Assembly: GCA_016839365.1 (NCBI GenBank)
Contig: JAEOUH010000093.1
Span: 1 to 13,460 of the forward strand
Length of the DNA stretch: 13,460 bases
Reading direction: 5' to 3'
Origin: Candidatus Hermodarchaeota archaeon
GTDB taxonomy: Archaea; Asgardarchaeota; Hermodarchaeia; Hermodarchaeales; Hermodarchaeaceae
Shown here: piece by piece, positions 1-13,460 of the stretch
Layout of the letters: each line of letters starts with the position of its first letter
Numbering within the stretch: position 1 is the stretch's first letter
Notes under the pieces: model-generated
The model's input: only the letters and a program-made list of their open reading frames with translations
What the model was told of the DNA's origin: nothing
Database searches by the model: none
Translations under genes and position numbers: made by a program

Positions 1-3000
1 GACGTTTCAACGGATTTTTCCATTACTTTACCCGTTAATTGGAATATCGCCATCAACGCTTCGTTTGGCAGTCTTACTGCAAATCCAGTTGTCTTAGATG
101 TAGAAACTGCTGACTCCACAATTGATGGCAGCCATACTATTCGAGCAGGCATGAGTTTCCAGATTACAAATTCTTGTTATTTGCACAGCGTTATGGTTCG
201 CGTTGAGGCAGGTCTATTTGATCTGCTGGACATTGTAGACGATTTGTATGTATGGATATATAATGCAACTAACGACAGCGGGCGACCTAAGCCACACATG
301 CCTTGGTCTACAAGAGTGTTCAAAAATCTGGGAGATTCGACTGACACATTCGATGGATGGATCAATGCCACTTGGGGATCCTCAGTCCTCCTGAATTCCT
401 CAACGACCTATAATGGCTATTATTTTGCTGTGTTAGTGCCCGAATCTGGAGCTACAGTGTCGTGGCAATTTCGTACAGACGCATCGAATGGTGATAATGG
501 ATATGCATGGCGAGGCACAGGATCCTGGGGAACCGACCCTATCCCCGTTGATTATTTCCTGAATGTTTCTCTGTTGCCCATGGGAGCCTCACCTAAACCA
601 AGTCAGGTTTCAATGCAGGTCAATGGTTCATCGGTGACTGATGCCCTTGGTAATGCAGGGTGGTGGACGTCCTCTTTTACAGCTTCAAGTTCTCCGACAC
701 TGTTCAATGTAACCGCAACTTGGCCAATTACCTTCGATTATACTTATATCGCCCTTTTCACCCAAATTTTGGTTGGTACAACAAACTACCAAACTGACTA
801 TCAACTTTCTCTTGCTAGCTGGAACATTACTACGTCTGTGTCTTTTCCCAATGTGAACGCAGACGCCAATAGCCGCACCATCAACTTCTCCATACCAGCA
901 CATTGGAAGATTCAAACCCTCCTGAACGGGACCACCGTGAAATCAATAACCGACTACAAAGACAACAGCACTAATCCTGGCTCACCAGGATACCTCTTCA
1001 TTGACGAGCCCACCGGTGCAGGAAACGGTACCTTATGGCGGGCGGTTTCTTCGGATCTCAATTACGTGCAAACACCTGTTATCCAACGTAGCGCACTTGA
1101 TGTTACTGGTCAACAAGTCAATATCACAGACACACTGGCGGTTTCGGCGCAAGTTTCCACATTTACCGATGGTCAAGGACGATTCAACCCCTACGATGAG
1201 CTTGGGGTTTCGCTGAACGAATGGCTGCAGACACCAGATGGGGGAGGATTACTGAACTTTACATCCTTCACCCCATCATCTTATGCCATAACGAACGTAA
1301 CCATGCGATGTGAAGTCGTATGGAGCAATAGCTTTCATGCCGGAGTCGGACTGAGTAGTGTAGATTTGTTGTATCCAACAGTGGTGACCGGCACTCCATC
1401 AGCTTACACGAGCCTCATAGGCGACATGGTCAACATTTCAGTTTACTATGAGGATACATACAACACGGCGGGTATCCCGAACGCAGAGGTTAATATCACC
1501 TTCAGCGGATCCACATATTCCCTCACCGATCGTGGAGCCGGTTATTATTGGTCACTCTTAGATACAGGGGCTATGGGACTTGGGCGGGGAGTGCACTCAG
1601 GTTCTGTGAGTGCCGACCGACTGGGCTATTCGGGCAGTTTAACCTCGGTTTCATTGACCCTCTGGTCTAAGACACAACTAGTGGCTAACTTTACATCACT
1701 GACAATTAGCTATGCGGATAGCGTCGTATTAGAAGTGAATTATTCGGTTCTAACACCGCTTGGCGAAGGTGGCATCCTTGGAGCCCAAGTCAACATTTCC
1801 GAATCGGGAATTGTCTTAAGTGCTCTGACTGAGGCGGGAGGTGGTAATTATACGGTCCTCCTTAGTGGTATGAGCCTTGACGTTGGTGTACACAATCTCA
1901 TCGTGAACGCATCAAAGCCCGGAGAACTCTATCAAAACAACACTTTGCTTGTGATCCTAACTGTAACCGGAGAACCAACCACAATTACAGGAACCGCTCC
2001 CTCAAGCGTCGATGGTGGGACCGCATTTAACGTGTCCATAGATTATCTGTTCCTAAATGGAACTGGAATTACAGGAGCCAGTATCTCCTGTCTACTAAAT
2101 GATTCACCATTCCTTGGCTTTGCGCTCTTTGATTTAGCGAATGGAACCTACAAAGCACAATTTGTGCTCAATGTGAGTGGAAGTCCAGCCACATTTAACA
2201 TTAGCTTAACGGCCTCACGAGGTGGGTTCGATGCCGCCTCCTATGATGCCTTAGTTGATGTTTTGATTCGCCCTACCACGGTTTCTGTGCAAGTGCTTTC
2301 AGCTTCACCCGTCGTATACAACGCGCCGTTTCAGATTCGAGTAACATACCAGGATATGTTGGCTGTAGGAGTTATTGGTGCTGTGGTGGATGGGAACTGG
2401 TCAACGGTGATTTCCGTTGACAATCTTGATGGCACCTATACGGTTACCTGCCAAACCACTGGAATGGCTGCGGGCTGGTGGACTATCAGTTTCAACATCA
2501 CCGTCATCAACTATGACACGCAATACTTCAGTGAAACGTTTTACCTTGTCTGGAGCACTTCCCTTACCCCCCAAGGCGGGGACTACAGTCCAACTGACTA
2601 TGAAAACGAAAACATAACTTTAGAAGTCACCTTTTGGGATTCCAGCAACAGTGTGGGGATTGCTGGGGCGACGGTTTGGACCATTTTTCAATCTGTGACC
2701 CATAACTTCCTCTCCATGGGGAGTGGAGTCTACCAACTGACATTGAATTTAACAGGTGTTACCCCCGCAACTTATCCGTTAATTGTGTATGCACAGCGAC
2801 CGAACTATGAAAACCAATCGATAGGCTTGAACTTGGGAGTTCTTGCAAAGCTCACACCTTCATTGACTGTGACCCTACCACAAGGAATTGTTGAGGGAAC
2901 TGAGGTTGCAGTAAGAGTGGATCTAACCTTTGCCAATGCCACGCCTATTACAGGCGCTACAATCAACCTGACTGTCTGGGTGGATTATCAGAATGGAACT

Positions 3001-4050
3001 ATCTTGGTTTTGTACTCACAAATAGTCACTACTGACAATCTAGGTTCACGTATTGTCATTGTTCAACTCGTGCCCTACTCCGAGGAGGAGTGGGGCAGCG
3101 GGACCTTTGAGCCCTACCTTTGGGCATCAGCAGACTTCGCGGGTACCCGTGCCCTGGCGGGATCAACAGATGTTACCTCTGAGCCGATTTCACCACGGTT
3201 CAATCCCTGGCCGTGGTGGGTTTATCTACTCGTGACTCTTCTACCTTTCATCGTCATCTTCATCTTCATAATTATAATCAGTTGGGCATACTATGCAAAG
3301 CGGGTTAAGCCACGACGATTGGCCCAACAACAAGCCCTTGAACAAAGCGCAGGAGTCTGGGCGCAACGCATGATGGGCTTGATGAACCTGCGCGCCCTCT
3401 TCGTGACCTACTCGAAAACGGGATTACCCATTTTTACGTATGATTTCGCTGGTGGCGAGATGCCCAGTACTTTGTTATCTGGATTTCTTAGTGCTGTCAA
3501 TGCATTTTATAGCGAGCTCTCGGGTGAATTAGACCGTGAATCCCAGCTCCGTGATATCCACTACAAAGACCTGCATTTGAGCTTACGTGAAGGAAAGTAT
3601 GTTGTCAGTGTCCTCATTCTTGATTCATCACCCAGCGAGGTGTTGACCCAGTCGCTAGCAGAGTTTACCTCAAATTTTGAAGTGCGTTTTCGAAAGGATT
3701 TGGCGACCTTCGAAGGACGTATTGATGTCTTCGACGAAGCTACTGAAATTGTTGAATCAAGTTTTCATGGCGAATTGTTGCTGGCCTACGAATGTGTGAA
3801 GACACCTTCACGGGGATTTGCCCGGAAAATCTACGAGTTAGGTATTGAACTTGCCAATGAGGAAAGGCGTATTTATCTTCCTCAGCTGTTTGTGGCCGCC
3901 ATTGAAAAATATGGAGAGAAGAAGAAATTCGACATCGCCAATGCCCTTGAACAGCTTCATGAACAGGGATGTTTCGCTCCTTCAAATGCGAACACTGCTG
4001 CACAATCAGAAAAATCGGATAATTCAAGTGACCCCTCCGTATTTTTCTAA
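1..4050 (+). CDS. Large single-pass cell-surface glycoprotein (5'-partial): extracellular Ig-like repeats, TM helix, cytoplasmic longin/roadblock-like domain and probable C-terminal winged helix
   Basis: Frame 1 has no stop from base 1 to the ATG at 151, so the gene starts upstream of the window. The ectodomain is S/T/N/G-rich with >30 NxS/T sequons. A hydrophobic stretch WWVYLLVTLLPFIVIFIFIIIISWAYY (~3214-3294) is followed by basic KRVKPRR. The tail LFVTYSKTGLPIF..LLSGFLSAVNAFYSEL..FEVRF..FEGRIDVF matches the pattern of Asgard longin-like domains. Confidence 0.85.
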   Translation, partial: DVSTDFSITLPVNWNIAINASFGSLTANPVVLDVETADSTIDGSHTIRAGMSFQITNSCYLHSVMVRVEAGLFDLLDIVDDLYVWIYNATNDSGRPKPHMPWSTRVFKNLGDSTDTFDGWINATWGSSVLLNSSTTYNGYYFAVLVPESGATVSWQFRTDASNGDNGYAWRGTGSWGTDPIPVDYFLNVSLLPMGASPKPSQVSMQVNGSSVTDALGNAGWWTSSFTASSSPTLFNVTATWPITFDYTYIALFTQILVGTTNYQTDYQLSLASWNITTSVSFPNVNADANSRTINFSIPAHWKIQTLLNGTTVKSITDYKDNSTNPGSPGYLFIDEPTGAGNGTLWRAVSSDLNYVQTPVIQRSALDVTGQQVNITDTLAVSAQVSTFTDGQGRFNPYDELGVSLNEWLQTPDGGGLLNFTSFTPSSYAITNVTMRCEVVWSNSFHAGVGLSSVDLLYPTVVTGTPSAYTSLIGDMVNISVYYEDTYNTAGIPNAEVNITFSGSTYSLTDRGAGYYWSLLDTGAMGLGRGVHSGSVSADRLGYSGSLTSVSLTLWSKTQLVANFTSLTISYADSVVLEVNYSVLTPLGEGGILGAQVNISESGIVLSALTEAGGGNYTVLLSGMSLDVGVHNLIVNASKPGELYQNNTLLVILTVTGEPTTITGTAPSSVDGGTAFNVSIDYLFLNGTGITGASISCLLNDSPFLGFALFDLANGTYKAQFVLNVSGSPATFNISLTASRGGFDAASYDALVDVLIRPTTVSVQVLSASPVVYNAPFQIRVTYQDMLAVGVIGAVVDGNWSTVISVDNLDGTYTVTCQTTGMAAGWWTISFNITVINYDTQYFSETFYLVWSTSLTPQGGDYSPTDYENENITLEVTFWDSSNSVGIAGATVWTIFQSVTHNFLSMGSGVYQLTLNLTGVTPATYPLIVYAQRPNYENQSIGLNLGVLAKLTPSLTVTLPQGIVEGTEVAVRVDLTFANATPITGATINLTVWVDYQNGTILVLYSQIVTTDNLGSRIVIVQLVPYSEEEWGSGTFEPYLWASADFAGTRALAGSTDVTSEPISPRFNPWPWWVYLLVTLLPFIVIFIFIIIISWAYYAKRVKPRRLAQQQALEQSAGVWAQRMMGLMNLRALFVTYSKTGLPIFTYDFAGGEMPSTLLSGFLSAVNAFYSELSGELDRESQLRDIHYKDLHLSLREGKYVVSVLILDSSPSEVLTQSLAEFTSNFEVRFRKDLATFEGRIDVFDEATEIVESSFHGELLLAYECVKTPSRGFARKIYELGIELANEERRIYLPQLFVAAIEKYGEKKKFDIANALEQLHEQGCFAPSNANTAAQSEKSDNSSDPSVFF
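1372..3190 (+). repeat. About six degenerate tandem ~95-100 aa Ig-like repeats (protein-level repeat)
   Basis: Recurring motif G/P-I/V-x-G/N-A-x-V/I ... GxY: GIPNAEV..GAGYY, GILGAQV..GGGNY, GITGASI..ANGTY, GVIGAVV..LDGTY, GIAGATV..GSGVY, PITGATI. Boundaries are approximate. Confidence 0.7.
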
Positions 4051-4132
4051 AGAATAGCACTATCTTGACTGGATCTTTTCGTGGCCTGCGTGCTCAAGAA
4101 GTTTTTTCAATAAAAAGTATTAAGGTTGGTAG

Positions 4133-4918
4133 ATGAATGGAGTAGGAACCCGTATGTTTCAGAAGCGATCCACAGCCGCAAAAGTAGCAATTCTCGATAT
4201 CCAAGACGGGGATTTGATAGCCAACGATCAGGGGAACGTAGTGGGTGTTGAGACGTTTCTTGGTCCAGTGAGCCGAGTCAACATTATTGCCACTGTTGTG
4301 GACCGATATCAGGCCACACAGGACCGTCTGAATGAAGAAGGAAAGGGATTTGCAACGATTACCCTAGATGATGGAACTGGAGTAATTCGGGCAAAAATGT
4401 GGGGAGAGCTAGCAGCTACACTAGCGGACATTAAGATTGGCGATTTGGTCTTAGTGGTTGGCCGGATTCGCAGTTTTCAGGACGAAACCTACATCAATGG
4501 CGAACTAATTCGACGATTAGAGGACCCAAACTGGGAAATGGTTCGACTCTTGGAACTGAGGCGGTCACGGATTAACCCCCATCGACTACAGGGGCAGGTT
4601 AGTACCGCATCCCCGATCACGATGATTGATGAAAGCCCCCCTGAAGCTGGGAGGCAAAAAGATTTGGAGCCGGGTGTATGGCACACGGCGACAGCCACAT
4701 TAGAAGAACCTGATGATTCGATGACTCCAACGCCGGAACTTCGCCGAATTGTACTGGATACTATCCAAAAGTATGATGCTGATGGTGGAGCCCGGTTTGA
4801 ACAAATCCTCGATGTAACCGGTGATGTGAACGAGGAAGTAGTTGAACAGGTGCTCATTGACCTGCTCAGCGAAGGCGAAGTGTATGAGCCAGAAATCCAC
4901 CGATACAAGAAATCCTGA
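4133..4918 (+). CDS. rpa2: Replication protein A RPA2/RPA32-like subunit (OB fold, linker, C-terminal winged helix)
   Basis: OB-fold motifs SRVNIIATVV, TLDDGTGVIRAKMW and GDLVLVVGRIRSF, then DPNWE. The C-terminal LLSEGEVYEP..HRYK is typical of the RPA32 winged helix. ATG 4154 is an alternative start. Confidence 0.8.
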   Translation: MNGVGTRMFQKRSTAAKVAILDIQDGDLIANDQGNVVGVETFLGPVSRVNIIATVVDRYQATQDRLNEEGKGFATITLDDGTGVIRAKMWGELAATLADIKIGDLVLVVGRIRSFQDETYINGELIRRLEDPNWEMVRLLELRRSRINPHRLQGQVSTASPITMIDESPPEAGRQKDLEPGVWHTATATLEEPDDSMTPTPELRRIVLDTIQKYDADGGARFEQILDVTGDVNEEVVEQVLIDLLSEGEVYEPEIHRYKKS

Positions 4919-5080
4919 AAGGAACCAAACCCTTTTGAGCGCAACTTGCGTCAACCAACTAACAGATCACTGGTCCAAACCCTTAGTGGATTCAAAATCT
5001 CGTACAACTATTTGCTAAAAACAGAGATTTTATGAAGCCACGAAGCCATGATTTGGATGCATATTGTGAGGCGAACCTAC

Positions 5081-5668
5081 GTGCCCTCGGAAACCACGAA
5101 GAAACCATCGGCAGCAAAACCCAAAACGACTAAATCAGCTAAGAAGGCTCCTAGTCCTAAAAAGACGAAAGCGAAGACTACCACAAAGATCGTCAAGCCA
5201 ACAACAGCCTCAAAGCCTAAGAGACCCCCAGTGAAACCGAAAGAACCGCTGATAGATGCCCGTATGGACGATTATGAAGCACTCTTGAAGCGTGCGCGTG
5301 ATCAAATTCCTCCAGAGGTCTTTGATCAACCGAGGTTTAGTGTCCCCAAAGTTGACTCCTTCATTCAAGGGGCACGAACCGTTGTACGGAACTTCAAAGA
5401 TCTCACAGACACGCTCCGCCGGGACCCGAAGCACCTGCTACGGTATCTCTCCCATGAACTTGCCACAGCCGGCGAAATTCGCAGTCCACAGGCCATCTTC
5501 AATGGACGATTTACCTCCCGTGTATTAGATGAGCTTATGGAGAAATATACCGAAGAGTATGTTGTCTGTCCCGTGTGTCAACGACCTGATACTGAAATGC
5601 GTCGTGAGGATCGCCTTTTAGTATTGGTCTGTAGCGCCTGTGGCGGACGAACACCGCTACGGGGCTAG
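5081..5668 (+). CDS. eif2b: Translation initiation factor 2 subunit beta (aIF2beta) with a Lys-rich N-terminal extension
   Basis: Core MDDYEALLKRA..RF..TVVRNF..LRRDPKHL..ELATAG..EYVVCPVCQRPDT..CSACG with a C2-C2 zinc ribbon. GTG 5081 is preferred because SD-like GAGGCGA lies at 5068-5074. The ORF track start is 5048 and the canonical-length start would be ATG 5264. Confidence 0.93.
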   Translation: MPSETTKKPSAAKPKTTKSAKKAPSPKKTKAKTTTKIVKPTTASKPKRPPVKPKEPLIDARMDDYEALLKRARDQIPPEVFDQPRFSVPKVDSFIQGARTVVRNFKDLTDTLRRDPKHLLRYLSHELATAGEIRSPQAIFNGRFTSRVLDELMEKYTEEYVVCPVCQRPDTEMRREDRLLVLVCSACGGRTPLRG

Positions 5669-5686
5669 CTCCGTGAAAATGGATGG

Positions 5687-5992
5687 ATGTACATGCGAGT
5701 CTATCTCAATCAAATGCACCGTCAAGGCGAATACATCGTGGCGATTTGCGATCAAAATATTCTAGGTGAATCCTTTGAAGAAGGAGACCTTTGTATCCAT
5801 GTAAGTGAGCAGTTCTATAAAGGAAGGCTAGTCACTATCGAAGAAGGAATAGCAGCCATGGAGAAAGCCACCATCGCTAATATCGTTGGCGAAAACATCG
5901 TTAATGAAGCACTGAAGGCACAGCTCATTCACGAACGAGGTATAATTCGCATCCAAAATATCCCCCATGCCCAAGTAGTTGTGACGAAATGA
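5687..5992 (+). CDS. DUF424 family protein
   Basis: VAICD..LG..F..V.E.FY.G...ATIANIVG...IPHAQ pattern, in its usual position next to aIF2beta and NMD3. Confidence 0.88.
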   Translation: MYMRVYLNQMHRQGEYIVAICDQNILGESFEEGDLCIHVSEQFYKGRLVTIEEGIAAMEKATIANIVGENIVNEALKAQLIHERGIIRIQNIPHAQVVVTK

Positions 5993-5998
5993 GATACC

Positions 5999-7093
5999 AT
6001 GACCCACCAATGTCCAAAATGCGGTAAGGCTCCGACGAAAGCCCACCCATTTGTTGACGGCTTCTGCACCACCTGTTATTTTGAGCAACATCCATTAATT
6101 GCCCTTCGCCGATCTCCAGAACCACGAATTTGTCCCCGATGTAATGCATACTTCCTCAAAAGGCAGTGGGTTCATCAAATGAATCAGACCAATGAGGAGC
6201 ATTTTCAGGAATTAATCCATGCTCTCCTCGACCCGTTACTCGCCCCTAGCCAACCTGCGTCGTTTGAAGTGCATCTCCATGAACTTCCCGAGGGACCACT
6301 CTCGAAGTTAAAAGAACTATCCGTTGAGATTATAGCACATGCCAATGATTTCACATATACCGAGCAAAAAGACATCGCGATTCCAGTTAGTTTTACTCTC
6401 TGTAACCAGTGTCAGCAAACAGCGGGAGGGTATTTTGAAGCGGTATTACAGATCCGTTCTGCAACTGGAAAAATCGCACCTGAGCGAATCGACCAGATTG
6501 TAGAATTTGTCAATCAACGGCTTCTTGCCCAAAACCTACCTTCATCAACATTGAAACTGTCTGAGACTCGAGGGGGATTTGATATCAAATGCACTTCAGG
6601 TCGGATTTGTCGATTTCTTGCAAAGAATTTAGCCGAACAGTTTGGGCTAACTCAAAAAGTAGCTACCAAAGTGGTTGGACGAACCCGTGATGGGAAAAAC
6701 CTTCAGCGTGACACCTACTCACTCCGATTTCCCCTAATCCAAGTGGGAGATATGATCGCCTACAAGGAAAACCCGTTTTTAGTCACCGGACTCAGAAATG
6801 GTCGCTACATACTCACAAATGTGGAATCGTCCCATCGAGAAAGCTTGAGCCCAAAGGAGTTGAGCGAAATCGATGTCGAGTTTCTCAACGACGAAATCCA
6901 AACCTTTCAGGTTATCTCTGTGGAAGGGGATGTCGTTCAGTTGATGAGCCATGAGGATTATTCGCTCTATGATATTCCACGACCTAACCGAGAAATGATA
7001 ATTGGTTCCCTAGTATCTGCCATTGAATGGAAAAACCGAATCGTCCTCATAGCCGAGGATGAGGATTGGGCGGTCGAAAAAGGCAGCGAGTGA
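5999..7093 (+). CDS. nmd3: NMD3 family ribosome biogenesis protein
   Basis: Four CxxC pairs (CPKC, CTTC, CPRC, CNQC), GYFEAVLQIR, GGFDI, KVVGRTRDGK, and an eIF5A-like C-terminal region (QVISVEGDVVQLM). Confidence 0.92.
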   Translation: MTHQCPKCGKAPTKAHPFVDGFCTTCYFEQHPLIALRRSPEPRICPRCNAYFLKRQWVHQMNQTNEEHFQELIHALLDPLLAPSQPASFEVHLHELPEGPLSKLKELSVEIIAHANDFTYTEQKDIAIPVSFTLCNQCQQTAGGYFEAVLQIRSATGKIAPERIDQIVEFVNQRLLAQNLPSSTLKLSETRGGFDIKCTSGRICRFLAKNLAEQFGLTQKVATKVVGRTRDGKNLQRDTYSLRFPLIQVGDMIAYKENPFLVTGLRNGRYILTNVESSHRESLSPKELSEIDVEFLNDEIQTFQVISVEGDVVQLMSHEDYSLYDIPRPNREMIIGSLVSAIEWKNRIVLIAEDEDWAVEKGSE

Positions 7094-7096
7094 GCA

Positions 7097-7132
7097 GTTT
7101 TATATAGATGGCTTCCCGTTGTAGCCCATCTA
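7097..7132 (+). promoter_or_regulatory. Putative TATA box of aIF1A followed by an inverted repeat
   Basis: TTTTATATAG at 7098-7107 lies upstream of SD-like GGAG and ATG 7149. Inverted repeat TAGATGG (7105-7111) / CCATCTA (7126-7132). Confidence 0.5.
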
Positions 7133-7148
7133 GTCTTGGAGTATTATA

Positions 7149-7499
7149 ATGTCGAAACCTAAACGAAAAGGAAAAGGCAGAGGGGGTCGCAGCCTTAAAG
7201 GCCAGTCCCGCCAAGACGGGGAAGTCATTCGTGTCCGGATCCCCCGTGAAGGCGAAGTCCTCGGTATTGCTGTCCAATTGCTCGGCTATGATCGAGTCCG
7301 CGTTAAATGCGCTGATGGAAAAGCACGACTCTGCCGGATTCGTGGAACCTTGAAGAAACGCGTTTGGATACGTGAAAATGATGTCGTTCTCGTCGCACCG
7401 TGGGATTTCCAAACTGATCAACGTGGTGATATCATTTGGCGATACTCCCAGGGTGAAGCTGGGTGGCTGGAGCGACGGGGTTACCTGAAAATTGAATAA
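7149..7499 (+). CDS. eif1a: Translation initiation factor 1A (aIF1A)
   Basis: [62 protein letters not shown] is the aIF1A signature. Confidence 0.96.
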
Positions 7500-7551
7500 A
7501 CTCACCTCAGCAGATTCGCTTTTTATCACCCATATGAAAAATATTACCACC

Positions 7552-8253
7552 ATGTTAGTTCTTGGACTCATCGAATCGTCGATCGAACTAGTTCCAGAGA
7601 AGCTAGCCACTGATACGGCGGTTACAGCCAGCGCCCAGTTACGTGGAAAACCTCCCAACCAAATTTTGCTTGACGAGAGCCTTCACTCAAACGCAGTTCG
7701 CACCCTTCCCGATTCTCAAAAGCGAGGCCGCCCAGATGTTGTCCATCGGTGCTTGCTTACCGCATTAGACAGTGTGTTGGCGAAATCGGGCCATCTTGAG
7801 GTATTCGTGCACACTATTACCGGAGAAATCATTCAAATAGCCACTAGCACCCGATTACCCCGTCGAACACAACGGTTTGTTGGTCTCATGGAACAATTAC
7901 TATTGCATAAACGGGTTCCCCTAGAAGGCGACCCATTACTCCAAATAGTTCCAGGAAACCTAGAAATGTACCTCAGATCTATCGTCCCAAGCCAAACGTT
8001 TCTGCTTTCATTAGAGGGAACGCCTATGTCACCAACACGTTTAGCAAAGACCCTCGTAAAGGAAACAAAACCCGTGGTGCTTATGGGGGGATTTGCACAC
8101 GGGGAAGTGAATCCAAGAGTATTGGAGCTTGTTGATCAGCAGATCAGTATTGATCCAGAACTCCTTGCCGCTTCTACTGTTGTGGGTATGATAGTGCACA
8201 GTATCGAAGCAGTACTTGACCTGAGTGCACATCGGTTCAGTGATGCGAAATGA
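7552..8253 (+). CDS. nep1: 16S rRNA pseudouridine N1-methyltransferase Nep1/Emg1 (SPOUT family)
   Basis: Motifs ESSIELVP, LLDESLH, RGRPDVVHRCLL, TRLPR..RFVGLMEQLL and GGFAHG. ATG 7552 (MLVLGL) fits the usual family N-terminus and follows a TATA-like TTTTATCA at 7521-7528. The ORF track start is TTG 7492. Confidence 0.93.
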   Translation: MLVLGLIESSIELVPEKLATDTAVTASAQLRGKPPNQILLDESLHSNAVRTLPDSQKRGRPDVVHRCLLTALDSVLAKSGHLEVFVHTITGEIIQIATSTRLPRRTQRFVGLMEQLLLHKRVPLEGDPLLQIVPGNLEMYLRSIVPSQTFLLSLEGTPMSPTRLAKTLVKETKPVVLMGGFAHGEVNPRVLELVDQQISIDPELLAASTVVGMIVHSIEAVLDLSAHRFSDAK

Positions 8254-8358
8254 TACGTTTTGAAGGGAAACAACAACCTTTATCAACCGAGGATTGGCGC
8301 TACCATCCGCACCCTGAGGATTTAGTCTGAGGCCGTTGTAAAGAGGAGGTGAAAAATC

Positions 8359-9129
8359 GTGTCGAAAAAAGTTGACCGTATAGACCAACGCTTGGATAAG
8401 GCACGTATGCGTATCAAGCGCTCCGAAGACCGACAAGTCATCGAATCCGTCTTCGATACGAGAACCCTCCTGACCCTCTATCACATGTTCAATAGAGGCA
8501 TCTTAGACGAGATTAATGGGGTGATTTCAACAGGAAAAGAAGGCAACGTGTATTTGGGGGTGCAACCGGATGGTTCTGATGCCGCCATCAAAATCTATCG
8601 CATCACCACTTTTAATTTTAAACGTATCACCATGTACCTCGAAGGCGATCCACGCTTTGCACGCATCCCCCGCTCCCGCAGTGGACTCATCACCGCATGG
8701 GCATCCAAGGAATATAAGAACCTCATTCGAGCCGAGGCAGCTGGCGTACGTGTTCCGCATCCGATTCATGTCCAGCGCAACATTTTAGTCATGGAATTTA
8801 TTGGTGAAAACGGGTTGCCCGCTCCCACCATGCACCAACAGGAGCCGGAAAAGCCCGAACCCACACGTAAGGCCATCCTTCAAGCCGTTTCCCGCCTCTA
8901 CCATGAGGCCAACCTGGTACATTCGGATCTAAGTGAGTATAACATCATGCTCTGGAACGGTCCCGTTCTCATCGACATCTCACAAGCCGTCGTTTTAGAC
9001 CACCCATACAGCGAAATGTTTTTTGAACGCGATATACGCAACATAATCGCCTATTTTGATGGCTTCGATATTCCGAAACTTGATTTAGCTGATACCATCA
9101 AAGCCATTCGTGCAGGTGAGTTCAAATGA
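8359..9129 (+). CDS. rio1: RIO1 family atypical kinase/ATPase
   Basis: ISTGKEGNVY, AIKIY, WASKEYKNL, LVHSDLSEYNI and IDISQAV motifs. Strong SD GGAGGTGA at 8345-8352 precedes the GTG start. Confidence 0.96.
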   Translation: MSKKVDRIDQRLDKARMRIKRSEDRQVIESVFDTRTLLTLYHMFNRGILDEINGVISTGKEGNVYLGVQPDGSDAAIKIYRITTFNFKRITMYLEGDPRFARIPRSRSGLITAWASKEYKNLIRAEAAGVRVPHPIHVQRNILVMEFIGENGLPAPTMHQQEPEKPEPTRKAILQAVSRLYHEANLVHSDLSEYNIMLWNGPVLIDISQAVVLDHPYSEMFFERDIRNIIAYFDGFDIPKLDLADTIKAIRAGEFK

Positions 9130-9713
9130 AAGCTGACGCCCGTATCCGCATCCCCAAATCCCGGATCGCTGTTGTGATTGGTCCGAATGGGGCGGTTAAA
9201 CATGAATTGGAAAAAACTACGAAGATCTCTGTCGATATCGATAGCAGTGATGGGCTGGTTATCTTAGAATCCATGGAGGACTGTGAAGATCCCTTGGCTA
9301 TTTGGAAAGCCCGGGACATTGTCCAAGCGATTGGTCGCGGATTCAGCCCTCAACGTGCCTTCGCTCTCCTCGATGATGATATCTATTTACGGGTCATCAA
9401 TCTTGAAGAGTTTGGCAGTTCACCCAACCAGATCCGGCGCCTGAAAGGGCGCGTCATCGGTCAGGGTGGGAAAACTCGCCGCAACATCGAGGAACTCACC
9501 GACACCTACGTGGCCATCATGGGCAATACCATCAGTGTCATTGGCGAAGTCGAAAATCAACAAATTGCTGTCAACGCCATCACCCGTCTACTCCGGGGTG
9601 CCGAACACTCCACCATCAACCGGTACCTTAACACCCAGCGACGAAGCATGAAAAAGCGACGGGCTTTGGAGCTCTGGCAGCCCCTAGGTCCCGAAGATAC
9701 TGAAGCACGCTAA
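9126..9713 (+). CDS. dim2: KH-domain pre-rRNA processing protein Dim2/Pno1
   Basis: VIGPNG and VIGQGGKTR GxxG loops, AIGRGFSPQRA, and an ATGA overlap with rio1, its usual neighbour. Confidence 0.92.
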   Translation: MKADARIRIPKSRIAVVIGPNGAVKHELEKTTKISVDIDSSDGLVILESMEDCEDPLAIWKARDIVQAIGRGFSPQRAFALLDDDIYLRVINLEEFGSSPNQIRRLKGRVIGQGGKTRRNIEELTDTYVAIMGNTISVIGEVENQQIAVNAITRLLRGAEHSTINRYLNTQRRSMKKRRALELWQPLGPEDTEAR

Positions 9714-9733
9714 ACGGCTGCCGCGGTCTCAGG

Positions 9734-9747
9734 GAAAGAGTTTAAAA
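9734..9747 (+). promoter_or_regulatory. BRE/TATA promoter of tRNA-Asn
   Basis: Purine-rich GAAAGAG followed by TTTAAAA, about 30 nt before the tRNA 5' end. Confidence 0.65.
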
Positions 9748-9777
9748 TGAGCGATGAAATTGCACAGCTGCTTACAC

Positions 9778-9885
9778 GCCGAGGTGGCTCAGCCGGGTTA
9801 GAGCGGGAGCCTATACCACCAAGCGGTGGATAGACCGATGCTGTTAACCTCTAGGTCAGCGGTTCGAATCCGCTCCTCGGCGCCA
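9778..9885 (+). tRNA. tRNA-Asn(GTT) with a 30-nt intron at position 30/31 and encoded CCA
   Basis: Acceptor GCCGAGG/CCTCGGC, D stem GCTC/GAGC, anticodon arm after splicing GGAGG-CTGTTAA-CCTCT, T arm AGCGG-TTCGAAT-CCGCT, G73-CCA. Confidence 0.93.
9810..9839 (+). other. Non-canonical tRNA intron (30/31)
   Basis: CCTATACCACCAAGCGGTGGATAGACCGAT. It forms a relaxed BHB: AG/CT outer helix, CGGG/ACCG central helix with one mismatch, bulges AG^C and AT^G, inner hairpin CTAT/ATAG plus CCACC/GGTGG. Confidence 0.85.
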
Positions 9886-9898
9886 CTTTCCTTTTTTA
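9886..9898 (+). terminator. Pyrimidine/T-tract terminator after tRNA-Asn
   Basis: CTTTCCTTTTTT lies immediately after CCA, at the junction with a convergent gene. Confidence 0.55.
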
Positions 9899-9907
9899 CA
9901 GAGACAA

Positions 9908-10354
9908 TTACCCGTACATGGCGTGCCGTTCTGGGAATCGTTTTAGACTCATCGACTGCACACACGCCTCTAATTCGCGGTCCAACGCCTCTTGTTTATC
10001 GGACATAACTGTTCGCAGTCGTGAGGTACTGTCATCGGAATAGCGCTGAAGCCCCTGGGCGATCACAATCCCCTTCTGTTGAGGGGCCGCGATTTGGAAC
10101 AGGAAAGGTTTGCCTTCCTGCATGATCTTGTTGTGAATCCCTTCATCCACACGACGGTGCGTAGTACCAACCCCAATGACTTCAAACGGATTGACCGGTT
10201 CAGTTTTCATCTGCCACAGCCGATCGCGGTGCAACACGAAGGTATCATATAATCCATGGTCTGCAGCACCGGATAATACACGCCAGCCTTGGCTCTCCTT
10301 GTCGTAGCGTTTCTTCATCTCCATGAGTAGATCGCCAATCGGCTTCATCGTCAT
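9908..10354 (-). CDS. Conserved archaeal hypothetical protein (148 aa)
   Basis: SD AGGTG precedes the ATG, with a TATA-like CTTTAAG further upstream. Motifs GWRV.SG, KT..NPFEV.GVG and Q..LD.EL recall (from memory) an uncharacterised euryarchaeal family. Confidence 0.8.
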   Translation of the reverse strand: MTMKPIGDLLMEMKKRYDKESQGWRVLSGAADHGLYDTFVLHRDRLWQMKTEPVNPFEVIGVGTTHRRVDEGIHNKIMQEGKPFLFQIAAPQQKGIVIAQGLQRYSDDSTSRLRTVMSDKQEALDRELEACVQSMSLKRFPERHAMYG

Positions 10355-10425
10355 GCGCGGGCACCTACTTGTTCCTAATGGAATGTATCCTTAAAGAAAG
10401 CTCTGGTAGCAGATCCACCAAAAAG

Positions 10426-10545
10426 TGGTGCGGGGGCTGGGAATTTCAGCCGAAACAACCACGTGCTAGCAGCTTTTGAACCCAGGAACGCCTACGCGAC
10501 AGGGGCCTAAACCCTGCACCTTTGGCCAAGCTTGGTAACCCCCGC
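10426..10545 (-). tRNA. tRNA-Leu(TAG) with a 32-nt intron in the T loop (59/60) and encoded CCA
   Basis: Minus strand: acceptor GCGGGGG/CCCCCGC, anticodon arm CAGGG-TTTAGGC-CCCTG, long variable arm CGC-GTAG-GCG, T arm CTGGG-TTCAAA[intron]T-CCCAG, A73-CCA. Confidence 0.93.
10443..10474 (-). other. Non-canonical tRNA intron (59/60)
   Basis: AGCTGCTAGCACGTGGTTGTTTCGGCTGAAAT. It forms a strict BHB: outer CTGGG/CCCAG, central TTCA/TGAA, 3-nt bulges AA^A and AT^T, inner GCTG/CGGC. Confidence 0.88.
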
Positions 10546-10556
10546 AAAGTAGGTAA

Positions 10557-10634
10557 TGGTGCCCTGACCGGGATTCGAACCCGGGTCCACGGGGCGAAAG
10601 CCCATGATGATTGACCTGGCTACACTATCAGGGC
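10557..10634 (-). tRNA. tRNA-Glu(TTC), encoded CCA
   Basis: Minus strand: GCCCTGA/TCAGGGC acceptor, ATGGG-CTTTCGC-CCCGT anticodon arm, CCGGG-TTCGAAT-CCCGG T arm. It is only 11 nt upstream of tRNA-Leu. Confidence 0.95.
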
Positions 10635-10665
10635 ACGGGGTGTGTGGGGAAGGGCTGGCGGTGGT

Positions 10666-10682
10666 GGGTTAAAAACCTTTGC
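10666..10682 (-). promoter_or_regulatory. BRE/TATA promoter of tRNA-Glu/tRNA-Leu
   Basis: Minus strand GCAAAGG-TTTTTAA-CCC, about 35 nt upstream of tRNA-Glu. Confidence 0.65.
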
Positions 10683-10713
10683 AACTCTTTGCCCTGGGAG
10701 TTGAAGCGTGAAG

Positions 10714-10788
10714 TGGTGGAGTGGCCGGGATTTGAACCCGGGGCCTCGGGTGTGCAAGACCCGCGATCTACCACTGATCTACCACCCC
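10714..10788 (-). tRNA. tRNA-Ala(TGC), encoded CCA
   Basis: Minus strand: acceptor GGGGTGG/CCACTCC with the G3:U70 alanine identity pair, CGGGT-CTTGCAC-ACCCG anticodon arm, CCGGG-TTCAAAT-CCCGG T arm. Confidence 0.96.
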
Positions 10789-10828
10789 ACATGGATTGGG
10801 TTGTTGTGCTCAGAAGCGATACAAGGCG

Positions 10829-10843
10829 ATTAAAAAGTGTTCC
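10829..10843 (-). promoter_or_regulatory. Putative TATA promoter of tRNA-Ala
   Basis: Minus strand GGAACAC-TTTTTAA, about 40 nt upstream of the tRNA. Confidence 0.5.
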
Positions 10844-10935
10844 GCCACGTTGGGTGGTACCCTTATGAGGGGGTGCCGAAGAAATCTTAAGGTTGGGCGA
10901 TATTTTAAATGAGAAAACAGTTTGGGTGAAGTTTT

Positions 10936-11787
10936 TTGACCTTGCCGGGATTGGAGTCACCACGTATCCGAAATGCCATACACCGTATCCTCGACCCACG
11001 GGGCGCTTTGGCCCATTATTTATGGGAGAGCATTCCGTTTTACGGCACCTACTTTGACGAAATCGAAATCAAACCTGATATGCGCATTTTGGATGTGGGG
11101 TGTGGCGTCGGACGGACCACCTTAGAGCTGGCTAGTATGGTGCCTGAAGGGGAAGTAGTTGGCATCGACATCAACCCCGCGCTCACTGCCTGTGCAAACC
11201 AGTTGGCCCAACTGTTCGAGTTTAGCAATCGCATCCGTTTCTTTGCCGGTGATATCGTCGAAAAAGGTACAATCCCCAAGGACGAGACCTTCGATCTCAT
11301 TTACAGCCGCCATGTCATCTCTGACTTGAAACAAGACGGGATTCGGGAACTTGCCCGACACTTGGAAAATGATGGCGTGTTCGTGGCTCTGGAACCGGAT
11401 TATTCGATGTGTCGAGTGTATGGGCTCGCCCACCTCGATGCCCATTACCGCCGCGAAGGCGAAATTGGGTTCGAATCCGGATTAGCGGGTGGCAACCTCC
11501 GCTATCTCCTCCGTGAAGCTAAGCTCGAAGTCCAGTTCTTTGAACCCCGGTTTCTCATCTTCACTGAACAGGATCTCAAGTGGGTCACCTTTGCCAAAAA
11601 ACGCCTAGCCTCTGCCTATGAAGAAGAGATTCCCCGAGTTGAAGCCATGCGCTTCCGTCGTGGCTCTCATTGGGTTGACGAACGGATTGCTCGGCTTAAA
11701 GAACAGGTCAACGAGCTTGAACAGCTCACCCGGCGACACCGTTTTACCAATATCTACATTCAATTCTTTGTCAAGGCTACAAAGTAA
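10936..11787 (+). CDS. Class I SAM-dependent methyltransferase, substrate unknown
   Basis: Motif I ILDVGCGVG, post-I VVGIDIN, GD, FDLIYS and L..DGVFV..E. SD GGGTGA at 10924-10929 precedes the TTG start. Confidence 0.9.
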   Translation: MTLPGLESPRIRNAIHRILDPRGALAHYLWESIPFYGTYFDEIEIKPDMRILDVGCGVGRTTLELASMVPEGEVVGIDINPALTACANQLAQLFEFSNRIRFFAGDIVEKGTIPKDETFDLIYSRHVISDLKQDGIRELARHLENDGVFVALEPDYSMCRVYGLAHLDAHYRREGEIGFESGLAGGNLRYLLREAKLEVQFFEPRFLIFTEQDLKWVTFAKKRLASAYEEEIPRVEAMRFRRGSHWVDERIARLKEQVNELEQLTRRHRFTNIYIQFFVKATK

Positions 11788-11832
11788 TTCTGTTTTGGGA
11801 GAAAAAGAAAGGAAGCCTACCCTCCCAGATGA

Positions 11833-12795
11833 TTAAGTGGGAGGAGTAGGTTGGGATGTTCGCCGTCGGGTCCAGATGGCTGCACCAATAACCACACAGG
11901 CTAATGCGCCAGCTCCTACCACGATGAGGGTGAGCAGAAGGCTGTCAGGTGGGAGTACAGATCCGTCAAGTCCGATGACAGGATCATGGACAAGCACGTC
12001 ATCACCGAAATTCGGATAGACCAGGTAGAACACGGTCTTCTCTGGAGCACAGTCGTAGTTACTGGTCACTTCGATGGTGTCATTACCCGCATTGGCAGAG
12101 TGTTGATAGGCGAAGAAGGCACCATCAAAGGCAAAGGTATGGTTTTCGTAGCGGTATTGGTAGGCATGTCGATAGGTATGAGTGCCAGGGCTTTGAACCA
12201 TCAGGTCCCATCGGAGGGCAAGATAGGTATCATCATGCGCCCATGGCCAACCAGAGATCACGATGTCAAATTTAAGCTCGTTACTATTTGTGACGTTGAT
12301 GTGGCAGCGTAGTTCCATGTAGAGGTCGTCGAACTCTGGACGGGGGCCTTGGACGGATTCGAGGGTGAAGTTGAAGTGTACAGCCGTTGTTTCGCCGTCG
12401 GTTTCTTCGGTGAGAAATCCGCTAAAGTCCCATGAAACGCTACCTAGTCCCAGTATGGGAGCCACAACGTGGTCGGTTCCATTGGTGTAGGTTCCATCAT
12501 CGTTGGTGTCGTTGAATTCGATGAGCTGGTGGAATTGGACGTGGTAGGTCAGACGGGTATTGGGATCAACAAAGTTGGGGTCCCAGAACATGAAGTGGGG
12601 CACGTTGCCACCTGTGGAGACCCGGACGTTGATCGCTGGTGTAGTGAGAGTCACTTGCCGGTTACCCGCATCATACTGATACCCCAGTCCTTGCGCGGAG
12701 GTGAGGCCGGCGAAGGAGAGGCTGGAGAGCATGATGACGCTGAGTGCGATTGCGATGAGTGCAAGTCTGGACCGTTGGAGTGTCACAGTGGTCAT
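11833..12795 (-). CDS. Secreted beta-rich protein with a signal peptide and a C-terminal membrane anchor
   Basis: N-terminal hydrophobic signal (RSRLALIAIALSVIMLSSLSFAGLTSA), several NxT sequons, and C-terminal TM LLLTLIVVGAGALACVVIGAAIW followed by RRR. Confidence 0.85.
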   Translation of the reverse strand: MTTVTLQRSRLALIAIALSVIMLSSLSFAGLTSAQGLGYQYDAGNRQVTLTTPAINVRVSTGGNVPHFMFWDPNFVDPNTRLTYHVQFHQLIEFNDTNDDGTYTNGTDHVVAPILGLGSVSWDFSGFLTEETDGETTAVHFNFTLESVQGPRPEFDDLYMELRCHINVTNSNELKFDIVISGWPWAHDDTYLALRWDLMVQSPGTHTYRHAYQYRYENHTFAFDGAFFAYQHSANAGNDTIEVTSNYDCAPEKTVFYLVYPNFGDDVLVHDPVIGLDGSVLPPDSLLLTLIVVGAGALACVVIGAAIWTRRRTSQPTPPT

Positions 12796-12902
12796 TTTTT
12801 ATTCACGTTTTTTGGTTTTTGTGGTTGGCGCAGAGGTTTTGCGCTATGAAACCTTATATTAAACAAGTCTATATACTTTCAGTTCTATTATTATAGAAAT
12901 AG

Positions 12903-12928
12903 TGGAGTTCGACTGCAGTCGAGTTCCA
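12903..12928. promoter_or_regulatory. 26-bp near-perfect palindrome, candidate operator
   Basis: TGGAGT-TCGACTGCAGTCGA-GTTCCA, with a perfect 14-bp core at 12909-12922, between divergent genes. Confidence 0.5.
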
Positions 12929-12969
12929 AATACATCACATTTTTGAATCCTAATTTCTAAAGACACGCT

Positions 12970-13460
12970 ATGGCTTCCAAAAAAGACCAGCCTGCAGCCG
13001 AACCTCCCAGCACCGATGAGAAGGAATCATCCGCAGAAGCCGCCCTATTCCGCAACTTGGGACACCCCCTGCGCCGCCAAATCATCCGATTTGTCGATGA
13101 CCGCGGTCAAGCCAGCTACACCGACCTCCGAGATGCCTTTCACATCGAACCAGGTACCCTCTATTTCCACCTCGAACAGCTTATGACTCCTGATGCACCT
13201 TTACTTGCACAGGATCGCGACAAAATCTACAAGATTACGCCCCTCGGGCAACTCGCCGCGACCTTCCTTCACCAAGCCACTGACATTACCCCCAGCACGG
13301 CGCCTCCCAGCGTCACTGACCATCACCCCAAGCTCCGACGCCTCCTCTACTATCTGGGATTCGCTCCCTTGTTCCGCTATTTGAGCCGACGCAGCGACCA
13401 CCTCATCTTAGAATCCATCATCACCTTAGCGGCCCTCACTTACCTGTTCACCATCAATCC
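12970..13460 (+). CDS. ArsR-like winged-helix regulator, probably membrane-associated (3'-partial; absent from the ORF track)
   Basis: The frame is open from ATG 12970 to the window end: MASKKDQP..LFRNLGHPLRRQIIRFV..ASYTDL..IEPGTLYFHLEQL..LLAQD..YKITPLG, followed by hydrophobic LLYYLGFAPLF and IITLAALTYLFTIN. Confidence 0.85.
   Translation, partial: MASKKDQPAAEPPSTDEKESSAEAALFRNLGHPLRRQIIRFVDDRGQASYTDLRDAFHIEPGTLYFHLEQLMTPDAPLLAQDRDKIYKITPLGQLAATFLHQATDITPSTAPPSVTDHHPKLRRLLYYLGFAPLFRYLSRRSDHLILESIITLAALTYLFTIN

Follow-up and report, generated by a model that had tools for sequence, protein, structure and literature searches.

A large single-pass surface protein of Asgard archaea with a longin domain in its predicted cytoplasmic tail

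The window analyzed here is a 13,460-nt stretch from a Candidatus Hermodarchaeota assembly (contig JAEOUH010000093.1). Positions 1–4,050 of the forward strand form a single, 5'-open reading frame of 1,349 aa, which encodes all but the beginning of a ~1,427-aa type I membrane protein. The 78 residues absent from the window lie on an overlapping contig, C77, which when reverse-complemented shares 127 identical bases with the start of the window. The join is supported by synteny in relatives, and a full-length orthologue, P0002, has 1,425 aa. The missing N-terminus noted in the preliminary description has thus been recovered; it has a GTG start and a basic-hydrophobic, signal-like segment identified by hydropathy on C77. 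Indeed, the signal, transmembrane (TM) and sequon features reported here all come from hydropathy and motif counts rather than a dedicated predictor. With an N-terminal signal, a single C-terminal TM helix and N-glycosylation sequons, the protein has the hallmarks of an adhesin-like protein. An artefactual fusion of ectodomain and longin tail is ruled out because the same architecture occurs in many independent assemblies.

The ectodomain has three regions, with a mean identity among orthologues of 52–62%. First, a beta-rich, variable head (positions 82–588; aa 28–196) is common to the C21 paralogue. The named matches to this region are all from Asgard archaea; no Pfam HMM match was found for it, including to Lectin_like (PF18560), which is a weak lead with an atlas feature score of 0.83. 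Second, a beta-rich neck (positions 589–1,365; aa 197–455) starts with a PS-x-x-x-x-x-NG motif that recurs among family members. Third, self-similarity reveals a stalk of six tandem ~98-aa repeats (positions 1,366–3,111; aa 456–1,037), which are mutually similar in pairwise phmmer comparisons (E down to 4e-8). Are these the Ig-like repeats that were originally proposed? The tandem repetition is genuine, and an Ig fold is suggested by a weak match of these repeats to Invasin_D3 (E 0.022, short of the cut-off) and by matches in homologues to Big_1 (5 of 32) and MG4/MG. Judging from these matches, the repeats are probably bacterial-type Ig-like domains. Across the family, ectodomains are highly varied and include Big_1, MG, and FG-GAP and WD40 propellers. 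There are 38 N-x-S/T sequons ahead of the TM helix and one behind it, where 5,000 composition shuffles gave 14.7 ± 3.2 with a maximum of 28, so sequons exceed chance expectation, in line with the glycosylated ectodomain described earlier. The genome also contains an STT3/AglB gene, and we infer that the ectodomain is N-glycosylated.

The single TM helix (positions 3,217–3,291; aa 1,073–1,097) has a Kyte-Doolittle peak of 3.18, with every other window at or below 1.51, and is followed by a basic stop-transfer stretch, KRVKPRR. A TM helix lies at the equivalent place in 148 of 150 homologues, with K+R of 5.2 after it versus 0.8 before. These topology signals support the earlier placement of the tail in the cytoplasm rather than outside the cell. 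Next comes a juxtamembrane cytoplasmic helix (positions 3,310–3,387; aa 1,104–1,129) of near-fixed length: the Pro-to-Gly distance across the linker is 33 in 93 sequences, 32 in 16 and 37 in six, and the orthologue group of this gene carries a 4-residue insertion, about one helical turn. This near-invariance, with no change beyond the loss of a single residue or the insertion of one turn, would suit an outside-in receptor, in which a ligand or cell contact at the head alters clustering or helix register and switches on a GEF-like activity of the longin on a GTPase. The presence of varied heads above one conserved output module is also consistent with such a receptor. However, identity among orthologues is only 58% for the TM helix and 42% for the stem ahead of it, which does not favor a tuned signal relay even though the linker helix has a fixed length. 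In addition, GxxxG occurs in just 25 of 110 TM helices and is absent from that of this protein, the head is set far from the membrane by its six-repeat stalk, and there is no known ligand. Outside-in signaling seems unlikely.

The cytoplasmic part begins with a domain at positions 3,388–3,780 (aa 1,130–1,260), in close agreement with the longin-like domain first placed at ~3,388–3,765. Its AlphaFold2 model (pLDDT 89.7; E31-38, E44-49, H57-74, E87-89, E92-98, E102-108, H114-130, H143-155) has the longin order beta-beta-alpha-beta-beta-beta-alpha-alpha, in which a C-terminal helix replaces the N-terminal helix of roadblocks. In structural superpositions, the best match is Fuzzy/CPLANE (7q3d_C; Z 12.6, rmsd 3.0, 125 aligned), followed by Sec22b (Z 12.5) and synbindin (Z 11.7), with roadblocks lower (Z ≤ 10.1); the 53 chains with Z ≥ 8 are almost all longins or roadblocks. 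Foldseek likewise returned sigma-adaptin (E 6e-5) and TRAPP (E 4e-4), and a viral fold library gave matches to viral longin SNAREs only. The structural matches are thus longins, not profilins, and the model confirms that the cytoplasmic tail folds as a longin. Sequence searches with the tail (Pfam, NCBIfam, PDB by profile) yielded nothing usable, with only 7 of 150 members touching Robl_LC7. Homodimer prediction for the tail gave a score of 0.00 (“no answer”), which counts neither for nor against dimerization.

Among orthologues, no part of the protein is better conserved than the longin (78%, versus 52–62% outside), whose most conserved element is helix alpha1 (L1158, G1161, F1162, A1165, F1169). 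Among homologues of ~25% identity, the alpha1 pattern L-x-x-G-F-x-x-A-x-x-x-F is 97–100% conserved, part of which could come from structural core packing. Could the longin be a GTPase-activating protein (GAP)? The arginine finger of GAP longins sits in the beta4-beta5 loop. In this family the corresponding turn is short and of fixed length in 150 of 150 members, with an Arg in only seven; an Arg conserved in 130 of 150 sits within beta5, where this gene has Val. GAP longins are defined by a GP motif where beta2 begins (PMC12290439); this occurs in none of the 150, which have K-x-x-G-x-[C/P/S/A] there instead. With neither a GP motif nor an arginine-finger loop, an arginine-finger GAP is ruled out.

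The longin is followed by a domain with a winged-helix fold (positions 3,784–3,981; aa 1,262–1,327), with an N-terminal strand and a short wing. Its model (pLDDT 93.3; E2-5, H13-24, H33-44, H46-61, E65-67) is a three-helix bundle with a small beta sheet. The preliminary description had noted that the module ending IANALEQLHEQGCFAP resembles a winged helix; folded alone, its listed matches are overwhelmingly winged helices, with a middling best Z of 7.7 (rmsd 2.2 over 70 residues), although Foldseek alone gave no significant match for it. Structure prediction for the cytoplasmic part, as first proposed, has returned both a longin and a winged-helix fold. The best winged-helix matches are mostly ones that bind peptides or proteins (lantibiotic dehydratases, RPA32C, the MCM C-terminus, the cullin WHB), and some other matches (SAMD1, MecI, histone H1) bind DNA. 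The latter, together with soluble Asgard look-alikes of the tail that include clusters with TrmB or HTH_47, raise the idea of a membrane-tethered transcription regulator whose winged helix would bind DNA either while anchored or once freed by proteolysis, with the longin regulating or dimerizing it. We consider this very unlikely: the presumed recognition helix has no conserved basic residues except one at its end (His here), the net charge is ~+1.5, the wing is short, 75 members include no Pfam HTH match, and the winged helix is less conserved among orthologues than the longin (64%). Profile comparison, a weak test with single sequences, found no similarity to the winged helices of three soluble longin paralogues. 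The C-terminal end and stop codon (positions 3,985–4,050) are poorly conserved (27% mean identity among orthologues).

Large single-pass surface proteins with a longin inner tail are real and common across Asgard archaea. There are four paralogues of this architecture in this genome, and a tail profile matches 137 of 151 Asgard genomes; restriction of the family to Asgard archaea was judged from source names and atlas taxa. The tail occurs on very different ectodomains and on HEAT-repeat and other soluble proteins, and the longin alone occurs on polytopic membrane proteins, indicating a portable module. Relatives of cultured Lokiarchaeia have many family members. The genome also encodes ~18 Ras-like GTPase ORFs and more than 12 other longin ORFs. 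The proposed link to a GTPase module found no support in gene order: no GTPase or longin gene adjoins any of the four paralogues, whose neighbors are housekeeping genes, and the neighborhood of this gene is kept within the genus only. Asgard GTPase genes are generally outside operons with longin or roadblock genes (PMC10933270). Elsewhere, two genomes of one family have a roadblock-Ras fusion gene at a distance of two genes from a Loki-type member. This would favor outside-in signaling, but it concerns another subfamily and counts as a single event.

A different explanation dispenses with GTPase regulation: the tail may be an envelope scaffold or sorting tag that oligomerizes or binds a coat-like or cytoskeletal partner, arraying the glycoproteins, comparable to the longins of VAMP7 and Sec22b in their role as sorting determinants. 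Sec22b, VAMP7 and adaptor sigma/mu subunits are among the best structural matches, many Loki-type members carry added TPR-like helical extensions that suit scaffolding, and an actin-like gene is found ~1 kb from one paralogue. The resulting array might be the irregular, non-crystalline Asgard surface layer; cultured Asgard cells have no ordered S-layer (PMC9834061) and display many surface proteins (10.1101/2025.07.22.663070). On the other hand, the matches are longins rather than profilins, no coat partner has been identified, and a 2,310-aa protein with nine copies of the same repeats has no such tail, meaning that the tail is dispensable for some surface proteins. On balance, we think a scaffold or sorting tag without GTPase regulation unlikely.

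What, then, might the protein do? The longin fold, the winged-helix fold and the cytoplasmic tail of the preliminary description are supported, as is an Asgard origin; its GTPase link and outside-in signaling did not gain support. The explanation we prefer, with about an even chance of being correct, is an adhesin-like surface protein whose own tail forms a non-catalytic platform on which small-GTPase machinery docks. Sequence and prediction show a variable head carried by the six-repeat stalk, a single helix through the membrane, and a fixed-length helix that keeps the longin and winged helix just beneath it. Longin alpha1 could pair with a further longin or roadblock domain, whether in a paralogous tail or in a soluble longin, with one of the cell's small GTPases, or with both; the longin would then be an effector or GEF-like platform, not an arginine-finger GAP, and the winged helix would bind a further protein. 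The position, clustering or turnover of a surface adhesin could thereby be tied to GTPase switches and membrane remodeling. Placement from the inside out is no less likely than outside-in signaling. The protein may be an adhesion or contact receptor, as first suggested. The ligands of many longins, such as sigma-adaptins and longin SNAREs, are coats or cargo rather than GTPases. GTPase platforms formed by longin/roadblock dimers are known, and longins with non-GTPase roles have been noted (PMC10933270); a fold shared at 10–15% identity does not demonstrate a function.

The gene itself is an ordinary member, and the interest lies in the family. First, Asgard genomes encode dozens of longins and small GTPases, and gene order does not reveal their partners (PMC10933270); despite these proteins, cultured Asgard cells have little or no internal membrane system. 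A longin fixed under a large surface protein is a concrete place where GTPase machinery could meet the outside world. Second, the family nominates genes for unexplained surface structures seen by cryo-tomography. Third, it is conceivable, though unlikely, that these are Asgard-wide, multi-paralogue, kinase-free surface receptors, in which diverse heads directly control small GTPases via a fused longin platform. Such a receptor class would be a prokaryotic forerunner of contact-triggered GTPase signaling and membrane remodeling, and some orphan Asgard longins and GTPases would be explained as acting at partner-cell contact sites.

How does this architecture compare with known systems? The longin fold resembles those of TRAPP Bet5/Trs23 (3cue), Mon1-Ccz1 (5ldd), Fuzzy-Inturned/CPLANE (7q3d) and SRalpha SRX (1nrj) over ~120–130 residues (Z 10–12.6), but these eukaryotic platforms are subunits of soluble complexes with 6–15% identity and lack a fused TM helix and large glycosylated ectodomain. 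Sec22b, VAMP7, Ykt6 and adaptor sigma/mu/zeta subunits give equal structural scores (Z 11–12.5), and Sec22b and VAMP7 are likewise membrane-anchored cytoplasmic longins. In SNAREs, an N-terminal longin is followed by a SNARE motif and then a tail anchor; here, in contrast, the TM helix precedes the longin, a winged helix follows it, the chain ends there and there is no SNARE motif, which rules out SNARE identity. The small C-terminal domain of NPRL2 is a winged helix. NPRL2/NPRL3 (GATOR1), FLCN, SMCR8 and Asgard NPRL2-like proteins also combine a longin with a small C-terminal domain (10.1101/2020.10.19.343400; PMC12290439), but the present family differs from these GAP longins in its missing GP motif, its tight beta4-beta5 turn without a conserved Arg, and its membrane anchor and ectodomain; the tail has no NPR2 Pfam match, and NPRL2/NPRL3 are absent among the fold matches listed, but its order of longin and then winged helix fits the Asgard NPRL2-like proteins, to which it may be related.

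None of the papers searched describes this architecture, in keeping with the earlier view of the protein as uncharacterized; it may be mentioned in Klinger et al. 2016 or in the journal version or supplements of Liu et al. 2021. Small GTPases are the proposed targets of Asgard multidomain longins joined to Vps28-C, adaptin appendage, TPR, Ig-like and HTH/PCI domains (Makarova et al. 2024, PMC11188069). The joining of longins to HTH, TPR and Ig-like domains is shared with the family described here, but ESCRT-related domains define those proteins, whose occurrence is patchy. The text mentions none that crosses the membrane once and bears a large ectodomain, and it states that the extra ESCRT families are absent from Hermodarchaeia (PMC11188069). 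Outside the membrane, the protein resembles the adhesin-like surface proteins of Nerearchaeum marumarumayae (10.1101/2025.07.22.663070) and archaeal Big_1 adhesin-like proteins. No cytoplasmic longin or winged-helix tail is mentioned for these in the passages considered, but they share with the family a signal sequence, tandem beta-sandwich repeats, a single TM helix and sometimes a propeller head.

What does the first gene of the window encode? Positions 1-4050 (+) form an uninterrupted frame of 1349 residues, in which six mutually similar repeats of ~98 residues (aa 456-1037) precede a single strong hydrophobic helix (aa 1073-1097) and the stretch KRVKPRR. This bears out the preliminary description of a large ectodomain with tandem repeats and one transmembrane (TM) helix. 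N-x-S/T sequons number 38 ahead of the helix and 1 beyond it, against 14.7 +/- 3.2 (maximum 28) in shuffled sequences, and the source genome has an STT3/AglB gene. Judged from sequence, the stalk repeats likely adopt an Ig fold; Invasin_D3 matches the window gene at E 0.022, and homologues carry Big_1 or MG domains. Matches to the variable head domain were all Asgard-labelled or unlabelled proteins, and Lectin_like is only a lead for it. The gene's close homologues carry the labels Promethearchaeota or Candidatus Hermodarchaeota, which places the organism among the Asgard archaea, most likely in Hermodarchaeia. The source genome (2.2 Mb) is 84% complete, and the window is the entire 13,460-base contig C83. 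The missing N-terminus was recovered from another contig, C77, which when reversed shares 127 identical bases with the window start and adds 78 residues. These open with a basic-then-hydrophobic segment and agree with the 1425-aa orthologue P0002, and gene order across the join is the same in relatives. Elsewhere in the genome, L009:5543-12472 (C46:67542-74471) encodes a 2310-aa protein with nine stalk-like repeats (Invasin_D3, E 1e-8) and no detectable longin tail.

Downstream lies a housekeeping run (window 4133-9713, +) whose order is kept within the genus: RPA2-like (OB fold plus C-terminal winged helix), eIF2-beta, DUF424 and NMD3 by Pfam, then eIF1A, Nep1, Rio1 and Dim2 by eye. The minus strand carries a 148-aa ORF (9908-10354; no Pfam match, 80-86% identity in relatives), tRNA-Glu(TTC) (10557-10634), tRNA-Ala(TGC) (10714-10788) and a secreted single-pass protein (11833-12795). 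The last is kept in the genus and has a weak, below-cut-off match (E 0.029) to NCU-G1/GLMP, a eukaryotic lysosomal family.

Sequence-library searches left the part after the membrane, the tail, unnamed. An AlphaFold2 model from 150 homologues is confident (pLDDT 89.7); it starts with a 26-residue helix, continues into a longin domain (aa 1130-1260) and closes with a small helical domain. Foldseek matched the tail to sigma-adaptins, COP and TRAPP subunits (best E 6e-5), and an exhaustive structural search to Fuzzy (Z 12.6, rmsd 3.0, 125 aligned), Sec22b (Z 12.5), synbindin (11.7) and a Lokiarchaeal longin (10.8), in agreement with the longin-like domain proposed earlier. The last domain, folded separately (pLDDT 93.3), matched mainly winged helices, as had also been suggested: lantibiotic dehydratase TbtB (Z 7.7, rmsd 2.2, 70 aligned), methionine aminopeptidase, the MCM C-terminus and RPA32C. 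These scores are middling, and thus fix its fold class and not its function. A membrane-tethered transcription regulator would use such a domain, and family conservation reveals no conserved basic face on it; we consider this reading improbable.

The tail is, on sequence criteria, cytoplasmic, as first described, because three features of the 150 homologues with sequence ahead of the tail agree: a TM helix directly precedes it in 148, K+R averages 5.2 after the helix versus 0.8 before, and sequons per 100 residues are 3.8 outside and 0.5 in the tail. The same TM-longin-winged-helix end occurs on three further proteins of the genome (contigs C29, C62 and C21). Downstream of the C21 paralogue, after ~1 kb and one small gene, an actin-like gene begins (L003:10577-11623; C21:30576-31622), recognized by eye from its N-terminal motif. 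Clustered at 50% identity, the matches of the tail profile fall into 4155 clusters, of which 1121 reach E <= 1e-10; at E <= 1e-15 the profile has a match in 137 of 151 Asgard genomes. Soluble longins are among these matches, and the figures should not be read as numbers of receptors. Among the profile's best matches, ectodomains span about 530 to 2500 residues and differ in content (Big_1, MG, FG-GAP, WD40 propellers), and many members have an extra helical or TPR-like extension beyond the winged helix. Conservation among orthologues is highest in the longin domain (78%), followed by the winged helix (64%), with the TM helix at 58% and the ectodomain at 52-62%; L1158, G1161, F1162, A1165 and F1169 of longin alpha1 are 97-100% conserved. 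The linker helix from membrane to longin varies little in length (93 sequences have 33 residues, 16 have 32), which suggests that position or register matters; in the window gene's group it has 37 residues, one turn more. The window gene has G at aa 1126 (window 3376-3378; Asp in 91% of the family) and V at aa 1202 (3604-3606; Arg in 87%). Both Asp and Arg are missing in 10 of 150 members, which may mean that a salt bridge joining the linker helix to the longin sheet has been lost.

Related modules occur in other settings. A soluble HEAT/PC-repeat protein ends in the family's own longin plus winged helix (L044:5128-7137, -), and proteins with 10-12 predicted TM helices and no Pfam match end in a related longin (L041:6734-8950, L042:6887-9112, L043:6651-8810). 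The L041 and L042 copies have a small GTPase gene ~2 kb upstream, on the opposite strand. One Asgard family has a conserved ~460-aa soluble form (L051:3595-4992, L052:2435-3814, L053:3285-4664), ordered as short Cys-containing N-terminus, linker helix, longin, winged helix and TPR-like end, with no surface-protein gene directly upstream in any of the three loci. On contig C27 of the source genome, a soluble longin plus winged-helix gene (L004:4815-5762, -) is head to head with an STT3/AglB oligosaccharyltransferase match (6437-7696, +).

What might the tail do? In the reading we favour, a predicted adhesin-like surface glycoprotein may carry a built-in, non-catalytic longin platform that would couple it, in either direction, to small-GTPase machinery; we give this even chances. 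Computation shows the architecture, folds and topology; all partners and the signalling step are what we infer. Known longin and roadblock proteins dimerize via a central helix region, and the dimer docks small GTPases (PMC10933270). An arginine-finger GAP is unlikely: none of the 150 members has the GP motif characteristic of GAP longins (PMC12290439), and their beta4-beta5 turn is short, without a conserved arginine. Elsewhere in the genome, about 18 ORFs encode Ras-like GTPases and more than a dozen encode other longins. The proposed census yielded three paralogues and no GTPase or longin gene adjoining any of the four. Asgard GTPases and their regulators are mostly not in shared operons (PMC10933270). 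In another subfamily, a Rab-like GTPase gene lies two genes from a ~1570-aa member (L054:1687-2793, -, a roadblock-Ras fusion by Pfam; L038:13466-14662, +), which counts as one event since these are related genomes of one family. A scaffold or sorting tag acting independently of GTPases would fit the structural matches to Sec22b and adaptor subunits; we hold it doubtful. Ligand-triggered outside-in signalling, a stricter sub-case of the GTPase-coupled platform, would draw on the near-fixed linker and on the varied ectodomains; it too seems unlikely.

How does this family compare with known systems? No description of the single-pass ectodomain-TM-longin-winged-helix form was found in the literature searched, which did not reach two key sources. 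Already published are Asgard longin expansions (PMC10933270), NPRL2-like fusions (10.1101/2020.10.19.343400), Asgard longin-HTH-TPR-Ig multidomain proteins (PMC11188069) and adhesin-like Asgard surface proteins (10.1101/2025.07.22.663070; PMC9834061).
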